Part shown: positions 1 through 64,000 of the stretch, in pieces
Numbering within the stretch: the first letter of the stretch is position 1
How the letters are laid out: every line of letters starts with the position of its first letter
Origin: Squalus acanthias
Taxonomy: Eukaryota
Length of the DNA stretch: 64,000 nucleotides
Assembly (NCBI GenBank): GCA_030390025.1
Contig: CM059431.1
Span: 94,304,001 to 94,368,000 of the forward strand
Direction: 5' to 3'
Translations under genes and position numbers: made by a program
The notes under the pieces: model-generated
What the model was told of the DNA's origin: nothing
The model's input: only the letters and a program-made list of their open reading frames with translations
Database searches by the model: none

Positions 1-1310
1 GGATCGGACAAAGTCAGCATGGATTTACAAAAGGTAAATCATGCTTGACTAATCTACTGGAATTTTTTGAGGATGTAACTGGTAGAATAGATAAGGGAGA
101 ACCAGTGGATGTGGTGTATTTGGACTTTCAGAAGGCTTTTGATAAAGTCCCGCATAAGAGATTAGCGTGCAAAGATAAAGCACATGGGATTGGGGGTAAG
201 GCACTGACTTGGATAGAGAACTGGTTAGCAGACAGGAAGCAAAGAGTTGGAATAAACGGGTCTTTTTTCCAAGTAGCAGGCAGTGACTAGTGGGGTACCG
301 CAGGGATTGGTGCTAGGACCCCAGCTATTCACAATATATATTAATGATCTAGACGAGGGAACTAGATGTAATTTCTCCAAGTTTGCAGACGACACAAAGC
401 TGGGCCGGCGTGTGTGCTGTGAGGAGGATGCAGAGAAACTCCAGTATGATTTGGACAGGTTGGGTGATTGGGCAGATGCATGGCAGATGCAGTATAATGT
501 GGATAAATGCTAGGTTATCCACTTTGGTGGCAAAAACAGGAAGACAGATTATTATCTGAGCGGCAATTGATTGGGAAAAGGGGAAGTGCAACGAGACCTT
601 TGTGTCCTTGTGCACCAGTCGCTGAAGGTAAGCATGTCGGTGCAGCAGGCGGTTAAGAAGGCAAATGGTATGTTGGCCTTCATAGTGAGAAGATTTGAGT
701 ACAGGAGCAAGGATGCCTTGCTGCAGTTGTACAGGGCCTTGGTGAGACCACACCTTGAGTATTGTGTGCAGTTTTGGTCGCCTTATCTGAGGAAGGATGT
801 TCTTGCCATGGAGGGAGTGCAGCGAAGATTCACCAGACTGATACCTGGGATGGCAGGAATGACATATGAAGAGAGATTGGGTCGATTAGGCTTATATTCG
901 CTAGAGTTTAGAAGAATGAGAGGGGATCTCATTGAAACTTATAAAATTCTAACAGGACTAGACAGACTAGATGTAGGAAGGATATTCCCGATGGCGGGGG
1001 AATCCAGAACCAGGGGTCACAGTCTAAGGATAAGGGGTAAGCCATTTAGGACCGAGATGAGGAGGAATTTCTTCACCCAGAGAGTGGTGAACCTGTGGAA
1101 TTCTCTACCACAGAAGGCAGTTGAGGCCAATTCATTAAATATATTCAAGAAGGAGTTAGATATATTTCTTAAGGCTAAAGGGATCAAGGGATATGGGGAG
1201 AAAGCAGGGACAGGGTACTGAAATGGATGATCAGCCATGATCTCATTAAATGGCGGGACAGGCTCGAGGGGCCGAATGGCCTACTCCTCCTCCTATCTTC
1301 TATGTTTCTA
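1..1310 (+). mobile_element. CR1 LINE (HER1-like), 3' part of ORF2 (RT) with frameshift and stops, plus 3' UTR
   Basis: ORF pieces contain YLDFQKAFDKV, GVPQG, FADD and LVRPHLEY. The 3' end has a GGCC-GAAT-GGCC stem-loop and a CTATGTTT-type tail. Confidence 0.95.
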
Positions 1311-1656
1311 TATATTTTTAGAATTGTCTCACATAAGACTTCTGTATCAAAAACTCGCGAACTCAATCTCTGTACACTCTTTGGTGAGGAGTTGTAGAAT
1401 TCTGAGGGAGTTTTCCGGACCCTCATAATATCCGGAACGTTACAGTCTAGCTAAACTTATTAAAAGCGGTATCTGGAGGACGGTAACATTCTTGGGTTCT
1501 TCCTTTCCTTTAGGGAGATATAGTCTGGACCTTTAGACCCAATTAAGCGTCTTTAGGATTCGACTACCTCAAACTTTAGTTGAAAGTGAACGTCTTGAGA
1601 AATAGGCCTGATCCGGGGTAGCCCTAAAGGGTCTAAGACTAGTAATTAACCCTTCA
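1311..1656 (+). mobile_element. 3' (U5) end of an LTR of the same family as 14807-15946, interrupted upstream by the CR1
   Basis: Colinear reverse-complement match to about 14807-15150, ending in CCTTCA. Confidence 0.8.
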
Positions 1657-1744
1657 AGCATTCTGTCCCCCAACTCTGCCACCCCCAGATCATAGACACA
1701 CAGCACCCTCCCCACCCCCAGTCCTCCCAGTTCACAGAGACACT

Positions 1745-4175
1745 GAGGGGAATTTTAACATGGTGGAGCACGTGGGTTGGGTGCGGGTAGGGGTTTAAAT
1801 CCATGGAAAATGTTAGCGAGTCGGGAAGTCGGCTCCAACCCACAGACTTCCACATTTTACTCGAACACGTTAGGCTGCGTGCGTGCAACCTCCTCGGGAG
1901 AAGTGAGTTGCCAATTAACAAATGTTAATTGCTCAATTAGAGAGATATTTACACACACCTTTGAGTTTAACGTCGGGCCTCTGGGTTTCCCGGGCTTCCT
2001 GAAACTTGACAGTGAAAGCAAGGTGAGAACACAGCGGCAACTGAGAGGTTCAATCCATCTCATGGAAATATGGCACGGCATACTCAGTACTCACAGCTGC
2101 TTTCTTACCTGCTAGTCGGAAAGAGTGTTCAGAGTACTTTTGCTGAGAGTTTACTTTCTACACATAGGAGGTTTGTTCAATCACATCAGGATGAGAGGTG
2201 CTTTGGCTGCCTTAGATTGGACCTCAGGTGAGGAGCAACATGACCAGCAGCAGCACCAGCGCCAGTGCCAGCACCCGCTGGTCACAGATCTATAGCTACA
2301 CAGGAGAGAGGGGAGCAGCAGAGCGTGGAGCAGCAGAGAGGGGAGAAGCAGAGAGGAGAGCAGCAGAGAGGGGAGAAGCAGAGAGAGGAGCAGCAGAGAG
2401 GGGAGCAGCAGAGATAGGAGCAGCAGAGAGGGGAGCAGCAGAGAGGGGAGAAGCAGAGAGGGGAGCAGCAGAGAGGGGAGCAGCAGAGAGGGGAGCAGCA
2501 GAGAGGGGAGCAGCAGAGATGGGAGCAGCAGAGAGGGGAGCAGCAGAGAGGGGAGCAGCAGAGAGGGGAGAAGCAGAGAGGGGAGCAGCAGAGAGGGGAG
2601 CAGCAGAGAGGGGAGCAGCAGAGCGTGGAGCAGCAGATAGGGGAGCAGCAGAGAGGGGAGCAGCTCGCAGGAGGCACTAACTGCGAAACAGGTTCTGCAG
2701 GCAGAGGCTGCGTTTCCTTGACATCTCTGAACAGCAGTGTCTCAGGAGGCTCAGGTTGTTGCATCATCTGCAGCCAGCTGGAAGAAGACCTGCTGGATCT
2801 GGTGGCCACATGTTACCACTGGCTGTCAAAGGCACCACCATCCTCAATTTTTTTGCTTCTGGATCCCTCCAGGGCTCTGCTGGAACACCCAGTCAGCATC
2901 CTACAAATGCATAAGACAGGTGACTGATGGGTTGTTTGCCAGGGCTGGCAATTATGTCAACCTTGCCTGTGATGATGCCAGTCAGAATGAGTGGGTGCTT
3001 GGGTTTGCGGCTCTAGCTGGCTTCCCACAGGTGTAGGCGTCATTCACTGTACACACGTGGCAATTCGGGCACCCCTAGATCAACCAAGATTATTTGTCAA
3101 CCACAAGGGCTTCCACTCCATCAATGTGCAGCTGGTGTGCAACCATAAAAAAATATTTCTACAGGTGTGTGCGAGATTTTCAGGGAGCTGCCATGATGCT
3201 TTCATCCTGCAGCAATCCAAGCTCCCAAGCAATGCCCTGCAACACTCATGTTTGAGCTGGACTCCACCATTCTCTCTGCAATCGTGGACAGTGTGCATGG
3301 AAGGCCTGCCAGTACACAGCAGATTTTTTGCTGCCCCTCAGTGATTATCCTCTTCATCGTTGGCCCCCGGGATACAGCATCTGTGTCCAGCTGAGCAGAG
3401 CCCTCCGACGCAGACTCTCCACAGTTGTCCCTGCCACCACTGTCTACTCTTGCTCACTTGTGAACTGTGAGTCACCAGGTGAAATCCCAATTAACTGCTT
3501 AGCTGGACCTACTGAAGTGTGAGTATCTGAGCTGGTGCATGGTAAGCATGAGTCCTGTGATGGTGCACCCTCAGAAGGAATCAGCTCCTCTGAGGATTCA
3601 TGATCCGGGAGCTCCACCGACTGCTGCTGTACACGTGAAGACCCCGGTGGAGAAAAAAGACATGAATCAGTACTGACAAAGTAAGAATGTTGTAACTTAG
3701 CATGATGAAGAGGATCATATTTCACTCGCTGCTGAAATCAAGTCAGCTTGACTAAGTATTGTATGACATGTGGGTCGCTGATATTTAATTGTGTCACCAG
3801 GTAGCTGAGAGCTCCCAATTTCCCGATCTCCGATGGTCAGGGATGCTGAAACACCATTGATCTTCAGCGCTTCCTCCTCTGCAACTGAGAAATCTGTCGA
3901 GGACCACCTCCAGTTCTCTCCCTCTCTCTTGAGTTCTCTGATCTCTTCTCCTGTAATATGAGTTACTGTAATGGCACATGTTCACCCGATGGATGCAGTG
4001 CCTTTGGTGAGGGTGACTATCAGGGAGAGGCATCAAATTGCAAAAGGATCAGGTTGAGTGGCAGCAGTGGATGGATAGATGCGGATGTCAGGAAGTGCAT
4101 AGGAAGAGAACAATGGGTGCACTTGCAAAGTAAGTGGGTGTGAGCAGTTATGTGATAGTCTTGACCTTTGGTTAT
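1745..4175 (+). mobile_element. Degenerate Harbinger transposon (transposase remnant on +, Myb-gene remnant on -)
   Basis: [28 protein letters not shown] and GSCHDAFIL at about 3040-3230. The minus strand carries SEGAP..TSSDTHTSVGP, as in Myb exon 3 of other copies. The right boundary is uncertain. Confidence 0.8.
2305..2663. repeat. 15-bp minisatellite (GAGAGGGGAGCAGCA)n, about 24 copies, in the transposase 5' region
   Basis: Direct tandem repeat; it produces the ERGAA and CCSPL ORF artefacts. Confidence 0.95.
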
Positions 4176-4573
4176 TGACTCACTCACCAGATGGAATAGT
4201 TTTTCTCTCTATCAAACCTCTCATCATCTTGAAAACCTTTATTAGGTCACCTCTTAACCTTCTCTGTTCCAAGGAGAACAGTTTTAGCTTTTCCAACCTC
4301 TCCTCGTTACTGAAATCCTTCACCCCTGGGAACATCCTGGTAAACTTCCTCTGTACCCTTTCTAAGGCCTTTACATCTTTCCTCAAGTGTGCTGACCAGA
4401 ATTGTCCACAATACTCCAGCTGAGGCCTAACCAGTTATTTATAAAATTCAAGCATGATCTCTTTGCTGTCAAATTCTATTCCTCTATTTATAAACCCAGG
4501 TAACCCATGCGCATTATTAACCACCTTATCAACTTGCCCTGCCACCTTTAAAGATTTGTGTATGTGGACACAA

Positions 4574-7500
4574 GGGGCACAAAGTTCGAATGCGTAGGGA
4601 CCGTTTTTAGATGCTACGAGTGCCCTTGGAGCTCCAAAATGGGGTCCACATGTGCGCACACCACTTCTGGTGTGAGTTGTGTGGGATGCCATATTGGTGA
4701 GGGCATTAGCGTGCAGCATGAACGTCTGTCGGATCATGATGTCAATCAGCGCTCAACGTTGATTTGACACCAGTGCGGCCATTTTGGAGCTCAATGCTCG
4801 AACAAATGCCCTCTCTTAACTTTGCAAGTGTTCAGCAGCAGGAAGGACCCCCCACCAGTGCTATTTAAAGTGTTTGGCATTTTCTCGAGTTCTTTAAAGT
4901 TGCTAAAGTCTACAGGGAGTGGTGTGGCAGGTGTTGAAGGACTTTTTCCTGACTTCAAGGCTTCTGCACAATTCCCCTTGGAATACAGCATAACTTGAAG
5001 AATGAACAGAAGGCACGCAGAGCAGAACAAGCTGCTGGAAGAGAGAGGAGGAGGAGGGGAGAAGGTGTCTCAGCAGGAGGCCATATCTACCCAGGGTATT
5101 CAGGGAGCATTTACTGGAACCACAGCGAGGAATGATGTGTGAGATGTGTGCGCTTCACTAAGGACATCCTCACTAAAATATCCCACCTTCTGCAGCCACA
5201 ACTACAACCTCAGAGCAGAGCAAGGACCGCATTGCCAGTGGCTGTGAAGGTGACCATGACGATGAACATTTATGTGTCGGGCTCCTTCCAGGCTGGAGCT
5301 GGAGATATTTGCAACATCTTGCAGTTTGCCATCCACTGTTGCATAAGGGAGGTCACTGAGGCTCTGTATTTTAAGAGAGCTAAATACATTTCATTCTCTC
5401 TTGCCAGAACAGCAGCAGGTTGAGTGAGCACATGGCTTTGCTGGGATTGCAGGCTTCCCCATGGTGCAGGGTGCCATTGACTGCACGCATGTCGCTTTGC
5501 GGGCGTCGCCTGTCAAGTCTGAAATGTACCGCAACCGAAAGGAATTCCACTCCCTCAACATCCAGCTGGTGAGCGACCATCGACAGTAAATCATGCAGGT
5601 CAATGCCCGGTATCCTGGCAGCAGTCATGATGCCTTCATTCGGCAGCAGTCCGTTGTCCCATCTGCACTTGAGCCACCATGACAAACCAGAGGGTGGCTA
5701 CTGGGCGACAAGGGCTATTGCTGATGTCTTGGCTCTTGACTCCAGAGTGCAACCCATGCAAATGTGGGTGGCATGCATACAATGAAAGCCATGCTGCCAC
5801 AAGAACTGTGATAGAGCAGACCATTGGCATGCTGAAAAAACACTTCCGCTGGAGGAGCCCTGCATTATTTGGCAGAGCAGGAGTCAAGATTTGTGGTGGT
5901 CTGCTGCATGGTGCACAACCTCACCATGAGTGCACAGCCCTGGCCACCAGCTATACGGCGGGCAGCTGAGGAGCAGGAGGAGGAAGAGGAGGACAAGGAG
6001 GAGAAGAGACAACATAAACAACCTAGCTGGGCTGTCCGTGAAGAACTCATCCAAGTGTGACACAAGAGAAAACACAATCCCAATTCCCCATTCACCAAAA
6101 GTCCCACACCTTACCTTCCCTCTGTCACTGATCATCACAGTTTCCACTTGGCAACAATGCAAAAATAAAAGCCAACACTAAATAAACATTCTAAACCAAA
6201 TTTATGAATTAAATCATGCTATATTGCATACATACGTAAAGTAATCACCTTTGTGCATTCCCTTAGTGCCTGTCTTCCATGTTCCTTTGCCTATTCTAGT
6301 GCTCCTACGCAGTGCTACTCCAGTGGCTGCAGCATGGCTGGTGGAAGGCTGTTGACTTTCAGTAGGGGAGACAGTAGATGGCCTTGGAGGACGACTTCGA
6401 GCAGCTCTGGGCCTAGAAGGCCCGGCTGCGGACTGCACCACCTCGGCATGGGCGGCAGCAGACTGGGCTGGCTGGCTGACAGGCAACAGCAAGGGCATTG
6501 GCGGAGTGGCAGTGGTGGGAGGATGAATGCTGTCATCCTGAGAGAGGACAGCAGGTTCGTGCTCCACGGAGCCAGTGCCACTCCCCTGGGGCGACGCCTC
6601 AGCATTCTGAGTAATCTGCTGGAGGACAGATTACTGAACTGCTGTGACACCCTGCAAGTCCCTTTCCACACTCATAAACCCAGCCATGATGGCAGCAGTC
6701 TGAGCTTGCATGACTTCAGTCTGAGCTTCCATTGCAGCACACTAAGGTGTTGGGTGGCTGCTCCTTATGCTGCAATGGAAGCTGCAACATCGGCTATCAG
6801 ACGTTGCATGATGGTTGGGTCCACAAGTGTGCTAATGGAGTTGGCCACCACTTCCATGCTGGAAAGTACGGGCTCCAATCTCTAGGCAAAGCCCCGTGCC
6901 AAGTTGATGCCAAACTCATCCATGCTCTTTGACATTGACAGCAGGCTTACTGGCAGGCCTTCCAATGCACTAAACATTTCATTGTGCATACTCATCAGTC
7001 TTCTTCTGTAGCTGCCCCATTGAAGTCCTCATCTGAGACCTTTGCAGCAGAACTCATTTTGCGACCTCGCCCTCCGGCGAGCTGGCACCTGCACTATCCT
7101 TACCCCCTGCCCTGGCTGCAGGCCATTCGTCTCCGGTGTCTCACCATGTGCAGATCCTGCCTCTATGCTACCCTCTAAATTACACACAGTGTCAGTATCT
7201 GAGTTGGTGGCTGTGAGTGTGAAATTGAGTGAAGGTTTTTCTTCATCATCACTGTCTTGTTGCTCTTCCACCTGTTGCTCTTCCACCACTACCTGACTAG
7301 GTTGCAGTTCTTGAGTATCTGAAAGGAGAAAGGCACAAAGGTAAGGTTGTGGTGAGGGGAGGGAGTAAAGCAAGAGGTGCATGCTTACACCTTCTGCAGC
7401 TTGTAAATCAGAAGTGATTGTGGGATGAAGGGGAAGTACGAAGTGAGAAGGAGGATTAGGTATGGAGATACCATCAACTTTGAAGGTTTCAGCACCGCCA

Positions 7501-8384
7501 CTGCAGACATGCAGACTTGCCTGTATCCTGCCAGTTAGGTCCTGCTGCCTCCGGTTGTGCGTCACCTTTTCCTACAAGAGAGACGGAAATGTGTCAGTGA
7601 GTGTGATGCAATCTGTTTGGGTGATGTGCCTGTCATGGTCAAATAGCTGGCAGTGTGTCCAAGCTATGAGATGTGTGAGGCTTGCAGCAGTGCTAAGTGT
7701 GTGCGGATGAGGTGAAACTATGAATGTTAGATAAGAGTCCTGATTGATAGAAATTGTTGGTAGGTGAGTGATGTGTGTGTGGTGCATTGAGCAGTTGCTG
7801 AGGCAAGTGGTGCAGATGGTGAGATATGGCATTTGAAGATGTATTCACTGACCTTGATCATTCATGTGAGGTCATTAAACTTTTTGTGGCACTACATCCA
7901 GGTCCTCGGGGCTTGACTCCTGGCATTGACCACCACGGCTATCTGCTCCCACAGCCTTCTGAGCGTTTGTCTGGAGGTCCTCCTGGCTCCCTGTGGATAC
8001 AACATATCTCTCCTACTTTCCACCTCCACCACCAAGGCCTCCAGTGCAGCGTCGGAGAACCTTGGAGCATGCTCTCTACCATGTTGCGCCATTACTGAGT
8101 GTTTCCCACATCAAAATCAGTTGTAGAACGACTTTCAACACCTGCTCCAGCCACAATGCACAATGTAGGTTGGCTTTAAGTGGTGCAGGCTAGCTTTAAG
8201 TGATGCTAACCTCTCACGATTTTGGGCCACCTGCTGATGCATGCCAATGAACAGCATGGTTAGCGCTGGCTGCATGCTACAATCATGAAGTTGGCATGCT
8301 GCCTGCATCAGAAGGAATGGATGCGGGTTAATCGCACATTGTAATCCCCATGCCCATTTTCGGGGGTTAGCAAATTTTGCGGGC
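4574..8384 (+). mobile_element. Full-span decayed Harbinger (transposase pseudogene about 5000-6060 on +, Myb pseudogene about 6214-8092 on -)
   Basis: Transposase motifs LPVAVKV, GAIDCTH, GDKG and IEQTIG are broken by stops and frameshifts. Myb exon 1 reads APRFSDAALEALV..W. TIRs are degenerate and the element interrupts the host CR1. Confidence 0.9.
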
Positions 8385-9384
8385 AAGTTTTCTCTGCTCA
8401 TCTACACTTTTAAAAATCATGCCATTTACAGTATACTTTCTTTCTATGTCATCCCAAAGTACATCACTTCACACTTCCCTGCATTAAACTCCATCTGCCA
8501 TGCTTCTGCCCATTTCGCCATCCTGAAGTCTACATCTATCCTCATCACTATCTACTACTTTGCCAAGTTTTGGATCATCTGAAAACCTTAAATTGCTGCT
8601 CCCTACACTCGAGTCTAGGTCGTTTAAAAAAATTGAAAAGAATAATGAACACAAAACTGGCCCTTGGGGAACACCACTGCAAACCATCCCCCACCCCAGT
8701 CTGAAAAACATCCATCCACCAGCACCCTTTGCTTTCTGTCATTGAGCCAATTCCGTATGCATATTGCCATTTTACCCTTGGGCTTCCATCTTCTTAACAA
8801 GCCTCCTGTGTGGCACTTCCGAAAGTCCATGTATACAACATCTACTGCATTACCTTGATCAACTTCTCTGTTACCTCATCAAAGAATTCAATCAAGTTAG
8901 TCAGGCATGATTTGCCTTCAACAAATGTATGCTGGCTGTCCTTGATTAACCCATGCCTTTCTAAATGAAAGTTTATTTTGCCCATGATAATGGTTTCCAT
9001 AACTTACCCACCACCGATGTTAGGCTGACTGGCCTGAAATTTCTAGTTTATCTCTTTTGCCTTTCTTGAATGGTGATATAACATTAGCAACCCTCCAGTC
9101 CTCCGGCACTACTCCTGTATCCAATGAGGATTGAAAGATTGTGACCAATGCCTCTGCTATTTCTACATTTGTTTCTTTCAGCAACCTAGATGCATTTCAT
9201 CCGGATCGGATGACTTATCAACTTTCAATAATGCTAATCATTTTAGTACGTCTTCTCTATCTATTACTATCCTGTCCATAACTTACATAGATACATAGAT
9301 ACATAGAAGATAGGAGCAGGAGTAGGCCATCCGGCCCTTCGAGCCTGCTCCGCCATTTAATGAGATCATGGCTGATCCTCCAAT

Positions 9385-12252
9385 TCAGTATCCCGTCCCC
9401 GCCTTCTCTCCGTAACCCTTAACCCCTTTTGCCTGTAGAAATATATCTAATTCCCTCTTAAATATATTTAATGAGCTGGCGTACACTGCCCTCTGTGGCA
9501 ATGAGTTCCACAGGTTCACCACCCTCTGAGTGAAGAAATTCCCCCTCATTTCTGTCCTAAATGGTTTAGCCCTTATCCTTAAATTATGTCCTCTAGTTCT
9601 GTTCTCACCCGCCAAGGGAAACATTCCTTCTGCATCTAGTCTGTCTAGACCTGTCAGAATTTTATACACTTCTATGAGGTCCCCTCTCAATCTTCTAAAC
9701 TCCAGTGTGTACATCCCTAAACTACATAGTCTCTCCTCATAGGTCAATCCCGCCATTCCTGGTATCAGCCTGGTGAATCGCCGCTGCACCCCCTCCATGG
9801 CAAGAACATCTTTCCTCAGATGAGGCGACCAAAACTGTACACAGTACTCGAGGTGTGGTCTCACCAGTGCCCTGTACAGCTGCAGCAAGGTATCCCTGTT
9901 CCTGTATTCCAACCCTTTTGCTATGAAGGCCAGCATACCGTTTGCCTTCTTGACCGCCTGTTGCACCTGCATGCTCGCCTTCAGTGACTGGTGTACAAGA
10001 ACACCCAGGTCTCTCTGTACTTCCCCCTCTCCCAATTTATTGCCATTTAAATAATAATTTGCCCTCCCGTTCCTGCACCCAAGGTGGATAACTTCGCACT
10101 TGTCCACATTATAGTGCATCTGCCATTTATCCGCCCAATCACCCAGTCTGTCCAAATCGCTCTGGAGCTTCCTGGTCTCCTCCTCTGAGCCCACCCCCCC
10201 TCCTAGTTTAGTGTCGTCTGCAAATTTGGAAATGCTGCATCCGACTCCCTGATCCAGGTCATTAATGTAAATTGTGAACAGCTGGGGACCCAGGACAGAT
10301 CCCTGTGGTACCCCACTTGTTACTGCCTGCCATTCAGAAAATGAGCCGTTTATTCCAACTCTCTGTTTTCTATCTGACAGCCAGTTCTCTATCCACGTCA
10401 ATACTTTCCCCTTTATCCCATGAGCTTCAATTTTCCATGCTAATCTTTTATGTGGGACCTTATCGAAGGTCTTTTGGAAGTCCAGGTACACCACATCTAC
10501 TGGCTCTCCCCCATCTATTTTACCAGTTACTCCCTCAAAAAATTCCAATAGATTAGTCAAGCACGATTTACCCTTTGTAAATCCATGTTGACTCTGTCCT
10601 ATCCTGTCCCCATTTGCTAAGTGCTCCGCTATTTCATCCTTAATGATGGACTCCAGCATTTTGCCCACAACTGATGTAAGGCTTACAGGTCTGTAATTAC
10701 CTGCTTTTTCCCTACCCCCCTTTTTGAATAATGGGGTAACGTTAGCTACCCTCCAATCCATGGGCACTGTTCCCGAGTCTAATGAATTCTGAAAAATCAT
10801 ACTTAGTGCATTCGCTATCTCTGGGGCCACCTCCTTCAGTACCCTAGGATGCATGTTATCAGGCCCTGGGGATTTGTCCGCCTTCAATCCCTTTAGCTTC
10901 CTTAACACCATATCCTTAGAGATATTGACTTGCGTCAGTTCCTCCTTTGCCAATGTCCCTATTTTTCCCGATATCCCAGGGAGGTTTTTTGTGTCTTCCT
11001 TCGTAAAGACTGACCCAAAGTATGCATTTAGTTGGTCTGCCATTTCCTTATTTCCCGTTATATATTCCCCCGTATCTGACTGCAATGGACCAACTTTGGT
11101 TTTCACCAGTCTTTTCCTCTTGATATACTTATAAAAGCTTTTGGAGTTAGTTTTTATATTTTCCGCCAGCTTGCTTTCGTAAGCTATTTTGCCCCTCTTG
11201 ATTAAGCCCTTTGTCCTCCTTTGCTCTATCTTAAACTGTTCCCAATCTTCCGCTCTGGCGCTTTTTTTGGCTATTTTATACGCCCTATCTTTGGATTTTA
11301 TGCTGTCTCTAATTTCCCCTGTTATCCACGGTTGAGTCACCTTTTTAGATTTCCTTTTATGCCAGATTGGTATAAACAATTTTTGCAATTTTGTCATTCT
11401 ATCTTTAAATGCTTGCCATTGTTTATCTACCTCCAGTCCTCCCAGGAACGTTGTCCAATCAGACCTACTCAGTTCCCGTCTAATGGCATCATAATTCCCC
11501 TTGTTTAAATTCAGGACCTTAGTCTCTGAGTCAATTTCTTCGCTCTCCATTTCGAGTGAGAAATCGATCATGTTATGATCGCTCTGACCCAAGGGTCCCC
11601 GTACAACAAGATTACTAATTAGTCCCTTCTCATTGCACAGTACCCAGTCCAATATAGCCTGTTCCCGAGTTGGTTCCTCGACATATTGATCCAGATAACC
11701 ATCCCTTAAACACTCAAGGAATTCCTCCTCCTCATTATTTTTACTGATTAGGCTAGTCCAATCTATATGTAAGTTAAAGTCACCTATGATGACAGCTGTG
11801 CTCTTATTGCACGCTTCTCTAATTTCCCTCGTGATGCCCTCCCCAACCTCTATTTTACTATTTGGAGGCCTATATACCACTCCTATTAATGTTTTTCGCC
11901 CCTCGCTATTTCTTAGCTCCACCCATATAGATTCTGTATTAACTGAGTTAATATCCTTCCTTTCAATTGCATTTATCCCCTCTTTTACCAGCAATGCTAC
12001 CCCTCCTCCCTTTCTTTTTTGTCGATCCTTCCTAAATACTGAATACCCCTGTATGTTAAGCTCCCAGCCCTGCTCACCCTGCAACCATGTTTCCGTAATC
12101 CCAATTAGATCATAATTATTAACCTCTATTTCCACAGCTAATTCATCTACCTTGTTCCTGATGCTTCTCGCATTAAGGTATAAAACCCTCAGGCTTTTTT
12201 TATGCACACATTTTTTATGAATTAGTTTGGCTCTTTGTTTTTTGTTCCTCAC
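9385..12252 (-). CDS. CR1 ORF2: APE endonuclease plus reverse transcriptase, uninterrupted (frame open up to about 12351; no ATG until 11571)
   Basis: Endonuclease motifs LNARS, ITETW, YRPP, GDFN and SDH. RT motifs YRPVSLTS, QHGF, LDFQKTFD, PQGSVLGP and FADD. 955 codons without a stop. Confidence 0.97.
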   Translation of the reverse strand: MRNKKQRAKLIHKKCVHKKSLRVLYLNARSIRNKVDELAVEIEVNNYDLIGITETWLQGEQGWELNIQGYSVFRKDRQKRKGGGVALLVKEGINAIERKDINSVNTESIWVELRNSEGRKTLIGVVYRPPNSKIEVGEGITREIREACNKSTAVIIGDFNLHIDWTSLISKNNEEEEFLECLRDGYLDQYVEEPTREQAILDWVLCNEKGLISNLVVRGPLGQSDHNMIDFSLEMESEEIDSETKVLNLNKGNYDAIRRELSRSDWTTFLGGLEVDKQWQAFKDRMTKLQKLFIPIWHKRKSKKVTQPWITGEIRDSIKSKDRAYKIAKKSARAEDWEQFKIEQRRTKGLIKRGKIAYESKLAENIKTNSKSFYKYIKRKRLVKTKVGPLQSDTGEYITGNKEMADQLNAYFGSVFTKEDTKNLPGISGKIGTLAKEELTQVNISKDMVLRKLKGLKADKSPGPDNMHPRVLKEVAPEIANALSMIFQNSLDSGTVPMDWRVANVTPLFKKGGREKAGNYRPVSLTSVVGKMLESIIKDEIAEHLANGDRIGQSQHGFTKGKSCLTNLLEFFEGVTGKIDGGEPVDVVYLDFQKTFDKVPHKRLAWKIEAHGIKGKVLTWIENWLSDRKQRVGINGSFSEWQAVTSGVPQGSVLGPQLFTIYINDLDQGVGCSISKFADDTKLGGGVGSEEETRKLQSDLDRLGDWADKWQMHYNVDKCEVIHLGCRNGRANYYLNGNKLGEGEVQRDLGVLVHQSLKASMQVQQAVKKANGMLAFIAKGLEYRNRDTLLQLYRALVRPHLEYCVQFWSPHLRKDVLAMEGVQRRFTRLIPGMAGLTYEERLCSLGMYTLEFRRLRGDLIEVYKILTGLDRLDAEGMFPLAGENRTRGHNLRIRAKPFRTEMRGNFFTQRVVNLWNSLPQRAVYASSLNIFKRELDIFLQAKGVKGYGEKAGTGY

Positions 12253-12326
12253 CCTTTTACCATTTATTTCTGTCTGCCTTTCACTTTCCTCTATTTCACT
12301 ACATAGGTTTCTAGCCCCCTGCCATA

Positions 12327-13263
12327 CTAGTTTAAATGCTCCCGAACTGCTTTATCAAAAATTACCCCGAGAACATCAGTTCCATCTTTGCACAGGTGTA
12401 GACCGTCCCTTTTGTATAGGTCACACCTACCACAAAACTGGTTCCAATGCCTCAAAAATTTAAAACCCTCCTTCTTACACCACTGCTCAAGCCACGTATT
12501 TAGCCTAACTATCCTGTTCTCTGTACTCTTACTAGCACGTGGCACTGGTAGTAATCCAGAGATTACTACCTTCGAGGTCCTACTTTTTAGCTTGGCTCCT
12601 AACTCCCTAAATTCTACTTGTAGGACCTCTTCCCTTTTTTTAGCTACGTCGTTGGTACCAACATGTATCACGACAACTGGCTGTTCCCCCTCCCCTTCCA
12701 GAATGTTCTGCACCCGCGCCGAGACATCCTTGACCCTTGCACCAGGGAGGCAACATACCATCCTGGAGTCTCGGTCGCGACCACAGAAACCCCTATCTAT
12801 TCCCCTTACAATCGAATCCCCTATTACTATAGCCCTGCCACTCTTTTTCCCTCCCTTCTTTGCAACAGAGCCAGTCATGGTGCCATGAGCCTGGCTGCTG
12901 GTGCCTTCCCCCGATGAGTCATCCCCCCCGACAACAGCACCTAAGGCGGTGAACCTGTTGCTAAGGGAGACAACCCCAGGGGATTTCTGCACTACCTTCC
13001 TGCCCTTGCTCTGCCTTTTGGTCACCCATGTATTATCTACGCTGGCCTTAACCTGCGGCGTGACCAACTCACTAAATGTGTTATCCACAACCCTCTCAGA
13101 ATCGTGGATGCTCCAAAGTGAGTCCATCCGCAGCTCAAGGGTCCCACATGAGCTGCAGCTGGACACACTTCCCGCACACATGGTTGTCAGGGACACAGGA
13201 AGCGTCCCTGATTTCCCACATGTTACAGGAGGAGCATGACACAGGTCTGAGCTCTACTGCCAT
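12327..13263 (-). pseudogene. CR1 ORF1 (CxxC...CxxC zinc finger, coiled coil, SGNH/GDSL esterase) with one frameshift near 13140
   Basis: ATG at 13263 reads MAVELRPVSCSSCNMW..VCGKC. Esterase motifs are GDS, LPGA, HVGTND and DGLHL. A deletion of about 11 nt relative to the 41597 copy shifts the frame. Confidence 0.9.
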
Positions 13264-14806
13264 GACTTAACCCTTATATTACTTTTTAATTTTCTAGTTT
13301 TAGTTTATTTATTGACTTTTGTTTTCCCGAAGCTTACTTAGACCAATGTATACTGTACTCCTCTTATTCCTTTTTAAACTAACCAAATCCCACTAGTTTT
13401 AGTTTTACTTTCTAGGAAGGTTTGAGGAAAGTACTTACCAGTTAGTCTTACCTCCCTGGTCTTTCGCTGACTTCCCGGTCTTGTGTCCCCTTGGTCCTAC
13501 GCCGACTTCCCGCTCCTCCCGGTTCCTGCCCTGCTGAAAAGAAACTGAGACCAAAAAATTTGTGACCTCTGTTTTTAGACTGCTAAAAGACTAGTAGGTT
13601 AGAGGAGGAGGGCGGGTGGGGGTTCCTACTCTGTAGGAACTCGGGTTTAAGCCACCACCCTCCTTAAATGCCGTTCACCTGGGTGCTTCCCACCTGGTCC
13701 GCTTCCGGTCTCGTCGCTCCCGACAACAGCCTGTGAAGAAAAGCCCGCGAAAGTGAGTTCAAATACTCACAGCACCTCACAGCACCTCACAGCACTTCCC
13801 TCTCCTCTTTTAGTATAACCTTCACATCATCCGCTTCCTTTGTGAAGGTAGATGCATTTAATACTATGAAGAAACACAATTCTTACACTCAACATTTATA
13901 ATCTTTGTGGGCCATGACAGGAAGCTGCCCAAAACAGATCACCAAATGTCAAGTGATGCCACACTGACAAGGAGCTATTGGTGAAAGCATGAGCCTACAG
14001 TAACAGGATATGACTGGCAAGTTTCAGTCTCACAAGCCTGCAAACATCTGTTTATCTCTCTACTATCCTCTTCGCCTCAGAAATAGTACTTACTATTAAA
14101 AAACCACACAGCTTGCCAATCGAAGCTATAGCAGCTATTCTTAAGGAGATGGTGTCATAGGTGTAATTGTAAATGAGCAATGTGTTGAAGAGGCACTGGC
14201 CACAGAGCTGGATGATCTCTTTGCAAATGTCAGTGGTTTGATTTTCACACATCCAATGTTGTGTTTCTGTATTCTATGTCCTGCTAGTATCCTTATCAAA
14301 GGATCTGCTGATCACTGAACCCATTTTAAGTTGGAATAAAGACAAATTGAAAACTGATTAGATATCTAAATAGTTGACTTCTGAAAGCTGCAAAACACAA
14401 TAGAAGTGAGAATTGTAATGTATACGTGATCTAATGCTTATCTTACTCAATCTTCAGTAAAGTTTGGTTGTCACTGTGGGTTCCTGGACATCTGCTAGTC
14501 AAAGGGCTAGGATTGGTCATAGTAACAATTAGAGATGGAAGGCTAGATTTCCCTCCAGGGTGGGTTCACCACCAGAGATGGGTCAAGTGGGACTTCTGTC
14601 CTCTGGCCCAACCAGCCATGACTCTCTCCTATTTTTCTGGGTCAGTACTCATTAAGCATGCAACAAGAACAACTTGCATTTATATAGCACCTTTAATGTA
14701 GGAAAATATCCCAAGGCACCTCAAGCAGCACATTCAGACATTATACATGCCTCAATGGGAGAGAGAATGAGCACATACTGCAGGAAGAAAATTCCATGGG
14801 TCAGAT

Positions 14807-15946
14807 TGAAGGGATTATTACTAGTCCTAGCCCCTTTAGGGCTACCCCGGATCAGGCGTATTCCCCAGACGTTCACCTTCAACTAAAGTTAGAGGTAGCC
14901 GAATCCTAAAGACGCTTAATTGGGTCTAAAGGTCCAGACTATCTCTCCCTAAAGGAAAGGAACAGCCTGAAGATGTTACCGTCCTCCAGATAGCACTTTT
15001 AATAAGTTTAGCCAGACTGTAACATTCCGGATATTATGAGGGTCCGGAAAACTCCCCCAGAATTCTGCAACTCCTCACCAAAGAGCGTACAGAGATTGAG
15101 TTTGCGAGTTTGATACAGAAGTACTATGTGAGACAATTCTAAAAATATATAGATTTATTAAAGAACCGACATGCAGTTACAATTGGTGATTCAGTCGCAA
15201 CATTAACAGTTCCAATTACAAAAAACTTACAGTTCTATTATCAGAGATCCTTATTCTCAAATCTTAACTTCATTACATTTTTACATTTCTTAGTCTTATT
15301 CCAGGATATCCACCAAAATCAAATACAGTACCTTTTTGATCCCCGAGATACAAAGAGTTGAAGACTTACAGAGCTTGCCTCTGAAGCCTGAGAATCGCTT
15401 TGCCCCTTCAAGCGAATCTGTCTTCCCATTTGAAAGTCCAATTTTTATACCCTTTCTCAGTGGTATTTCCTTTGAAGTTTTCTGCTGATGTAAGCTAATT
15501 ATCTCTAGTCATTTTTCTGCTGGCCCCTTCTATTCTTACAGTTAGTTCAGCTGTAGCATTAAGAATCGTGTCTCTACCTTTAGGTGTTCGAAGCTCATCA
15601 TTAAAAAACAGTGTAACAGCAGTGGTTCTATCTGATGTCATTTTTACGAAGGCATATGTTGCTTTATCTTTCTGTGTTTCATTTCAAAGTGTTGGTTTAA
15701 GACACTTTAACAGAATATTAAATTGTGTTCTTTCCAAGGCTGCAGACTTCCAGGAACCTTTAACCTTTTGTTTCAATGAGGCTATTGTTTCAGTGTCAAC
15801 AACTTATCTTATCTCAAAAGCCTGTATGCTGTTCACAGCTTCTGATTGTTGAGGCGTCCAGATTTTCAAACCTAGTTTGTCATGTTTCTAAGGCCAGAAT
15901 TCTTTTATAGGATGGTGTATTTTTCTGAATATGGCACATTCCTTCA
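14807..15946 (-). mobile_element. Solo LTR (about 1140 bp, ERV-like termini)
   Basis: TGAAGG...CCTTCA inverted termini. On the minus strand there is TATAAAAA at about 15445 and AATAAA at about 15156. No PBS follows. The flanks (tcagat/cgagat) are only a partial TSD match. Confidence 0.75.
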
Positions 15947-17319
15947 CGAGATCACCCTGTCTCAATCCACACTGTTCTCATGTTTAGTGGCAAAACTCAG
16001 ACTTAAAAGAAAGGCTCTGCCTTCGACAGACCTGATAGAACTGAGGCCCATGTTATCTCATCTTTCCACAGTATCAACCCTACTATCTTCCTATTACAAC
16101 ATTTAGCTTTTTTTTAACGAGTCCAGAGTCCTGACTTCAACCAGACTTTTTGGCAACCTGTTCCAGCTGTTGATTACTTGTACAGGAAATACTTCTTGGA
16201 ATCTCTCCTAAACTTGCCTTTCACTGCACTGAACCTGTGTCCTCTTATCCTGGTAACTTGGTATGCGGTGTCTATATCGATTAGATATTCTATGACTTGT
16301 ACAACGATTGTGTGCAGATATATATAGTGCAGGTAATGAGAATGAAGGATCTGTACCCATAGGTGTGCTTACGTAGTCATAATGCACCATCTGCTCTCTT
16401 CAAAAAGCAAGGAGAACCTAGTGGGCCACGATCCAGATCCAAAGGGCACCATGTAACTGGGAAGCTCCTGTCAACACCCTCACCTGACACAGGCACTAGT
16501 ACAGATACAGATATTACAACAGATATAAATAGGGATGAGGAGCAGAAAGCACATAATTAAATATTAAATACAGTAAAAAAGGGATAGCAATGATGGGGGT
16601 TAATGAGGATCTGGCAGCTATCAGGCAATGTCCCTGCATGCTGTGTTTTTCTATTGAGTTGTAGGGACACAGACCTCAGGCTCGCAAATGGAAGTTGGTA
16701 GAATGCTAGTATCACTTACATCCTTACATTACATTGGAAGGTAACCTAGGTAATCTGGAGATGACCAATGCCCAGATATGTGCTGTACTGATATTGAGGT
16801 GCTTCATTTTAGTAGGAAGAATAAGGGGGCCACATATACATTGGAAAATAAGAATCTAAATGGGATAGAGGAGCAAAAGGATCTAGGGGTACAGATACAC
16901 AAATCAGGGTACAATTCTAAAGGAGAACAGAGAGACCTGGGAGTATATGTGCACAAATCGTTGAAGGTGGCAGGGCAGGTTGAGAACGCGGTTAAAAAAG
17001 CATACAGGATCCTGGACTTCATAAATAGAGTCATTGGGCTGGATTTTGCCATTGGTGGCAGGTTGGGTGCGAGTCAGGTGGTCGGTGGGTCCTGATCCTG
17101 CCTCCGCTATCGGGCGGGAAAAAATTGTGATTTTGCCCTAATTGGGCAATTGATTCCCAGCGTGTGCAAACCCCTGGCCCAATTAATTTTTGGGCCTGAA
17201 ACTTGCCTCTGTTGACGTCATTTCTCCAGCTGCATTTAAGGGTTAGAGCAGCCTTGGTTAATTTTGTGCCTATACGCTTGTGTTTACTTCTGTTCATAAT
17301 AGTTTTTGGAGCTAGTGGA

Positions 17320-19222
17320 ATGTTGACTTCAAGGCCCAAGGCCTCACCTCGGTGGAGGGAGCCAGAGCACAAAAGGAGGTGCTCTTTCCATCCTCTGGGA
17401 GGAAAAAACTTCCTCAGCAGACCAAAGCTGTGTGACTGCAAGTTGCCCAGGAGGTCAGTTCCAGATCGATGTGCAGCAGAACCTGACTGCAGTGCCGAAA
17501 GAGGTTCAGTGACCTTTTCCGAACAGGCAAAGTGAGTACAGCATCACTTTTACCCTCATTCTGCTCCCCATCTCCTCTCAGCACCATCACTCTGCATTGT
17601 CAACATACTCCTACACATCCCACTTTACCTTTACATCCCTTGCACCCTTAACCATCCCTCTCTCTCTATGTACACAATCACTTAATTATTCGACTATGCT
17701 GCTATCACTGTTATGCTATGACAACAACTAACAACACACAGGGAGGGCCCTTAGTTTTGGGACCTCACTCCATCTTTGTGTCCTTCTAAGCATCTATGCT
17801 ATGGATTATCTACACTCACTCCATCATTCTCACTCAAACTCCACTTGTGTCTCTCATTGCAGGAAAAGAGAGCCCACAATAAGAGGGAAAGGACGAAGAC
17901 CAGAGGAGGGCCACCCTCAATAGCCCGTCTTACCAGCGCAGGGGAGGCGGCCCTAGAGATCGCTTGCATCGAGGAGGATGTGGAAGTGGGGGATGGACAG
18001 ATGGACACATCAGAGCAAGCTGGTGACAGTATAGTTTTGCATCTCTCGCATTGACATTGCATGAGTGACTGATAGGGCTTCTGATGCTCAATAAGATTCC
18101 ATGTGCATGCTACGTTTATATCACATGTCTAACTCATGCCTTTACTCCCCTACAGGGCCATCGACAGCCCCCCTCCCCACTGTCCAGGAGGGAGAGACTG
18201 AGTCGGAAGACTCTTCAGTGGAACCTGCAACCTCTGAGGGCGCAGCATCAGCAGAATTATGCGCACCCAGCACCAGCGCAGATACGCACACCTCGGTGGG
18301 ACCTTCGGGACATAGAGTAGTGTTGTCACCTGGTGTATCACAGCTCACAAGTGAGCATCAGCAGATGGTGGAGACAGGGACAGCAGTGGAGAGTCCTCGT
18401 CGGAGGCCGCAGGGCACTCCCAGCTCTGCTCAGCTGCATGTCGACCCTGTGCCTCCGGGTCCATCCAGAAGGAGAGCGGTGCTGGAACTCCAGGAACAGG
18501 TGCAGGAGTCTCTGGCAGGTATTGTCTCCAGGGTCACTACGAGTGTGGAGCAGATGGAGGAGTCCAACGCTAACATGAGCAGAGCCTTTGTGGAGGCAAT
18601 GGCGCATGAACACATCACCATGGAAAGGATGGCTACCTCCGTGGAAAGGATGGCTACGGCAGAGGAGAGGATGACTACGGCCATGGAGGAGCTAAGTTGC
18701 CAGAGTGTGGAAAACATGGTGAATGTTCAGAATAGACTGACATCTCTGGAGGAGCGATGGACAGCTATTGATCAGAGAAACCAGACCTTCATGGAAGTCC
18801 TCTGGAGTAGGACTGCCAGTGCAGAAACGGGTCCTCATGGCCCCCCTGATGTGCAGCAAGGTGCTGTCAAGCCACTTGCTAGCTCTGAAATAGGGCTGAC
18901 CCATGAGAGGGATGTTGGTGGCAGAGAACAAGGAAGTGTGGGCTCCTCTCCAAGCGCTTACACGACCATGCCTCTGCGGAGCCCTCGGTCAGAGCCCCAC
19001 CAGAGTCCTCACCCAACTGAGATGGGCGTCTTAGCCCCTGCACAGCCGCAGGAGGAGCAGACTGTTGCCAAGCCCTCACAGGCTCGCAAACCCAGAGGAC
19101 GCCCGCCAAAGTTGTTGAAGCAGGAGCAGCATGAGAGTAAGCAAGGGGCCTCCACATCTGTTGAAGCCACAGGAGAAGCACCATGTAGGAGCACGCGTAA
19201 GAGGAAGATAAAGCACAATTAG
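17320..19222 (+). pseudogene. Harbinger Myb/SANT-like partner gene, 3 exons (about 17320-17531 damaged, 17863-18022, about 18156-19222 open)
   Basis: GTGAGT donor at about 17532 and TTGCAG acceptor at 17862. Exon 2 reads EKRAHNKRERTKTRGG. Exon 3 is long and open, with a coiled-coil heptad repeat and RKPRGRPPK. Confidence 0.8.
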
Positions 19223-19480
19223 TCACAAGGGTAGTCACTTGGGTGTTATGTTGTGTTTAATAGTTAAATGGCATCCTTTAGTCAATGTATTAAAATGAAA
19301 TGATGGCAAATTGTTGAAGTTCTGGACTCTGTCATTTAGGAAATGGAAATTCCACATTGAGGGCTCAGGGTGCATTGTATTTGTCATGATGGTGGTCAGA
19401 GTGATAGGAAGCCACAGGTTCTTGTCCATTGTCTATGGTGTGGTAAGAAGGAGCCAGGCACATGTGTTTGAATGGGCAAC

Positions 19481-22400
19481 TTAAGCAAATCTGGCCAAGA
19501 TGAGTGTATCCCTTGCATCCCGGGCAGCAATGTGCTCGCGTGCTGCTGCAGCTGGTTGATGCGCATCCGCAAGGTCTTCGTTCTTGTTCTCAGTTATGCG
19601 CTGAGCGACTTGTTCCTCAGGCAACTGCAAGCCACGATGCTGTGCGATGTTGTGCAGTGCACAGCAGACCACGACGATTCTGGAGACCCTGGCTGCTGAG
19701 TACTGCAGGGCTCCACCTGATCTGTCAAGGCATCTGAATCACATCTTCAGCAAGCTGATGGGTTGCTCGATGATGGATGTGGTCAAAATGTGGCTGGAGT
19801 TGTAGCGCTCCTCAGCTTCATTGGATGGCCTCCTGAACGGTGTCATTAGCCACATCTTCAGGGGATAGCCCTTATCTCCAAGTAGCCATCCGTAAAGTTG
19901 GTCTGGCGGACTGAAGAGCGGAGGCACACTAGACTGCCGCAGGATGAACGAGTCATGGCAACTGCCAGGGTACTTGGCGCAAACATGCAAAATGTCCTTC
20001 TTGTGGTTACACACCAGCTGCACGTTGAGGGAGTTGAAGCCCTTGCGGTTGACAAAAACAGCTGGGTTGTGATGGGGTGCCTTAAGGGCTACATGTGTGC
20101 AGTCTACGACGCCCTGCACCCTTGGCAAGCCTGCCATATTTGCAAAGCCAACCGAACAGGCGGGTATACTTGCTTGATCCGTGGAGAAGTGTATGTAATT
20201 GTGCGCCTTTGCAAAGAGGGCACCGGTAACCTGCGTGATGCAAGTGTGTGCGGCTGACTGGGAGATGCCGCTGATGTCTGCTGATGATCCCTGGAAGGAG
20301 CCTGAAGCAAAACAGTTGAGTGCGGTGGTGACTTTGACAGCCACTGGTAAGGAGTGTCCACCCGCTCCTCTGGGCTCCAGGTGTTGGTGCAGCATTGCGC
20401 AGATGTCACCGACTACATCTTGCAAAAGTCTCAGCCTCCTTTGGCACTGCTGCTCAGACATGTTGAGGAAGCTCATCCTCATCCTGTAAACCCTGTTTTG
20501 GGGGTACCTCCTGCGGCGACGTGCTTCCCTGCACTGGCACCTTCTGCCCTGTGCACCATTTTTTAAAAAGTATTTTATTCGTATATGGGATGTGGGCATC
20601 GCTAGCAAGGCCAGCATTTATTGCCCATCCCTAATTGCCCTTGAGAAGGTGGTGGTGAGCTGCCTTCTTGAACCGCTGCACTCCATGTGGTGAAGGTACA
20701 ACCACAGTGCTGTTAGGTCAGGAGTTCCAGGATTTTGACCCAGCGACGATGAAGGATTGGCGATATACTTCTAAGTCAGGATGGTGTGTGACTTGGAGGG
20801 GAACTTGGAGGTGGTGGTGTTCCCATGTGCCTGCTGTCCTTGTCCTTCTAGGTGGCAGAGGTCGCGGGTTTGGGAGGTGCTGCCGAAGAAGCCTTGGCGA
20901 GTTGCTGCACTGCATCTTGTAGATGGTACACACTGCAGCCACGGTACGCCGGTGGTGGAGGGAGTGAATGTTTAAGGTGGTGGATGGGGTGCCAATCAAG
21001 CGGGCTGCTTTGTCCTGGATGGCGTCGAGCTTTTTGAGTGTTGTTGGAGTTGCACTCATCCAGGCAAGTGGAGAGTATTCCATCACACTCCTTACTTGTG
21101 CCTTGTAGATGGTGGAAAAGTTTTGGGAAGTCAGGAGGTGAGACACTCGCTGCAGAATACCTAGCCTCTGACCTGCTCTTGTTGCCACAGTATTTATGTG
21201 GCTGGTCCAATTAAGTTTCTGGTCAATGGTGACCCCCAGGATGTTGATGGGGGGGGATTCGGTGATGGTAATACCGTTGAATGTCATGGGGAGGTGGTGA
21301 GACTCTCGCTCGTTGGAGATAGTCGTTGTCTGGCACTTGTGTGGCGCGAATGTTACCTGCCACTTATCAGCCCAAGCCTTATCATCATCCAGGTCTTGTT
21401 GCATGCGGGCATGGACTGCTTCATTATCTGATGGGTTGTGAATGGCGCTGAACACTGTGCAGTCATCAGCGAACATCCCCATTTCTGACCTTATGTTGGA
21501 GAGAAGGTCATTGATGAAGCAGCTGAAGATGGTTGGGCCTAGGACACTGCCCTGAGGAACTCCTGCATTGATGTCCTGGGGCTGTGATGATTGACCTTCA
21601 ACCACCACAACCATCTTCCTTTGTGCTAGGTATGACTCCAGTCAGTGGAGCATTTTCCCCCCGATTCCCAGTGACTTCAGTTTTACTAGGGCTCCTTGAT
21701 GCCACACTCGGTCAAATGCTGCCTTTATGTCAAGGGCAGTCACTCTCATCTTAGCTCTGGAATTCAGCACCTTTGTCCATGTTTGGACCAAGGCTGTAAT
21801 GAGGTCGGGAGCCGAGTGGTCTTGGTGGAACCCAAACTGGGCATCTGTGAGCAGGTTATTGGTGAGTAAGTTTCACTTGATAGCACTGTCAATGACACCT
21901 TCCATCATTTTGCTGATGATTGAAAGTAGCCTGATGGGGTGGGGATTGGCCGTGTTGGATTTGTCCTGCTTTTTGTGGACAGGACATACCTGGGCAGTTT
22001 TCCACATTGTCGCATAGATGCCAGTGTTGTAGCTGTACTGGAACAGCTTGGCTAGAGGCGCGGCTAGTTCTGGAACACAAGTCTTCAGCACGATAGCCGG
22101 GATGTTGTCGGGGCCCATAGCCTTTGCTGTATCCAGTGCGCTCAGCCATTTCTTGATCTAACGTTAGGTAATTCGAATTGGCTGAAGGCTGGCTTCTGTG
22201 ATGGTGGGGACCTCAGGAGTAGGCCGATAGGAATCATCCACTCGGCACTTCTGGCTGAAGATGGTTGCAAACGCTTCAGCCTTGTCTTTTGCACTCAGGT
22301 GCTGGGCTCCACCATCATTGAGGATGGGGATATTCATGGAGCCTCCTCCTCCCGTTAGTTGTTTAATGTTCCACCACCATTCACGACTGGATGTGGCAGG

Positions 22401-23560
22401 ACTGCAGAGCTGTGATCTGATCCGTTGATTGTGGGATCGCTTAGCCCTGTCTATAGCATGCTGCTTCCGCTTTTTAGCATGCATGTAGTCCTGTGTTGCA
22501 GCTTCCCCAGGTTGGCACCTCATTTTTAGGTATGCCTGGTGCTGCTCCTGGCATGCTCTTCTACACTCCTTATTGAACCAGAGTTGGTCCCCTGGCTTGA
22601 TGGTAATGGTAGTGTGAGGGATATGCCAGGCCATGAGGTTACAGATTGTGGTGGAATACAATTCTACTGCTGCTGATGGCCCACAGTGCCTCATGGATGC
22701 CCAGTTTTGAGCTGTTAGATCTATCCCACTTAACACGGTAGTAGTGCCACACAACACGATGGACTGTGTCCTCAGTGTGAAGACGGGATTTCGTCTACTC
22801 AATGACTGTGCGGTGGTCACTGCTACCAATACTCTCATGGACAGATGCATCTGCGACAGGTAGATTGGTGAGGACGAGGTCAAGTAGGTTTTTCCCACGT
22901 GTTGGTTCTCTCACCACCTGTCGCAGGCCCAGACTGGCAGTTATGTCCTTCAGGACTCGGCCAGCTCAGTCAGTAGTGGTGCTACCGAGCCACTCTTGGT
23001 AATAGACATTGAAGTCCCCCACCCAGAGTACATTCTGTGCCCTTGCTACTCTCAGTGCTTCTTCCAAGTGGTGATCAACATGGAGTAGTACAGATTCATC
23101 AGCCGAGGGAGGGCAGTAGGTGGTAATCAGCAGGAGGTTTCCTTGCCCATGCTTGACCTGAAGCCATGAGACTTCATGGGGTCCGAAGTCAATGCTAAGG
23201 ACTCCCAGGGCCACTCCTTCCTGACTGTATACCACTGTGCCCCCCATCCCTGGTGGGTCTGTCCTGCCGGTGGGACAGGACATACCCAGGGATGGTGATG
23301 GAGGAGTTTGGGACATTGGCTGAAAGGTATGATTCTGTGAGTATGACTATGCCAGGCTGTTGCTTGACTAATCTGTGGGACAGGTCTCCCAATTTTGGCA
23401 CAAGTCCCCAGATGTTGGTGAGGAGGACTTTGCAGGTATGACTGGGCTGGGTGAGCAGCAGGTTGGCCTTCCTGTTGTTGCTGCTGTTGGTGCTGCTGTT
23501 GGTTCCCAGGCTGCTGGTAGCTATCTCCGCTAAGGAAGCGCTCAGTCAATGTGGGGAGAG
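19481..23560 (-). pseudogene. Harbinger DDE transposase (HARBI1-like), N-terminus separated by the LINE insertion, nonsense codon at 19739
   Basis: VDCTH, HDS, GDKGY and IEQ motifs. The Q-rich N-terminus resumes at about 23450. Confidence 0.9.
20560..23447 (-). mobile_element. Second LINE family (CR1/L2-group, distinct from the HER1-type), near-complete degraded EN-RT ORF
   Basis: ILTESYL, YCPP and GDFN (endonuclease); GPDNIP, PQGSVLGP and FADD (RT); a distinct 3' UTR at 20560-20720. Confidence 0.9.
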
Positions 23561-24375
23561 GGTTTACCCAGGAGGTCACAGTGGAGATGGATCTCAGCTT
23601 CACCACTTCCAAGATCAGTGGACCTGCAAAAAGTTCTCCAAGACCTGAAAAAACAAAGTTCTGCCACCTGCAACTGATCCTTGTTGAGAGCTCCATTTTT
23701 ATGATGGAGCTGCAGCTGTTAGGAAGCCAGCCACTTGTCAACCCGACAGGATTAGCTGGCGTGTTTCAGGAGAGACGTGCAGCACGCTGGAAATGTGGCA
23801 AAATTTGAAAGGCCTCTCAAAATGGGATTATAGAGGTACTTAAGTGGTAGTTAAGTGCCTTAAGGGCTTATCCCGCCGCCTGGAGGCACGACCGAAACGG
23901 ACTCTGCAAGCCCGCCTCTGGCAAAGTTGCGCGGAGGCGGGTTGACAGCGGGATAAGCCGCCGTCTTTTTTTCAAATTTTCCCTCTAGTCCCACCTCCAA
24001 ACCCGCCTCCTCAGGGCAGGTAAAATCCAGCCCTCTGAGTACAAAAGCAAGGAAGTTCTGATGAAACTTTATAAAACACTGGTTCGGCCTCAACTGAAGT
24101 ATTGTGTCCAATTCTGGGCACCGCGCTTTAGGAAGGGTGCAGAAAAGATTTACAAGAGTGGTTCCAGGGATGAGAGACTTCAGTTACGTGGAAATACTAG
24201 AGAAGCTGGAGTTGTTCTCCTTAGAGCAAAGAAGTTTGAGAGGAGTGTTCAAAATCATGAGGGGTCTAGACAGAGTTGATAGAGAGAAACTGTTCCTATT
24301 TGCAGAAGGGTCGAGAACCAGAGGACACAGATTTAAGGTGATTGACAGAAGAACCAAAGGTGACATGAGAAAAAA

Positions 24376-25770
24376 CTTGCAAACGCTTCAGCCTTGTCTT
24401 TTGCACATGCGTGCTGGGCTCCACCATCATTAAGGATGGGGATTTTCATGGAGCCTCCTCCTCCCATTAGTTGTTTAATTGTCCACCACCATTCACGACT
24501 GGCTCTGGCAGGACTGCAGAGCTTTGATCTGATCCGTTGATTGTGGGATTGCTTAGCTCTGTCTATAGGATGCTGCTTCTGCTTTTTACCATACATGTAG
24601 TCCTGTGTTGCAGCTTCCCCAGGTTGGCACCGCATTTTTAGGTATGCCTGGTGCTGCTCCTGTCATGCTCTCCTACACTCCTTATTGAACCAGGGTTGGT
24701 CCCCTGGCTTGATGGTAATGGTAGAGTGAGGGATATGCCATGCGGTTACAGATTGTGGTGGAATACAATTCTGTTGCGATGGAGGGTGTCGTCAGTGTGA
24801 AGACGGAACTTGGTCTCCACAAGGACTGTGAGGTGGTCACTGCTACCAATGCTGTCATGGACAGATGCATCTGCGACAGGTAGATTGCTGAGATGGGGTC
24901 AACTATGTTTTTCCCTCATGTTGGTTCTCTTACCACCTGCTGTAGGCCCAGTCTGGCAGTTATGTCCTTCAGGACTCAGCCAGCAGTGGTGCTACTTGGT
25001 GATGGACAATGAAGTCCTCCACCGAGAGTACATTCTGTGCCCTTGCTACCCTCAGTGCTTCTTCAACATGGAGGTGTACTGATTCATCAGCTGAGGGAAG
25101 GCAGTTTCCTTGTCCATGCTTGACCTGAAGCCATGAGACTTCATGGGGTCCGGAGTCAATGTTGAGGACTCCCAGGGCCACTCTCTCCCGACTGTGTCAC
25201 CACCTCTGTTGGGTCTGTCCTGCCGGTGGGACAGGACATACCCAGGGATGGTGATGGAGGAGTCTGGGATATTGGCTGAAAGGTATGATTCTGTCAGGCT
25301 GTTGCTTGACTAGTCTGTGGGACAGCTCCCCCAATTTTGGCACAAGTCCCCAGATGTTAGTGAGGAGGACTTTGCATGGTTGACTGGGCTTAGTCCATTT
25401 TCATGTCCGAAGCTGGTGCCTAGGTAGATGCTGGGTGGTCTGTCCGGTTTTATTCTTATTATTGCTTTTCATAGCAGTTTTGTTACAAGTGAGTTGCTTG
25501 CTAGGCCATTTAAGAGTCAACCACATTGCTGAGAGTCTGGAGTCACATACAGGCCAGACCAGGTAAGGATGGCAGATTTCCTTCCCTAAAGGACATTAGT
25601 GAACCAGACAATCCGGTAGTTTTATGGTCACCATTATTGATACTCGCTTTTAATCCTAGATTTATTTGATTAATTGAATTTAAATTCCCCAGCTGCCATG
25701 GTCTCCAGATCATTAGTCCAGGCCTCTGAGATTACTAGTCCAATAACATAACCACTATGCTACCATTCCC
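24376..25770 (-). mobile_element. 5' part of the same second LINE family, with a tRNA-like head
   Basis: Near-identical to 22265-23447 with deletions. It extends 5' to an A-box TAGCATAGTGG at 25752-25762. Confidence 0.85.
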
Positions 25771-28700
25771 ATTACTTGACAAATTCAAAAAAAGATTATA
25801 TTCAAAAGCTTTTAAAACTTGCCCGATAGTTTCTTTGCGCACACAAAGAACCAGCTTAATTTTTAGAGCCTCCTCGAAGATCTGCAATGAGCGCAATTAG
25901 TGGAAACTCCCAATGGTGATTAATTCAATCGGGGGCCTGGGCAGTTTTGTTGGTGGGGCCTGGTTCTACGTGATGTTTTTTAACCTAGCACAAAAGGTTC
26001 CAAAACTCAATTTGACTGCTGAAGCAACGGTTCTGCTGCCTTGAACGTTCGGGAGGAGCCCTCCAATACTAGCCGGAGCGGGTGTCCCATTTCAGGATTG
26101 TCTGCTGCATGCTTCACAACTTGGCCATCACGAGGGTGCAGCCTTTGCTAGCAGGGATTTCGGGACCACCTTGGGAAGAGGATGAGGGAGAGGAGGAGGT
26201 GGAAGAGGAAGAGAAGCAAGAGGAAGAGGAAGTGGAAGAGGAGGAGGACGAGGAGGAAGGGAGCAAATCCCCCTTATACATGCGCTGTCCATGAATACTT
26301 CATCAGACTCCGATTCGAGTGAAGGAAACCCCAGATCCCTATTTCTGACCACATCCCCATCATACCATCCCTCTGTCACCGAACATCACAGCATCTTCCT
26401 GGGCACAATGCTCAAATGAGAGCCACCACAAAACAAACATTACAAACAAAATTAATACATTTATAAGTATTAAATTTACATTACAACATGAACTAATCAC
26501 CCTTATGCAATCTCTTAGTGCCTGTGTGCCCTTTCCTCCTCTAGTGCTCCTATGCAGTGCTCCCCCAGTGGCTGCAGCATGATTGGTGTAATGTTGCTGA
26601 GTTTCCGTGGGGGAGACTACAGATGGCATTGCAGGACAACCTTGACCAGCTGTGGACCTAGAAGTCCCGGCTGTAGACTGCACCTCGACATGGGTGACAG
26701 CAGTCTGGGCTGGCTGGTTCACGGGCAGCGGCATGGGCAATGGCAGAGTGGCAGTGGTGGAAGAAGGAATGGTGTCATCCTGAGAGAAGACAGCAGGTCC
26801 CTGCCCCGCAGACCCACTGCCACTCCCCCGGGATGGCACTTCAGCATTCCTAATAATCTGTTGGAGGACAGATTGCTGGCCTGCTGCGACACCCTGCAAG
26901 CCCATTTAGATACTGCAAAACCCAGCCACGATTGGAGTAATCTGACCATCAAGCATAGACAGCATTACAGCACTAGGATGTTGCGTTGCTTCCGCCTGTG
27001 CTGCAATGGAAGCCGCGACATCGCCCATCACACGCAGCATCATGGTGGGTCCACAAGGTCTCTCCTGGAGTTATCCATCATTTCCAGGCTGGAAATCACA
27101 GGATAACATAGAATATCCAGCACAGAAACAGGCCATTCGGTCCAACCAGTCCATTCCGACGTTTATGCTCCACTCGAGCCTCCTCCCATCTTTCCTCTTC
27201 TAACTCTATCAGCATAACCCTCTATTCCCTTTTCCCTCATATGCTTCTCTAACCGTTCCTTAAATGCATCTATACTATTCAGTTCAACCAATCCCTGTGG
27301 TCGTGAGTTCCACAGTCTCACCACTCTCTGGGTAAAGAAGTTTCTTCTGAATTCCCTATTTGATTTCTTGGTGACTATCTTATATTGATGGCCTCTAGTT
27401 ATGCTCTTCCCCACAAGTGGAAACATTCTCTCTCTGTATCTACTCTGTCAAAACCTTTCATTATTTTAAAGACCTCTATTAGGTCACCCCTCAGCCTTCT
27501 CTTTTCAAGGGAAAAGAAACCCAGCCTGTTCATCCTTTCCTGATATGTATACCCTCTCATTTCTGGTATCATCCTTGTAAATCTTCTCTGCACCCTCTTC
27601 AGTGCCTCTATATCCTTTTTATAATATGGCGACCAGAATTGCACACAGTATTCCAAGTGTGGTCTAACCAAGGTTCGATACAAGTTTAGCATAACTTCAC
27701 TACTTTTCAATTCTATCCCTCTAGAAATAAACCCTAGTGATTGGTTTACTTTTTTTATGGCCTTGTTAACCTATGTTGCTACTTTTTGTGATTTGTGTAT
27801 TTGGACTCCGAGATCCCTTTGTCCCTCTACCCCATCTAGACTTGCACCCTCTAAGTAATATGTGACCTTCCTTTTCTTCCTACCAAAATGTAATACCTCA
27901 CATTTATCTGTGTTGAAATTCATTTACCAATTTTATATGCCCATTCTGCAAGTTTATTAATGTCTTCTTGTAATTTGTTGCAGTCCTCCTCAGTATTGAC
28001 TATCTCCCGCACCCCCCTCCCACCCCAATTTGGTGTCATCCATAAATTTAGAAATTGTGTTTTTTATTCCAATGTCTAAATTGTTAATATAAACTGTGAA
28101 CAACAGTGGTCCCAGCACGATCCTTGTGGAACACCACTTCCCACCTTCTGCCACTGTGAATAGCTACCCTTTACCCATACTTTCTGCTTTCTGTCTTAAA
28201 GCCAGCTAACTATCCATTTTGCTACTTGCCCCCTGAATCTGAATTCTCTGACCTTATTCATTAGTCTATTATGTGGTACCTTATTGAAGGCCTTTTGAAA
28301 ATCTAGATAAATTACATCTACTGCTTTACTCTTGTCTACTCTCTGTTACCTCTTCAAAAAAGTCAATGAGGTTGGTCATGCAAGACTTTTCCTTTTGAAA
28401 TCCATGCTAACTATTCATTATTATATTTTTGGTTTCTAGATGTTCTTCTATTTTCTCCTTTAGTAGGGATTCCATTATTTTTCTACCACCACTGACTGGT
28501 CTATATTTCCCTGGACATGTTCTATCTCCCTTCTTAAATATAGATATTACGTTAGCTATCTTCCAGTCCTCTGGCACTACACCTTCTTCTAATGAATCAT
28601 TAAATATGTGTAGTAATGCCTCTTCTTTCTCTTTCCTAGATTCTTTGAAAATGCGTGGATGTAATCTGTCCGGACATGGGGTTTTATCCTCTTTGAGATT

Positions 28701-29344
28701 GATTAGTTTATTTAATATACCTCCTCTTTTTAGTTTAAATTCCGTTATCTTATTACTAATTTCATCATCTGATGTCATGTTCACATGTTCTCTCTCCCTA
28801 TAAATACTGAAGCAAAATAATTATTTATATTTCTGCCATCTCTCTATCGCAGCCTGTGGTATTATTTTGTCCATCCCTTAGTGGTACTATTCCCATCCCA
28901 ACCTTCCTTTTTTTATGTATGTGCCTGTAAAATATTTTACTATTTTGTTTTATGTTCCTTGATAATTAATTTCATAGTCTTTGCCTTCCTAATTGTTTTT
29001 TTGACTTCTCTCCTAATCTCTTTGTATTCTCCCTTATCAAGTTCTCCCCTGATGTCCATGTACTTAATGTATGCCTCTTTCCTTACCCTCAATTTTTCCC
29101 TTATGATGTTATTCATCCATGGTGTCTCATTAGTGTTTAGATTGTTCTTGTGTTTTAGCGGAATATATTGTTCCTGCACTCTGTTGAACACAGTTTTAAA
29201 TGTTTCCCATTGCTGTTCTACATCAGTGTTTGCCAATATTGTTGTCCATTTTATTTTCCCATGTTCTATTCTCAGCACCTCAAAATCAGCTTTTCTCCAA
29301 TCTATTACCCTGGTCTTCATCATACTTAGAGTCATAGAGTCATT

Positions 29345-30108
29345 GGCCCGAAAATTAGACCTAATACGCGAGACTACGCACTGTGTACTCTCACGTATTA
29401 GGTCCCGAATTGCCGGTTTCCTGCATGCACTGCGCATGCGCGGGAAACCGGCACTTCGTGTATTGCAAAGGGGTCGGTTCCTAAGTGAACCATGTGCGCA
29501 CGACAGGTTGTGCGCACGCAGTGCACTTAGTTTTTTTTCAGGTTTGAACGCGCAGGTAAGTGGTGAAGATTTTACACATAAAGAAAGCAGGCGTAGGACC
29601 CCCTTTTAACAAGGTAAGTAGTTAATTAAGTGTTATTTTAAATTTTTTTCAACAGGTTTATCTTTTTTAGAGGCTTTAAAGAAAGGTAAGTTTATTTTTA
29701 TAACTTTTAAAAAGATTTTAAATATTTTCAAAAATTTAATTTTTTGTTTAAAGTGGTTAATTTATTTAACTATAGTTATTTTATTAATGTGATGGCTTTT
29801 TTTTTAAATTTAATTGAGGTTTAGCTGTTCTTTTGGGGGCTTGTAGTATTCATAGCTTTGACAGCCCTTGCTGTCAAAACTATGAATGAAAGATGGTGTG
29901 CTGCCATTGGCTCTAACTGAATCACGTGATCCCAGAGCTCGCACGAACTAATTGCGCCTCTGGGACACGCAAGCACTGCACGGTTGCAACAGGGAGAGGC
30001 CCTGAAACTAAAGTTCGTGTGGGCCCGAAACAAAAAGGTAGGCGCGGAGTGCGATATCGCGGGGAATCCTTACCCCCGCGGGAACCATTGATGTTTAATT
30101 TCTGGGCC
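29345..30108. mobile_element. Non-autonomous Harbinger-like MITE with an AT-rich core
   Basis: TIRs GGCCCGAAAATTAGAC and GTTTAATTTCTGGGCC. It interrupts a CR1 3' tail (compare the uninterrupted tail at 61405). Confidence 0.8.
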
Positions 30109-31238
30109 AATATGGCTCAGAAGGAGGCCATTTGGCCCATCAAGTCCATGTCGGCTCTCTGTAGAGCAATCCAGTAAGTCCCATCCCACCGCTCTATCCC
30201 CGAAGCCCTGCAAGTTTATTTCTCTCAAGTGCCTATCCAATTTCCTTTTGAAATCATTCATCATCTCCGCTTCCACCACCCTCATCAGCAGCAAGTTCCA
30301 AGTCATTACCAATCGCTGTGTAAAAAAGTTCTTCTTCACATTCCCCCCTGTATCTCTTGCCCAAAACCTTAAATCTGTGTCCCCTAGTCTTTGTACCATG
30401 TACTAATGGGAACAGCCTTTCTCTGTCTAGCTTATCCAAACCTGTCATAATCTTGTACACCTCTATCAAATGTCCCTTCAACTTCCTTTGCTCCAAGGAG
30501 AACAACCTCAGCTTCTCCAATCTAACATTGTAGCTAAATTCCCTGGAACCATTCTGGTAAACCTCTTCTGCACCCTCTCAAGGACCTTCACATCCTTCCT
30601 AAAGTGTGGTGACCAGAACTGGACGCAATACTCTAGTTGTGGCCTAACCAGAGCTTTATAAAGGTTCAGCATAACGTCCCTGCTTTTGTACTCAATAACT
30701 CTATTTATGAAGTCCAAGGGGGAAAAATTCAGTTGGTTGCGCCTCCCGTTAGCGCCTTAAGAGGGCGCTAATGGGGCGTAAAGCCGCTAGCGCCCGGGCG
30801 CAGCGATGTTTGCGTCGCTCGGGAACTTAACTAGACATTGTGCGGCGGCGCTAAACTTTACCGCTGTGACCACCCGCGCGTGCAGATTGTGACGTCATTC
30901 CATGGTGCAACGCCCTTGTGGCGCCCCGGAGCGGAAATTGAGTGGCGCCCCCTGCCTTACCGCCTGGCGCATCCAACGACCGGAAGACTGGAACGCTATC
31001 AATCGCTGTGGGGCTGGGGGGGGGGGGGGGGGGGCGGCGCTATTTAAAGGGGGCCTCTTCCTGTCTTTTTCTGTGGTTGACATTTTTGCACCACTCGTTC
31101 TGAGAGAGAGAGAGAGATTCGGAGAGAGAGAGAGACTTCTGCATTGAGTCAACGCTTTGTGAGGTAGTTTTGCCTACTGATCCTAACTTCGCTGGTACTT
31201 TGGTTGCTGTCCTTCATAACTTTGCTTGCACAGAGACT

Positions 31239-32399
31239 ATGGGGACTGCACTGATTGGGGGCGTCGTCCTGCTCCAGCTGAATCGGAGGACACAGAGACG
31301 CAGAGAGAGAGTGGCAATGATGGCCAGACGGAGGAGGGCCAACAGGCGTATGTACAGGAGAGCTTACCCTCCCAGGGTATATCGTGAACAGCTCTCCTAC
31401 ATTCATATGTCTGAGGAGCTGTGTTTGCGAAGGCTGCGATTCAGCAAGGAGGTGGTCACTGAGCTCTGCCACCTGCTGCAGCCAGATCTGCAGCCTCAAC
31501 TGAGGTCCAGGACGTCTCTGTCGGTGGCAGTGAAGGTCACAGTGGCTCTCAACTTCTATGCTACTGGCTCATTTCAAGCTGCTGCTGGGGACCTCGCCAA
31601 TATCTCCCAGTTCGCGGTGCATTGCTGCATCCGGCAGGTCACAAATGCCCTCTTTAAAAGGAGACGAGAGTTCATCTCTTTCCCCATGACCCTAGACAAG
31701 CAGCGTGACCGCGCTCTGGGCTTTGTGAGGATAGCGGGCTTCCCCATGGTGCAGGGCGCCATTGACTGCACGCATGTGGCTTTGCGTGCTCCACATGAGA
31801 ATGCCGAGGATTTCCGGAACAGAAAGGGGTTCCATTCCTTGAATGTTCAGTTGGTCTGTGACCACAGACAGCTGATACTCGCTGTCAATGCCCACTATCC
31901 TGGCAGCTGCCACGATGCTTTCATCCTGCGCCAGACTACTGTGGCAGAACTTTTCGAGGCACCGCATCAGCCAGTTGGTTGGCTTCTCGGGGACAAGGGG
32001 TATCCATTGAGCACCTGGCTGATGACACCGCTCCGTACGCCCAACACCCCTACTGAGCTGTGGTACAACGAGAGCCATCAAGCTACCAGGAACATCATTG
32101 AGCGCACAATCGGCGTGCTGAAGCAACGGTTCCGCTGTCTCGACCATTCTGGAGGAGCCCTGCAGTACTCGCCTGAGCAAGTATCCAACTTCGTAGTTGT
32201 GTGCTGCATGTTGCATAACATGGCAATCGTCAGGACCCAGCCAATGCCACCAGGCCTAGGAGCACCACCAGAGGAGGAGGAGGAAGAGGAGGAAGAGGAC
32301 GAGGAGGATGATCATCAGCAGCACCAAGGCGGGAGGGCGGCCCACAATGGTGAAACTGCAAGGGCCGTCCGTCAACGGCTGATAGCAAGCCGCTTCTAG
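31239..32399 (+). CDS. Intact Harbinger DDE transposase (HARBI1-like, 386 aa from the first ATG)
   Basis: GAIDCTH, HDA, GDKGY, IERTIG, CCMLHN and an acidic tail. No stops. TATTTAAA at about 31041 upstream. Confidence 0.93.
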   Translation: MGTALIGGVVLLQLNRRTQRRRERVAMMARRRRANRRMYRRAYPPRVYREQLSYIHMSEELCLRRLRFSKEVVTELCHLLQPDLQPQLRSRTSLSVAVKVTVALNFYATGSFQAAAGDLANISQFAVHCCIRQVTNALFKRRREFISFPMTLDKQRDRALGFVRIAGFPMVQGAIDCTHVALRAPHENAEDFRNRKGFHSLNVQLVCDHRQLILAVNAHYPGSCHDAFILRQTTVAELFEAPHQPVGWLLGDKGYPLSTWLMTPLRTPNTPTELWYNESHQATRNIIERTIGVLKQRFRCLDHSGGALQYSPEQVSNFVVVCCMLHNMAIVRTQPMPPGLGAPPEEEEEEEEEDEEDDHQQHQGGRAAHNGETARAVRQRLIASRF

Positions 32400-32644
32400 G
32401 GCCCCTGCTGTGGAAATGGCTTCTGCCATTGCTAACAACATCAATGTACCCAGCACGCAACCCCTAAGCCGGCCAAGGCACCAATGATTCCAAACACCAA
32501 ACATGTATATTTTGAATACAAAAACTTATTTATTTTACAAACTCTGTGTGTGTCATTTCCTCATGACAAACTCATAGAAATAAACACAAAAAAACAGTCA
32601 TTAACATAACTGGTTCTCACAACCTGGAGATAATGTCCAAAACA

Positions 32645-34650
32645 CTAGACAAAAGTTGGACCACGAACCTCGGCCTTTAATAAAAAAATGACCAGCATTT
32701 TGTCACACCTCCTACTTTTTGCCCTTCGAGGGTGATCTCCTTCCCTTGCGCACTTCCCCCCTTCTAACCCTACTGCTCCTCCGTAATGGGACCTCAGTGG
32801 CTGCAGCAAGGCTGGTGGAAGGCTACTGATTGTCAGACCCTGACACTGCAGATGCCCCTGAAGGACGGCCTCGACCAGTTCTGGGCCTGGAGGGCCCGGC
32901 TGCAGACTGCACCAACTCTGCATGGGCGGCAGCAGTCTGTCCTACAGGCGGTGGCAAGTGCAGTGGAGAAGTGACAGTGTTGGCAGCAGGAATGCTGTCA
33001 TCTTGAGAGAGGACAGCAACTCCCTGCTCGACCGACACACTGGCACTCCCACGGGGCAGCACTTCAGCATCCGGAGCAATCTGCTGGAGCACAGATTTCT
33101 GGCCTGCTGCGGCGCGGTGAGAGCCCCGGGGACATGTGAACGAACCATCGAGGTTGGCAGCAGTCAGTGCTCGCGTGGCCTCAATCTGAGTCTGCATGAG
33201 AGCAGTCAGAGATGGAATCACGGCAGTCAGTGACTGAATTGCAGCACTAAGCTTTAGTGTGGCATCCGCCTGTGCTACAGCGAAGTGCTCCACACTCCTT
33301 GCCAGTGACGCAATGCATTCGGGCACCCTTCCCACTGCACCCATGAGCTCAGTGTGCATGCCCACCGCCTGGGTGTTCATTTCTGCGATCAGCCGCTCCT
33401 CCTCTGCGTCCATTGCAGTAGGAGTCGCTGGCATACTCTCCCTCTGGGGAGAAGGCCCCCGTTATTCCCTACCCCCATGGCGTTGCTGCAGCCCGCTGGG
33501 TCCTGGAGCTTCACCCTCATCAGACCCTTCCCCCCTGCTCCCCTCCAGGGAAGGCGTGTTCCCAGTGTGGGCATGGGCTTCCTCGGGAGAGGGTGGCACT
33601 GATGCTCCGGCTTCCTCTTCCTCCTCGGCTGCAGCTTCACTCCCACTGGCAGCTTCAGGGCCCGTCTCCTCAGCTGGTGAATCACCATCTGAAAGCAGGG
33701 AGGTACAAGAGTGGCTTTAGCGTGAGGAAGGGTGGCAGTAAGGGAGGAATAAGTGCAGCGAGTTAGCAAGTTGGATTGAAAGTGTCAAAGGCTGGTGTTG
33801 TGAGGGACAAGTGGAAGGACAGAGGACAAAAAGGTGATGACCTTACCATTGCTGTCCAGAACGGGGTCGGCGTCTCCAGTGGCGACGGGACCGATCACCC
33901 GGCTTGCCACAATCCTGTGGACGCGCTCCTCAAGATCGCTGAGGGGTTGCAGCTGAGGCCGCCCTCCACCTGTCCGTTGCTGTGGTACAACGAGAGCCAT
34001 CAAGCTTGGCCTGCAAGAAAAAGACAGCATCTGAGTAAATATACAGCCATGGTCTTGCCTGATGTGCCTCCCATAGGTGAATAGCCCTTACTGTATACAG
34101 CCATGGTCTTGCCTGATGTGCCTCCCATAGGTGAATAGCCCTTACTGTATACAGCCATGGTCTTGCCTGATGTGCCTCCCATAGGTGAATAGCCCTTACT
34201 GTATACAGCCATGGTCTTGCCTGATGTGCCTCCCATAGGTGAATAGCCCTTACTGTATGCAAAGTGTGGAATGTGTGTGTGTGTTTCATGAAAGGGCCAT
34301 AGGTGTTGGTTGAGTGTTGTGCATTGGGGTTTTAAGACCCTCTGGCCATAGAGTGAGGTTGAGATGGAGGGATGGAGAGGTATTGAGAAAAAGCCACTCA
34401 CCCTGACGACCCGAGTGAGGTCGTTGAACTTTTTGCGGCATTGAACATGGGTCCTGGGCACCATGCTCTTGGAGGAGACGCTCTGAGCCACCTCCCTCCA
34501 CACTCTTCTGTACTCGCGTGGCAAAGGCCTCCTGCCACTCTCAGGGAAGAGTATACATCTTCTGCGCTCCACCGCGCCAACCAGAGCAGCCAAGGCCTGC
34601 TCGGTGAAGCGCTGAGCTCGTTCTCTCACCCTCTCCATCCTTGGCTGCAA
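32645..34650 (-). pseudogene. Harbinger Myb/SANT-like gene, exons 34650-34402, 34010-33847 and 33688-about 32645; frameshift in exon 2, stops at about 33463 and 32823
   Basis: RFTEQALAALV..W..V..RTHVQCRKKFNDL trihelix/Myb-like motif and canonical GT-AG junctions. Confidence 0.88.
34042..34257. repeat. Four perfect copies of a 54-bp unit in intron 1 of the Myb gene
   Basis: TACAGCCATGGTCTTGCCTGATGTGCCTCCCATAGGTGAATAGCCCTTACTGTA x4. Confidence 0.97.
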
Positions 34651-37272
34651 AATGGATTCACAGGTCTCTCCAGGCTGAGATTCAAGGCTGCAATGAGCAG
34701 GGTGTGGCTGGGGAGCAAGTTGGCCCCCCCCCCTTTAAGAACTGGCCGGCGCCAGTGTGTCTGTGTTCCCTCGCTAACTGGCAGCACCTGCGCTGCGCTC
34801 GCGCGCTGAGTTAGCGCCTCACTGCTCGGCCTTTGCGCCTTCAGACAGGTGTGCAGCGCCTGATTTAGCGCTCCACTCACCTCCCGGGGCGGTAAAAGTG
34901 AAGTTTCCAGTCAGTGGCGATAATTAGCGCCAGGCGCTAATTTTTGCGTCCAGACGATATTTGCGCCCCAAACGGGGCGCGACCTAATTTTTCCCCCCAA
35001 GATCCCATATGCTTTGCTTACTATTCTCTCAATATGTCCTGTCACCTTCAAAGATCTATGCACATGAACCCCCAGGTCCCTCTGTCCCTGCACACTCTTT
35101 AGAACTGTGCCATTAAGTCTATATTGCCTCTCCCTATCCCTTCTGCCAAAATGCATCACCTCACACTTCTCTGTATTAAATTCCATCTGCCACTTGTCTG
35201 CCCATTCTGCTAGCCTATCTATGTCCTGTTGTAGTCGATTGGTATCATCCTCACAGTTTGCCACACCTCCAAGTTTGGTATCATTGGCAAATTTTGAAAT
35301 TTTACACTACATTCCAATATCAAAGTCATTTATATATATCAAAAAAAGCAGTGGTCCTAGCACTGGCCCTTGAAGAACACCACTGTCTACCATCCCCCAG
35401 TCTGAAAAACAGCCATTTACCACAACTCGTTGTTTTCTGTCCTTAAACCAATTTCTTATCCAAGCTGACACTGACCCTCCTTTCCCATGAGCCTCAATTT
35501 TTTTAATCAGCCTTTTATGTGGTACTTTGTCAAACTCTTTCTTAAAATCCATATAGACAATATCCATTGCATTCCCTTCATCAACCTTCTCTGTTACTTC
35601 ATCAAAAGATTCAATTAGATTAGTCAAACACTATCTGCCTTTTACAAATCCGTGCTGGCTCTCCTTAATTAACGTAAACCTTTCCAAGTGCCTGTTAATT
35701 TTTTCCCTGATTATTGTTTCTAAAACCTTACCCACCACTGATGTTAAACTGACCGGCCTGTAGTTAATAGGATTCTCCTTACACCCTTTTTTGAACAAGG
35801 GTGTCACATTTGCCACTTTCCAATCCTTTGGCACCTCCCCTGCATCTAGGGAATATTGGAAAATTAAGGCAAGTCCTTCTGCTATCTCCACCCCCACTTC
35901 CCTTAGCAACCTGGGATGCAAGCCATCCGGACCAGGTGACTTATCCACTCTAAGAATATCCAGCCTTTCCAGTACATCCTGCCAATCAATTTTCACCCCA
36001 TCCATTACCTCTACCATCTCTGCTTCTACCGATATTTTGTCAGCATCCTCTTCCTTAGTAAACACTGATACAAAGTACTCATTAAGTATTCTAGCCTTGT
36101 CCTGCGCCTCTAAGCATATATCACCTTCTTTGTCCCTAATAGGCTCCACCCCACCTTTTACTACCCGCTTACTATTTACATGCCGGTAGAAGATTTTTGG
36201 GTTCCCTTTTATGTTACCTGCCATTCTATTCTCATATTCTCTCTTTGCCAGTCTTATTTTCCTCTTCACTTCCCCTCGCAACTTATTGTATTTGACCTGA
36301 TTCTCACTTGAAGAATTCACCTGACATGCATCATACACCCTCTTTTTTGTTTCATCATCTTCTCTATCTCCCTCGTCATCCAAGGAGCCCTGACTTTGGT
36401 TCCCCTACCGTTCCCTCTTGTTGGAATGTACCTAGCTTGTACCTGAAACATCTCCTCCTTAAAGATCACCCATTGTTCTGTTACACTTTTTCCTGTCAAT
36501 CTTTGGTTCCATTTTACCCTGGCTCGATCCCCTCTCATCCCATTGAAGTTAGCCGTCTTCCAATTTAGAAGTTCTACTTTAGATTGTTCCTTGCTCTTCT
36601 CCATTATTAATCTATCTCTTACCCAAGTGTTCTCCCACAGACACTTGGTCCACTTGGCCCACCTCATTCCCCAGCACCAGATCCAGCAATGCCGCCTTCC
36701 TCATTGGGCCGAGAACATACTGATCAAGGAAGTTCTCCTGAACACATTTCAGAAATTCTCCCTCTCCTTTCCATTTAATCTAACATTATCCTAATCGATA
36801 TTTGGGTAATTAAAGTTCCCCAATATCACCACTCTATAGTTCTTGCACATCTCTGTGATTTCAATGAAGATTTGCTCCTCTATCTCTCTCTCACTATTTG
36901 GAGGCCTATAGAATATCCCCAATAGTGTGATCATACCCTTTTTGCTTCTTAGCTCTAACCAAATGGATTCTGTCCTTGCCCCCTCAAGGACATCCTCTCT
37001 TTCCAACACTACAATGTCTTCCTTAATCAGCACTGCCACCCCATCTCCCTTTTTTCCTTCCCTATCTTTTCTGAACACCTTGTATCAGTAAATATTAAGT
37101 GCCCAGTCCTCACCATTTTTAAGCCATGGATCTGTTATTGCCACTACATCATATTCCCACACGGCTAATTGCGCTTGTAGCTCACCAACTTTATTCACCA
37201 CACTTTGTGCGTTTACATACATGCATTCCAAACCTGTCTTTGTATTCCTCATAGTCCTTCTTAATCTGCACC

Positions 37273-38446
37273 TATAGAATCATAGAAATTTACAGCACAG
37301 AAGGAGGCCATTTTGGCCCATTGTGTCCGCACCGGCCGACAAAGAGCTCTTCAGCCTAATCCCACTTTCCTGCTCTTGGTCCGTAGCCCTGTAGCACTTC
37401 AAATGCACATCCAAGCACTTTTTAAATGTGGTGAGGGTTTCTGCCTCTACCACCCTTTCAGGCAGTGAGTTCCAGACTCCAACCACCCTCTGGGTGAAGA
37501 AATGTCCCCTCAAATCCCCTCTAAACCTCCTACCAATTACTTTAAATCTGTGCCCCTGGTTGTTGACCCCTCTGCTGAGGGAAATAGGTCCGTCCTGTCC
37601 ACTCTATTTAGGCCCCTCATAAATTTATACACCTCAATAAGGTCTCCCCTCAGCCTCCTCTGTTCCAAAGGAGGCAAACCCAGCCTATCCAATAATTCCT
37701 CGTAGCTAAAATTCTCCAGTCCAGGCAACATCCTCGTAAATCTCCTCTGTACCCTCTCTAGTGCAATCACATCTTTCCTGTAATGTGGTGACCAGAACTG
37801 CTCTTGTATTCTATGCCTCGGCTAATAAAGGCTAGCATTCCGTATGCCTTCTTAACCACCTTATCTACTTGGCCTGCTACCTTCAGGGATCTGTGGACAT
37901 GCACTCCAAGGTCCCTTTGTTCCTCTATACTACTCAGAGTCCTACCATTTAATGTGTATTCCCTTGCCTTGTTAGCCCTCCCCAAATGCATTACCTCACA
38001 CTTCTCCGGATTGAATTCCATTTGCCACTGTTCTGCCCACCTGACCAGTTCATTGATATCTTCCTGCAGTCTATAGCTTTCTTCTTCATTATCAACCACA
38101 TGGCCAATTTTTGTATCATCCGCAAACTTCTTAATCATACCCCCTACATTCAAGTCCAAATCGTTGATATATACCACAAAAAGCAAGGGACCTAGTACTG
38201 AGCCCTGTGGAACCCCGCTGGAAACAGCCTTCCAGTCACAAAAACATTCATCAACCATTACCCTTTGCTTCCTGCCTCTGAGCCATTTTGAATCCAACTT
38301 GCCACTTTGCCCTGGATCCGATGGACTTTTACTTTCGTGACCAGTCTGCCATGTGGGACCTTATCAAAAGCCTTGCTAAAATCCATATACACTACATCAA
38401 ATGCACTACCCTCATCGACCTTCCCTTAACAAATCCATACTGAATG
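37273..38446 (-). mobile_element. 5'-truncated CR1 (RT 3' half) with deletions
   Basis: PQGSVLGP, FADD and a CTATGATT tail. Confidence 0.9.
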
Positions 38447-39190
38447 TCATAAGAACATAGGAACATAAGAAATAGGAGCAGGAATAGGCCACTTGGCCCC
38501 TCGAGCCTGCTCCGCCATTCAATAAGATCATGGCTGATCTTGGGCTCAAAGCCACTTCCCTGCCCGCTACCCATAACTCTTCACTTCCTTATCTTGCAAA
38601 AATCTGTCTATCTCCACCTTAAATGTATTTAATGACCCAGCCTCCACGGCTCTCTGGGGCAGAGAATTCCACAGATTTATGATCCTCTGAGAGAAGAAAT
38701 TCCTCCTCATCTCAGTTCTAAAAGGGTGACCCTCTATTCTGAAACTATGCCCCCGAGTTCTAGATTTCCCCACGAGGGGAAACATCCTCTCTGCATCTAC
38801 CTTGTCGAGCCCCCTCAGTATCTTATATGTTTCAATAAGATCACCTCTCATTCTTCTAAATTCCAATGAGGATAGGCCCAACCTGCTCAACTTTTCTCCA
38901 TAAGTCAACCCCCTCATCTCAGGAATCAACCGAGTGAATCGTCTCTGAACTGCCTCCAATGCAAGTATATCCTTCCTTAAATAAGGAGACTAAAACTGTA
39001 CGCAGTACTCAAGGTGTGGTCTCACCAATAGCCTGTACAGTTGTAGCAGGACTTCCCTGCTTTTATACTGCAACCCCCTTGCAATAAACATAAGAACATA
39101 AGAACATAAGAAATAGGAGCAGGAGTAGGCCAATTGGCCCCTCGAGCCTGCTCCGCCATTCAATAAGATCATGGCTGATCTGATCCTAAC
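38447..39190 (-). mobile_element. Two stacked short CR1 3' fragments (38447-39087 and 39088-39190)
   Basis: Two (CTTATGTT)n tails, each with a near-identical 3' UTR. Confidence 0.85.
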
Positions 39191-39323
39191 CGCCAATCTA
39201 CTATCACAGAACCATCTCCTGAACCTAACAGAATTGGACACACAAAATAGGAGCAGGATCATGCTATACGGCCCCTGGGCCCGCTATGCCACCCACAGGG
39301 CCATGACCAATCCGAACCTAGAC

Positions 39324-41597
39324 TCATGTCCAAATTCCTGCCCCCTCCCCGTAACCCTTAATTCCCTTTACTTCTAGGAAACTGTCTATTTCTGTTTTAA
39401 ATTTATGTAATGATGTAGCTTCTACAGCTTTTTGGGGCAGCATATTCCATGGACCTACCACCCTCCGAGTGAAGTAGTTCCTTCTCATCTCAGTTTTGAA
39501 AGAGCAGCCCCTTATTATAAGACTATGCCCCCTAGTTCTAGTTTCACCCATCATCGGGAACATCCTCCCCGCATCCACCCGATCCAACCCCTTCACAATC
39601 TTATATGTTTCAATAAGATCGCCTCTCATTCTTCTGAACTCCAATGAGTAGAGTCCCAATCTACCCAACCTCTCCTCATATGTCCATCCTCTCATCCCCG
39701 GGATTAACCGAGTGAACCTTCTTTGTACTGACTCGAGAGCAAGTATGTCTTTTCTTAAGTATGGACACCAAAACTGTATGCAGTATTCCAGGTGCGGTCT
39801 CACCAATACCTTGTACAACTGAAGCAATACCTCCCTATTTTTATATTCTATCCCCTTAGCAATGAAAGCCAACCTCCCATTGGCCTTCTTAATCACTTGC
39901 TGCACCTGCATACTAACCTTTTGAGTTTCGTGCACCAGGACCCCCAGATCCCTTTGTACTTCAGTACTTTCCAGTTTCTTGCCATTTAGATAATAACTTG
40001 CTCTACTATTTTTCCTGCCAAAGTGCATAACCTCACACTTTCCAGTATTGTATTCCATCTGCCAAATCTCTGCCCACTTACTTAGCCTGTCTATGTCCCC
40101 TTGCAGATTTTTTATGTCCTCCTCACTCACTACTTTCCCTCCCATCTTAGTATCATCTGCAAACTTTGATATGTTACACTCGGTCCCCTCCTCCAAATCG
40201 TTAATATAGATTGTAAAGAGTTGGGGACCCAGCACTGACCCCTGCGGAAAGGCCTCATTAGAGGAACATGCTAAGATATCATCCCTCCTTACAGCAGTAA
40301 TTGACTCCTTGATTAATATTGCGACACCCCCTCTTTTACTCCCCCCTCTGTCTCGCCTAAAGATTCTATACCCTGGAATATTGAGCTGCCAGTCCTGCCC
40401 CTCCCTCAACCATGTCTCTGTGATAGCTACAATATCATACTCCCATGTGTTCATCAACACCTTCAATTCATCTACCTTACTCGCAAGACTCCTTGCATTA
40501 AAATAAATGCCATCCAGCCTTGCCATACTCCCTTGTGCCGTTACATATTTGCTCTGCCTTTCAGGCTGACTTGTTTTTTCCTCTATAGTTGGCTGTGCAT
40601 CATCCCCTACTATAGCTCCATTCCCTATCCCATCCCCCTGCCAAGTTAGTTTAAACCCCCCACCAACAGTACTAGCAAATCTCCCCGCAAGGATGTTGGT
40701 CCCTTTCCAGTTCAGGTGCAACTCGTCCGACTTGTACAGGTCCCACCTTCCCCAGAAGCAGACCCAGTGATCCAGGAAACTAAAGCCCTCCCTCCTGCAC
40801 CAACTCTTTAGCCATGCATTCATCTGCTCTATCCCCCTATTCCTATACTCACTAGCACGTGGCACCGGGAGTAATCCAGAGATTAGAACCTTTGAGGTCC
40901 TGCTTTTTAATCTGCTACCTAGCTCCCTAAATTCTTGTTGCAGGACCTCATCCCTGTTTCTACCCATGTCGTTGGTACCAATGTGAACCATGACCTCTGA
41001 CTGTTCGCCCTCCCCCTTCAGAATGCCCTGCAACCGTTCAGTGACATCCTTGACCCTGGCACCAGGGAGGCAACATAACATCCTGGAGTCACGTCTGTGG
41101 CCACAGAAACGTCTATCTGTTCCCCTTACAATAGAATCCCCTATCACTATTGCTCTCCCACTCTTTTTCCTCCCCTCCTGTGCAGTTGAGCCACTCATAG
41201 TGCCACGGACTTGGATCTTGCTGCATTCCCCTGAGAAACCATCTCCCCCATCAGTATCCAAATTGGAAAATCTGTCGGAGAGGGAGATGGACCCAGGGGA
41301 CTTCTGCACTACCTTCCTAGTTCTTTTACTCTGTCTGGTGGTCACCCATTTCCTGTCTGCCTGTGCACTCTTTACCTGCGGTGTGACCACCTTGTTAAAC
41401 ATGCTATCCACGAAGATCTCAGCTTCACGGATGCTCCACAGTGACTCCAGCCGCAGCTCCTGCTCTAAAACGCGGATTTCGAGTAGCTGCAGCTGGAGAC
41501 ACTTCCTGCACATGTGTTCGCCCTGGACACCTAAAGTGTCCCTGACTTCCAACATAGCGCAGGAGGAGCACTCCACGCTGCCGAGCTGCCCTGCCAT
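39324..41597 (-). CDS. Chimeric or internally deleted CR1 ORF: ORF1 (zinc finger, esterase) fused in frame to the EN N-half and RT C-half, 757 aa
   Basis: GDS/GTND esterase, then GGGFKLTWQG, FNARS/ITETW, then a junction near 40250 to PQGSVLGP/FADD. The element spans about 39235-41830. Confidence 0.75.
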   Translation of the reverse strand: MAGQLGSVECSSCAMLEVRDTLGVQGEHMCRKCLQLQLLEIRVLEQELRLESLWSIREAEIFVDSMFNKVVTPQVKSAQADRKWVTTRQSKRTRKVVQKSPGSISLSDRFSNLDTDGGDGFSGECSKIQVRGTMSGSTAQEGRKKSGRAIVIGDSIVRGTDRRFCGHRRDSRMLCCLPGARVKDVTERLQGILKGEGEQSEVMVHIGTNDMGRNRDEVLQQEFRELGSRLKSRTSKVLISGLLPVPRASEYRNRGIEQMNAWLKSWCRREGFSFLDHWVCFWGRWDLYKSDELHLNWKGTNILAGRFASTVGGGFKLTWQGDGIGNGAIVGDDAQPTIEEKTSQPERQSKYVTAQGSMARLDGIYFNARSLASKVDELKVLMNTWEYDIVAITETWLREGQDWQLNIPGYRIFRRDRGGSKRGGVAILIKESITAVRRDDILACSSNEAFPQGSVLGPQLFTIYINDLEEGTECNISKFADDTKMGGKVVSEEDIKNLQGDIDRLSKWAEIWQMEYNTGKCEVMHFGRKNSRASYYLNGKKLESTEVQRDLGVLVHETQKVSMQVQQVIKKANGRLAFIAKGIEYKNREVLLQLYKVLVRPHLEYCIQFWCPYLRKDILALESVQRRFTRLIPGMRGWTYEERLGRLGLYSLEFRRMRGDLIETYKIVKGLDRVDAGRMFPMMGETRTRGHSLIIRGCSFKTEMRRNYFTRRVVGPWNMLPQKAVEATSLHKFKTEIDSFLEVKGIKGYGEGAGIWT

Positions 41598-42208
41598 GTC
41601 CTACCCTTAATTTACTCCCTTTAAATTAAAAAATATTAAATACACTAGGGACCTTACTTCCCTTTAAACACTACTTACTCTAAACTAGAGACCTTACTTT
41701 TACTTTAATGACTGGAATGTAGAAATACTGTAGAAATACTCACCGCTGGTTCACTGTCCCCTCTTGTGCAGCTTTTTAGCTCCTGCTCTCCTGGAAGCTG
41801 ACAAAGATGGAAAAAGAAAGGAACACCTCCCTCATTATTCATTAAGAACCATACCCATGTCTTCTGCCTCCACACACAGATGACCTTTATGGTCTCTAAT
41901 AGGCCCTACTCTTTCTTTAGTTATCCTCTTGCTCTTAATGTACTTATAAAACATCTTTGGGTTTTCCTTGATTTTACTTGCCAAAATGTTTTCATGCCCT
42001 CTCTTTGCCTCCCTAATTTCCTTTTTAATTGCACCCCTGCACTTTCTATACTCCTCCAGAGTTTCTGCAGTATTCAGCCCACGGTATCTGTCATACGCCT
42101 CCCTTTGTTTCTTTATCCTACCCTGTATGTCCCTTGACATCCAGGGGGCTCTAGATTTGTTATCCCCACCCTTTTTCTTCAAGGGAACATATTTCCTCTG
42201 AACCCTTA

Positions 42209-45200
42209 GGGCTCAATTTTGCCAGGCCCAAGGAGGCGGGATTGGAGGCATGTGAGGTGTTAAAATCGCAGAAAATGGCAGGCGGCTCCGATCCCGCCTC
42301 CATCCCGCCTCCGAGCAATTTTCCCAGAATCGGAGTTTCAGACCCCGTTTCCATGCGGGATAGGCCCTTAAGGCCCTTAACAACCATTTAATTGCCTCTA
42401 TTATTCCATTTTGAGAGGCCTTTCTGATTTTGACACTTTTCCCCCGTCCCGCACGTCTCCTCTGGAACACGCCAGTTAATCCTGGCGGCCTCACAAGTGG
42501 ATTTCTTACTAACAGCTGCACCTCCACCATTAAAAAGGAGTTTTCACCAATGATCATTTGCAGGTGGCAGTACTTTGTTGTCTCAGGTCTGGGGTAACTT
42601 ATAGCAGGCATCATCATTGTTGTGGAAGTTTGGAGCCTGACACCCATCTCCAGTGTGATCTTTTGGGAATCCCCTCTCCCCACCTTGACTGAGCGCTTCC
42701 TCAACTGAGGCATATACCAGAAGCATGGGAACCATTTATTTCCTTTCCTCCTGGACATCAGATTCGGACGAAGACCAGCGCGGCAGCAGCAGAACCATGA
42801 ACAACAGTGGCACCAACAGCAGGAGCAACAACAGGAGCGCCAAGCTGCTGCTCACACACCTGAAGCTGCACAGGCCAGAATGCGCCAGTGCGCAATCACA
42901 TTGCTGCCTGGGATGCAAGGGACGCACTCATCTTGGCCAGATTTGCTTAGCCAGCCCAATCAAACACTTTTGCCTCGCACCTTCTTACCAGAGCATCGAC
43001 AATGGACAAGAACCTGCGGATTCCTATAGTATATTCCTATCATACTGACAATTGCAAGTCACTCTAAGCCCTCAATGTGGAAGTCCCATTTGTGAAATGA
43101 CAAAAGCCACAACTTCAACAGTTTGCCATCAGAATTTTTTTATCACAACAAGCAACTGATGGCATTTCAAAAATAAACACAACATAACACCCAAGTGACT
43201 ACCCTCGTGACTACTTGTGCTTTATCTTCCTCCTACGTGGTGCTTCCCCTGTGGTTTCAGCAGATGCGGAGGCCGCTTGCTCACTTTCTTGCTGCTCCTG
43301 TCTCGACACCTTTGGCGGCCGTCCTCTGGGGTTGCGAACCTGTGAGAGCTCGGCAACAGTCTGCTGCTCCTGCGGCTGTGCAGGGGATGAGATGCCCATC
43401 TCAGTTGAGTGAGGATTCTGGTGGGGCTCTGACCGAGGGCTTTGCAGTGGCATGGTCGTGTGAGCGCTTGGAGAGGAGCCCCCACTTCCTTGTTCTCTGC
43501 CACCAACATCCCTCTCATGGGTCAGCCCCATTTCAGAGCTAGCAAGTGGCTTGACAGCACCTTGCTGCACTTCAGGGGGGCCATGCAAAGCCGTTTCTGC
43601 ACTGGAAGTCCTACTCCAGGGGACTTCCATGAAGGTCTGGTTTCTATGCTCAATAGCTGACCATCGCTCCACAAGAGATGCCAGTCTATTCTGAACAATT
43701 ACCATGTTTTCAACACTCTGGCGACTTAGCTCCTCCATGGCCATAGCCATCCTCTCCTCTACTGTAGCATCCTTTCCACGGAGGTAGCCATCCTTTCCAT
43801 GGAGGTTGCCATCCTTTCCGCGGTGATGTGTTCATTCGCCAATGCCTCCACAAAGGCTCTGCTCATGTTAGCGTTGGACTCCTCCATCTGCTCCACACTC
43901 GCAGTGACCCTGGAGACAATACCTGCCAGAGACTCCTGCACCTGTTCCTGGAGTTCCAGCACTGCTCTCCTTCTGGATGGACCCGGAGGCACAGGGTCAA
44001 CATGCAGCTGAGCCGAGCTGGCAGAGTCCTGCGCCCTCCAACGAGGACTCTCCACTGCTGGACCTGTCTCCACCATCTGCTGATGCTCACTTGTGAGCTG
44101 TGATACACCAGGTGCCAACAGTACTCTATCTAGCGAAGGTCCCACTGAGGTGTGAGTGTCTGCGCTGGTGCCAGGTGCGCTGAATTCTGCTGACGCTGCG
44201 CCCTCAGAGGTTGCAGCTTCCTCTGAGGAGTCTTGAAGCTCAGGCTCTTCCTCCTGGATAGTGGGGATGGGGGCTGTTGATGTTCCTTTTGGGGGAGTAA
44301 AGGAAAGAGTTAGAGATGTGAGGTAAAGGTTGCATGAACATTGAATAGTGCAGATGATCATATGTCAATCTGTTAGAGCACCAGAATCATTTTCAGTCAC
44401 TCATGCAATGTCAATGAGAGAGATGCCAAACTATTCTGTCACCAGCTTGCCGTGATGCACCCATCTGTCCGTCCCCCACTTGCAAATCGTCCTCGACACC
44501 GGCGATTTCCAGGGCCGCCTCCTCCGAGATGGTGAGCTGGGCTACTGAGGGTGGCCCTCCTCCTGTCCTCGCTCTTTCCCTCTTATTGTGGGCTCTCTTT
44601 TCCTGCAATGAGGGACACAAGTGGAGTTTGAGTGAGAATGAAAGAGTGAGTGTAGAGAATCCATAGCAAAGATGCTTAGAAGGAGACAAAGGGCCCTCCC
44701 TGTGTGTTGTAAGTTGTTGTCATTGCATCACAGTGATAGGGAGTGTGAGAGCTGCTGGTCGAATAGTTAAGTGAATGTGACCATAGAGAGAGAGGGAATG
44801 GGTAAGGTTGCAGGGATGTAAGTGTCAAGTGGGATGTGGAGGAAGAGGTTGGCAAAGCAGAGTGCTGGTGAGGAGAGGCGATGGGGATCAGATTGAGGGT
44901 GATGGGAAAGTCATACTCACTTTTCCTGTGCGGAGAAGGTCATGAAATCTTCCTGCACTGCAGCCAGATTCTGCGGCGCATAGAGATTGAGTTGACCTCC
45001 TGGGCCACTTGCATCCACACAGCTTTAGTCTGCTGGGGAGGCTTTTTCCTCCCTGAGTAAGGGAAGAGCTCCTCCTTATTTGATCTTGCTCCCTCCATCA
45101 GAGCTTGGAGGGAGGCCTCATCGAACTTTGGAGCACACTTTGGCCTACTGCTGGACATAGTTGCTGAATGAAGATATCACAACAATGGGCATAAAGTTTA

Positions 45201-45439
45201 AAGTCTCCAGAAGAAGCAAGGCTGCTTGCAGGCCTTAAATCCAGCAGCATTGACGACATCATCGGAGGCGACTTTCTGTATGAAAAGACTCATTGGGCCA
45301 GGGGTTTCCACACGCTGGAAATCAAGTGCCCAATTCAGGCAAAATCGCACTTTTTTTCCCACTTCATATCGGAGTTGGGGCCCTGACACGAAAACCACCT
45401 GACACGCCCCAGCCTGCCCCCAATGGCAAAATCGAGCCC
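42209..45439 (+). mobile_element. Harbinger with an internally deleted transposase and a near-complete but frameshifted Myb gene (45158-43211, -)
   Basis: 16-bp TIR GGGCTC(A/G)ATTTTGCCA and TSD TTA. Only the N- and C-termini of the transposase remain, at 42725-42950. Confidence 0.95.
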
Positions 45440-45685
45440 TTAGGATCTCCTCCTTGAATGCCTCCACTGCTCTGACACTGATTTACCTTCAAGTAGCTGT
45501 ATCCAGTCCACTTTGGCTAAATCCCATCTCAGCTTAGCAAAATTGGCTTTTCCCAATTTGAGAACTTTTATTCCTGATCTATCTTTGTCCTTTTCCATAA
45601 CTACCCTAAATCTAACTGAATTATGATCACTAGCACCAAAATGCTCTCCCACTTCCACCTACCCAGCTTCATTTCTTAAAATTAA

Positions 45686-48125
45686 GGGGGCGATTTTCCC
45701 AGCCCCGAGGAGGTGGGTTTGGAGGCGGGACAGTTGGCAGAAGCACAAAAGGTGAGGGCAGGTTCGGAGACCGCCTCCAACCCGCCTCTGTGCAATTTTG
45801 CCGGAGGCGGGTTTGATGGGTGCGATTCGGTCATGCCTCCATCAGTCAGGAAAGGTAGTTAAGACCCTTAAGTAGTCATTAAGGGCCTCTATAATCCTAT
45901 TTTGACAGGCCTTTGATATTTTGCCACATTTTGTGTGTGTTGCACAACCCTCCTAAACCACGCCAGCTAATCCTGGCGGGTTGACAAGTGGGTGTCCTCC
46001 TCACAGCTGCAGCTTCAGCATTAAAATGGAGCTTTCATCAGGGAGCAGTTGCAGGTGGCAGAATTTTTGTTCCACAGGTCTTTCAGCACTTTTAGCAGGC
46101 CTACCAAAGTTGGAAGTGCTGCAGCTTCTATCTCTCAACTGTGGGACCTCCTTGGAAGACCCCCTCCCCGCTTGGACTGAGCGCTTCCCCAATGGAGGTA
46201 TCTGCCAGCAGCATGGGAACCATTTATTTCCTTTCATCATGGACCTCAGATTCGGATGAGGAGCAGCCACAGCAGCAACAGAGCCAGGCAGCTCAGCAGC
46301 AACAGCAGCAGGAGCGCCAACCTCCCGCTCAGCCACCTGATGCTGCACAGGGCAGAAGGCGCCAGCGCATCGAGGCACCTCGCCGCAGGAGATACCCCCG
46401 ACAGAGGGTTTACAGACAGGGGATGAGCTACCTCAACATGACTGAGCAGCAGTGCCAAAGACTTTCGCAAGACGTTGTCGGAGACATCTGCGCACTGCTG
46501 TACCAACACCTGGAGCCCAGAGGAGTGGGTGGACACCCCTTACCAGTGGCTGTCAAAGTCACCACTGCACTCAACTTTTTTGCCTCAGGCTCCTTCCAGG
46601 GATCATCAGCAGACATCAGTGGCATCTGCCAGTCGGCCGCACACAGTTGCATCATGCAGTTTACCGATGCCCTTTTCGCAAAGGCGCACAATTACATCCA
46701 CTTCTCAAGGGACAAGCAAGTGTAACCATGTGTTCAGTTGGCTTTGCAAATATGGCAGGCTTGCCAAGGGTGCAGGGCATCATAGACTGCACACATGTGG
46801 CCCTTCGGGCACCCCATCAAAACCCAGCTATCTTTGTCAACCGAAAGGGCTTCCACTCCCTCAACGTACAGCTGGTGTGTAACCACAAGAAGGAGATTTT
46901 GCATGTTTGCACCAAGTTCTGTGGTAGTTGCCATGACTCGTTCATCGTGCAGAACTCTAGTGTTCCTCCGCTCTTCAATCCGCCAAACCAACTTAACGGA
47001 TGGCTCTTTGGTGACAAAGGCTACCCCCTGAAGAAGTGGCTAATGACGCCGATCAGGAGGCCAGCTAACGAGGCTGAGGAGCGCTACACGCCAGCCACAT
47101 TTCGACCAGGTCCATCATCGAGCAAACCATTGGCTTGCTGAGGATGTGATTCCAATGCCTTGACAAATCAGGTGGAGCCCTGCAGTATTCAGCAGCCAGG
47201 GTCTCCAGAATGGTTGTGGTCTGCTGTGCACTGCACAACATGGCACAGCGTCATGGCTTGCAGCTTCCTGATGAGCAAGTGGTTCAGTTCATAGCCTCCT
47301 TAGATGAGGAGGAGGAGGAGGAGGAGGACCGAGCGGCTGCATATCTACCAACAGCAGCAGCAGCAAACGAGCACATGGCTGCCCGTGATGCAAGGGATGC
47401 ACTCATCCTGGCCAGATTTGCCGAGGTTGCCCATTGTGGCACATGTGCTTGGCTTCTTCTTAACACATGATAGACAATGGACATGACTCTCTGGCCTCCT
47501 TTCACTCTGACCACCAACCTGACCACGCAAGTGTCACGGAGCCCTCAATGTGGAGCTGCCTAAGCCAAAATAACAGATGCCATCACGCCAACAGTTTGCC
47601 ATCACCTCATTTCAATACATTCAAACAGGGATGGCATTTCATCAATAACCAGAAACAATCACCCAATCTGTACACAGATCTGGAGGTTATATCCCTTGCC
47701 AGCTGGACCCACACAGCCTTGGTTTCTTTGGGAGGCCTCTTCTTCCCAGATGAGGGGAAGAGCACCTCCCGGCTAGCTCTCGCCCCCTCAACCAGCATAC
47801 CCAGTGCCTCATCCGAGAACCTCGGGGAGGCCCTTGCCTTGGAGCTGGCCATTCTTCAAGGAGATAAAAGTTTGGAGGTGGTGCACCATTGACCAAAAAC
47901 CAGTGAAATGAGCCAAGGCAGCAAGCAGCCCTTAAATGAAATTGGATAAGTGACGTCAGCAGAGGCGAGTTTCAGTCCCAAAAGATTAATTGGCCCAGGG
48001 GAACCCACACCTCTGAAAGTAACTGGCCAATTAGGGGAAAATCGCAAATTTTTCCCACCTGACAGTGGAGGCGGGTTTGGAACCCACCCAAACCGAAACC
48101 CGCCTCCAATGGGAAAATCGCACCC
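45686..48125 (+). mobile_element. Harbinger with a near-complete disrupted transposase (about 46213-47430) and a mostly deleted Myb gene
   Basis: 15-bp TIR GGG(G/T)GCGATTTTCCC and TSD TAA. IDCTH, HDS and GDKGY motifs. Only part of Myb exon 1 remains (47852 to about 47670). Confidence 0.95.
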
Positions 48126-51100
48126 TAAGTCTAGAACCGCCCCCTCCCTTGTTGGGCTTGTTACATACTGGCTAAAAAAGTTCTCCTGAATGCATTTTAG
48201 GAATTCCGCACCCTCTATAACTTTCACACTAATTTTATCCCAGTTTATATTAGGATAGTTGAAATAATATTAGGGTAGTTGAAATCTATCTTATGTCCTT
48301 CTCAATTATTATCTTAAAGCGTATTATATTATGGTCACTATTGCCTAGATGTTCCCCTACTTTTACTTCTCTTATCTGTGCTGGTTCATTCCCCATTACT
48401 AGCTCCAATAGCAAATCCTCCCTTGTTGGGCTTTTTACATATTGGGTTAGAATGGAGTCCTGTACACATTGTAGGACCTCCATTCCCTTATCCCTTTTGC
48501 CTACCTCTTCTGTCCAATTAATATCAGGGTAGTTGAAATCCCCATGATTATTATTCTATGTTTTTTACTCATTTCCCTAATTTGTTTGCATATTTCTTCC
48601 ACCACCTCCCTTCCACTATTAGGTGGCCTGTAGACTACACCTATTAGTGTGATTGATCCGTTATTTATCTTTTATCTCTATCCACATGGATTCTATTTCT
48701 GTCTTGCTGATAGCTGCATCACCTTTTTCTACTGCCATTATGTTATCCCTAATAAGTACAGCTACTTCACCTCCCCTTTTACCCTCTCTATCTTTTCTAA
48801 ATATGTTATACCCTGCAATGTTTAATTCCCAGTCCTGATTTTTCTATAGCCATTTCTCAGTAATCCCTATTATGTCTGGTTCCTCGCAACACATGATTGC
48901 CTCCAGTTCCCCTGTTTTATTACGGACACTGTGTGCATTGTTCTACAGACAATTTAATTAATTTTTAATAGCAGTTCCTCTTACTTTATTTTTAACCAGC
49001 TTTTTACACTCCTGTTCGATAACTCTATTTATTCCCTGGCTATCAATGTCCTCCCTTACTTTATTCTTTCCTATGCTCTCCTTTCCTGTTTTGTTTATAT
49101 TTAGGCTGGTTTCATTTCTTGTAGATTCCTCCCCCATTTTACTAGGTTAAAGCCTTTGCCACATCCCTATTTACCCTTTCCGCTCAGACACGGGTCCCAT
49201 CCTGGTTCAGGTGGAGCCCGTCCCATCGGTACAGCGCCTTCCTGTTCCAGTACTGGTGCCAGTGTCCCATGAAAAGTAACCCCTCTTTCCCACACCAGTC
49301 CTTTAGCCACATGTTAATCCGACTGATCTGACTGCTTCTATGCCCATTTGCATGTGACTCAGGCAATAATCCAGAGATTATTACCCACGAGGTCCTGCTT
49401 TTTAATTTAGATCTTAACTCCTGATACTCCCTCAGCAGGACCTCCTTCCTGTTCCTACCTATGTTGTAGTTCTGACATGGACCAGGACAACTGTATTTAC
49501 CCCCCTCCCTTTCCAAATTCCTCTCCAGCTGCCACAAGATATCCCTTACCCAGGCAACAGACCCTTCGGGATTCTCATTCTTGGCTGCAGTGGACGCTAT
49601 CCATCCCCCTAATTATAGAATCCCCTATCACTACCACATTTCTATTCTGCTCTTCCCCCCCACTTGGACAGCCTTCTGAGCCACGGTGCCTTGGTCTGCA
49701 TTGTGGCTATCCTCTCCACAGCCTTTCTCCAATCCTCACAGGTAGCGAGTACATCATACCTGTTAGACAGGACCAGTGGCTGTGGGACCTCCTTCTCAAC
49801 CTCTCCTAAGTCCCCGCTACCCGGCTCCCTAACAGTCACACCCTCCTTTTCCTGAACCTGTGCTTTCCTCTGAGGTGTGACTGTATTCTGGATAAAACTA
49901 TTCAGAAATTCCTCCCCCATGGGCTCCAAGCTCTGCGCAAAGCCCCATCCAATGTTGGAGCCTGACTCCTCCATGCTCCTTGACACTGACACGAGGCTCT
50001 CTGGCAGGCTTGCCATTGCACCTAGGATTTTGGTGTGCATGTCCATCACCCTTCTTCTGAAGGCCGCCCTATCAGGGTCATCATCTGATTCATGTGCAGC
50101 AGAACTCATGCGCGAACTCGCCCTCTGAGGAGCTGGCCCCCGAGCTAACCTTTCCTCCTGGCCTTGCTGCAGCCTACTCGTACCCGGTGCCTCACCATGT
50201 GCAGATCGCGCATCTAAACTACCCTCTACATTCTGCGCAGTTCCAGTTTCTGAGCTAGTGTCTGCGAGTGTCAGATGCAGTGATGGTGTGTCTTCTTCTT
50301 CATCTCCACTCTCCTCAATGACTTGTTGGATGAGGGGGAAGCAGGATGTGAGAAGAAGGACTAGGAATGACCAGACCGTTATTGTCCCCAATGGCTTCAA
50401 CTTCACCCGTTTCCCCTCCAATGATGCCAAGCACCATCTCCTCCGGTTGGCTCAAGGCCTGTAAAGCAGTTTTGCTGCCTCCCGTCTGCCGCTGCTCCCG
50501 GCAGTTGTGAGCCACCTTGGCCTGCAAGAAAAGGGAAGTATGTCAATGATTGGGCCATAGTTGAATTTTGTCTGCCATGTGTCTGCCATAGTTGAATAGC
50601 TGTCAGTGTGTGCACGGTGTGAGATGTGTGTGTGAGTGTTGCAGCAGTGGTAAGGTTGTGAGGGTGAAGTGAAGCCATGATTGTGAGGTATGAGTGGTGA
50701 TAGGTAGAGATTGTTGGTAGGTGAGTGATGGGGTTGTGGTGCATTGAGCTGTGTGTGAAGCTTGTGGTGCAGATGGTGGGATATGGCATTTGCTGAAACC
50801 TTCACTCACCTTGACCTGCCATGTAAGGTCATTAAACTTCCTTCGGTACTGTATACAGGTCCGCGGTACGACACTTTTGGCCGTGACGTGGGCAGCTATC
50901 TCTTGCCAGAGCCTTCTGCAAGTGAGCTTTGATGGCTTTCTGCCACCCTGCGGGAACAGGACACCCTGCCTTCTCTCTACTGCCACGAGCAATGCCTCGA
51001 AAGCTGCATTTGAGAACCTTCTGGTTTGTTCTCTATGTTCCTGATGTTGTTGCTGAGCCATGTCTTCAAACTCCAATGACAATGAAGTGCTGCTGCATCA

Positions 51101-52349
51101 AAGCACCTCCCCATTAAATAGTGGAGAGGGAATCGGCCAAACATTACTGGCCATTACACTTCACCCGATATTGGCCCACCTGTTGAGCGCTAAGCCAACC
51201 TGCAGCGCATTTAGTGCTGAAACCAGCACTCAATTCATGTAAATGAGCAGGCAGCATGAATTTTGCATGCTGCCTGTACCACTTTGAATGGGCACAGGCA
51301 AATAGCGCTGGCCCACAACACCGCCCGTTTTTGGGCTATATCCAATTTCTAGGCCCATATCATTAGAAGTGAGCAGTTCACAGTTGAAAACCCCCCATTT
51401 CCCCTGAAGATTAATCCATGCCCTGTTTTCCCATGTGAAATTACAACAGTTTAAATTGCTGCTCAAGCCACTTAGAGGCTGCTCCACTATTCATTAGGCA
51501 GCAGCTACATTCTGTGTCACACAGGAAAGGGAAACCACACGTTTCAGGCATTGCCAAGTTTTTTATCACTGTTGTAAAATTATTTGCCTTAGCACTTGAT
51601 GTGCTCTTTCCTCCTGTAAGATGAAGTCATGTCATTCCAGTAAATCATTCTTCCACGCTGAAATAGTTCTGATTCTGGTCATTGCTTCAGGTAAAGTTCT
51701 TAAACTCCATTTATTATTGTATTTATAAAATGAAACTGTCCTGTTATTTAGAATGAATTCAGTTTCACACAAATCATTTTGGATGTAAGCCAATCCCCAG
51801 ACGTAAGTCATTTTATTATCAGTGACACAATGATTTGAATCCAATTAATTCTTTTATAATGGGGAATATAAGCATAAATTTCCATTTTGGTAAACTTTTT
51901 TGCATCTACAGCCCATCATTTTCCATCCACTAAAATGAATGGGTGAAAAATGATAGACTTGTGGTGTGCAGTTTCCTGATATGAGCTCCAGACCCAACAG
52001 GGGTAGGAAATGTATTTCTTTACTGGATTACTTCAATAAGCTGCTGTATTTTCAGAACCTTTTTGTATCTATGTGCGATTATAAATGATTACATAAATTT
52101 ATGCTGGTACCTATCAGCTAAATGCTCACAGACCCACTTTATCTGCATTAGTTTTGATGAATCGGTTCACAAGTTTTGAGTGAAATTCCTTTGTTTGTTA
52201 TTTTGATAAATCATTAATGCATATTATTTGTGAACCCACGATCTTGGAAAGTATTTTCAGGCACCCGAATGTGCAACTACCCCATTCAAATCTGATAACT
52301 GCCTGTTCATATCAACTGGCGGCTTAACAGACCCGGAGAAAGAAATAAT

Positions 52350-53044
52350 GGCCCAGATTTTGTTGAAAAGTAACGTTTTCTGAACGACGCACACTGTTAT
52401 TAATGTACAAATCGGCCAGCAACTTGTGGCAAGGATGAGGTACCCCATGAATTGCGAATCGCCATGCTGGCCGATTTGTGCCACTCTGCCATTAGATTCA
52501 TGAAAATGGAATCTCACACTTAACCTCCGTGTGATTTTCATGAAGTTGTTGCATTTGCACTTTAATTGTCCATTAATTACCCTTTTAACGATGTGATAAT
52601 TGTGAATGACTGCCAATCAACTTCTCTTGCCCAGAAAGTGTGGAGACTCATTCGTTCAGGTTGTGAATTGTTTTAGGAGATTTAAAAAATATCAAAAAAT
52701 GTCTTACTTTTTGTTTATGTCTCTTTTCTCTCTCCTCTCTTAATCCAATATTTCTTTCTCTCTATTTCTATTTCTGTACTTGATTTGGCATTGAATTCAC
52801 TCACTCCAATTCACCTTCCTTCTCAATTCTTTCTCTGTTTTTTTCTTAATCCTTAAATCACATTGGTTAAGGAGATACACTGTTTGTCCCATTGTTCACC
52901 GAGGTCCCAGATGCCCTGTTGCCCTCACTGCACCGTTATCAGATCGCACATCCAGTAACTTTGTGGACAAAAGTTTTTAAAACCTAAGCGTGCACAAACA
53001 AGTCTAACTAACAGAGCATGGCCCACTCCAGCAAATTCTGGGCT
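52350..53044. mobile_element. Old non-autonomous Harbinger-like MITE
   Basis: GGCCCAGATTTTGTTG and CAGCAAATTCTGGGCT termini; non-coding interior. Confidence 0.6.
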
Positions 53045-53282
53045 ACTGTATCAATGCAATGCAGAAATCCAAAGAGAAATGTTGCTAATCTTGTGGAGAA
53101 AAGAACGATGAATGGTCTAGACTAGCTGTGGTTCATGATTATCTCTGGCTCAGTGTAAAGCTCATAGTAATCTCCATTAATCTTGTCTTGGTTGTTTGGA
53201 GTGGATGCTCAATATTATTTAGTTATTTCTTGATAATGTGCTTGTTGTAAAAGACTCATGCAGAATCATAGCAAAATAAAGA

Positions 53283-53700
53283 AAGAACTTGTACTTATAG
53301 AGCATCTTTCATGACCTCCGGACATCCCAAAGTGCTTCTCAACTAATTAAGTACCTTTGAAGTGTAGTCACTGTGGTAATGTAGGGAAATGTGGCAGTCA
53401 ATTTGTGCACAGCAGGATCCCACAAACAGTAATAAGATAAATGACCAGCTAATCTGCTCTAATGATGTTGGTTTGGCGATAAATATTGGCCAGCTCAAGA
53501 AAAGAACTCCCTCCTCTTCTTCAAATAGTGTCACGGGATATTTTACATCGATCTGCGAGGGCAGAATGTCCTGGTTTAACATCTCATCCTAAAGACGCCA
53601 CCTCTAATAATACAGCACTCCCTCAGTAGTGCACTGAAGTGTCGGCCTGGAGTGGAACTTTAACCCACAACCTCCTGACCCAGAGTCATGTACGAGTGCT
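53283..53700 (-). mobile_element. DeuSINE (SacSINE1-like)
   Basis: Deu-domain-like core at about 53540-53650 (recognised from memory of AmnSINE1/SacSINE1), a degenerate tRNA head and a ...AAGTTCTT tail. A related tail fragment lies at about 14665-14720. Confidence 0.75.
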
Positions 53701-53984
53701 TGTATTAGATTCCCCTGTATGTTCTATATCTAGTACAGAGTTAATACAATGAAGCTCAAATACAAATACTTAATACACATTTCTATTTGTAGTATTTTTA
53801 GACAGATGTTTAGCATGTTTATTTTGCTTAGATCAAATCTGTGAAAAGAATAGAATAAACAGCGGATTCTAATACAAGCACTTGTACACGAGCTTTGCTA
53901 ATCAACATTTCTACCCTGTCTTCTGGAGTGTCACAGACAGCGTGCATTAACAGAAGTGATGTTACCCACAAGATAAGCTTGGAA

Positions 53985-54450
53985 CCATAGAAGTTTACAG
54001 CACAGAAGAACACCATACGGCCCATCGTGTCTGTGCCGGCTCTTGCCTAGCACAATCCAAAACCAATCTCACTGCTCTACTATCTCCCCATAGTCCTCTA
54101 TCTTCATCTGCTTAAAATGTTAATCCACTTTTGCTTTAAATAATGCAATAGTCTTTGCCTCAACCATTGCCTGTGGCTCTCTCTACCGAAATAAATTTCT
54201 CCTAACCTCTCTCTTTAATCTCTTAGTGACAATTTTAAATTGATCAGCCCTCATTTGATTCCCTAATCAGAATCAATGGCCTTTCCCTATTTACCCTATC
54301 GAAAGCATTCATAATTTTATAAACCTCGATTACATCTCCTCTAACCTTCTCTGCAGTGAAAATAGTCCCAGTATCTCAAATCTTTCCTCATAATTATAGT
54401 TTTTCATCCCGGTATGATTCTAGTCAATCCATGCTTTTTTGCTTTAACGA
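53985..54450 (-). mobile_element. Old CR1 3' fragment
   Basis: Tail catagaagtttacagcacagaa and a degenerate RT C-terminus. Confidence 0.7.
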
Positions 54451-54873
54451 CCTTTCAATAATTTCCAGTAATGTCTTTGTGTTCAGTTCCAAGCATAAGT
54501 CTTCCACTTCCCTACAAGAATGAAGGCAAAATAGAATAAATGTTTCCATTCACCAACAGCTCTTCAGTGTTGGAAGGCTGGGATCAACTCTCAAATTCAT
54601 AGTCTAGAATCAGGAAAGATTTGTGGTGTAGGGAGACCTAAAGGGACAAAGAAGGGGACAAAAGAATGTAATAATTTATAAAAATACCTGCTAGTTATGA
54701 CAAAGTAGATGGTGCCAAATGAATACAACAAATGGCTAATATATAATGGGGTAGAATTTCCACGGTGGTTCACCTACCTCTTGTGGTAACTTTGGCAGAA
54801 GATTGGCAGAAACAGCGGAGAAAGGGCAGGAGATCGAGAGAAACCGAATGGGGGAATATTTTAAAGATATGTT

Positions 54874-55829
54874 TGTTAGAGATGGGCTTCTTATTTATAA
54901 CTTAATCCTCAAATCAATAAGGTTTTTATACATTGAGTATCAGGTATCCCAGATTTATTAAGTATACAATACATGTAGTAGCACTTAAACATACACTTAA
55001 AAGTTAATACTTACACCCAGACCTAATGATGGTTGGTTGGGAATTCAAACATGTTACATTTCTGAGCTCAGTATCTTTAGGCCTTTCCGAATATAAATGC
55101 TTATTACGAACAGTTAGTTTTTATACATTTCTCTTACTCCCGCCATGTGACAATCCACAGTTCTGCATTACATAATTATATAAAAGTCAAAATACAATTC
55201 CTTACAAGGAGAATTTAATTGTCTTAACCCTTATCAATAACTTTACTTTTCCTTACTTAACAAGCTAATTGTTCCATAGACTCCCTTATTTAGTTATCTT
55301 ATCGATAGTTTCACTTGCTACATATAATTGCTATTCAACCAGGTGTAACTTTAATTAAATGTCTGTCTTTGATTATATATTATTTCATACTAATCCCCTG
55401 CCTTTACAGAAACACCAATTTTAAAAAATGACGTTAAATCAGAAATTTTCCTTTGCAGAACTAACTGTTTTTCCTGCACTTGTTTATCAGCTGATTATAG
55501 TTCTCTGAAATATATGAATCAGTAAGCACTATCATGTCATTTAATTAGGTTTACTGAAGTGACTAAGCTGATCATTGCATTAAAATCAGTCCTCACTCAA
55601 TAACCCAGTGTACTTTAAATTGACTTAAACTTCTCTGGTTAACAGGCAAAGGCTAAAAGTTACTGTTACTACAATATAAAGAGAAACCAATAGCAGTATA
55701 ACATTAGCAAACTTAAGGACAGTCAGATTAACTCTTTCCTTACATATTGACCTGAAGTTTATTTTGAGCACTAACCCGGAGTGGAGTTACAGACAAATTT
55801 CTTATCCCACTGGCTGTGTTTGACTCTAA
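54874..55829 (-). mobile_element. Possible solo LTR (AT-rich)
   Basis: TGTTAGAG...CTCTAA termini and AATAAA on the minus strand near 54955. No TSD seen. Confidence 0.3.
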
Positions 55830-58800
55830 GGGGATAATTTTAACCCCAAAGAAAAGGTGGGTTTGGGGCAGGAGTGTAAGATGCATCACCCTGCAAAGTA
55901 AAATGAGGGAGAAGTGACGTGCAATGCCGATTTAACGTCACCACGGCGAACTTGGAGCTTTGTGCTGAGTTCAGCGCTGGGCCCTAAGCTTGCCATATAA
56001 ACTCAGCATGCAAGCAGGCTCACAGAGGCACTGTCAGGACCTCATAAAAGGACACATGCATCTTTCAGGTAAGTTTGCATTTAAGCTTTTGGACTGGTGT
56101 TTGGTGTTTGGTTTCCTCGTCCTTACAAGGGTTCTTTGACTCTGGGTTTTACAGGAACAAAATGGTAGACGACACAAAGGTTTAGGTTCAACCCAAAACT
56201 GTTAGTTTATTAAAACCAACAAAACACAGACAAATACCTGTTGAGATTTGGCTGAAACTTACAATCACCCATCCGGCCGGTCGTTACCGTTGTGGATTGT
56301 AGGCCTGGATCGGAGATGACCTGTCCCCATCCTCCTTTATCTGACTGCAGCTGCCTACACAGTGCAAACCCCTTGTAGAGTCAACTGATACTTACAATCA
56401 CCCGTCCAAATGGTCGTAGCCGACGTTGATTGCAGGCTCGGAGCTGGAGATGACCGTCTTCCCTTCCTTCTTACACCTGGCAGTTGCTGTAGTCAGAGCT
56501 AGCTTCCGAGAGAGAGATTCCGAGAGAGAGCTTCCCAGAGAGGGAGAGAGAGAGAGAACTGTGGTGTGGTTCCTTCTTGTAGTTCTTTTAGTCACCTGCC
56601 CCCATGCTGGGCCTCCCCCAACCAGTTTCGGTTGTCAGTTTGCTAAACAGTCCGACATTCATACCTCGTCAACCTGTAATCCAATCACCGGAGGTGTACA
56701 GAATTGTGAGATCGAAGATAACTCCTTATCTCCTCTCCCGCTTTCTGTAACGCATATTCAATGTGATTTCTATTACTGTTGATGGGCGGTTGGCTGATTG
56801 TCTGCTCGGGACTCGTGTATCTTCCATTCATGTCAGGAAGTCAATCGTGACCCCCATTGTTTCAGTTAAACTCAGAGCATTGTCCAGATGTTAATTTTTC
56901 CCATCAAAACCAATCATGATTCAAGGCCTCACAGTTCAATGTCAATGTCCTTTTCAGAGTTAATCATGAGTCAAAGCTTTCATTGTCCAGTATCAATGTG
57001 TTCTCCAAAAACTGCAGACTTTGATGACTGGCACCTTTTCTGTGCCTTGAAGTTTAACCATTTCATGCCCTTACCACTGGGCCAAACAGGCTTTCAGCAT
57101 TTTGCTATTGTACTGGGTTTTTTTGAAATCGACATTGTTTTTTTTTATTTTACTGAAGTCGTGGCTTGCTGCAATAGATGTTAAAAGTTTTTTAAGTGTG
57201 TATGGATTACTGCTGGATGCTTGCAAGGCCTCGGATGGTAAAGGAAGGACTCTGAGAAGACAGAAAAAGCTGCAAATACTCAGCAGGTCAGGCAACATCC
57301 ATGGAGAGTGCAACAGAGATCACGTCTCAGGTCAAGATGCTACCTGACCTGCTGTGTATTTCCAGCATTTTATGCTGTCTTTTCAGATTTACAGCATCCA
57401 TGCCCAGAGGGAAGAGGAAGATGCAGAAGAGGACGAAACAGAAGAGGAGGAAGCAGGAGAGGGGGAAACAGAAGAGGAGAAAGCTGAAGAGGAGGAAGCA
57501 GAAGGAAGAATGCAACCCAGACAGCCTCATTCTGGCTGGGATATCCGGGATGGAATTATCTACCTGCGGTCCCAGTGACCACAACCCCAATTCTCCTTTC
57601 AACACCTTACCTTCCCTCTGTTACTGACTATCACTGCGTCCTCTTGGCCACAATGCTGAAATAAAAGCCAACACAAAACAAAATTTCCAATCCAACATTA
57701 TACATCTATCTTTATACATCTTAATACATCTTAATATGACATCAAGAAATGAACTCATCAACCTTATGCATTCTGTTAGTGACTGTCTTGTGTGTGCCTT
57801 TGCCTATCCTCGTGATGTCACGCAGTGCTACCCCAGTGCTGCAGCATGGCTGGTGGAAGTCTGCTGACTTTCAGTGGGGTTCACTGCAAATGGCCTTGCA
57901 GGACGACCTTGAGGAGCTGGTGGTTGGGAGTGTCAAATCAAGTGATGGTGTTTCTTCTTCTTCATCTTCTTCTTCACTCTCCTCTCCCTCGACTTGGCCA
58001 ACCACTGGCTGGGCAGGCTGTATTTCTTGGGTGTGTGAAATGAGGAAACCACAAGGGTAGAGTTGTGGTGAGGGGAGGGCGGGAAAGGAACAGGTGCATG
58101 CCAGAAGTTGGCTAACCTATGAGGATATCAGCATCTTGTATCCTTTCTGCCCCGCTGCTGGCCAAGGGCTCAGCCATGCCTCTGCCAAGAATGGCCAGCA
58201 ACGGGGTGAGGTGAAGCTAGGAATGGGAAGTGTACAGATTGTTGGTAGGTGAGTGATTTGGGGGGTGGGGGCAGTCATGCATTGAGCAGTGTATGAGGCT
58301 AATGCTGCAGTTGGTAGGAGACAGCTTTTGAAGATGCATTCACTGACCTTGACCAGTGGTCTGAGGTCATGAATCTACTTTGGGCACTGGAGCCAGGTGG
58401 TGCTGGCAGTGACGGCCTCAGTGATCTGGGCCCACGTTGTTCTTTCTGAAGGGCCTCCTGGCCCCTGTGGGTAGAGGACCTCTCTTGCAGTGTTGACCCC
58501 CTGCACAAAGCTGGAGTGCTACGTGCAAGACCCTGGTTTGCTGAGCCATTTGTGTTAGTGCTGAAGCACTTTTCCCATTTTTTGAGGTTCGGAAGGGAAT
58601 TCAACTCTAAGTGTCGAAGACTCCCATTTGGGACTTCTTTTTAATGTTACTTTTTTAAAAGGCAGTAAGGGCTAAAAGCTGCATTTTTGTTACTTCATTT
58701 TAATTTTTATTAGTTCTGATTTAAATTTCCCACAATGCCTAGCGAATTCCATAGCTTCGCTTCCAGAGGCTGTTAGAAGCTGGAACGCCGCTTCAGGACG

Positions 58801-58981
58801 GGAACTTCGACTCCCATGCCTGCACTAATGCCACCAGGAGGGCGTTACATGGTAAGTTAGCGCTGGGCTACAAATCTTTAGCCCCCAGCGCAAATTTTTC
58901 CCTGCTTCCATTTTCAACGGCCGTTAACCCGAGTTTCTGGTGACAGCGGCAACTCTTGTGGTGGCCACGAATTTTTCCCCC
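55830..58981 (+). mobile_element. Heavily deleted Harbinger remnant containing a solo LTR
   Basis: GGGGATAATTTT and AATTTTTCCCCC ends, an acidic transposase tail at about 57400-57560, and Myb remnants at 57770-58550 similar to 6240-6420. Confidence 0.65.
56147..57076 (-). mobile_element. Solo LTR-like insertion (930 bp)
   Basis: 5-bp TSD CTGGG (56142 and 57077). The minus strand starts with TG and has AATAAA about 60 bp from its 3' end. Internal diverged duplication at about 56257 and 56390. Confidence 0.6.
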
Positions 58982-59111
58982 TTTGTGTTTAAACCCAAAG
59001 CCTCTCCTCTATCATGGACTATTCAGCCTCTCTTCCCTGATGCACTGTTCAATCTCTGCTCCTTGGTAACCTCAACCTTTCCTCTCTGATGCACTGTTCA
59101 AGTGTTCTCTG

Positions 59112-59445
59112 CTGTGTTGCTCAGTCTCTCCTCTCTCTGATGTGTTGCTCAGTCTCTCCTCTCTCTGATGTGTTGCTCAGTCTCTCCTCTCTCGGATGTG
59201 TTGCTCAGTCTCTCCTCTCTCTGATGTGTTGCTCAGTCTCTCCTCTCTCTGATGTGTTGCTCAGTCTCTCCTCTCTCTGATGTGTTGCTCAGTCTCTCCT
59301 CTCTCTGATGTGTTGCTCAGTCTCTCCTCTCTCGGATGTGTTGCTCAGTCTCTCCTCTCTCCGATGTGTTGCTCAGTCTCTCCTCTCTCTGATGTGTTGC
59401 TCAGTCTCTCCTCTCCGATGAGCTGCTCAGTCTCTTCTCTCTGAT
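59112..59445. repeat. 28-bp minisatellite (TGATGTGTTGCTCAGTCTCTCCTCTCTC)n, about 12 copies
   Basis: Direct tandem repeat. Confidence 0.95.
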
Positions 59446-59639
59446 GCAATGTGCAATTGTTTTAAAAAATGTTAATGCAATAAAAAAATTGATCTTTGGT
59501 GTCAATTTTGTTTTATTCATTGCTCTCAGCTCTAAAACTAACCTTGCTCTGCACTCAGAACCCATGCAATCTGGAAAATCGTCAAAAGCTGCTGCATTGA
59601 AGGTCTGCAAAGACTGCCTGGCCTTTGCTGTGAGAGGAC

Positions 59640-60092
59640 CTGGAGGCAAAATGAGCGGCAGCAACCCTAAGTCTGCTCCCAGATATTTTTTGCACCACCA
59701 CCACTCATATTATTCCACTTCTTCTTCTTCCACCACCACCACCACCACCACCACGTAACAGTAACCTGCAGCCGATAGTCAGCTATCCAAATGTGCTCCC
59801 GCCAGGTTTCACATTTGTGGTTCAGAACAGGCGTGCTTCACGTAGAAAAAGGGTTAAAATCACAAAGGTCTTTCAAAATGGCATTATAGAGGCAATTTAG
59901 TGCTTGTTAAGGGCCTTAACAGCCTATCCCGGCTCTTAGAGGCGGGACGGAGTCGGGACCAGCAGACACGATTTAATGAAAATTGCATGGAGGCGGGATG
60001 GAGGCGGGCTTGTGCCCGCCCGCCAGTTTTCACAATTTTAACCCCCCACACGCCTCCAAACCCACCTCCACGGGTCAATGAAAATTCTGCCC
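59640..60092 (-). mobile_element. Harbinger terminal fragment (transposase-side end)
   Basis: GGAGGCGGG subterminal motifs and an AAAATTCTGCCC terminus, similar to 23800-24033. Confidence 0.6.
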
Positions 60093-60494
60093 TATGTGTG
60101 TGAAAAAGTTAGACTGAAAGTACAATGAGACACAGGCTTCTCATTGGGGAATGTCAAGCATTCCATAACTGCAGGAGAGCAAAAAAAGTACAAAGAAGTG
60201 CAGTTTGCAACAGTGGTGAACTTAGAAATGACTGAAGGAAACGTGTAAGCTGAAGCGTGAGATTTATTTTCTACGGAAACCCAAGGGGAAGTTCTGAAAA
60301 ATTTTCATTTTGAATTTTCATTTGGAGCCTATTCTGACATTTTGGAGCCTCTGTAATTCTGCTTTTTAACCAAAAATAGTTTCTCCCAGAAGGATTACAG
60401 ACATTAGCAATATGAAACTAAAAGTAGTTGTAGGGACAGGAATTCAACTTTACCGGGTTCAGTAAATCTGATCCCAGATATATAGGGACAGAGG

Positions 60495-61555
60495 CGCATA
60501 GGAACAGGAGTAGGCCATTCAGCCCCTTGAACCTGTTCCTCCATTCAATGAGTTCATGGCTGATCTGTATCTTAACTCCATCTACCCGCCTTGGTTCTGT
60601 AACCCTGAATACCCCTGCCTAACAAAAAATGATCAATCTCAGTTTTGAAATTTTCAATTGACCTAGCCTCCACAGCTTTTTGAGGGAGAGAGTTACAGAT
60701 CTCCACCACCCTTTTTGTGAACAGGTGCTTCCTGACATGGTGAGCAGTTAAAATGTGGCTCCATTTTAACTCCACAAGTTTTGGCAGCGGTTTAGGCTCC
60801 CACTGGAGTCCAGCGTGAGCCTCATTAATAAATGCAAACTGGGGTACCATGACGGACATGGGACCCGATAGTATTTTAACCCACAGGCAAGAGAGGTGCC
60901 CCGTTGGGATGCCAGTGAGCCCCTCTGAGATAAACAAACTTTCCTTAGTGGGATCAAAAGGAACAAAGTGCTCCTCCAGGCCCCATAAGGAAAGTCTGAG
61001 CCTCTGCTGCACCAGGCTCCATCCACACTCATCCGCAAGGATCAGTGCTTGGGCCTCAGCTATTTACAATCTATATTAATAACTTAGATGAAGGGACTGA
61101 GTGTAACGTATCCAAGTTTGCTGATGATACAAAGTTAGGTGGGAAAGTAAGCTGTGAGGAGGACGCAAAGAGACTGCAGAGAGATATAGACAAGTTGATT
61201 GAGTGGGCAAGAATATGGCAAATGGAATACAATGTGGGAAGTGTGAAGTTATCCACTTTGGTAGGAAAAACAAAAAAAGCAGAATATATTTTGAATGGTG
61301 ACATAATGGGAAATGTTTGCACTCAGAGGGACCTGGGTGTCCTTGTACATGAATCACAGAAAGTTAACATGCAGGTATAGCAAGCAAATAGGAAAGCAAA
61401 TGAGTCAGAGAGTCATAGAGTCATAATGGCACAGAAGGAGACCATTCAGCCCATCGAGTCCGGGCCGGCTCTCTGTAGAGCAATCCAGTCAGTCCCATTC
61501 ACCCGCTCTATCCCCGTAGCCCTGCAAGTTTATTTCCCTCAAGTGCCCATCCAGT
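60495..61555. mobile_element. Three short CR1 fragments (60495-60740 on -, 61040-61400 on +, 61405-61555 on -)
   Basis: 3' UTRs and tails, and an LGPQLFTIYIN..FADD segment. Confidence 0.8.
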
Positions 61556-61574
61556 CTCCCCTTGAAAACATTGA

Positions 61575-64000
61575 GGCCACGAATTTAATAGCACTCAGGG
61601 GGTGGGTTTGGAGGCGGGTCTGTTGCAAAAATCGGAAAAATTGGGTGCGGGCTGCAACCCCGCCTCCATCCCACCTCCACGTAACTTTGGCACGTGTCGG
61701 GTCAGCCGCTCCCGAACTGACCCGACACCAAACGGCGGGAGAGGCAGTTAAGGCCGTTAACAGGTCGTTAACTGCCTCAATAATCCTCTTTTAAAGGCCT
61801 GATCTGATTTTGGAAGTTTTTCACCATGCTGCCCGCCTTCATAAAAACACGCCAGGTGAATCGAGCTGGGTTGAGCGAGGACCTGAATTGTTGCCAGCTG
61901 CTCGAGCAGCTTAAAATCGGTCCTGCAATCTCTCATTCTTTCACATGTCACAACTTAGTGCTTTGAGGCTTGGGAGACATTTTGCAGCTCAACTAATCTT
62001 GTGAGTGTTGAGTCTGAAATCCATCTGCTGTGTGACCTCCTTGGAATACCCTCTGGCCACTTTGTCTGAGCGCACACAACCTCCATTCCTCGACTGAGAT
62101 ATATACCAGCGGTATGGGAACCATTTATATCCTCTCATCCTGGTCGTCAGATTTGGAGGAAGAGCAGCCGCGGCAGCAGCGCAACCAAGCACAGCAGCAG
62201 CACCAACAACAGGAGCGCCAACCTTCTCCTCAGCCTCCTGATGATGCACAGGGCAGAGGGTGTCAGCGCAGGGCTGCACCTCGCCGCAGGAGAAACCCCC
62301 AACACCGGCTTTACAGGCAGAGGATCAGCTTCCTCAACATGAGTGAGCAGTAGTGCCAAAGGAGTCTGAGACTTTCGCAAGAGGTAGTCACTGACATCTG
62401 CACAATGCTGCACCAACACCTGGAGCCCAGAGGAGCGGGTGGACACTCCTTCCCAGTGGCTGTCAAAGTCACCACCACACTCAACTTCTTTGCTTCGGGC
62501 TCCTTCCAAGGATCATCTGCAGACATCAGCGGCATCTCCCAGTCGGCCGCACACGTCTGTATCACGCAGGCTACCGATGCCCTCTTTGCAAAGGTGCACA
62601 ATTACATCCACTTCTCTATGGATGAAGCAAGTGTAACTTCGCGTGTGGTTGGCTTTGCTAATAAGGCAGGCTTCTCAAGGGTGCAGGGCATCGTAGACTG
62701 CACACATGTGGCCATTAGGGCACCCCATCACAATTCAGCTGTATTTGTCAACCGCAAGGGCTTCCACTCCCTTAACATCCAGCTGGTGTGTAACCACAGG
62801 AAGATCATCATGCATGTTTGCGCAAAGTACCCTGGCAGTTGCCATGACTCCTTCATCCTGCGGCAGTCTACTGTGCCTCAGCTCTTCAATCCGCCAACCC
62901 AACTTTCAGGATGGCTACTTGGCGACAAGGGCTATCCCCTGAAAAAGTGGCTCATGACACCGATGAGGAGGCCATCAAACGAGGCTGAGGAGCGGTACAA
63001 TGTGAGCCACATTTCCACAAGAAGCATCATAGAGCAAAACATCGGCTTTCTCAAAATGCGCTTCTGATGCCTCAACAGATCTGGTGGAGCCTTGCAGTAT
63101 GCACCAGCCACAGTGTCCAGAGTCATCATCGTCTGCTGTGCCCTGCACAACATCGCACAGCAGCGTGGCTTAGCGCTCCCTGAGGAACAAGTGGCTCAGT
63201 GCAGAGCATCCTCGAAAGAAGAAGGAGGAGGACGAGGAGGACGAAGAGAACGAGGACGAGGAGGAGGAGGCATGCCTTGCGGGGCCAGATGTGACCAATC
63301 CAGCAGCACTCGAGCACATTGCTGGTTGTCACGCAAGGGATGCACTCATCCAAGCCAGATTCCCTTAAGCTAACGCTTCAACCACAGGTGGCTGGCATAT
63401 GGCAATGAATGTGTGGATGACCTTCTTCAAACGCCATACATCATCTCTCCAATAAACGGTGCTTTCCTATCACTTTCAGCATCATCATTACAAATACAAG
63501 TCACCCTGAGCCCTCAATGTGCAACTTCCATTTCCAGAAGACATAGGCTAGAACTTCAACTGTTTGCCATCACTTTTGTTTAATAAAATCACAAAAGGTT
63601 GACAATGGCAAATATACAACAGAACAAAACACCCAAGTGACTACCTTTATGACTATTTGTGTGTTAGCTTCCTCTTACGCGAGCTTCTACATGGTGCTTC
63701 CCCTGTGGCTTCAGCAGATGTAGAGGCACCTTGCTCACTTTGATGCTGCGCCTGCTTCGATGCCTTTGGCAGGCGTCCTCTGGGTTTGGGTGCCTGGGAG
63801 AGTTCCTCCACAGTCTGCTCTTCCTGCGGCTGTGCAGGGGCTGAGACGGCCATCTCAGTTGGGTGAGGACTCTGGGGCTCTGACCCAGGGCTCCGCAGTG
63901 GCATGGTCATGTGAGCACTTGGAGAGGAGCCCACACTTCCTGTTGTCTGCCACCAACATCCCTCTCATGGGTCACCCGCACTTCAGTGCTAGCAAGTGGC
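61575..64000 (+). mobile_element. Harbinger running off the window (transposase pseudogene 62114 to about 63370 with stops at 62351 and 63065; end of Myb exon 3 on -, from 63653)
   Basis: VDCTH, HDS, GDKGY and IEQ motifs. The Myb C-terminus reads KPRGRLPK..RSSRKRK. Confidence 0.92.

Follow-up and report, generated by a model that had tools for sequence, protein, structure and literature searches.

The translation of the second open reading frame (ORF2) of non-LTR retrotransposons is called 'not clear' in the accessible text of one review (PMC3708506). According to the available parts of this and a further review (PMC5972666), SART1 relies on a UAAUG stop-start coupling and human L1 is proposed to use an unconventional termination-reinitiation, and in both of these bicistronic LINE RNAs the translation of ORF2 depends on the end of ORF1. 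A different arrangement is given in the accessible descriptions of TRE5-A and TRE3-A of Dictyostelium, APE-type non-LTR retrotransposons whose -1 layout offers a precedent for such an arrangement in a LINE. In the gag-pol junctions of retroviruses and LTR-retrotransposons, an X_XXY_YYZ heptamer lies in the overlap, followed by a -1 enzyme ORF without its own start, and in retroviruses a small share of fusion is made beside an abundant first product. The shift sites of luteoviruses and dianthoviruses carry the 0-frame stop directly after the heptamer and have defined downstream or long-range structures. In gag-pol read-through of the murine leukaemia virus type, one frame is interrupted by a single stop, and UGA-C is the leakiest stop context. 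The heptamer UUUAAAC serves coronaviruses at 1a/1b and HTLV at pro-pol, and members of the CR1 group of LINEs are recognized by a short octamer repeat at the 3′ end in place of poly(A). UUUAAAC is also named as a classic shift site in a recoding review which, in its accessible part, includes non-LTR elements only as Drosophila telomeric elements (PMC5009743), while CR1-group elements are described, in the available text of another source, as the dominant retrotransposons in most vertebrates (PMC13343379).

The window (the whole stretch of 64,000 nucleotides of Squalus acanthias DNA that was analysed) contains three CR1 copies with a related ORF1/ORF2 junction, of which copy 1 shows the following features:

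9282..13196, minus strand: CR1 copy 1, from the ORF1 start to the 3′ octamer repeat
12327..13196, minus strand: ORF1, 289 codons from a GTG, first ATG at 13181, ending H-L-N-stop
12352..12357, minus strand: TGA TAA, closing the -1 frame 5 codons 5′ of the heptamer
12330..12336, minus strand: slippery heptamer T_TTA_AAC, in X_XXY_YYZ phase in the 0-frame (codons CAT TTA AAC)
12327..12329, minus strand: ORF1 stop TAG, directly 3′ of the heptamer
12311..12325, minus strand: mini-ORF ATG GCA GGG GGC TAG (MAGG-stop), out of the ORF2 frame
12315..12324, minus strand: G-rich motif TGGCAGGGGG, 5 bases past the heptamer
12187..12336, minus strand: linker from the slip site to the endonuclease, 50 codons, its ORF2 frame free of stop and Met codons
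9385..12351, minus strand: ORF2 reading frame, -1 with respect to ORF1, 988 codons plus stop
9282..9300, minus strand: 3′ terminal (ATCTATGT)n repeat, with (ATCTATGT)n at 9300-9285

Copy 1 has the features of a CR1-group LINE: an ORF1 with an SGNH/GDSL esterase domain (PF13472, E 4.6e-11; PF17182, E 1.3e-8), an ORF2 with an APE endonuclease (residues 60-259) and a reverse transcriptase (546-756; PF03372, PF14529, PF00078), and the 3′ octamer repeat. This shark/ray element is young, with three private differences in 541 bases. The 3′ end of ORF1 reads GAG CAT TTA AAC TAG on the minus strand. After TGA TAA, the -1 frame starts with SSSGA-FKLVWQG and remains free of stops through the endonuclease and reverse transcriptase down to 9385, so that two canonical features of -1 frameshifting, an in-phase heptamer and a downstream -1 ORF open across the shift site, are present. 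The first in-frame ATG of ORF2, at 11571, is residue 261, four residues past the endonuclease motif SDH, and the earliest start that the ORF-calling program could find was the GTG at 12252. Five ATGs lie between the ORF1 stop and the endonuclease, none of them in frame, and they encode peptides of 1-8 residues; one of them, the mini-ORF ATG at 12325, two bases past the stop, aligns with an ATG or ACG found after the stop in relatives. The position and phase of the heptamer, the opening of the -1 frame five codons upstream, the late first ATG, the out-of-frame MAGG-stop peptide and the call of ORF2 from a GTG had all been noticed in the first-pass annotation, and each was confirmed. Of the 127,986 positions in the window, 573 (0.0045) have a canonical heptamer; as the overlap offers only six in-phase positions, about 0.027 canonical in-phase heptamers would be expected there by chance. 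The leucine codon TTA accounts for only 0.18 of the Leu codons in the element, yet copies 1 and 2 both carry NNT TTA AAC.

The described systems match copy 1 in part. It shares the slip site in the overlap and the start-less -1 enzyme ORF with the gag-pol sites, and the proposal of a minor fusion with the retroviral ones, but it belongs to the non-LTR LINEs and encodes an esterase, not a capsid, as its first protein, it has no protease to cut the fusion, and no downstream hairpin or pseudoknot was detected by minimum-free-energy (MFE) folds or Rfam. As in luteoviruses and dianthoviruses, the slip site abuts the stop of the upstream ORF, although no structure was seen by the same two means. The layout is that of TRE5-A and TRE3-A, which differ in clade, host and ORF1, and for which the accessible descriptions give neither a conserved heptamer nor a comparative pattern. 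Unlike SART1 and L1, copy 1 lacks an in-frame AUG at the stop or close to it, and its ORF2 overlaps ORF1 at -1, which also separates it from read-through of the murine leukaemia virus type. Thus, neither a restart AUG overlapping or adjoining the stop in the ORF2 frame (the SART1 or calicivirus type) nor a read-through layout, with ORF2 in the same frame behind a single stop, is found in copy 1.

In several organisms, the CR1 family occurs mainly with this junction. The stretch was found in twenty runs from 10 studies; neither an indel nor a splice alters the junction in contigs from three other organisms and in the RNA reads of a fourth. Single contigs of runs X4 (3245 nt) and X6 (950 nt) cover 12080-12620 with three differences (12206, 12232 and 12472), all of them outside the junction and common to all runs. 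No indel between 12233 and 12383 appears among the variants listed for four runs, a comparison that leaves room for low-share substitutions at the heptamer because it rests on those variants. In the RNA run X23, reads at about 75 per bin cross the junction (12080-12620) without a joint, which indicates that no splice occurs here and excludes a splice acceptor 5′ of the endonuclease, an arrangement that the first-pass annotation had named as contrary to its proposal.

A wider comparison was obtained from related ORF1 proteins, whose junctions were set by anchoring on the D-G-x-H motif. Among the 121 relatives with a tail of 20-40 residues after this motif, 76 end in L-N (64), G-N (10) or K-N (2), and the preceding residues fit NNU UUA AAC, NNG GGA AAC or NNA AAA AAC; since the comparison stands mostly at the protein level, the codons of the relatives are deduced. 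A U-ending codon is available for the residue before L in 63 of 64 proteins, and a G-ending codon for the residue before G in all 10, where this residue is Q in 8. When restricted to the informative residues, Fisher's test ([[15,1],[0,8]]) gives p = 1.2e-5, a value that overstates independence, as the proteins are related. In alignment A3, L288 and N289 are nearly invariant and the 15 preceding residues variable, and a heptamer-compatible tripeptide stands at the homologous site in 124 of 149 relatives, where the remainder of these proteins would predict 36%. Within one clade, the ORF1 end toggles between QGN, SKN, SGN and SEN. There are exceptions without a canonical heptamer: the close relative P0031 ends in E-E-L-N, and a few others in S-E-N or Q-E-N. 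F-K-L is read at the site in frame-shifted copies or gene models (P0057, P0199, P0204 and copy 2 of the window), and in P0178 a T-K-N site leads, along the -1 frame, into the endonuclease. Among the called ORF2 proteins, the closest have their initial Met upstream of the endonuclease, and in P0003 and copy 3 ORF2 apparently starts at an ATG just past the stop. The alignment of junctions that the first-pass annotation had suggested as a check speaks for the proposed frameshift through its L/G/K-N ends, and against it through the AUG near the endonuclease in some relatives and the few non-canonical ends. A single in-frame ORF1-ORF2 as the norm was rejected, as a full ORF2 lies behind ORF1 in none of the best 150 ORF1 representatives. 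A pattern search in viral contigs gave 85 matches and no relatives, and a search in genome contigs one locus, L081, which matches weakly, lies in a bacterial bin and was set aside as irrelevant.

Four elements of the -1 type were compared in DNA, two of which have the heptamer in phase, namely copy 1 and L001, an unrelated element from a metagenome. L001 reads CAG GGA AAC TAG, that is G_GGA_AAC; its ORF1 (348 aa) is intact and its ORF2, at -1, spans at least 933 aa. It also has an ORF2-frame ATG 16 bases before the ORF1 stop and Met codons just before the endonuclease. A second layout was found in 22 metagenome loci (8 junction clusters), where, as in read-through of the murine leukaemia virus type, ORF1 and ORF2 share one frame with a single stop between them; this stop is TGA in every case, and the base after TGA is C in 19 of the 22. 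This one-frame ORF1-TGA-ORF2 order in distant relatives is an independent pointer to ORF1-ORF2 fusion by recoding in the group.

The other two copies of the window are diverged:

40646..40664, minus strand: copy 2 junction, with a G run at 40664-40656, TTTAAAC at 40655-40649, and TAA
49142..49151, minus strand: copy 3 junction TTTAACC-TAG, read GCT TTA ACC TAG, in phase in a decayed copy

The first-pass annotation had located the motif in both with the right coordinates, but the TTTAAAC of copy 2 is, as it stands, outside the X_XXY_YYZ phase, and T_TTA_ACC of copy 3 is not a slippery heptamer. Copy 2 shares about 73% identity with copy 1, as well as the G5 run and the frame relation past the heptamer, and has one extra G in the run 40664-40656, so that its ORF1 shares the frame of FKLTWQG and continues into ORF2; the claim that the -1 frame reads FKLxWQG in both younger copies is overstated for copy 2. 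As copy 2 matches a family that ends in G-G-L-N and has variable G runs (P0070, P0195, P0196), its ORF1-ORF2 fusion is most likely due to a private extra G. Copy 2 also has an in-frame ATG 5 codons 5′ of the endonuclease, and a TTG where copy 1 has ATG 12325. In copy 3, ORF1 contains a premature TGA, and the ATG that follows the stop shares its frame with the endonuclease. An ORF2 without AUG is therefore a trait of copy 1 and not, as had been proposed, of these elements at large, since copy 2, L001 and many called ORF2s have a Met near the endonuclease; these ATGs, near or upstream of that domain, make an AUG-dependent route possible in relatives.

Downstream of the slip site, the linker is open in the ORF2 frame in the three intact elements (copy 1, copy 2 and L001), whereas the other two frames of copy 1 have 6 and 8 stops. 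Among 20,000 shuffles for each element, an open linker arose in 1.3% (copy 1), 3.9% (copy 2) and 0.15% (L001). Copy 2 carries the very same G-rich motif TGGCAGGGGG, and comparable motifs are present past the stop of copy 3, of L001 and of the TGA-type relatives. MFE folds of 80-127 nt downstream in four elements revealed no structure (z of +0.54, +0.01, +0.66 and -0.48), nor did a second round of folds (+0.32, -1.19, +0.26 and +0.48), RNAalifold of 24 TGA-type junctions, or Rfam, with no matches; this result covers MFE folds, RNAalifold and Rfam, pseudoknots being outside its scope. The first-pass annotation had seen no obvious downstream pseudoknot.

The in-phase heptamer, the position of ORF2 at -1 and the equivalent sites in distant relatives make it probable that the ORF2 protein is produced by slippage, and programmed -1 ribosomal frameshifting is the best explanation for ORF2 of the copy 1 family, one that we hold with slightly more belief than doubt. 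The frameshift of the first-pass annotation, joining an esterase ORF1 to an endonuclease-reverse transcriptase (EN-RT) ORF2, thus gains from the junction form, the ORF1 ends, L001 and the open linker, and loses from the lack of a stimulatory structure in the folds. All the steps of the process are deduced from sequence. A ribosome translating ORF1 would arrive at U_UUA_AAC with the UAG stop next, and a small share of ribosomes would move back one base, exchanging UUA for UUU and AAC for AAA, to go on with CUA GUA UGG in the ORF2 frame. The product would be a small amount of esterase-EN-RT fusion beside plentiful ORF1 protein, comparable to retroviral gag-pol. After such a tandem slip, the residues H-L-N would be followed by the -1 frame, starting with the codon at 12330-12328, and the fusion would not read F-K-L. 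The adjacent stop codon, or a factor on the conserved G-rich motif 5 bases downstream, is a candidate stimulator.

The main rival to frameshifting is termination-coupled reinitiation, whereby the 40S subunit would stay after UAG and restart nearby at a non-AUG codon of the ORF2 frame, making a separate ORF2 protein and leaving the heptamer incidental. It is the route named for L1 and for SART1, where an AUG is used, in the available parts of the reviews (PMC3708506, PMC5972666), it would find in the open linker a region suited to any entry near the ORF1 stop and in the G-rich motif a conserved feature 3′ of that stop, and it is in line with the ORF2-frame ATG of L001 and with the apparent ORF2 starts right after the stop in copy 3 and P0003. 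However, the only ATG near the stop of copy 1 (12325) opens four codons out of frame, the first near-cognate in-frame codon, ATA 12294, lies 33 bases downstream, and neither the restriction to L-N, G-N or K-N with codon-compatible neighbours nor the opening of the -1 frame just 5′ of the stop would be explained; reinitiation is considered rather unlikely. Independent internal initiation near the endonuclease (at GTG 12252 or 12207, or CTG 12192), by leaky scanning or internal entry, would make the overlap irrelevant. The in-frame GTG and CTG codons exist and relatives have a Met at about the same place, but this route demands scanning past some 870 bases of ORF1 and five out-of-frame ATGs, leaves 28-48 open upstream codons and the conserved ORF1 end unexplained, and is considered quite unlikely.

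The two remaining alternatives turn on the G5 run and ATG 12325. Copy 1 could be dead or misassembled through a one-base indel, for instance one G fewer in the run, which would put this ATG into the ORF2 frame. Homopolymer runs are prone to indels, as the one in copy 2 illustrates, and the ATG aligns with the post-stop ATG or ACG of relatives; against this, the contigs of three organisms and the RNA reads of a fourth have the same junction without indel, the G5 run and the downstream frame relation are shared by copy 2, and both ORF1 and the 988-codon ORF2 are intact, which renders such an error highly improbable. In the least probable alternative, translation would restart at AUG 12325 and the ribosome would then slip by +1 on GGG_GGC, ahead of the UAG at 12313-12311, so as to reach the ORF2 frame. 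The geometry would permit it and copy 2 retains the G5 run, but this copy has TTG in place of the ATG, two rare events are needed, and the pattern of ORF1 ends is left unexplained.

As for precedents, the literature search found no slippery heptamer at the CR1 ORF1/ORF2 junction, with older CR1 papers (Haas 1997, Kajikawa 1997) outside its scope. PMC13343379 and PMC4120745 contain none of the terms frameshift, overlap, stop codon and readthrough, and PMC3905857 and PMC4316615 none of the first three. To judge from this search, the comparative evidence on ORF1 ends is new.

A broader and more tentative reading, towards which doubt prevails, is that the ORF1/ORF2 boundary of esterase-type CR1/L2-group LINEs may be an ancient recoding module with interchangeable forms, either -1 frameshifting at U_UUA_AAC, G_GGA_AAC, A_AAA_AAC or G_GGU_UUY adjoining the ORF1 stop, or UGA read-through where the ORFs share a frame. 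Across this very large set of animal LINEs, ORF2 protein would then always be born as a fusion with ORF1, and stimulation would come not from an RNA fold but from the neighbouring stop codon plus a factor, possibly the ORF1 protein, on the conserved G-rich motif. If true, this would provide a physical basis for cis-preference. A conserved slip site, if true, would give a simple and reporter-testable answer to the question of LINE ORF2 translation, and predicts an esterase-EN-RT fusion protein of CR1, for which, to our knowledge, nobody has looked. Annotation pipelines would no longer have to call 'start-less' ORF2s or merge them into host gene models. Finally, the slip site would set the ORF1:ORF2 ratio in these elements as retroviruses set that of gag to pol.

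The ORF1-ORF2 junction proposed as a programmed -1 frameshift site lies in a young and apparently intact LINE of CR1 type, minus strand (copy 1), in which an esterase ORF (ORF1) precedes an ORF for an endonuclease and a reverse transcriptase (ORF2). Its features are the following.

13196..12327, minus strand: ORF1, SGNH/GDSL esterase domain (PF13472, E 4.6e-11; PF17182)
12357-12352, minus strand: TGA TAA, shutting the -1 frame
12336-12330, minus strand: slippery heptamer T_TTA_AAC, X_XXY_YYZ phase
to 9385, minus strand: ORF2, APE endonuclease and reverse transcriptase (PF03372, PF14529, PF00078)
9300-9285, minus strand: terminal repeat (ATCTATGT)n, element end

Because ORF1 ends in the codons GAG CAT TTA AAC TAG, T_TTA_AAC falls in the slippery phase and abuts the stop, and the -1 frame runs after TGA TAA for 988 stop-free codons down to 9385. 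The earliest ATG in the ORF2 frame is residue 261 (11571), 4 residues past the SDH motif; the five ATGs found from the ORF1 stop up to the endonuclease all fall in other frames and encode peptides of 1-8 residues, and ATA at 12294 is the nearest near-cognate codon in frame. Since this anatomy matches, the first-pass annotation described copy 1 correctly in every detail (heptamer, phase, -1 frame and late ATG). At the other end of ORF1 (13100-13196, minus strand), where the first ATG is at 13181, alignment A3 of ORF1 proteins shows that copy 1 is missing about 30 residues of the N-terminal Cys-rich region found in P0031, the closest relative.

Of 127,986 positions on the two strands of the window, 573 carry a canonical heptamer (X_XXY_YYZ, Y being A or T), and since just 6 in-phase positions lie between the -1-frame opening and the ORF1 stop, chance would provide about 0.027 heptamers there. 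Between the heptamer and the first endonuclease motif, a linker of 50 codons contains no stop in the ORF2 frame, against 6 and 8 in the two remaining frames, and stayed open in 1.3% of 20,000 shuffles (0.8% for a 52-codon version).

The junction of copy 1 is not a private lesion, as checked in public sequencing runs. The stretch 11800-12900 is present in 20 of the 24 runs listed (10 studies), with at least half of the sampled words in 18, and six coded organisms, A-F (9 studies), contain 0.85-0.88 of its sampled 31-mers; the CR1 family of copy 1 is therefore either very young or near-unchanged among several taxa. Four runs were compared over 12080-12620, which single contigs span in the coded runs X4 (3245 nt) and X6 (950 nt) with three differences (12206, 12232 and 12472); these are common to all runs and therefore private changes of the window copy. 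Among the variants listed, beyond which the comparison has 80 further substitutions, no indel occurs within 12233-12383 in any of the four runs, and the sole indels are a compensating pair at 12384/12388, in one diverged X6 contig, that brings ORF1 back in frame upstream of the heptamer. A splice acceptor before the endonuclease was also considered: RNA reads of both orientations from run X23, about 75 in each bin, continue through the junction with no joint, which excludes such an acceptor for those transcripts.

The same motif and stop had also been noted in two diverged minus-strand CR1 copies; the motifs are present in both, but help the case less than the first-pass annotation supposed: copy 2 is fused by an extra G and copy 3 carries a non-slippery heptamer. 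Copy 2, which shares 73.5% identity with copy 1 over 306 bases, reads TTTAAAC-TAA at 40655-40646, followed by TGGCAGGGGG as in copy 1. The extra G, in the run 40664-40656, shifts its ORF1 into the FKLTWQG frame, so that ORF1 continues directly into the ORF2 frame; this G is most likely private to copy 2, because the proteins of its family (P0070, P0195, P0196 and P0200) end in ...G-G-L-N with variable G runs. An internal deletion joins ORF2 residues 4-139 in frame to 682-985 (about 140-681 are gone), and the result is one frame, open for at least 758 codons (41600 to 39324, minus strand), that fuses ORF1 with the beginning of the endonuclease and the ORF2 C-terminus and has an in-frame ATG 5 codons upstream of the endonuclease. 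Copy 3 is decayed, with a premature TGA in ORF1; its junction at 49151-49142, GCT TTA ACC TAG, keeps the phase, and its endonuclease shares the frame of the ATG after the ORF1 stop. CR1 fragments crowd the window: ORF2 has more than 20 separate matches there, spread over the two strands, and several lie nested within or directly against one another; near 37280, a 5'-truncated copy begins directly after the 3' repeat of another.

Protein relatives of ORF1 were obtained by phmmer against 1.84 billion representatives (2609 matches, of which the best 150 were examined) and by a word-based search giving 41 closer relatives, whose source-named members are sharks and rays except for one record labelled Pseudomonas aeruginosa. 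A D-G-x-H-like motif lies near the C-terminus of 145 of the 184 proteins, followed in 121 by a tail of 20-40 residues, and these tailed relatives end in L-N (64), G-N (10) or K-N (2). Of the 28 closer relatives that extend to the C-terminus, 26 end in L-N, and the other two (P0199 and P0204) read F-K-L and then continue. L288 and N289 are near-invariant in alignment A3, and the 15 residues before them are variable. Leu, Gly and Lys have little in common chemically, but UUA, GGA and AAA are the XXY codons preceding AAC in U_UUA_AAC, G_GGA_AAC and A_AAA_AAC. The preceding residue follows the third-position rule as predicted: a U-ending codon is possible before L-N in 63 of 64 proteins (the exception being E in P0031), a G-ending codon before G-N in 10 of 10 (Q in 8), and the residue before K-N is S in both cases. 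Residues informative for the third base give the table [[15,1],[0,8]] (p = 1.2e-5), although p-values at ORF1 ends are indicative only, because the proteins are interrelated and the codons inferred. Considering all classes, a heptamer-compatible tripeptide occupies the homologous place in 124 of 149 relatives, with 36% predicted from the rest of the same proteins.

One clade, with 60-70% identity to the ORF1 of the metagenome locus L001, toggles between Q-G-N, S-K-N (4 members), S-G-N and S-E-N, and another family retains x-K-N at the homologous place, ORF1 extending 11-14 residues beyond; from this point P0178 matches the -1 frame into the endonuclease. Non-canonical ends in a few relatives (E-E-L-N, S-E-N and Q-E-N) count against frameshifting. 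Other proteins (P0128, P0152, P0159 and P0224-P0227) end in G-F-R, G-F-C, G-F-T or G-F-F-R, which at the protein level would fit NNG GGU UUY (G_GGU_UUY) 1-2 codons before the stop; a G-ending codon is always possible for the residue before G (A, S, E, V, L, Q or K). P0194, 61% identical to residues 150-289 (the C-terminal half) of this shark ORF1, has an NCBI entry as a Pseudomonas aeruginosa SGNH/GDSL hydrolase on a 4159-base contig; the bacterial assembly was probably contaminated from a host or from the sample. Three NCBI gene models of Mobula birostris (P0043, P0214 and P0168), named 'transmembrane protein 204' and 'ABHD14A-like', include esterase segments of CR1 ORF1 and are either exonised repeats or annotation artefacts.

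At the DNA level, copies 1 and 2 spell NNT TTA AAC despite the low use of TTA (0.18 of Leu) and of T-ending codons (0.22 overall) in the window CR1 element, where AAC makes up 0.44 of Asn. A metagenome scan gave 80 loci with distant ORF1 relatives (26-38% identity); the ORF1 end was located in 66, and 48 of these have a downstream endonuclease. L001, the sole -1 locus with an in-phase heptamer among the 48, has an intact ORF1 of 348 aa ending CTG CAG GGA AAC TAG, that is, G_GGA_AAC plus stop, an ORF2 of at least 933 codons in the -1 frame, and a 68-codon linker open in 0.15% of shuffles. For 22 of these 48 loci (8 junction clusters), ORF2 has the same frame as ORF1 and is open from immediately past the ORF1 stop, which is TGA in all 22, with C next in 19; the other 25 show offset or interrupted frames, as expected of decayed copies. 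This TGA-type layout is read-through-like, a distinct mechanism that also predicts an ORF1-ORF2 fusion. An ATG two codons past the stop alternates with ACG in some of its copies, which may reflect CpG decay of ACG GCG. Junctions of both the -1 and TGA types carry a G-rich motif 5-12 bases past the ORF1 stop.

TGA-type loci: L003, L007, L010, L012, L014, L016, L018-L020, L024-L026, L029, L031, L040, L043, L054, L055, L061, L063, L069, L077
G-rich motif: 12315-12324, 40634-40643, L001 and TGA-type loci; TGGCAGGGGG, or GGCGGGGAGC in TGA-type

The reading with the best support is a tandem -1 slip, low in frequency, at U_UUA_AAC by ribosomes about to meet UAG. The predicted fusion, of roughly 145 kDa (about 1270 residues), would read ORF1 ...H-L-N and switch to the -1 frame at codon 12330-12328, so the F-K-L obtained by conceptual translation of that frame would be absent from it; candidate stimulators are the stop next to the heptamer and the conserved G-rich motif. 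Folding of the downstream region, proposed in the first-pass annotation as a check, gave no structure by z-scores or Rfam, which speaks against FRAMESHIFTING: two sets of pseudoknot-free folds yielded z-scores of +0.54, +0.01, +0.66 and -0.48, and of +0.32, -1.19, +0.26 and +0.48; RNAalifold found no conserved downstream structure in 24 TGA-type junctions, and the Rfam search no match. The main rival, termination-coupled reinitiation at a non-AUG codon, accounts for the open linker but leaves the codon-level pattern at the ORF1 end unexplained. In L001, an ORF2-frame ATG lies 16 bases upstream of the ORF1 stop, and reinitiation is therefore a live alternative there; the 29 gene-called ORF2 relatives matched, which begin at Met upstream of the endonuclease, also count against frameshifting.

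A -1 layout in a LINE is not new in kind. HeT-A and TART are the only non-LTR elements in the available part of a large recoding review (PMC5009743). The literature searched, which did not extend to the 1990s CR1 papers, yielded no account of a slippery heptamer at the junction of a CR1 element; frameshift, overlap and stop codon go unmentioned in four CR1/ORF1 papers (PMC13343379, PMC4120745, PMC3905857 and PMC4316615), as does readthrough in the first two. The observation at the junction is confirmed, and its interpretation, for which the lack of a detected downstream structure and some non-canonical ends are unfavourable, is partly supported on computational grounds by L001 and the family-wide pattern of ORF1 ends, and offers good experimental tractability.

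Follow-up and report, generated by a model that had tools for sequence, protein, structure and literature searches.

A conserved slippery heptamer at the ORF1 stop codon of CR1-type LINEs in Squalus acanthias suggests a candidate programmed -1 frameshift into an AUG-less ORF2

Results

Anatomy of a young CR1-type element

The window analysed in this study, a stretch of 64,000 nucleotides from contig CM059431.1 of Squalus acanthias, holds a recently active CR1-type LINE on its minus strand (Table 1). This copy belongs to family F1, of which 12 further genomic copies were found with 96.8-99.7% identity to the window copy. The CR1 label rests on the original prediction for this DNA and on the domain layout, which consists of an esterase in ORF1 and an endonuclease followed by a reverse transcriptase in ORF2. 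The esterase was recognized by PF13472 at residues 143-291 (E 5.4e-11; 43.7 bits, with a cut-off of 32.9). ORF2 opens with SSSGAFKLVWQG directly behind the sequence TGA TAA. Counted from the slippery heptamer described below, its first methionine is residue 256, and the 255 preceding Met-less codons span the whole endonuclease. Since family F1 comprises at least 13 near-identical copies, ORF2 must be expressed well enough to transpose.

Table 1. Positions of the features discussed in the text, numbered from the first nucleotide of the window
Feature	Position	Strand	Remarks
Young CR1-type LINE copy, family F1	9385..13798	-	5′ end near 13798, where similarity to other copies stops; given here as far as the ORF2 stop, without the 3′ UTR
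5′ UTR unit of ~77 nt	13704..13798	-	Tandem repeat in other copies; repeated BLAST matches in L002 and L004
ORF1, first ATG (13181) to TAG	12327..13181	-	GDSL/SGNH-type esterase; 308 codons from stop to stop (13253..12327), with the Met start at residue 25; C-terminal ...REHLN
TGA TAA in the -1 frame	12352..12357	-	Closes the ORF2 frame on its upstream side, 5 codons ahead of the heptamer
Slippery heptamer U_UUA_AAC (T_TTA_AAC)	12330..12336	-	X_XXY_YYZ phase of ORF1; codons TTA AAC
ORF1 stop TAG	12327..12329	-	Adjoins the 3′ end of the heptamer
Conserved purine-rich block	12305..12324	-	TGGCAGGGGG (12324-12315), on to about AACCT; candidate stimulator
ORF2 frame, stop to stop	9385..12351	-	988 codons; -1 frame relative to ORF1
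Linker, 54 codons in the ORF2 frame	12175..12336	-	Lysine/glutamate-rich, no Met
ORF2 apurinic-type endonuclease	11575..12174	-	PF03372, residues 60-259; PF14529, residues 156-262
First in-frame ATG of ORF2	11569..11571	-	Behind the endonuclease SDH (SDHN) motif
ORF2 reverse transcriptase	10084..10716	-	PF00078, residues 546-756, E 5.6e-30
F6 junction TTTAAAC-TAA	40646..40655	-	ORF1 and ORF2 share one frame in this copy owing to one additional base in the G run before the junction
758-codon open frame of an internally deleted F6 copy	39324..41600	-	Esterase, endonuclease N-terminus and reverse transcriptase C-terminus
F7 junction TTTAACC-TAG, decayed copy	49142..49151	-	A>C change private

The ORF1-ORF2 junction carries an in-phase slippery heptamer

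On the minus strand, the junction between the two reading frames reads gca gtt cgg gag cat tta aac tag. Our reading of it agreed with the original prediction, according to which ORF1 ends CAT TTA AAC TAG with the heptamer at 12336-12330 in the X_XXY_YYZ phase, while the -1 frame opens five codons upstream, after TGA TAA, and runs into ORF2. The prediction had likewise placed the first ATG of ORF2 behind the SDH motif and had described the ATG after the ORF1 stop as an out-of-frame start encoding MAGG and a stop; both statements held, and the latter ATG is absent in most families. Of the 11 copies listed, 7 have a -1-frame stop five codons upstream of the heptamer. Accordingly, the interval available for a change of frame is very short; the heptamer lies inside it, and the 0 frame is closed directly after the heptamer. 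When the sequences were read by eye, the overlap codons of the -1 frame showed neither an AUG nor a near-cognate start. The layout of stop-codon readthrough is not seen in the window element, since ORF2 is shifted by -1 relative to ORF1 rather than continuing its frame, and neither is the hallmark of termination-reinitiation, there being no in-frame AUG near the ORF1 stop.

One in-phase heptamer by itself is nothing unusual, and the weight of the observation therefore lies in its conservation across diverged families. Seven other in-phase canonical heptamers were listed across the ~1290 codons of ORF1 and ORF2, and by our own arithmetic the chance that an in-phase heptamer lands in the 6-codon overlap is roughly 3%. 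As a bare word, TTTAAAC is mildly enriched in the window, where it occurs 14 times versus 7.6 expected, a count that was reached in 3 of 100 shuffles.

Contigs from public sequencing runs cross the junction collinearly, namely record 2 of X1 (12284-12471, 0 differences) and record 12 of X4 (11900-12344). Among the differences listed for the assembled contigs of four public runs, no joint or indel was present at 12327-12336. Three of these runs carry a guessed RNA label, and as assembled contigs they are silent on expression, splicing and slippage at the RNA level.

The heptamer and the adjacent stop codon are conserved in six CR1 families

The original prediction had proposed that the phase of the heptamer and the openness of the -1 frame should be compared between elements. 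At the family level, the phase is kept in six diverged CR1 families of this genome, and in each of them the -1 frame can be read without interruption from the heptamer into the endonuclease. The modal state in these families is TTTAAAC followed immediately by TAA or TAG, and TTTAAAC itself was present in 13/13 copies of F1, 20/22 of F2, 5/6 of F3/F4, 30/30 of F6 and 25/30 of F7. The ORF1 tails of the same families share 45-71% amino-acid identity, a comparison of five representatives left only 34% of third codon positions in ORF1 unchanged, and the last 20 codons are among the least conserved of ORF1. The heptamer is thus an island of invariance in an otherwise fast-evolving ORF1 tail. Deviating sequences are private: CTTAAAC is found in L017 and L018, and TTTAACC in the copy at 49151 of the window and in that copy's duplicate.

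Conceivably, the heptamer and the frame layout could be inherited accidents of one CR1 lineage that has no dedicated mechanism at all, with an ORF2 expression that is marginal or depends on rare errors. In-phase heptamers are indeed not rare, and the six families come from one genome and have a shared ancestry. We nevertheless regard this explanation as highly improbable, because the invariant island persists within a fast-evolving tail and because a young family with at least 13 near-identical copies must express its ORF2 sufficiently to transpose.

Two other junctions in the window had been brought forward in the original prediction. The TTTAAAC-TAA sequence at 40655-40646 was found as described. 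The TTTAACC-TAG sequence at 49151-49142 was correctly positioned, but it does not represent a family variant of the motif, since the change is a private mutation that this copy has in common only with a segmental duplicate; the state of family F7 is TTTAAAC-TAG, which was present in 23 of 30 copies. In the F6 copy at 40.6 kb, ORF1 and ORF2 are fused in one frame by an extra G. We considered this fusion as a natural proof that a fused protein works and rejected it: the extra G occurs in only 3 of 30 copies, the third of which (L030) is broken downstream, and a continuation of the reverse transcriptase type is confined to the copy in the window and to L028, its segmental duplicate.

Outside this genome, protein model P0004 of the stingray Hypanus sabinus joins an esterase to an endonuclease via ...ARGGFKLDVQG..., a recurrence of this junction peptide in a second cartilaginous fish. 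Of 32 loci of distant esterase-type LINEs on metagenome contigs, 17 have ORF2 immediately after one in-frame UGA, which is a different recoding-type arrangement with the same fusion logic. A scan of viral contigs for the junction pattern gave no matches.

The linker upstream of the endonuclease is open and lacks a conserved AUG

In the F1 element, the linker between the heptamer and the endonuclease is free of stop codons in the ORF2 frame, whereas the two remaining frames hold 6 and 8. Across the six families, the linkers measure 51-70 codons with 0 stops in the ORF2 frame versus 2-11 in each other frame, where 3.3-6.1 would be expected from composition, the open-linker copies having been chosen for being open. 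The dN/dS ratio of the linker was 0.32-0.75, weakly below that of shifted-frame controls, in an alignment that was made in the tested frame and is biased accordingly. A conserved in-frame AUG upstream of the endonuclease would have counted against the original prediction. No such AUG in the linker is conserved across the six families, but its absence is not universal: an in-frame linker AUG is carried by F6 (the 40.6-kb junction), where Met44 is present in 30/30 copies, and in part by F7 (the 49-kb junction), where Met52 is present in some. Potential splice sites at the junction, a CAG|G acceptor and a GTAAGA donor in F7, were dropped as they were judged by eye not to be conserved across the families.

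A manual alignment, read by eye for F3/F4, placed an AUG (F6), a CUG (F1/F2) or a UUG (F3/F4) at one site just before the endonuclease in five families. ORF2 could therefore start at this site if ribosomes got there by leaky scanning, through internal entry or on a shorter transcript, and the linker would then be untranslated. The presence of the F6 methionine in every copy fits such a start. However, an untranslated linker would not be expected to keep 51-70 stop-free codons in six families, and leaky scanning past an ORF1 of ~285 codons with several AUGs is implausible. Moreover, CUG and UUG make up about half of the Leu codons in the F1 ORF2, so that the AUG/CUG/UUG pattern is not significant. 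A start immediately upstream of the endonuclease is thus very unlikely in our estimation.

A conserved G-rich block, but no conserved RNA structure, was found downstream of the heptamer

The original prediction had seen no obvious pseudoknot downstream of the heptamer, and this was borne out by folding against shuffled sequences and by RNAalifold. Minimum free energies over 60-150 nt downstream were no different from those of shuffles (z -2.2 to +2.4, mostly near 0), and RNAalifold on seven sequences gave -1.18 kcal/mol with 0 covarying pairs and no conserved stem-loop or pseudoknot. What is conserved is a G-rich block of 10 nt that starts 5 nt past the heptamer and is invariant in F1-F6, while the sequence farther downstream diverges. 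A two-tetrad G-quadruplex was weakly predicted at this block in four of the six families, F1 being without such a prediction. Within the whole element, no long-range partner of the block beat shuffled controls; the best duplex reached -18.4 kcal/mol versus a mean best of -17.5 kcal/mol for shuffled blocks. A recurring match about 420 nt upstream was taken as a by-product, since it lies within the coding sequence of the conserved MVCCLPGA motif.

That no frameshift-stimulating structure was found downstream of the heptamer would suit a model in which ORF2 is made as a separate protein, either by AUG-independent termination-reinitiation at the ORF1 stop or from a near-cognate start early in the linker. 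The heptamer would then be kept for another reason, for example because the tail of ORF1 doubles as coding sequence for the head of ORF2. For SART1 and L1, reinitiation is the model put forward in the literature (PMC3708506, PMC5972666), and it needs an open linker equally. On the other hand, when F1-F4 were inspected by eye, neither the overlap nor the sequence beside the stop contained an AUG or a near-cognate codon in frame with ORF2, and the ATG behind the ORF1 stop is both out of frame and not conserved. Reinitiation also leaves unpredicted why six families have a canonical heptamer phase-locked on the final two codons of ORF1, and why the -1 relation between the frames is fixed. We therefore consider a separately initiated ORF2 protein unlikely, though it is the alternative to be taken most seriously.

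Discussion

A slippery heptamer at the end of ORF1, together with an ORF2 that lacks an AUG, implies that the copying enzyme of these elements is probably made as an extension of ORF1. We thus favour, with reasonable confidence, a programmed -1 ribosomal frameshift that would yield an ORF1-ORF2 fusion. The original prediction had read the layout as a gag-pol-like fusion of esterase, endonuclease and reverse transcriptase, and this reading appears to be supported, having withstood three within-genome tests. Ribosomes starting at the ORF1 AUG would arrive at U_UUA_AAC with tRNA-Leu on UUA and tRNA-Asn on AAC. The majority would proceed by one codon to the UAG and release the esterase protein, while a minority would slip back one position onto UUU and AAA, from where reading would resume at CUA GUA UGG. 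The slipped ribosomes would then traverse the 54-codon linker into the endonuclease and the reverse transcriptase. The expected outcome is an excess of free ORF1p accompanied by a minority share of fusion protein, according to the logic of gag and gag-pol. Candidate stimulators would be the stop codon next to the heptamer and the G-rich block, a trans-acting factor being conceivable as well. What the comparison of sequences establishes is the anatomy of the element, how it is conserved, a linker that stays open without an AUG, and that no conserved local RNA structure was found; the slip, its efficiency and its stimulator are inferred.

The mechanism by which ORF2 of LINEs is translated from a bicistronic RNA is called "not clear" in PMC3708506, and CR1 is described in a 2026 survey as the dominant retrotransposon group in most vertebrates (PMC13343379). 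A -1 signal in CR1, if true, would thus give a simple answer to this long-standing question for a large part of LINE diversity. It might also bear on the particle itself: esterase-type ORF1 proteins are described as lacking RNA-binding domains, and their entry into the particle is raised as a problem in PMC3905857. If the fusion is made, the esterase ORF1p could enter the LINE particle by its covalent tether to ORF2p. A frameshift site without predicted structure beside a conserved G-rich block would, in addition, be of interest to the recoding field.

More speculatively, esterase-type LINEs of the CR1 group might never initiate ORF2 independently and might make it only as fusions by recoding. 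The cartilaginous-fish CR1s would do so by a -1 shift at U_UUA_AAC-stop, and their insect-associated relatives by UGA readthrough. The shift in fish would be driven by the adjacent stop and by a linear G-rich element, or a small G-quadruplex, 5-6 nt downstream, rather than by a stem-loop or pseudoknot. We offer this wider proposal tentatively and consider it doubtful in its full extent.

The heptamer U_UUA_AAC consists of the same seven bases as the coronavirus 1a/1b site. With coronaviruses and with the gag-pol arrangement of retroviruses and LTR elements, the CR1 junction shares a canonical heptamer and a polymerase ORF in the -1 frame without a start of its own; it would also share with them an excess of the upstream protein over a minority fusion. 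It differs from the gag-pol systems in that CR1 is a non-LTR LINE whose upstream protein is an esterase and not a capsid. Unlike in gag-pol and coronaviruses, the region 5-9 nt downstream has no predicted stem-loop or pseudoknot, and the 0-frame stop touches the heptamer. At the -1 sites of luteoviruses and dianthoviruses (BYDV GGGUUUU-UAG type), the ORF1 stop likewise lies directly behind the shifty heptamer. Those viral sites employ an adjacent stem-loop and a distant 3′ element, whereas no such partner was found in the CR1 element.

Among LINEs, the established cases are SART1, with UAAUG coupling, and human L1, with an unconventional termination-reinitiation, in both of which ORF2 translation needs ribosomes coming from ORF1 (PMC3708506, PMC5972666). 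These elements resemble CR1 in having a bicistronic LINE RNA, and a CR1 frameshift would differ from their reinitiation. In SART1 the ORF2 AUG overlaps the stop, and in L1 an inter-ORF spacer precedes an AUG, whereas ORF2 of the CR1 element runs 255 codons without an AUG and a slippery heptamer sits at the stop. We found no report of -1 frameshifting in CR1 in the searchable literature, although older CR1 papers could mention an ORF overlap. For Dictyostelium TRE5-A and TRE3-A, which are non-LTR elements with two overlapping ORFs, a -1 frameshift is described as a requirement for ORF2 translation (PMC5911963). These elements belong to another clade and another host than CR1, and the likeness drawn here concerns the two overlapping ORFs and the stated -1 requirement.

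Results

The original prediction held that F1, a young CR1-type LINE family, joins its two open reading frames by a programmed -1 ribosomal frameshift at the heptamer U_UUA_AAC, and its description of the junction agreed in every detail with the sequence: the heptamer lies in ORF1 phase, ORF2 lies in the -1 frame, and the first ORF2 methionine is found downstream of the SDH motif. On the minus strand, 12360-12320 reads gca gtt cgg gag cat tta aac tag t atg gca ggg ggc tag. The ORF2 frame opens directly 3′ of TGA TAA, five codons upstream of the heptamer, and its first methionine is residue 256 counted from the heptamer. At this site, tRNA-Leu and tRNA-Asn would slip in tandem, and the products would be free esterase and a minority esterase-endonuclease-reverse transcriptase fusion. 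Tandem slippage at U_UUA_AAC is the most economical reading of the layout, and quite probably the correct one.

Features of the ORF1/ORF2 junction and of related CR1 copies in the window
Feature	Position	Strand	Remarks
F1 5′ UTR repeat	13704-13798	-	~77-nt unit
ORF1	13253..12327	-	308 codons stop to stop, C-terminus REHLN*
Heptamer T_TTA_AAC	12336-12330	-	TTA and AAC are the final two ORF1 codons, X_XXY_YYZ phase
ORF2	12351..9385	-	988 codons stop to stop, -1 frame
G-rich block TGGCAGGGGG	12315-12324	-	5 nt 3′ of the heptamer
Codons AGC CTG AGG	~12190-12200	-	a few codons ahead of the endonuclease
First ORF2 methionine	11571	-	
Stretch sampled for 31-mers	11900-12900		
TTTAAAC-TAA junction	40655-40646		family F6
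TTTAACC-TAG junction	49151-49142		family F7
Internally deleted CR1 copy	39324-41600	-	758-codon open frame
Duplicated stretch	40480-49330		two decayed CR1 copies

ORF1 matched the GDSL-like lipase family PF13472 (residues 143-291, E 5.4e-11), and ORF2 matched the endonuclease families PF03372/PF14529 (residues 60-262) and the reverse transcriptase family PF00078 (residues 546-756); from this domain layout and the label originally given, the element appears to be of the CR1 class. When the 3.7-Gb assembly that contains the window was searched, the F1 junction stretch had 12 further full-length matches of 98-100% identity, and additional 5′-truncated copies were found. Since there are many such near-identical copies, the family moved recently. 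Similarity between copies stops near 13798; in other copies (L002, L004) the 5′ UTR unit forms 2-3 tandem repeats. Between 11900 and 12900, 79-87% of the sampled 31-mers (share 0.79-0.87) were in runs under at least six different organism codes, so that this young family is near-identical in several labelled taxa, perhaps through close relationship or through transfer.

With the three window junctions as queries, the assembly searches yielded five diverged families (F2, F3, F4, F6 and F7), such that the six-family comparison covers one genome assembly. Protein identity of the ORF1 tail to that of F1 was 71% for F2, 67% for F6, 65% for the single decayed copy L022 and 45% for F7. The heptamer TTTAAAC, followed by TAG, was present in all 13 F1 copies. 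It was also carried by 20 of 22 F2 copies (the other two, L017 and L018, have CTTAAAC and are mutually identical), by five of the six F3/F4 copies (three of F3, only two of F4, and L022, counted with them, which has TTTAAAG), by 30 of 30 F6 copies (TAA stop in 29) and by 25 of 30 F7 copies (TAG in 23). Alignment of the family junctions within this genome thus bore out the phase of the heptamer, which is kept in six families. Both junctions originally listed in diverged window copies are present; the position of TTTAACC is real, but the sequence is a private change from the family state TTTAAAC. Otherwise it occurs only in L058, ~154.1 kb off on the same contig, an offset shared by the F6 pair L027/L028, and the change is private because the window F7 copy and L058 are segmental duplicates. 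The two decayed CR1 copies of 40480-49330 recur at 99% identity ~154.1 kb upstream (L028 and L058; contig C7 of G000), which suggests that a segmental duplication no shorter than ~8.5 kb carried both.

When five single-copy representatives were compared, no more than 34% of the third codon positions of ORF1 were invariant, with 1-2 per 10 codons over the last 20 codons; against these variable positions of the ORF1 tail, TTTAAACTAR forms an island of identity. Seven of 11 listed copies have a -1-frame stop five codons upstream of the heptamer, the exceptions being decayed or carrying indels. Together with the 0-frame stop, this stop confines the change of frame to a stop-free stretch of only ~6 codons, with the heptamer inside. 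That heptamer and frame layout are a pure accident is very improbable, as this is ill-suited to an identity island within a rapidly evolving part of an element that is active. In the internally deleted copy at 39324-41600, the G run that precedes the heptamer is longer by one base, which places ORF1 and ORF2 in one frame; the reverse transcriptase-type continuation of this frame is found elsewhere only in the duplicate L028.

The linker, i.e. the ORF2-frame codons from the heptamer to the first endonuclease motif, is 51-70 codons long and A- and G-rich. Its ORF2 frame had no stops in the copies chosen to represent each of the six families. These copies were picked for being open, a choice that cannot open a frame in which the founder of a family carried stops; the other two frames had 2-11 stops each, and 3.3-6.1 per frame were expected from base composition. 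Five of ten fetched F2 copies were open throughout, and the other five were broken at differing points, which we take to be private changes. Judged by these stops, the linker is probably translated. Its dN/dS of 0.32-0.75, lower than the shifted-frame controls in most cases though not in all, and obtained from an alignment made in the tested frame, lends weak support to the ORF2-frame reading.

No methionine was present in the linkers of F1 and F3, nor in those of F2 apart from two of ten copies that have a Val>Met variant. Methionines were found in F4 (copy L024), in F6 (Met44, in all 30 copies) and in part of the F7 copies (Met52). There is therefore no linker AUG conserved across the six families upstream of the endonuclease, and the original observation that ORF2 lacks an early in-frame AUG holds for the F1 element. 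Likewise, no near-cognate codon was seen by eye in the ORF2 frame within the overlap. The main rival holds that ORF2 is begun without an AUG, either by reinitiation at the stop codon of ORF1 or at a non-AUG codon near the start of the linker. It would account for the open linker; we consider it unlikely, as it leaves both the phased heptamer and the fixed -1 relation unexplained. Alternatively, ORF2 could start just before the endonuclease, where an aligned codon, read by eye, is AUG in F6, CUG in F1 and F2, and UUG in F3 and F4. This pattern is not significant given Leu codon usage, and such a start would allow the linker to decay, which has not happened; this option is improbable.

Consistent with the original remark that no obvious pseudoknot follows the heptamer, the 60-150 nt downstream folded no better than dinucleotide shuffles (z -2.2 to +2.4; minimum free energy per 60 nt, -5 to -9 kcal/mol). 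RNAalifold on seven sequences gave -1.18 kcal/mol and five pairs, none covarying. Using the G-quadruplex option of ViennaRNA, a two-tetrad quadruplex was predicted 6 nt 3′ of the heptamer in four families (F2, F3, F4 and F6) and none in F7 or in F1, to which the window element belongs. It lowered the energy little or not at all; in F2 the minimum free energy was the same with and without the option. TTTAAACTAR is followed by a variable 2-5 nt and then by TGGCAGGGGG in F1-F6 or GATGGGGGGAGGG in F7, and similarity between families fades after ~35 nt. The G-rich block is invariant, recurring in L193, L021, L024 and L034; within the whole F1 element it paired no better than shuffled blocks (best partner -18.4 vs a mean best of -17.5). 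The predicted signal would thus lack the usual stem-loop or pseudoknot, leaving two candidate stimulators: the stop codon, which abuts the heptamer, and a linear purine-rich element that is conserved.

When residues 1-300 of ORF2 were used as a protein query, 227 relatives were retrieved, most of them uninformative prokaryote-style gene calls from an internal methionine. Among them is an NCBI protein model of 594 residues, P0004 of the stingray Hypanus sabinus. It combines PF13472 and endonuclease in one protein, and its joint, ...VFASAARGGFKLDVQG..., corresponds to the ORF1 tail running into the heptamer-spanning FKL peptide. This would fit the same junction in a ray, amino acids being unable to prove bases. 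The model consists of CR1 esterase plus CR1 endonuclease; its source names it hydroxyacid oxidase 2 isoform X1, probably through an annotation error. The ORF1 esterase profile also retrieved 80 metagenome loci (L108-L168 among them; e.g. L112:2520, L109:2165, L139:2523), distant relatives of 28-37% identity, many of them non-independent and from few projects and few families. Both ORF1 and endonuclease were matched in 32 loci. In 17 of these, ORF2 shares the frame of ORF1 and begins immediately behind one stop codon, which is UGA in 16, for the most part within UGA-CUA or UGA-CCA. In these loci, 38-130 open codons precede the endonuclease match, vs 0-7 stops in each other frame; the layout suggests stop-codon readthrough or reinitiation. 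An ORF2 hung straight onto ORF1 is thus not peculiar to fish elements.

Discussion

Taken from sequence comparison, the heptamer is a real and conserved -1 frameshift signal that is probably functional. No report of CR1 frameshifting was found in the searchable literature, full text included, and older CR1 papers may carry one. In the accessible portion of the frameshifting review by Atkins et al. (2016; PMC5009743), HeT-A, TART and L1 are the only non-LTR elements named. The available text of Odon et al. (2013; PMC3708506) calls the mechanism of ORF2 translation unclear, cites reinitiation alone and does not contain the word frameshift; frameshift, overlap, start codon and translation are likewise absent from the available text of a 2026 vertebrate CR1-group survey (PMC13343379). 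According to the accessible part of a 2018 review (PMC5911963), ORF2 of Dictyostelium TRE5-A and TRE3-A needs a -1 frameshift, and the principle is thus already in print for LINEs. The CR1 signal would be of a well-known kind, unusual in its host element and in its missing predicted RNA structure; its purine-rich element lies at the usual spacing of stimulators.
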